A DNA stretch of 14,697 bases from positions 1 to 14,697 of the forward strand of contig CAZECW010000051.1 in the NCBI GenBank assembly GCA_964510585.1. The letters run 5' to 3'. The notes beneath the pieces are model-generated. The model had not been told where the DNA came from, did no database searches, and saw only the letters and a list, made by a program, of their open reading frames with translations. The DNA is from an uncultured archaeon. Lineage in GTDB: Archaea > Asgardarchaeota > Jordiarchaeia > Jordiarchaeales > Jordiarchaeaceae. The position numbers and the translations under genes were made by a program. This document shows positions 1-14,697 of this stretch, one piece after another (within the stretch, counting starts at the first letter, position 1; every line of letters begins with the position of its first letter).

Positions 1-292
1 CAATAAACCAAAACCCTCCCCCTGCCCGCCCCAAAAATTCCACTTTGCAATTGTAATTTTTTAAACTAGTTAGATTAATTTTTGACAACTTTAATTTTTA
101 AAAACAACCAACATTTTGAGAAAATAAATCAAAAGGGAAAAGTTAACAACATTGACACTTAATTGAAAAAGATTATTAGACATCATTTCTAACCTGAAAG
201 TGAAAATCATAAATAGACCTGATAAGACTGCAACTTAATATTAAAAAATTTTCAGCGGGACTCAACTAAATAAAGGCTTTGAGGGCAAAGAT

Positions 293-2092
293 ATGGTAAG
301 AATAGGAATAGTTGACAGAAACAGATGCAAACCAAAGGATTGTCGCAAAGAATGCTACAAATTCTGTCCGCTGGTGAGAATGGGAAACGAAGCCATCACT
401 TTCGATCCAGATACTGGGCAAGCAGTAATTTCCGAGCAGTTGTGTGAAGGGACAGGTATATGTGTGAAAAAGTGTCCCTTTAAAGCCATTAGGATAATTA
501 ATCTTCCGGAAGAGTTGGAGAAAGACCTGACGCATAGATACGGTCCAAACACCTTTAAACTCTACCGTCTGCCGATACCCCAGCTTGAAAAAGTTACTGG
601 ATTAATAGGACCAAACGGTGTGGGCAAAACCACTGCTTTAAGAATACTGGCAGGAGAAATCAAACCCAATTTGGGGGAGTATGAAAATCCCCCAGACTGG
701 GATAGTATAATTAGGCATTATCGTGGGAGTGAGTTACAGCCTTATTTCGAAAAAATATCTAACGGAGAATTACGCGTAGTTCATAAACCACAAAATATCA
801 CCCGGCTACCAGAAGTTGTAAAGGGAGTGGTGGGGGAGCTACTTGAGAGAGTCGACGAGAGAGGAATTATGAAAAAACTGGCGGAAGAATTAGAATTGAA
901 AAATTTGTGGGATCGAGAACTTAAAGTTTTAAGCGGGGGAGAACTTCAGAGAGTAGCAATAGCAGCTACCATAGCGAGAGATGCTAACGTCTACCTTTTT
1001 GACGAACCCTCAAGCTACGAGGACATCTATCAACGCTTAAACATAGCCAAAGCAATAAGAAAACTTGCCGACGAGAAAAAAACAGTGATATGCATAGAAC
1101 ACGACCTAGCTTTGGTAGACTACCTCAGTGATGCGGTTTGTATGTTCTATGGAACACCCGGAGTCTATGGTGTAGTTTCACATCCCCACGGCGTTAGAGA
1201 GGGGATAAATATTTATCTAGATGGTTTTCTCCCGGACGAAAACCTACGCTTCCGCGCGGAACCCATCAGATTCCATATGAGCCCAACACCCTCTGGAGGT
1301 TGGGAAAGTCAAGAAATCCTCCTTAAATTCGGATACATGAAGAAAAGCTACAACGGATTTTCATTAAAGGTGGAGGGTGGTGAAATTCACAGGGGAGAAG
1401 TCGTAGGAATAATTGGCCCAAACGGTATTGGAAAAACAACGTTTATCAAATTGCTTGCTGGAGAGATTCAGCCGGACGAGGGGCAGCCTGTTGAAAAAGA
1501 AATAAAAATTAGTTATAAACCTCAGTATTTGAGAGCTGACTATGACGGAGAAGTACAAACACTACTAAAAGAAGCTGGCGGAAATAGAGCAACTAGCAGC
1601 GAATTTAGGTCCGATGTAATAAAACCTCTGGAATTAGAGAGCTTACTAGATAGGCCAGTTAAAGACTTGAGTGGCGGTGAACTTCAGAGTGTGGCTATAG
1701 CAGCTTGTTTAGCTCGAGAAGCAGACGTATATCTTTTAGATGAGCCCAGCGCCTTTCTTTCATCGGAACAGAGACTAATAATGGCAAGAACGGTGAGGCG
1801 AGTAATAGAAAAGTGGCTAAGCGCCGCCTTTATAGTGGAACATGATATAATTGGTGTGGACAGTCTTTCGGACAGCTTAATGGTCTTCAGCGGGATACCA
1901 GGGGTGAGAGGAGAAGCTTCAAGACCCACAGATCTCAGAACCGGTATGAACAATTTCCTTAAAGGATTGAACATAACTTTTCGCAGAGACCCAGAAAACG
2001 GTAGACCTAGAATTAACAAGGAGAATTCAAGATTAGATAGATTGCAGAAAGAACAGGGCGAATACTATTACGTACCATTAACTAAAGAATGA
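293..2092 (+). CDS. rli: Ribosome recycling ATPase ABCE1/RLI (N-terminal Fe-S domain plus two ABC nucleotide-binding domains)
   Basis: N-terminal CKPKDCRKECYKFCP...CEGTGICVKKCPF; Walker A motifs GPNGVGKT and GPNGIGKT; signatures LSGGELQR and LSGGELQS; Walker B motifs YLFDEPS and YLLDEPS; typical C-terminal FRRDPENGRPRINK. GAGGG SD-like motif upstream. Confidence 0.97.
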   Translation: MVRIGIVDRNRCKPKDCRKECYKFCPLVRMGNEAITFDPDTGQAVISEQLCEGTGICVKKCPFKAIRIINLPEELEKDLTHRYGPNTFKLYRLPIPQLEKVTGLIGPNGVGKTTALRILAGEIKPNLGEYENPPDWDSIIRHYRGSELQPYFEKISNGELRVVHKPQNITRLPEVVKGVVGELLERVDERGIMKKLAEELELKNLWDRELKVLSGGELQRVAIAATIARDANVYLFDEPSSYEDIYQRLNIAKAIRKLADEKKTVICIEHDLALVDYLSDAVCMFYGTPGVYGVVSHPHGVREGINIYLDGFLPDENLRFRAEPIRFHMSPTPSGGWESQEILLKFGYMKKSYNGFSLKVEGGEIHRGEVVGIIGPNGIGKTTFIKLLAGEIQPDEGQPVEKEIKISYKPQYLRADYDGEVQTLLKEAGGNRATSSEFRSDVIKPLELESLLDRPVKDLSGGELQSVAIAACLAREADVYLLDEPSAFLSSEQRLIMARTVRRVIEKWLSAAFIVEHDIIGVDSLSDSLMVFSGIPGVRGEASRPTDLRTGMNNFLKGLNITFRRDPENGRPRINKENSRLDRLQKEQGEYYYVPLTKE

Positions 2093-2118
2093 AGCTACAG
2101 AAAAGGGGAAAATTTGCT

Positions 2119-3390
2119 TTAATCCTCGTTCTTCTCTTGGGTCTCAGATTTAATTGCCTTTCTCTTGGCAAAAACTACTATGTAAAGCTCTTTGGCCTCG
2201 AATAAAACCTTTTGCCCCTCCCGAGTCTGTTTTAAGTACCCCATCTTCGCTAACTTATTAAGGTACCTTGAAACATTTCCCTGGTCAATATCGAGAGATT
2301 CAGCCAACTGACTGGCAAAAACGGGGCCCCCATTGAACTTTTCACAGATTTTCAAGAAAATTTCGAGCTCTCTTGAAGTTAACTCGTCCTTCATTCTTTT
2401 AAGAATACTTGTACTAAGCTTTCCCCTAGCTAGACGAATACCAGTATCAAGGTCGTTGAGGTCAACCTTATGGCTACCCTCTCTCTTTAGAGCCGCCTCA
2501 AGTGTACTTCTCAAAATAACTAGTAAATAGCGAGGATTATGAAAACTTACTTCATTGGCCTTCTCAATAATTTCCCTTGAAAATGGAAAAAGAGGATCAG
2601 GAGCATTCCCCTCTCTGTATAGGTCCAGTCTCTTTCTAACCAGCTCTACCGCCGCATCATTATCTAATTCTTCGAACTCTATCTCTCCCATAATCCTAGA
2701 GATTACCGCTGGATGAACATCCTTAACCATCTGCCACGATTTAGGACTACTGCAAATAACTGTCATGTGTTTACTTAGACCATGAACCCTAGAAAGATAC
2801 TCTCTGGTAAGTGTGAACGCCTCTCTGATTTCCCTCTCGTTTCCCCCAGAAGCTAGCTCTTCAAATTCGTCTATTATAAAGCAGGTGGTATAATTGTTCT
2901 TGCTTAATATGGAAAAAACACTCGCTAAATCTCTTCCTGCCTTGTGGGAATCCAACTCCAAATTTTTAATAACTAAATTTTTATAATATTCATAAATTTC
3001 AAAAATAAAATCTTTATCTTCGGCGGGAAGCTCCAAAGACAGAGCCTCGGGGCAAACTGCCTCAAACAGAGCCCTTGCATATCTAGCAGGATCCCCACTG
3101 GGAACCTTGCAAAAGAAAACCATGCCGTTATGTCTCTTGAATGTGTCAGATATAGCAATGGCCCTAACGCTTTTTCCTGTTCCGTAGTCACCAACTAAAC
3201 TTAGAGTTGCTCCGCCTCCGCTGAGGACAATATCTATGTTTGTAGCTATTGATTCGTCTTCTGCCGTAAATACCAGTGTTTTAAGTATTTCCTCTTCAGT
3301 CATTGCTTCCGCAGAAGTCTTAACAAAGGGATTTCCCCTCAAATTAAACTGTTTGTATTTATCCTTTTTTATGAGTATATCATAGCTCAA
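2119..3390 (-). CDS. AAA+/P-loop ATPase with C-terminal winged-helix (MarR/ArsR-like) DNA-binding domain; Cdc6/Orc1-like architecture, exact family unassigned
   Basis: Walker A GDYGTGKS; Walker B FIIDEFEE; likely Arg finger in AVISRI; lid region NPRYLL; C-terminal ASQLAESLDIDQGNVSRYLNKLAKMGYL helix-turn-helix followed by a wing. TTG start with upstream AGGGGA. Confidence 0.8.
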   Translation of the reverse strand: MSYDILIKKDKYKQFNLRGNPFVKTSAEAMTEEEILKTLVFTAEDESIATNIDIVLSGGGATLSLVGDYGTGKSVRAIAISDTFKRHNGMVFFCKVPSGDPARYARALFEAVCPEALSLELPAEDKDFIFEIYEYYKNLVIKNLELDSHKAGRDLASVFSILSKNNYTTCFIIDEFEELASGGNEREIREAFTLTREYLSRVHGLSKHMTVICSSPKSWQMVKDVHPAVISRIMGEIEFEELDNDAAVELVRKRLDLYREGNAPDPLFPFSREIIEKANEVSFHNPRYLLVILRSTLEAALKREGSHKVDLNDLDTGIRLARGKLSTSILKRMKDELTSRELEIFLKICEKFNGGPVFASQLAESLDIDQGNVSRYLNKLAKMGYLKQTREGQKVLFEAKELYIVVFAKRKAIKSETQEKNED

Positions 3391-3440
3391 GATCTTTCCC
3401 CTGTTTTTTATTTAAATATATTATACGAAAGCCTTATTAA

Positions 3441-3527
3441 TGTAACTAGTGTAGATATATGTTAAGTATGTAAATAATGTAAATGTATGTAAAATTGTAT
3501 ATTGGAACGTTACATAGACTACATACA
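3441..3527. repeat. Periodic short-repeat array (TGTA/ATGTAA units about every 9-10 bp, then inverted TACA units) in a divergent promoter region
   Basis: TGTA at 3441, 3450, (TGTT 3460), 3469, 3478, 3488 and 3496, plus one off-period copy at 3484; inverted TACA at 3511, 3520 and 3524. Confidence 0.5.
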
Positions 3528-3551
3528 AACAAGAGGGAAAGGCGACAGAAA

Positions 3552-3701
3552 ATGGACAAAACGACCATAAAAATCATCCTCAACCAGTTAAAAGACGTCT
3601 ACGATAACCTAACAGAAAAATATGGAGAAGACATAAGAAAATACAGATACACACTAGCCCACACCATAGCAGACATAAGAACTGACGAAATAGCCGCATA
3701 A
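3552..3701 (+). CDS. Small hypothetical protein (49 aa, predicted helical)
   Basis: ATG at 3552 preceded by purine-rich GAGGGAAAGG; protein MDKTTIKIILNQLKDVYDNLTEKYGEDIRKYRYTLAHTIADIRTDEIAA. The longer 3483 start runs through the repeat array. Confidence 0.5.
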   Translation: MDKTTIKIILNQLKDVYDNLTEKYGEDIRKYRYTLAHTIADIRTDEIAA

Positions 3702-3751
3702 GTAATTAAATTAACGCATAAAATGTACTTACAGCTAGGGGATAGAATAGA

Positions 3752-3803
3752 TCCCAAGCACGCCGAGTAACTCCCAAATATTCATTTTGTACCTCCCAAG
3801 CAC
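3752..3803. repeat. Three TCCCAA direct repeats (two extended to TCCCAAGCAC) at 20-22 bp spacing
   Basis: TCCCAAGCAC at 3752 and 3794; TCCCAA at 3772. Confidence 0.4.
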
Positions 3804-4138
3804 TAGTAGTCGGGCACTACATTTGTAACTACAAAGGGGAAAGCGAAGCTTAATATTTAGATAGCGTAAAGAATTCACAGGAAATCGCATAATCTAAGTA
3901 TAAAAATAGTTAAGAGCTTAAAAAGTGGAAAACTTCAAACTAAGTCACATTTTTCAAAAATCAAAAACTTGGAACCGTGAATCCGTAAACACTAGAAACT
4001 CTTACAAAATGTGTAGCTTGCCAAAAGAAAGAAGATATAAGCGAGAATGATACCAATTTTATAATTCTAAATAAAAAATGAGCATAGTCCGACTCATAAT
4101 TTAACACTTAAAGAAGAATAAAAACTTCAAATTATAGT

Positions 4139-4156
4139 AAAAAAATAAAAAAGGGG
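4139..4156 (-). terminator. Archaeal oligo-T terminator downstream of the spliced fbp stop codon
   Basis: Minus strand reads CCCCTTTTTTATTTTTTT, beginning 7 nt after the TAG at 4164-4166. Confidence 0.5.
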
Positions 4157-4163
4157 TTCCAGA

Positions 4164-5331
4164 CTAATCTTCTTTAACGAATCTATCCGCCAATTTTTTC
4201 AGGACGCCGGGGAGGGTATTCTACTGCGAGAGGGCTACCTCAATTACAAAGAGTATTTATATAAATAATTGAAAAGAGAATATCGCAAGTGTATTCCATC
4301 TCCTCGGGTCCTAGCCTGTGAGGCATGAAGGGACCGTGTCTGCGCATGTATTCTGCTATTTCATTAGCTTTTTGTCTTGCTAAGTCAAATGCTGGGTCGT
4401 CGAACAAGTCTACGGGTCCAACTAGATGACCGTCAGTAACATTGAAGCCTAATGCGACAATTCTTGGGGGGCCATCGAACCTAGTGCAAACAGCATTCTT
4501 TACACTAACGGGCATAAGAGGCCCCGTGTGGCTGCCCCTCATCCAACCTGCTACTAGGTGGGGGAATGCGAAGGGTTCTAAGACTTCTCCGGTAGCGGGT
4601 AGTCCGTGTTGAGAGCGTACCAAGGCGCAGGGGTCGTCTTTTCCTACGTATTTACCTGCTATTAGGCTGAGCCGCGTCGTAGAAACTGCTGCGCATGGTA
4701 ATCCGTCTTTTCGCCATACTTTTCTAATTACATATCTCCCCGTTGTCCCAATTAACGCTAGAGCGTCATACATTTCCTCAGGACAGTTTAAGCGGACGCC
4801 TTTATTTTCCACAACATCGTAGACATCCAAGATAAATCCTTGGTGTAGTGAGGGGTCAATTATTAGTCCTGCTGTGTTGAATGGGTCTACGAAAATTTTG
4901 AAGAGGGGGTAATTAAATGCTCCCGGCTCAGTTTTATCAGCCATAAAAGCTATTAGTGGATCGCTCCCTCGTTCATCGAATTCTAGTTCTGCTACTCCGG
5001 GGCCCATTCCTTTGACATTTCCACTGAATGTGTCTTTGAGTAAATCTTGTCCTGCTCCGTATAGCTTTAATTTTTTCGAAATTTCGGTTGCCTTAGTAAA
5101 GGTGTCCCATGCCAACTTATGCACTTTTTCGTTATTTTCGCCCCTTCTGTGTGTCATAATTAGTTCTAGGTCGTCGCCTGCGTGAGTTACGTGAAAATCA
5201 ATTATTATTCCGTCCTTCTGTCCTTTTTCTAACGAGCTTTTGGCAGCTTCTATGCAGTCTGGATGCACAGTTGTATGACCAGCTATAGAACCTATATCTG
5301 CTTTTATTAAGGAGACTGTTATTTTAGCCAT
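4164..5331 (-). CDS. fbp: Bifunctional fructose-1,6-bisphosphate aldolase/phosphatase (FBPase class V), split into two exons: 5331-4289 and 4218-4164 (365 aa when joined)
   Basis: Family motifs KADIG, HAGDDLELIMTH, LYGAGQDLL, DKTEPGAFN, DPFNTAGL, YVGKDDP, GWMRGSH and RRHGPFMPHRL. The ORF-track protein ends in a non-family tail (CDILFSIIYINTLCN), whereas 4217-4164 encodes TLPGVLKKLADRFVKED*, the expected continuation after EMEYT. GGGGGAG SD upstream. Confidence 0.95.
4219..4288 (-). other. Putative 70-nt archaeal BHB-type mRNA intron in fbp
   Basis: Intron helix UGCGA(4287-4283)/UCGCA(4229-4225); 3-nt bulge AC^U; central helix AUAC/GUAG (3 Watson-Crick pairs plus one A-G); second bulge AA^U; imperfect exon helix. 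Cutting after the second nt of each bulge gives GAA TAC AC|T ACC CTC CCC = EYTTLP in frame. Confidence 0.8.
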
Positions 5332-5609
5332 TTTTCTCCCCTTTTTAATTGATGATGTGTAGTTGATTAATTTGTCCTTAAATATTTTTTTTATTCCTCA
5401 CTTTCCACTAAGAATCCAAGATAGTATATTAACTTATTCCATTTATTATTCCCAACACCTATTTTTAGTATGGAAGAAATTATTCGCAAATAAGTAAGCT
5501 ATTTTTTGAAATTTTTTTAATTTTTATTGGTAGAATTAGAAATATTTTTAACCAAGTTTATTTAATTTTTACTTATAGGCCAAGAAAAATTGCGAGTGAG
5601 GTAAGTAGT

Positions 5610-6122
5610 TTGAAGATATTAAAAGTATTTAAGGGCCAATCAGAGAATAACGTTGAAACTAGTTATACCAAGAGCACTATTCCCAAACCATTAAACGAGG
5701 AAACTAATAATAATGTTGCGCCTATTAATTCTTGCCTTGAAAAAGCAAACTTGATGGGGTGGCTACAAGAAAGGTTGGAGTCTCCAGAAATGATTGAGGC
5801 AAGTAAAAATGTTGAAGACATTACACTTCAATTTAATACTGGGGGAAACTTGTTCTATATGGTTAAAAGTGGTGTGCAGTCTTTTAAGATAGTTGGTGGA
5901 AGAGCCTCAGATCCTGATGCATTGATAAGAATTTCTCCCGGGATCGAATGTAAACTGGCAAGTGTCAGCGATTTTACGGAATTTTTCCAAGAATATAAGA
6001 GATGTGCAAACTTATCTGGTGGTGAGGAGTACATAAAGATTAAGCTTTTCAAAGATCTATCCCAGTTAAGTAAGAAAGGTATTTTGCGTAGCAGATTGAT
6101 TCGTACGCTGCTAATGGCTTAA
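5610..6122 (+). CDS. Hypothetical protein, possible SCP2 (sterol carrier/lipid-binding) fold in the C-terminal two-thirds
   Basis: 170-aa ORF; TTG start after GAGGT; segment ITLQFNTGGNLFYMVKSG...KIVGGRASDPDALIRIS resembles the SCP2 beta-strand and PD-x-x-I pattern. Confidence 0.6.
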   Translation: MKILKVFKGQSENNVETSYTKSTIPKPLNEETNNNVAPINSCLEKANLMGWLQERLESPEMIEASKNVEDITLQFNTGGNLFYMVKSGVQSFKIVGGRASDPDALIRISPGIECKLASVSDFTEFFQEYKRCANLSGGEEYIKIKLFKDLSQLSKKGILRSRLIRTLLMA

Positions 6123-6571
6123 CTTCTGATGGATTAATTACATATCCCTTTATACAATTCTTCATTTACCTAAAATTAAAAGTGTTACTAGTTTTAACCA
6201 ATGTATAGAGTGGGATTCAACTATTCTTTGAATCGTATTATCGAAGTTTGTCTTCGTATTTCGTTACTTGTATGGAATGAAGCCTTAAATTTTGTTTTTT
6301 TAGTTGTTTGATATTTCATTCTTATAGTTTTTCTATATATATTGTTGTTTTTCTCCACTTAGTTTGCTGAGTCTAACCCAAGAAAGGAGGGAATCCAAGA
6401 CGATACTTTCAATAGTCGAACCAGCCGGAAAACAAGAGCACCTTAAAAAGTGAACCATTTACGGATAAAGTGGTGGCATCGCTTATTTATTTTTAAGGCA
6501 AGAAATTCCATAGTAATTAGTTTTGTAAAAAGTGAAAGGAAAGTTTGCGTTTTTAATGCGGTTATGTAGGA

Positions 6572-7621
<1,050 letters not shown>

Positions 7622-7622
7622 C

Positions 7623-7637
7623 TATAAATTATTTTTG
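7623..7637 (-). promoter_or_regulatory. Candidate BRE/TATA promoter for gap
   Basis: Minus strand CAAAAATAATTTATA: purine-rich BRE-like segment followed by TTTATA, about 47 bp upstream of the ATG. Confidence 0.35.
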
Positions 7638-7741
7638 GCAGTTAACTACCAAAAATTTTTTTGGATAGAACAGTCTGGTAGGAGACAAACAATACAGTTT
7701 AATTTATATATTAACTTATTTAAGTTTTGAGTGTGGTTTTC

Positions 7742-8275
7742 ATGGTTATTCAAATTGATGATGCTGGATGGGGGGATCTCGTAGGCGGCTGTTTATTGGG
7801 TTTTTTCAGGAAGGAAACAGGCGAATATGTTGTTAAATTGATTGATGTTACTCATTTCCGCCCTCCCAATTTTGATAGGAAAACATATCTTAAGGAGGCC
7901 CTCACATTGGCAAAGAAAGCTTTAGAGGAACTTAAGGTTTCTAAGGAGGAGGAGATAGAGATTTGTACTGGATCAGTCTTGAGCGAGATTCGCCTGACCC
8001 TCATGGAGGAGGGCTACAAAGTGAAACCAACACGTATCGAAGGAAAATTACAAGAATTAATTGAAAACTCCCTTTTGGATTATTATGCGGAATTGGGAGT
8101 ACCAAGGGAGACATTGACTTTAGAGAGTGGACGTGATAGATTTTATGCCTTAATAAACTGGGTTATGGAGGATTTTGAGAGCAGGGAAAAATATGTTAAA
8201 ACGGGCTGGAAATCTTGGGATACTAAGTGGAAATATTGGAGACCAAAGAAAAAGAGGGTTCTCAGAGAAACTTAG
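7742..8275 (+). CDS. Conserved hypothetical protein, RNase H-like fold (RNase HII-like N-terminal motif)
   Basis: N-terminus MVIQIDDAGWGDLVGG resembles RNase HII GIDEAGRG; coherent 177-aa frame. ATG at 7742 preferred over the TTG at 7727. Confidence 0.65.
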   Translation: MVIQIDDAGWGDLVGGCLLGFFRKETGEYVVKLIDVTHFRPPNFDRKTYLKEALTLAKKALEELKVSKEEEIEICTGSVLSEIRLTLMEEGYKVKPTRIEGKLQELIENSLLDYYAELGVPRETLTLESGRDRFYALINWVMEDFESREKYVKTGWKSWDTKWKYWRPKKKRVLRET

Positions 8276-8442
8276 CTTCCAATGATTATTAACAAAAAGG
8301 CAATGCAATAATAGATTTATTATTTGTATTTCTAGTTATAAGAAGATTTTTGAAATAATAGTTTTCGCTTGAGCGCCTAATAAACTTTTTATAATAGATG
8401 AGCGAGACGTAATTTTGTCTCAATTAAAAAGGGGAGCTTCAA

Positions 8443-9672
8443 GTGGCTGAGAAAAAATTCTACACACTTGACGATTTCGAATTTAAAGACAAGACGGTGC
8501 TTGTTCGAGTTGACATTAACTCTCCCATAGATCTTATAACAAAAAGAATTACTGATACTAGGCGATTTACAGCACATGCAAAAACCTTGCTAGAGCTGGC
8601 GAATAATGGTGCAAAGATTGTTGTTCTGGCGCATCAAGGACGAAGGGGTGACGATGACTTCTTACCCTTAGAACAACATGGGAAGTTGCTTAGCGAAATT
8701 TTGAATAGACCCGTGAAATACATTAATGAAGTTTATGGTGAAAAAGTTATAAACCAAATAAAAGGTATGAAAAGTGGGGAGATACTGCTACTGGAGAATG
8801 TACGCTTTTGTGATGAGGAAACCGGCGCGAAGACGGTAAAAGAACAAATTAATTCACCCATGGTTCAGCAACTTTCGCGTGTATCAGACATATACGTTAA
8901 TGACGCCTTTTCAGCGGCTCACAGAAATCATACCTCTATTGTCGGTTTTACATATGTCTTACCCTCTGCCGCTGGAAGAGTCATGGAACAAGAGGTCAAC
9001 TCGATTCTCAATGCCACAGAGAATCCTAAAAGACCATCAGTATATGTCTTGGGTGGAATGAAAGCCGAAGATAGTTATCAAATAATGAAAAAAGTTTTGG
9101 ATATAAAAAACGCAGACAGAATCCTACCTATCGGTATAATCTCTTACCTATGTCTTCTAGCCCAAGGCATTGATATAGGAGAAGTAAATAAAGAAATGAT
9201 TTCCTCCAAAGGACTGATAGAAAAAATACCCGAGGTTCAAAAACTTTTAGATGAACACAACAACATAATTGAAATGATAAAAGATGTTGCCGTTGATGAC
9301 GGTGGAAAACGCTTAGAGATCCCCATCGACAAATTACCCTCAAATAAACCAATTAAGGATATTGGCAGCAAAACAATAAAGGAATACACCAAAATATTGA
9401 AGGACGCTAGTACCATTGTTTTCAATGGTCCAGCGGGAGTATACGAAGAACCTCCATTTGAAATAGGAACACATAAACTTCTTGAGGCGGTTGCAAACTC
9501 AAAGGCGTTCTCCCTCGTTGGCGGGGGGCACACAATAGCAGCGCTAGAAAAATTCGGCTTAGTTAGCAAAGTATCCTATATAAGCACTGCAGGTAAAGCA
9601 TTCATAAGCTTTCTAACCAAAGAGGAATTACCAGGAATTGAGGCTTTAAAAAGAGCGTATAAACACGGTTAA
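8443..9672 (+). CDS. pgk: Phosphoglycerate kinase (archaeal type)
   Basis: RVDINSP, AHQGR, LLENVRF, YVNDAFSAAHR, GGMKAED, KDIG, NGPAGVYE, GGGHT and ISTAGKAF motifs; GTG start with GGGGAG SD. Confidence 0.96.
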   Translation: MAEKKFYTLDDFEFKDKTVLVRVDINSPIDLITKRITDTRRFTAHAKTLLELANNGAKIVVLAHQGRRGDDDFLPLEQHGKLLSEILNRPVKYINEVYGEKVINQIKGMKSGEILLLENVRFCDEETGAKTVKEQINSPMVQQLSRVSDIYVNDAFSAAHRNHTSIVGFTYVLPSAAGRVMEQEVNSILNATENPKRPSVYVLGGMKAEDSYQIMKKVLDIKNADRILPIGIISYLCLLAQGIDIGEVNKEMISSKGLIEKIPEVQKLLDEHNNIIEMIKDVAVDDGGKRLEIPIDKLPSNKPIKDIGSKTIKEYTKILKDASTIVFNGPAGVYEEPPFEIGTHKLLEAVANSKAFSLVGGGHTIAALEKFGLVSKVSYISTAGKAFISFLTKEELPGIEALKRAYKHG

Positions 9673-9971
9673 ACTTTTATCAAATCATAGAATCAAGAAC
9701 CAATTTGGTTTCAGATTCCTTAAACATTCTATCGTATTTTCCGATTAGCTCAAAATTTTTGACCTTTTTGTTCCCGCCCTCCTTTTTAATTATCCCTCAT
9801 AATATTTTTAATTTATAATCCGTTTCCCATTTAACTAAAAATATTTTCAGGTGAATGACTCATTGGGTGATAAATTTGGATTATAAATTTGGACCTTCAT
9901 AAAAAATTAATTTTTCAAAATGTTTTTCAAATTGCGATAATTTACGGAAGGTGTCACAAAATCTTTGGTGA

Positions 9972-10005
9972 GAAGACTCCGACTTTAGTAGCAGGGGAGT
10001 GTCAA
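9972..10005 (+). mobile_element. Possible degenerate IS200/IS605-family right-end hairpin remnant
   Basis: GAAGACTCCGACTTTAGTAGCAGGGGAGTGTCAA: imperfect hairpin (ACTCC/GGAGT outer stem, ACT-TT-AGT inner) ending in TCAA, the layout typical of IS605 right ends. No tnpA or tnpB nearby. Confidence 0.4.
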
Positions 10006-10010
10006 TAAGA

Positions 10011-12947
10011 TTAGTTAACTATTCGCCCTATGACGATAAAACGAAAACCATTGTTTTTATTTTTTAATCTTTCGATAAGTGTTTTTAATTCTCGGAGTCC
10101 CTTCTCATTAAAGCTAACTATTTTATAATTATTGCTCTTCTCCTTCAACCATTCTTTGATTTGGGTCGCTGTTTTTCCTTCAAAAGTTACTATTGCCCCC
10201 TCTTTAAATTCAGGCGAAGAGACTTCTTGAATTATTTTGTTTTTTTCACATTTTTTTAATATTTGTACTGGGGCGTCGAGTTTATTATTTAATGCGAATT
10301 TCTTCAATTCATCACCGATAAATGCTAGAAAAGCATTATCATTTGTATAGTAGAGTATTTGTTTTCCACTTATCGGAGAAAAGTATGTTGTTTTTAAAAG
10401 CCCATTTCCCTTGTGCAGGGCATCTAACAATTCGCGAGTCTTAAAGTAGTCTAGTTTAACTAGTTCTTTTGCGGTATCAACTGTGATATATTCGTGGGTT
10501 AATATCCAAGATAAAATTTCGTTAATATTTTTTTCATCTCGATTTAACTCAAGTTCACACATCTTTTCTTGTTCTATTTCTTCATCAACATATAATTCTT
10601 TGTGATATTTCCTATTGTGTTCCTCTATGTCTTGGAAGGTAATTTTTGGGCATTGATAGTTTAGTGTTCTAATCCTGAAGGGATAAGGGTATTCGGCTAA
10701 TTTCATAATTGCTTCCCGCCTAGGTTGAGCTACCAGGTGGCTCTTCTGTGTATCTGCAATATTTAGTCCCAATCCAATGTATTCTTCCTCTTCTGGAGAC
10801 TTAAAGGCTATTCGAAAAACGACACGAGTGTTACAATTTGCAAGCACCACTTTTGATATTGCAGGATCTTGACATATCAGAACTAAGCCTTGCCCTTTTC
10901 CTCGTTCAATTGTAATCATATCTTCAACTATGGTGGTATCCCCACTACTGCGACGTCTAAATATTTCGGGAACTAGAAAACGAGCATCGTCCACTACAAC
11001 TAAGTGCTTTAATTCTTCTACATTTATTCTTCTTAATCCAGCCTGAAAAACGTGGAGCATAATAAGGTTCATAATAACCTGCATATCTTCTTTAGTTCCT
11101 CCCTGCGATAGTAAATAACTAAAATCGATTATAATTACCTTTTTCAGGAGGTCGTCAAGACTAATATTGCTCTTATTCACATTAAAAACACTACCTAGAA
11201 TTCCTTGACGAAAAACGCCTAAGCGAGCATCTAAAGCAAGTATTGTACTATCAACGAAGGGCGCAGTTTGCCTCTTACTCTCAGCATAATCACCAAGTAG
11301 TCTACCTAAGGCATCAAAGTTTCTGTATCTCTCTTCTTTTATCACTTGGGGTAACACCTCACTCAATACCCTTGACATCTGCAGTGAAAGATCACCGTCT
11401 ATACGAAAAAGTGAATGAAGTGTTTCATCTATTAGACCATACAACCTTCGAGCATAATCTTCAGCATCCATATCGCCCGGATCAAATAGATTAATTTTTA
11501 AGGGTGCGAATTTACTACCCGGACAGATTATGAGTATATTTTTCGCAATTTCCGGAGGCAACGATTTAGCAAGACCGGCGAATTCACCCTTGCTTTCAAA
11601 TATTAGCATTGGTAGCTGTTTCCTTCTAAGCAACTTGTCAATGAGGTTCATTACGAAATATGTTTTCCCGCTCCCTACAGTACCTAAAACTGCAAGACCA
11701 CATCTCAGATCTTCTGGATCCAGCATACAAGTAAAAATTTCGCGGTCTTTGTACAGTACGTAGGAAATTGGTATACCCTTATAATAGTTAAATATTGTTT
11801 GTGGAGGTATTTCGAAATCTGGGCATTCATAAGTTTCAATGCCTGGTACCGGCCTTTCGGGAAAATGCGTCAACGCTGCTAGGCGCGTGCTTGCCATTTT
11901 CTCTGTTCTGCCCACAGATTTGCGTAAAACAATTTGCTTCAATTTTCTTTTTACTTCTCTTCCGCTCATTGTTTTTATATCAGGACTGTAGTGGGATCCT
12001 GAATAAACTGTGTTTAAAATATTTTTGACTTGAGTGGTTCGAATTTCAGCTTCTTTCTCAGTATTAGTTTTGATGACAACATATGAGGAAACGTTCCAAT
12101 AACCTGTAATATGCCCAATTTCCTTTTCTTTTTCATCCAATTTATCTTCATTTATTTGTACAAGAACTTCTCCCTTAGGGGTTTTCAGTTTCTTATTTAT
12201 GGAGTTAATATTTTTTGTTTTTGGGGGTTTAACTGCTTTGAAGTGAACAATAAAGTGGGCGTCCATTCCCAACCTTGTTAAACCTCTAACAAGGCTATCT
12301 ATCTGAGAGTACTTTTCTTGGGGGGTGCATTCTATTTTTCCTTTAATATGAGTGACGCTCATCCAAGTTTCTGACCCATTTTTTTTAAAAATTACAAAGT
12401 TTTTTTTAGTCTTCATTTTAGATGTAAAATCAAAAATGTTAAACCTTTTTTTCAGGTCCTCGAATTCTTGGATTTTTGTTTCAATATTTGGAAAACGTGT
12501 CTCAAGACTGATTTTTAAAGAGTGCATCTTTTTCCAGGCTTCTTTAAAACATTTCTCGCCTTTAAATCCACTATGGTGGGCATAGAAGTAAATTTCCACA
12601 CCCTCTTCTCTTACATGTATCTCATAACTTGCTTCCTTAACATTTTTCCACATCGAGGTTAAGTGCTGATGCACGTATTGAGTAACATTGTCTGAGTTTT
12701 CCGGTGTGCCCTGCCTTTGCATCTTTACATCTTCCCTAGGGATATTTGAAACTCTAAGACATATGATAAACTTATAGCGGATTCCCTTCGCATAAATTCC
12801 ACGAGAAAGAACATGGAGGGAATCTCTACTAATATTATGTAAGGAAAAGGCAAAACAGGATATTGTAATCGTTAAAAGGGCCAATTCCAATAATAATTCG
12901 TACATTGAAAATGACAGAGACATAATTACATCACAGCTAACAAGCAT
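10011..12947 (-). CDS. Large HerA/FtsK/VirB4-superfamily ATPase (DUF87-like) with N-terminal hydrophobic segment and probable C-terminal winged helix; start uncertain (12947, 12923 or 12905)
   Basis: Walker A LGTVGSGKT; Walker B LVVVDDARF; motif ERGKGQGLVLICQDP...ANCNTRVVFRI corresponding to the HerA RKxGxGLILASQxP...NxxTxxxF region; N-terminal LLLELALLTITISCFAFSL. Confidence 0.8.
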   Translation of the reverse strand: MLVSCDVIMSLSFSMYELLLELALLTITISCFAFSLHNISRDSLHVLSRGIYAKGIRYKFIICLRVSNIPREDVKMQRQGTPENSDNVTQYVHQHLTSMWKNVKEASYEIHVREEGVEIYFYAHHSGFKGEKCFKEAWKKMHSLKISLETRFPNIETKIQEFEDLKKRFNIFDFTSKMKTKKNFVIFKKNGSETWMSVTHIKGKIECTPQEKYSQIDSLVRGLTRLGMDAHFIVHFKAVKPPKTKNINSINKKLKTPKGEVLVQINEDKLDEKEKEIGHITGYWNVSSYVVIKTNTEKEAEIRTTQVKNILNTVYSGSHYSPDIKTMSGREVKRKLKQIVLRKSVGRTEKMASTRLAALTHFPERPVPGIETYECPDFEIPPQTIFNYYKGIPISYVLYKDREIFTCMLDPEDLRCGLAVLGTVGSGKTYFVMNLIDKLLRRKQLPMLIFESKGEFAGLAKSLPPEIAKNILIICPGSKFAPLKINLFDPGDMDAEDYARRLYGLIDETLHSLFRIDGDLSLQMSRVLSEVLPQVIKEERYRNFDALGRLLGDYAESKRQTAPFVDSTILALDARLGVFRQGILGSVFNVNKSNISLDDLLKKVIIIDFSYLLSQGGTKEDMQVIMNLIMLHVFQAGLRRINVEELKHLVVVDDARFLVPEIFRRRSSGDTTIVEDMITIERGKGQGLVLICQDPAISKVVLANCNTRVVFRIAFKSPEEEEYIGLGLNIADTQKSHLVAQPRREAIMKLAEYPYPFRIRTLNYQCPKITFQDIEEHNRKYHKELYVDEEIEQEKMCELELNRDEKNINEILSWILTHEYITVDTAKELVKLDYFKTRELLDALHKGNGLLKTTYFSPISGKQILYYTNDNAFLAFIGDELKKFALNNKLDAPVQILKKCEKNKIIQEVSSPEFKEGAIVTFEGKTATQIKEWLKEKSNNYKIVSFNEKGLRELKTLIERLKNKNNGFRFIVIGRIVN

Positions 12948-13055
12948 ACAACTTTAAACACCAATTTGAATCTCTTTACATAATTATTCACATTTTGTGT
13001 CCGTTTCTCAAATCTCGAGAAAATCCCAAATTTCACTTATGAACTCTCAATTATA

Positions 13056-13154
13056 TTAACATCCTCTACAGTGACTTTTACACCACATTAACTTGAACTC
13101 GGGTGCCTTCTCGCCAACGGTTTTGTAAAATTTCATTAGTAGATTTCGATTCAC
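13056..13154 (-). CDS. Possible 32-aa Cys-rich micro-ORF or redoxin-like gene fragment
   Basis: GGAGGGTG SD 10 nt before GTG; translation MNRNLLMKFYKTVGEKAPEFKLMWCKSHCRGC*. Confidence 0.25.
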   Translation of the reverse strand: MNRNLLMKFYKTVGEKAPEFKLMWCKSHCRGC

Positions 13155-13374
13155 AATATTTAAACACCCTCCTTCATAATCTAAAAAACAAATATTTTAG
13201 ATCTATGCACTCTTTGAGTTTTATGTAATTTTGAAAAAAATTTTAACTCTCATCTCTTCGTTTGATGTTGTCAATGCTTGATTATAACCACTTACATTTT
13301 TTAGCTAAGTTTCCTTATTAGGACAAATATGCGAAAATAAGGTTTAACATTTTAACAAAAAGGCATTCTAAGTT

Positions 13375-14385
13375 TTACGGAATACAAATCCTTACAATTA
13401 TTTCCGCACAAATGAGAATTAGAGTTGCCATTAAAGTCAGCTTTAGAAAATTCCACAGATACACTTTTTCAGGTTTGATGACTAGATACACCATAAAAAA
13501 TGCTATTAAAAAAAAGAGAACAACTGTTCCCAAATCAAAAATTAAATGTTCAAACATAATCAATGCTCCAAGGAGGTACAATACAAGACTGAGCAGAATT
13601 GAGTAACGTTTACCCAAAATAATACTAATAGTTTTGTTGCCTGTCCCACTATCACTTTCATAATCTAAAGTAGCAGTCAAAATGTAAAAAGCCCCACCAA
13701 TTAAAGTACCGCCGAATAACTCAAAGAGAGGAAACCAAAAGTTTTTAACCAATAGTATAAAAATCAGCACATCAACAACATTTCTTACCCCCAAAAAATA
13801 AAACAGGATAACATTTGTAAGATACGAATGAGCAAAAGCCTCAGGTGAACTGTGGTAGACAACCCAACCCGCAATAAAAGGTAAAGTAAAAAGACCAATA
13901 GCGTTCCATAAAACATCAAAAGGGGGGCGTATCTTAATCCTAGGATAATACGAGTAAGATATGGAAATCAAATTTCCAAAAAAAATCATAACTGCGAACA
14001 TAAGTGAAATGTAAAAACCTATTACAAGGCTGGCGACGGAGCAAAAAATAATAATAATTTTCATGCGTAAGGGGGGCACTCCACAATAAACAACCGGATT
14101 CTGGTAATCCTTTCTAAACCCTTTTAAATCGCAATCTCTAGCATCCACCAATGAGTTCAAGCTGGAACTAGAAATTCCTAAAAGAAATACAGCCAAATAG
14201 GACAATAAAAAGACGGGAAGAGAGAGAACTGATAAAATAAAAATCATAAGAACAGAACTACTCCTATAAAGGCTCCACGTAAAAGGGTCAAACAAAGACA
14301 AGATAATCCCAATTATAAAACTACCGACGGGAATAAGTGAAAGCAAAGGACGAACAATATGATAAACAGGCTTCAAAACGTGCAT
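13375..14385 (-). CDS. UbiA-family prenyltransferase (integral membrane)
   Basis: Multiple transmembrane helices; first Asp-rich motif NSLVDARDCD followed by RKDYQNP; YSYYPRIK; second motif LDYESD; GGAG SD upstream. Confidence 0.85.
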   Translation of the reverse strand: MHVLKPVYHIVRPLLSLIPVGSFIIGIILSLFDPFTWSLYRSSSVLMIFILSVLSLPVFLLSYLAVFLLGISSSSLNSLVDARDCDLKGFRKDYQNPVVYCGVPPLRMKIIIIFCSVASLVIGFYISLMFAVMIFFGNLISISYSYYPRIKIRPPFDVLWNAIGLFTLPFIAGWVVYHSSPEAFAHSYLTNVILFYFLGVRNVVDVLIFILLVKNFWFPLFELFGGTLIGGAFYILTATLDYESDSGTGNKTISIILGKRYSILLSLVLYLLGALIMFEHLIFDLGTVVLFFLIAFFMVYLVIKPEKVYLWNFLKLTLMATLILICAEIIVRICIP

Positions 14386-14469
14386 AAATCATCTCCAAAT
14401 TAATCATTACCAGGTAACACGTAATAGAATAAATTGAACAAAACTTTTAAGTTTTAGGGTTGAAAAAAC

Positions 14470-14697
14470 GAGTACACCCAGGCAGCTCTAAAGGAATTAA
14501 GCTATGGTTCTGGTACTAAATACGGTTGGTGGGTCTGATTAGTGTTTTGGTTTTCACTTCTCCTCCCCACGCTCTTAGTCCCTTTCTCCAAAACTTTGCC
14601 CGAGGACGCTGCCCCCAGAAGTCGGGATGCTGCTGAGAAATCAGCACCCCGGATCTCATCCGGGGGTGCCAGCCTACTGTATGGCCAGGCTAGTTGA
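14470..14697 (+). mobile_element. Structured GC-rich non-coding segment, possible IS110-family non-coding end/bridge RNA (runs off the window; left boundary approximate)
   Basis: Abrupt GC rise; hairpins TGCTGA-GAAA-TCAGCA (14631-14646), GCACCCCGGAT-CTC-ATCCGGGGGTGC (14644-14669) and AGCCT...AGGCT (14671-14691); motifs GCTATGGTTCTG and CCTTTCTCCAAAA resemble IS110 non-coding ends as I recall them. No transposase is visible in the window. Confidence 0.4.

What the first reader, a model, noticed from the sequence alone, without database searches (positions are those of the whole stretch)
4164..4310. Candidate BHB mRNA intron in the gluconeogenic FBP aldolase/phosphatase gene
Seen in sequence: the fbp frame runs normally to ...PEEMEYT, diverges into an AT-rich stretch with an in-frame TGA (4240-4242), and the missing family C-terminus TLPGVLKKLADRFVKED* resumes 70 nt later in a different frame, followed by an oligo-T tract. 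The junctions fold as follows: UGCGA/UCGCA intron helix; bulge AC^U (4290-4288); central helix AUAC/GUAG with one A-G mismatch; bulge AA^U (4220-4218); exon helix CCG-a-GGAG-au-GG pairing with CC-CUCC-c-CGG. Established: archaeal EndA cuts after the second nt of each 3-nt bulge, RtcB ligates the exons, and the well-known archaeal mRNA example is crenarchaeal cbf5. Cutting by that rule removes 4219-4288 and gives exactly E-Y-T-T-L-P. Inference: this is an endonuclease-spliced mRNA intron in a central carbon metabolism gene, which I do not know to have been described. It would make gluconeogenesis depend on the tRNA-splicing machinery.
Basis: partly seen in the sequence, partly recalled or inferred. 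Interest (0 to 1): 0.93.

Follow-up and report, generated by a model that had tools for sequence, protein, structure and literature searches.

The report
tRNA-type intron splitting Asgard fbp
The only gene for the gluconeogenic enzyme FBP aldolase/phosphatase in this Asgard archaeon is interrupted near its end by a 70-base intron of the kind normally found in archaeal tRNAs; comparison with relatives strongly implies that it is spliced, although no RNA data cover the junction, and such introns were so far documented inside only one archaeal protein-coding gene (cbf5).

Summary
On the minus strand, fbp (PF01950) runs from 5331 to 4289. A 70-nt insert (4288-4219) with an in-frame TGA follows. 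The missing family C-terminus TLPGVLKKLADRFVKED* (4218-4164) then resumes in another frame, followed by an oligo-T tract.

The flanks form a relaxed bulge-helix-bulge (BHB) motif. Cutting after the second nucleotide of each bulge gives exactly E-Y-T-T-L-P.

The organism is an Asgard archaeon (Jordiarchaeia/Freyarchaeia) from a hot spring.

Evidence for a real intron:
- fbp is single-copy in this genome.
- The insert sits at the same site in all six congeners and in one metagenome variant (70, 73 and 81 nt).
- Its interior has diverged but its ends are invariant.
- It was not found in the sister family, in the other Asgard fbp genes matched, or in 156 further archaeal loci.
- Exon 2 varies mostly at third codon positions of the spliced frame (15 of 22 sites, p=0.0013).
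- The genome encodes a split alpha/beta EndA and RtcB.
- I verified BHB introns in hypD, ppsA, rtcB and cbf5 of the same genome.
- A second Asgard genus has its own canonical BHB intron five codons upstream in fbp.

Splicing itself is not shown, because the RNA contigs did not cover the junction. The scan had already found this intron in a congener. I class it as a new member of a known kind.

The parts
4289..5331 (-). fbp exon 1: ATG 5331-5329 through the first two bases of the Thr348 codon (347 codons + 2 nt)
   Evidence: ORF list. PF01950 4.8e-178, profile positions 1-348 of 361. NF041126 FBP_aldo_phos 1-348 of 356. PDB 3R1M residues 1-349, E 2.4e-157. Substitutions between congeners fall mostly at third codon positions, e.g. 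31/14/146.
4219..4288 (-). 70-nt BHB intron (by sequence alone the boundaries could equally be 4218-4287; the bulge rule picks 4219-4288)
   Evidence: Same-site inserts of 70, 70, 70, 70, 73, 73 and 81 nt in seven independent assemblies. Absent in the sister family and in 156 other archaeal loci. The interior diverges about as fast as synonymous sites. It is unique in the genome.
4288..4290 (-). 5' splice-site bulge A-C^U (predicted cut after C4289)
   Evidence: Read directly. The third bulge base is U or A among relatives, as expected for an unpaired first intron base.
4291..4294 (-). Central helix, 5' strand AUAC, pairing with GUAG 4224-4221 (3 pairs plus A.G)
   Evidence: Read directly. Invariant in 7 sequences. 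Pair probability alone is only about 0.06. The BHB conformer lies 1.3 kcal/mol above the MFE.
4221..4224 (-). Central helix, 3' strand GUAG
   Evidence: As above.
4283..4287 (-). Intron helix h', 5' strand UGCGA
   Evidence: Pair probabilities 0.67-1.0. The fifth pair changes A-U to U-A in metagenome variant L124 and is C.A in G002/G005.
4225..4229 (-). Intron helix h', 3' strand UCGCA
   Evidence: As above.
4218..4220 (-). 3' splice-site bulge A-A^U (predicted cut after A4219; U4218 completes the Thr codon)
   Evidence: Read directly. The third base is U, or C in G005, giving ACU or ACC, both Thr.
4296..4313 (-). Exon-exon helix, exon 1 strand (UAGGACCCG-a-GGAG-au-GG)
   Evidence: 15 pairs, 98% of cells paired in 7 sequences; three pairs change G-C to G-U. 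Pair probabilities about 0.9.
4200..4216 (-). Exon-exon helix, exon 2 strand (CC-CUCC-c-CGG-c-GUCCUG)
   Evidence: As above.
4240..4242 (-). In-frame TGA inside the intron; it would end translation of unspliced RNA after a 15-residue foreign tail
   Evidence: A stop lies at the equivalent place (45 or 48 nt into the intron) in all variants.
4164..4218 (-). fbp exon 2: last base of the Thr348 codon, then TLPGVLKKLADRFVKED and TAG (4166-4164)
   Evidence: Spliced translation. Homologs continue EYT-TLPxVLxKL without a gap. 22 variable sites split 5/2/15 by codon position of the spliced frame, p=0.0013, and the stop position is kept in all seven.
4139..4152 (-). Oligo-T tract (T6 A T7) after the exon 2 stop, an archaeal-terminator-like signal
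   Evidence: Read directly. T-rich tracts follow the exon 2 stop in all congeners. Its function as a terminator is inferred.

Best explanation
This is a 70-nt archaeal bulge-helix-bulge intron in the coding region of the single fbp gene (class V FBP aldolase/phosphatase) of a Jordiarchaeia/Freyarchaeia Asgard archaeon.

Proposed mechanism:
1. The gene is transcribed from 5331 through exon 2 to the oligo-T tract near 4150 (inferred).
2. In the pre-mRNA, the end of exon 1 pairs with the start of exon 2 in a 15-bp interrupted helix. The intron ends pair as UGCGA/UCGCA. Between these two helices a short central helix (3 pairs plus A.G) presents two 3-nt bulges. The sequence permits this fold, but it is not the MFE.
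3. The splicing endonuclease, here a split alpha plus beta-like EndA, cuts after C4289 and after A4219 (inferred from the known rule).
4. RtcB joins the exons as ...UAC AC|U ACC... and probably circularises the intron (inferred).
5. The mature mRNA encodes a 365-residue enzyme with the family C-terminus. Ribosomes that enter unspliced RNA stop at the intronic UGA.

The intron was gained on the stem of this genus, after it split from the sister family, in a lineage already known for extreme tRNA-intron load.
For: 1. Exact anatomy as described.
2. The canonical cut rule gives E-Y-T-T-L-P with no gap or extra residue relative to homologs.
3. There is one fbp copy in a 96%-complete genome.
4. The insert is at the same site in all 6 species of the genus and in one more metagenome variant. 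Lengths are 70, 73 and 81 nt. The interior is 71-80% identical and diverges like synonymous sites. The ends UGCG...CGCAGUAGAA are invariant.
5. It was not found in 5 of 5 genomes of the sister family, in the other Asgard genomes whose fbp matched to the end in one piece, or in 156 further archaeal loci.
6. Exon 2 is under purifying selection in the spliced frame: 15 of 22 variable sites are at third positions (p=0.0013) and the stop codon position is conserved.
7. The 81-nt variant is a multiple of 3 yet carries in-frame stops, so removal rather than frameshifting is needed.
8. EndA alpha and a beta-like subunit lie at two loci, and RtcB is present. Hetero-oligomeric EndA is the type reported to accept relaxed motifs, including in cbf5 mRNA (PMC2738675, PMC5829648).
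9. The same genome has canonical BHB introns that restore conserved motifs in hypD, ppsA, rtcB and cbf5.
10. Genus g17 carries an independent, canonical BHB intron five codons upstream in fbp: GUCC/GGAC helix, 3-nt bulges, a 10-11 bp intron helix kept through G-U changes, lengths 34, 37 and 49 nt.
11. This lineage has 92-95% intron-bearing tRNA genes (PMC11291895; bioRxiv 10.64898/2026.10.13.758758).
12. Independent DNA assemblies carry the intron, so it is not an assembly artefact (run X7 record 22).
Against: - No RNA evidence. Contigs of the one clear RNA run cover exon 1 of a roughly 96% relative but not 4188-4328.
- The BHB is relaxed: 3 of 4 central pairs, with A.G and A.A mismatches around the 3' bulge.
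- Thermodynamic folding prefers another register for the central part.
- Covariation support is thin, because the sequences are close. There is one double change and the shuffle controls are not significant.
- Whether this organism's EndA accepts this motif is untested.
Confidence: 0.85

Rival explanations
1. The insert is never removed. The functional product is the 363-residue protein ending in the intron-encoded tail (CDILFSIIYINTLCN), and the downstream TLPGVLKKL... segment is an untranslated relic or an RNA structure.
For: The ORF 5331-4240 is intact and is what gene callers see. A stop lies at the same distance into the insert in all variants, and the read-through tails are all hydrophobic and of 15-16 residues.
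Against: Exon 2 shows a codon-position substitution pattern in the spliced frame and a conserved stop position (5/2/15, p=0.0013). The read-through part does not: variable sites split 6/6/10 (p=0.16), and its divergence of 0.28-0.33 is about the same as at synonymous sites of exon 1, 0.32-0.45. All uninterrupted homologs keep the TLPxVLxKL tail, which is part of the Pfam and NCBIfam models.
Confidence: 0.06
2. Both forms are made. Regulated or incomplete splicing yields a full-length enzyme and a tail-swapped isoform, so the intron acts as a switch on gluconeogenesis.
For: Transcription and translation are coupled in archaea (established knowledge), so some unspliced RNA is likely to be translated up to the conserved intronic stop. 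rtcB itself carries an intron in this genome, which would allow feedback.
Against: There is no sign of selection on the retained-intron peptide. There are no expression data. Nothing links splicing efficiency to carbon status.
Confidence: 0.06
3. Ribosomes hop over the insert (translational bypassing, as in phage T4 gene 60) rather than the RNA being spliced.
For: The insert is short, structured and begins just after a Thr codon, with another Thr codon (ACC/ACA) just after it.
Against: Take-off and landing codons differ in most variants: ACU against ACC in G000, and ACA against ACC in G005. A hop onto the landing Thr codon would give EYT-LP, one Thr short of every homolog. The flanks instead fit BHB geometry. 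The same genome and a second genus have canonical BHB inserts in coding genes, and the host has EndA and RtcB.
Confidence: 0.01
4. The locus is a decaying pseudogene or an assembly artefact.
For: The frame is disrupted as assembled.
Against: The same structure occurs in seven independent assemblies, including a closed 3.58-Mb chromosome, and in contigs of other DNA runs. Exon 1 and exon 2 are both under purifying selection. No second fbp copy exists.
Confidence: 0.02

Closest known systems
cbf5 pre-mRNA intron of Crenarchaeota (Aeropyrum, Sulfolobales, Desulfurococcales; Watanabe 2002; Yokobori 2009, PMC2738675)
   Same: A BHB-type intron inside the coding region of a protein gene. The cleavage motif is often relaxed. 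The host has a hetero-oligomeric EndA. The size is in the tRNA-intron range. The intron is gained and lost along a phylogeny.
   Different: The gene is different (central carbon metabolism rather than RNA modification), and so is the phylum (Asgard). Here it is one of several mRNA introns in the same genome. I also found one in this genome's own cbf5, inside the GTLD|PKVTG motif. Splicing of the crenarchaeal cbf5 intron was shown experimentally. This one is only inferred.
Non-canonical and multiple tRNA introns of Freyarchaeia/Jordiarchaeia and Atabeyarchaeia (PMC11291895; bioRxiv 10.64898/2026.10.13.758758)
   Same: Same lineage, same presumed enzymes (EndA, RtcB), the same kind of motif, and repeated independent gains.
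   Different: Those introns are in tRNA genes. Neither paper mentions introns in mRNAs. The fbp intron shares no sequence with any other place in the genome.
BHB intron in the 5' UTR of HVO_1309 mRNA, Haloferax volcanii (Schwarz 2020, PMC7714728)
   Same: An mRNA substrate of the archaeal splicing endonuclease.
   Different: That intron lies in the untranslated leader, so it does not interrupt the reading frame. It was validated in vivo and in vitro.
IRE1/RtcB unconventional splicing of HAC1/XBP1 mRNA in eukaryotes (reviewed in PMC13149111)
   Same: Protein-only, spliceosome-independent removal of a short frame-changing intron from an mRNA. Cleavage occurs at structured sites, ligation is RtcB-type (in metazoa), and the protein's C-terminus changes.
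   Different: The endonuclease (IRE1) and the stem-loop motif are different, and the process is regulated by stress. No regulation is shown here. This is an analogy of mechanism, not membership.

Membership tests
Archaeal BHB intron (EndA-cleaved, RtcB-ligated) | Strict hBHBh' motif: two 3-nt bulges on opposite strands separated by exactly 4 Watson-Crick/GU pairs and flanked by two helices | tested here: not met
   The central helix has 3 pairs plus A4294.G4221. The first position of the exon helix is A4295.A4217. The strict form is met by the g17 fbp intron and by the hypD, ppsA and cbf5 introns of this genome.
Archaeal BHB intron (EndA-cleaved, RtcB-ligated) | Relaxed motif accepted by hetero-oligomeric EndA: at least one well-formed bulge with the central helix and an adjacent helix (HBh'), and the second cut site at the symmetric distance | tested here: met
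   The 5' site has the central helix, the ACU bulge and a 5-bp intron helix. The 3' site AAU lies at the symmetric position. The conformer is 1.3 kcal/mol above the MFE. That such motifs are cut is taken from PMC2738675 and PMC5829648, not tested here.
Archaeal BHB intron (EndA-cleaved, RtcB-ligated) | Cutting after the second nucleotide of each bulge yields the functional, family-conform product | tested here: met
   Removing 4219-4288 gives ...EYT-TLPGVLKKLADRFVKED*, colinear with all uninterrupted homologs.
Archaeal BHB intron (EndA-cleaved, RtcB-ligated) | The host encodes the splicing endonuclease and the RtcB ligase | tested here: met
   Two PF01974 genes match the catalytic half and the structural half of two-repeat EndA respectively. 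RtcB scores 1.1e-173.
Archaeal BHB intron (EndA-cleaved, RtcB-ligated) | Precise presence/absence at one site among orthologs, with a fast-evolving interior and conserved ends | tested here: met
Archaeal BHB intron (EndA-cleaved, RtcB-ligated) | Spliced junction and excised (often circular) intron present in RNA | tested here: inconclusive
   Contigs of the one RNA run cover 4344-5176 of a close relative but not the intron or junction. The other 'metatranscriptomic' runs look like DNA and carry the unspliced form.
Archaeal BHB intron (EndA-cleaved, RtcB-ligated) | Cleavage at the two bulges by the cognate EndA in vitro | not testable with these tools
   A bench experiment.
Class V fructose-1,6-bisphosphate aldolase/phosphatase (host gene) | Full-length match to PF01950 / NF041126 above the curated cut-off | tested here: met
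   592 bits against a cut-off of 25. 588.5 bits against a cut-off of 520. 61-78% identity to uninterrupted Asgard homologs outside the genus. PDB 3R1M E 2.4e-157. The unspliced ORF lacks the last 8-13 profile positions, and exon 2 supplies them by alignment to homologs.
Programmed translational bypass (T4 gene 60 type) | Matched take-off and landing codons flanking the gap, and a product colinear with homologs | tested here: not met
   ACU against ACC (G000) and ACA against ACC (G005). A hop would drop one Thr relative to all homologs.

The most novel reading that the evidence does not exclude
Jordiarchaeia/Freyarchaeia may run a routine, genome-wide layer of protein-only mRNA splicing. It would reach central metabolism (fbp, ppsA), the splicing ligase itself (rtcB) and cbf5. 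In that case expression of these genes, including gluconeogenic flux through fbp, would be gated by EndA/RtcB activity, with rtcB's own intron closing a feedback loop. Intron retention would give a tail-swapped FBPA/P. That would be a prokaryotic precedent, in the closest relatives of eukaryotes, for split protein genes and for splicing-dependent gene control.
Probability: 0.12. Interest if true: 0.9.

Novelty: new member of a known kind. Interest (0 to 1): 0.7.

Why it matters
For more than twenty years, cbf5 of Crenarchaeota has been the only documented archaeal protein-coding sequence interrupted by a tRNA-type intron. A 5'-UTR case in Haloferax was added in 2020.

Here the same mechanism is strongly implied for a core gluconeogenic enzyme, in Asgard archaea, the closest known relatives of eukaryotes. 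The context adds weight:
- the genome's tRNA genes are saturated with introns;
- at least four other protein genes in it, including the RNA ligase needed for splicing, carry BHB introns;
- fbp itself acquired different BHB introns independently in two genera.

Practical consequence: gene callers truncate or split these genes, so metabolic reconstructions of these MAGs can miss or mis-model them.

Conceptual consequence: intron spread from tRNAs into mRNAs can happen repeatedly once a permissive endonuclease and a high intron load coexist. That makes this lineage a natural system for studying how split protein genes arise without a spliceosome.

Tried and rejected
1. RNA evidence. Two run searches and one laying of contigs.
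   - RNA run X20 holds contigs of a roughly 96% relative over 4344-4503, 4534-5008 and 5002-5176 only.
   - Nothing covers the intron or the junction, so this says nothing about splicing.
   - X7 and X11 are labelled metatranscriptomic but look like DNA, and they carry the unspliced form.

2. Ab initio genome-wide scan for BHB geometry plus ORF joining.
   - The first script timed out.
   - Later versions gave about 850 'passes' whether the 3' cut was placed correctly or displaced by 1-2 nt.
   - The 'wrong pairing rule' control was biased by purine-rich coding sequence.
   - The scan therefore has no power against the background of adjacent genes, and I make no count of introns per genome.

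3. Retained-intron isoform under selection. The read-through tails look alike (C[AV]SF..L[VI]Y..F..N*), but variable sites split 6/6/10 and divergence equals synonymous-site divergence. Not supported.

4. Length constraint. Intron lengths of 70, 73, 34, 37 and 49 nt are all 1 mod 3, which suggested a constraint. The 81-nt variant breaks the pattern.

5. Mobile or repeated intron. blastn-short of the intron against the genome finds only itself.

6. Embedded known RNA. Rfam finds nothing in the window. No tRNA is present. No C or D boxes are seen by eye.

7. Covariation proof of the BHB. Only one double change, and the shuffle controls are not significant.

8. Role of the C-terminal tail in FBPA/P catalysis. 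The paper search found nothing usable, so this was not pursued.

9. Other split matches in Asgard fbp (G047, G308, G347, G042). These are contig ends. G337 has overlapping pieces that suggest a frameshift, not an intron.
Full report
**Observation**

On the minus strand an ORF starts at ATG 5331 and matches class V fructose-1,6-bisphosphate aldolase/phosphatase:
- PF01950, 4.8e-178;
- NF041126, 588 bits;
- PDB 3R1M, E 2.4e-157.

The match stops at profile position 348 of 361, right after ...PEEMEYT (ACT = 4290-4288). The frame then runs through 15 unrelated codons to TGA 4242-4240. Seventy bases after the break, in another frame, lies T-ACC-CTC-CCC..., which reads TLPGVLKKLADRFVKED and TAG (4218-4164). 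T6-A-T7 follows. Every uninterrupted homolog continues EYT-TLPxVLxKL at exactly this point.

**Structure**

- The intron ends pair as UGCGA (4287-4283) with UCGCA (4229-4225).
- The end of exon 1 pairs with the start of exon 2 over 15 interrupted pairs (4313-4296 with 4216-4200).
- Between them lie U4293-A4222, A4292-U4223 and C4291-G4224, plus the A4294.G4221 mismatch.
- Two 3-nt bulges remain: ACU (4290-4288) and AAU (4220-4218).

This is BHB geometry, but in a relaxed form. One central pair is a mismatch, and an A.A mismatch follows the 3' bulge. Folding programs form the two outer helices with probability 0.67-1.0, but they prefer another register for the central part (p about 0.06). The BHB conformer costs 1.3 kcal/mol more than the MFE. 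Cutting after the second base of each bulge removes 4219-4288 and joins TAC AC|T ACC. The 1098-nt mature CDS encodes 365 residues.

**Organism and context**

Record titles of near-identical loci name Candidatus Jordarchaeia/Freyarchaeota MAGs from hot springs, and the closed genome SRVP19_Freyarchaeia-1. Published work reports that 92-95% of tRNA genes in this group carry introns, often several and at non-canonical positions (PMC11291895). It also reports about 2.4 intervening sequences per tRNA gene in Freyrarchaeaceae (bioRxiv 10.64898/2026.10.13.758758). Neither paper mentions mRNA introns. ARAGORN recognises only 9 tRNA genes in this 3.78-Mb, 96%-complete genome, which fits heavy interruption.

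**Comparative evidence**

The genome has one fbp copy. All six species-level genomes of the genus carry an insert at the same site. A further metagenome contig at 92% protein identity carries one too.

| Feature | Result |
|---|---|
| Insert lengths | 70 (four genomes), 73 (two), 81 (one) |
| Interior identity | 71-80% |
| Interior divergence | 0.28-0.33 |
| Third-position divergence in exon 1 | 0.32-0.45 |
| Ends UGCG...CGCAGUAGAA and both bulges | invariant apart from the third bulge bases |

- The fifth intron-helix pair is A-U in four genomes, U-A in the metagenome variant and C.A in two. This is the only double change.
- The 81-nt version is a multiple of three yet contains in-frame stops, so it must be removed rather than frameshifted over.
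- Exon 2 has 22 variable sites, distributed 5/2/15 over the codon positions of the spliced frame (binomial p = 0.0013).
- Its stop codon sits at the same place in all seven sequences. Exon 1 shows the same third-position pattern, e.g. 31/14/146.

The insert is absent in:
- all five genomes of the sister family;
- the other Asgard genomes of the 162 (of 400 searched) that have fbp, wherever the match reaches the end of the query in one piece;
- 156 further archaeal loci from genome and metagenome collections.

Parsimony places a single gain on the stem of this genus.

**Machinery**

Two separate genes carry the EndA catalytic-fold domain.
- One (192 aa) aligns to the C-terminal, catalytic repeat of two-repeat EndA, and by eye keeps Tyr/His/Lys.
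- The other (198 aa) aligns to the N-terminal, structural repeat and weakly to 'subunit beta' models.

This is the hetero-oligomeric arrangement. The literature links that arrangement to cleavage of relaxed motifs, including the cbf5 mRNA intron (PMC2738675; PMC5829648). RtcB is present.

**The same thing elsewhere in this genome**

I used earlier scan notes as leads and checked each case myself.

| Gene | Place in G000 | Length | Motif restored | BHB features |
|---|---|---|---|---|
| hypD | C97:2595-2622 | 28 nt | ICGT-HEQT | CGGG/CCCG helix, bulges ACA and AAA |
| ppsA | C56:9205-9233 | 29 nt | AED-LPGASFAGQQETY | GAGG/CCUC helix |
| rtcB | C58:3762-3791 | 30 nt, holds the 'in-frame TGA' | LPD-AHQGYGFPIGG | CCCG/CGGG helix, bulges ACA and AAG |
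| cbf5 | C18:27718-27688, minus strand | 31 nt, canonical | splits the catalytic GTLD-PKVTG motif | - |

The rtcB and cbf5 cases are my own finds. The fbp intron is therefore one member of a set. It is unusual in that set for its length (70 against 28-31 nt) and for its relaxed motif.

**Independent introns in fbp of another genus**

Three genomes of genus g17 (another Asgard family, unnamed by the tools) break fbp five codons upstream (RLGP-D|EMEYT).
- The inserts are 34, 49 and 37 nt long (L019:2540-2573, L020:2570-2618, L118 minus 1502-1466).
- They form a strict BHB: a GUCC/GGAC central helix, bulges AGA and UCA or AUA, and a 10-11 bp intron helix kept through A-to-G changes that give G-U pairs.
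- The MFE fold is the BHB itself.
- Cutting by the rule gives CCA G|AC GAA ATG, which reads P-D-E-M.
- One of these genomes has a further 30-nt in-frame BHB insert in YVGK|DDP (L020:2205-2234) that its congener lacks.

Repeated gain in the same gene is strong support that these inserts are tolerated because they are removed.

**What is not shown**

No RNA data cover the junction, so splicing, circularisation and the exact cut sites are inferred. The requirement for the 17-residue tail is inferred from its conservation. My attempts at an unbiased genome-wide count failed for lack of specificity.

**Rivals**

- A never-spliced, tail-swapped protein is contradicted by selection on exon 2 and near-neutral evolution of the read-through part.
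- Ribosomal hopping does not fit the codons or the product.
- A pseudogene or assembly artefact is contradicted by seven independent assemblies and by purifying selection.
- A mixed, regulated outcome remains possible but has no support yet.

**Novelty**

In the searched literature, BHB introns in mRNAs are limited to crenarchaeal cbf5 (in the CDS) and Haloferax HVO_1309 (in the 5' UTR). No paper found describes them in Asgard archaea or in fbp. This scan had already reported the same 70-nt fbp intron in a congener (e1-2566913), the g17 introns (e1-5395425, e1-5395418) and several mini-introns in this genome. I class it as a new member of a known kind. Confidence in the intron reading is 0.85 and interest is 0.7.

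Noticed in passing
G000 contig C58:3762-3791 (+), inside rtcB (C58:3702-5036; locus L114): The RNA ligase gene rtcB carries a 30-nt insert holding an in-frame TGA, between LPD and AHQGYGFPIGG. It is flanked by a CCCG/CGGG helix and 3-nt bulges. The ligase needed for BHB splicing would therefore itself need splicing, which is a possible feedback loop. The intron stem next to the bulges is weak (2 pairs, then an inner GAG/CUC).
   Followed up: partly
G000 contig C18:27688-27718 (-), inside cbf5 (locus L204): This Asgard genome's own cbf5 has a canonical 31-nt BHB intron: CACU/AGUG helix, bulges AGA and AAA, and a 7-bp stem GCUUCCU/AGGAGGC. It splits the catalytic GTLD|PKVTG motif. cbf5 is the one gene known to carry such an intron in Crenarchaeota. 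I did not compare whether the site is the same.
   Followed up: partly
L019:2540-2573, L020:2570-2618, L118:1466-1502 (minus): A second, independent and strictly canonical BHB intron (34, 49 and 37 nt) lies in fbp of another Asgard genus (g17), five codons upstream of the site studied here.
   Followed up: yes
L020:2205-2234: A third fbp intron: a 30-nt in-frame, stop-free BHB insert in YVGK|DDP (GGGC/GCCU helix, AAA bulges, 8-bp stem). It is present in one g17 genome and absent in its congener L019. It looks like a recent gain, and read-through alone would not reveal it.
   Followed up: partly
G000 C97:2595-2622 (hypD) and C56:9205-9233 (ppsA): 28-nt and 29-nt canonical BHB introns restore ICGT-HEQT in hypD and AED-LPGASFAGQQETY in ppsA. 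ppsA is a second gluconeogenesis-related gene with an intron.
   Followed up: yes
whole genome G000: ARAGORN calls only 9 tRNA genes in a 3.78-Mb, 96%-complete genome. That is consistent with tRNA genes too interrupted for standard finders, as published for this family.
   Followed up: no
window 4240-4242 and the equivalent places in relatives: An in-frame stop lies 45-48 nt into the fbp intron in every variant, even where the surrounding sequence has diverged. The hypD, ppsA, rtcB and cbf5 introns also hold in-frame stops. This may serve to halt ribosomes on unspliced RNA before they unwind the 3' half of the motif. That is speculative, and the g17 fbp introns lack such stops.
   Followed up: partly
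window 4289 (run X2, record 10): A DNA contig from the same kind of hot spring matches fbp at about 86% and departs from the window exactly at the exon 1/intron boundary, continuing as EYT-TLQQILAKL. An intron-less relative therefore lives alongside.
   Followed up: no
G337:C13:51079-52126 (loci L116, L122): In one Asgard genome of family f7, fbp matches in two overlapping pieces (query 2-75 and 72-348) with a TGA inside. This looks like a frameshift or sequencing error rather than an intron.
   Followed up: no
window 2119-3390 (-): The downstream neighbour is a 423-aa ORF with a GTGKS P-loop-like motif. About 770 bases of AT-rich sequence without a long ORF separate it from fbp (3391-4163). 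Not examined.
   Followed up: no
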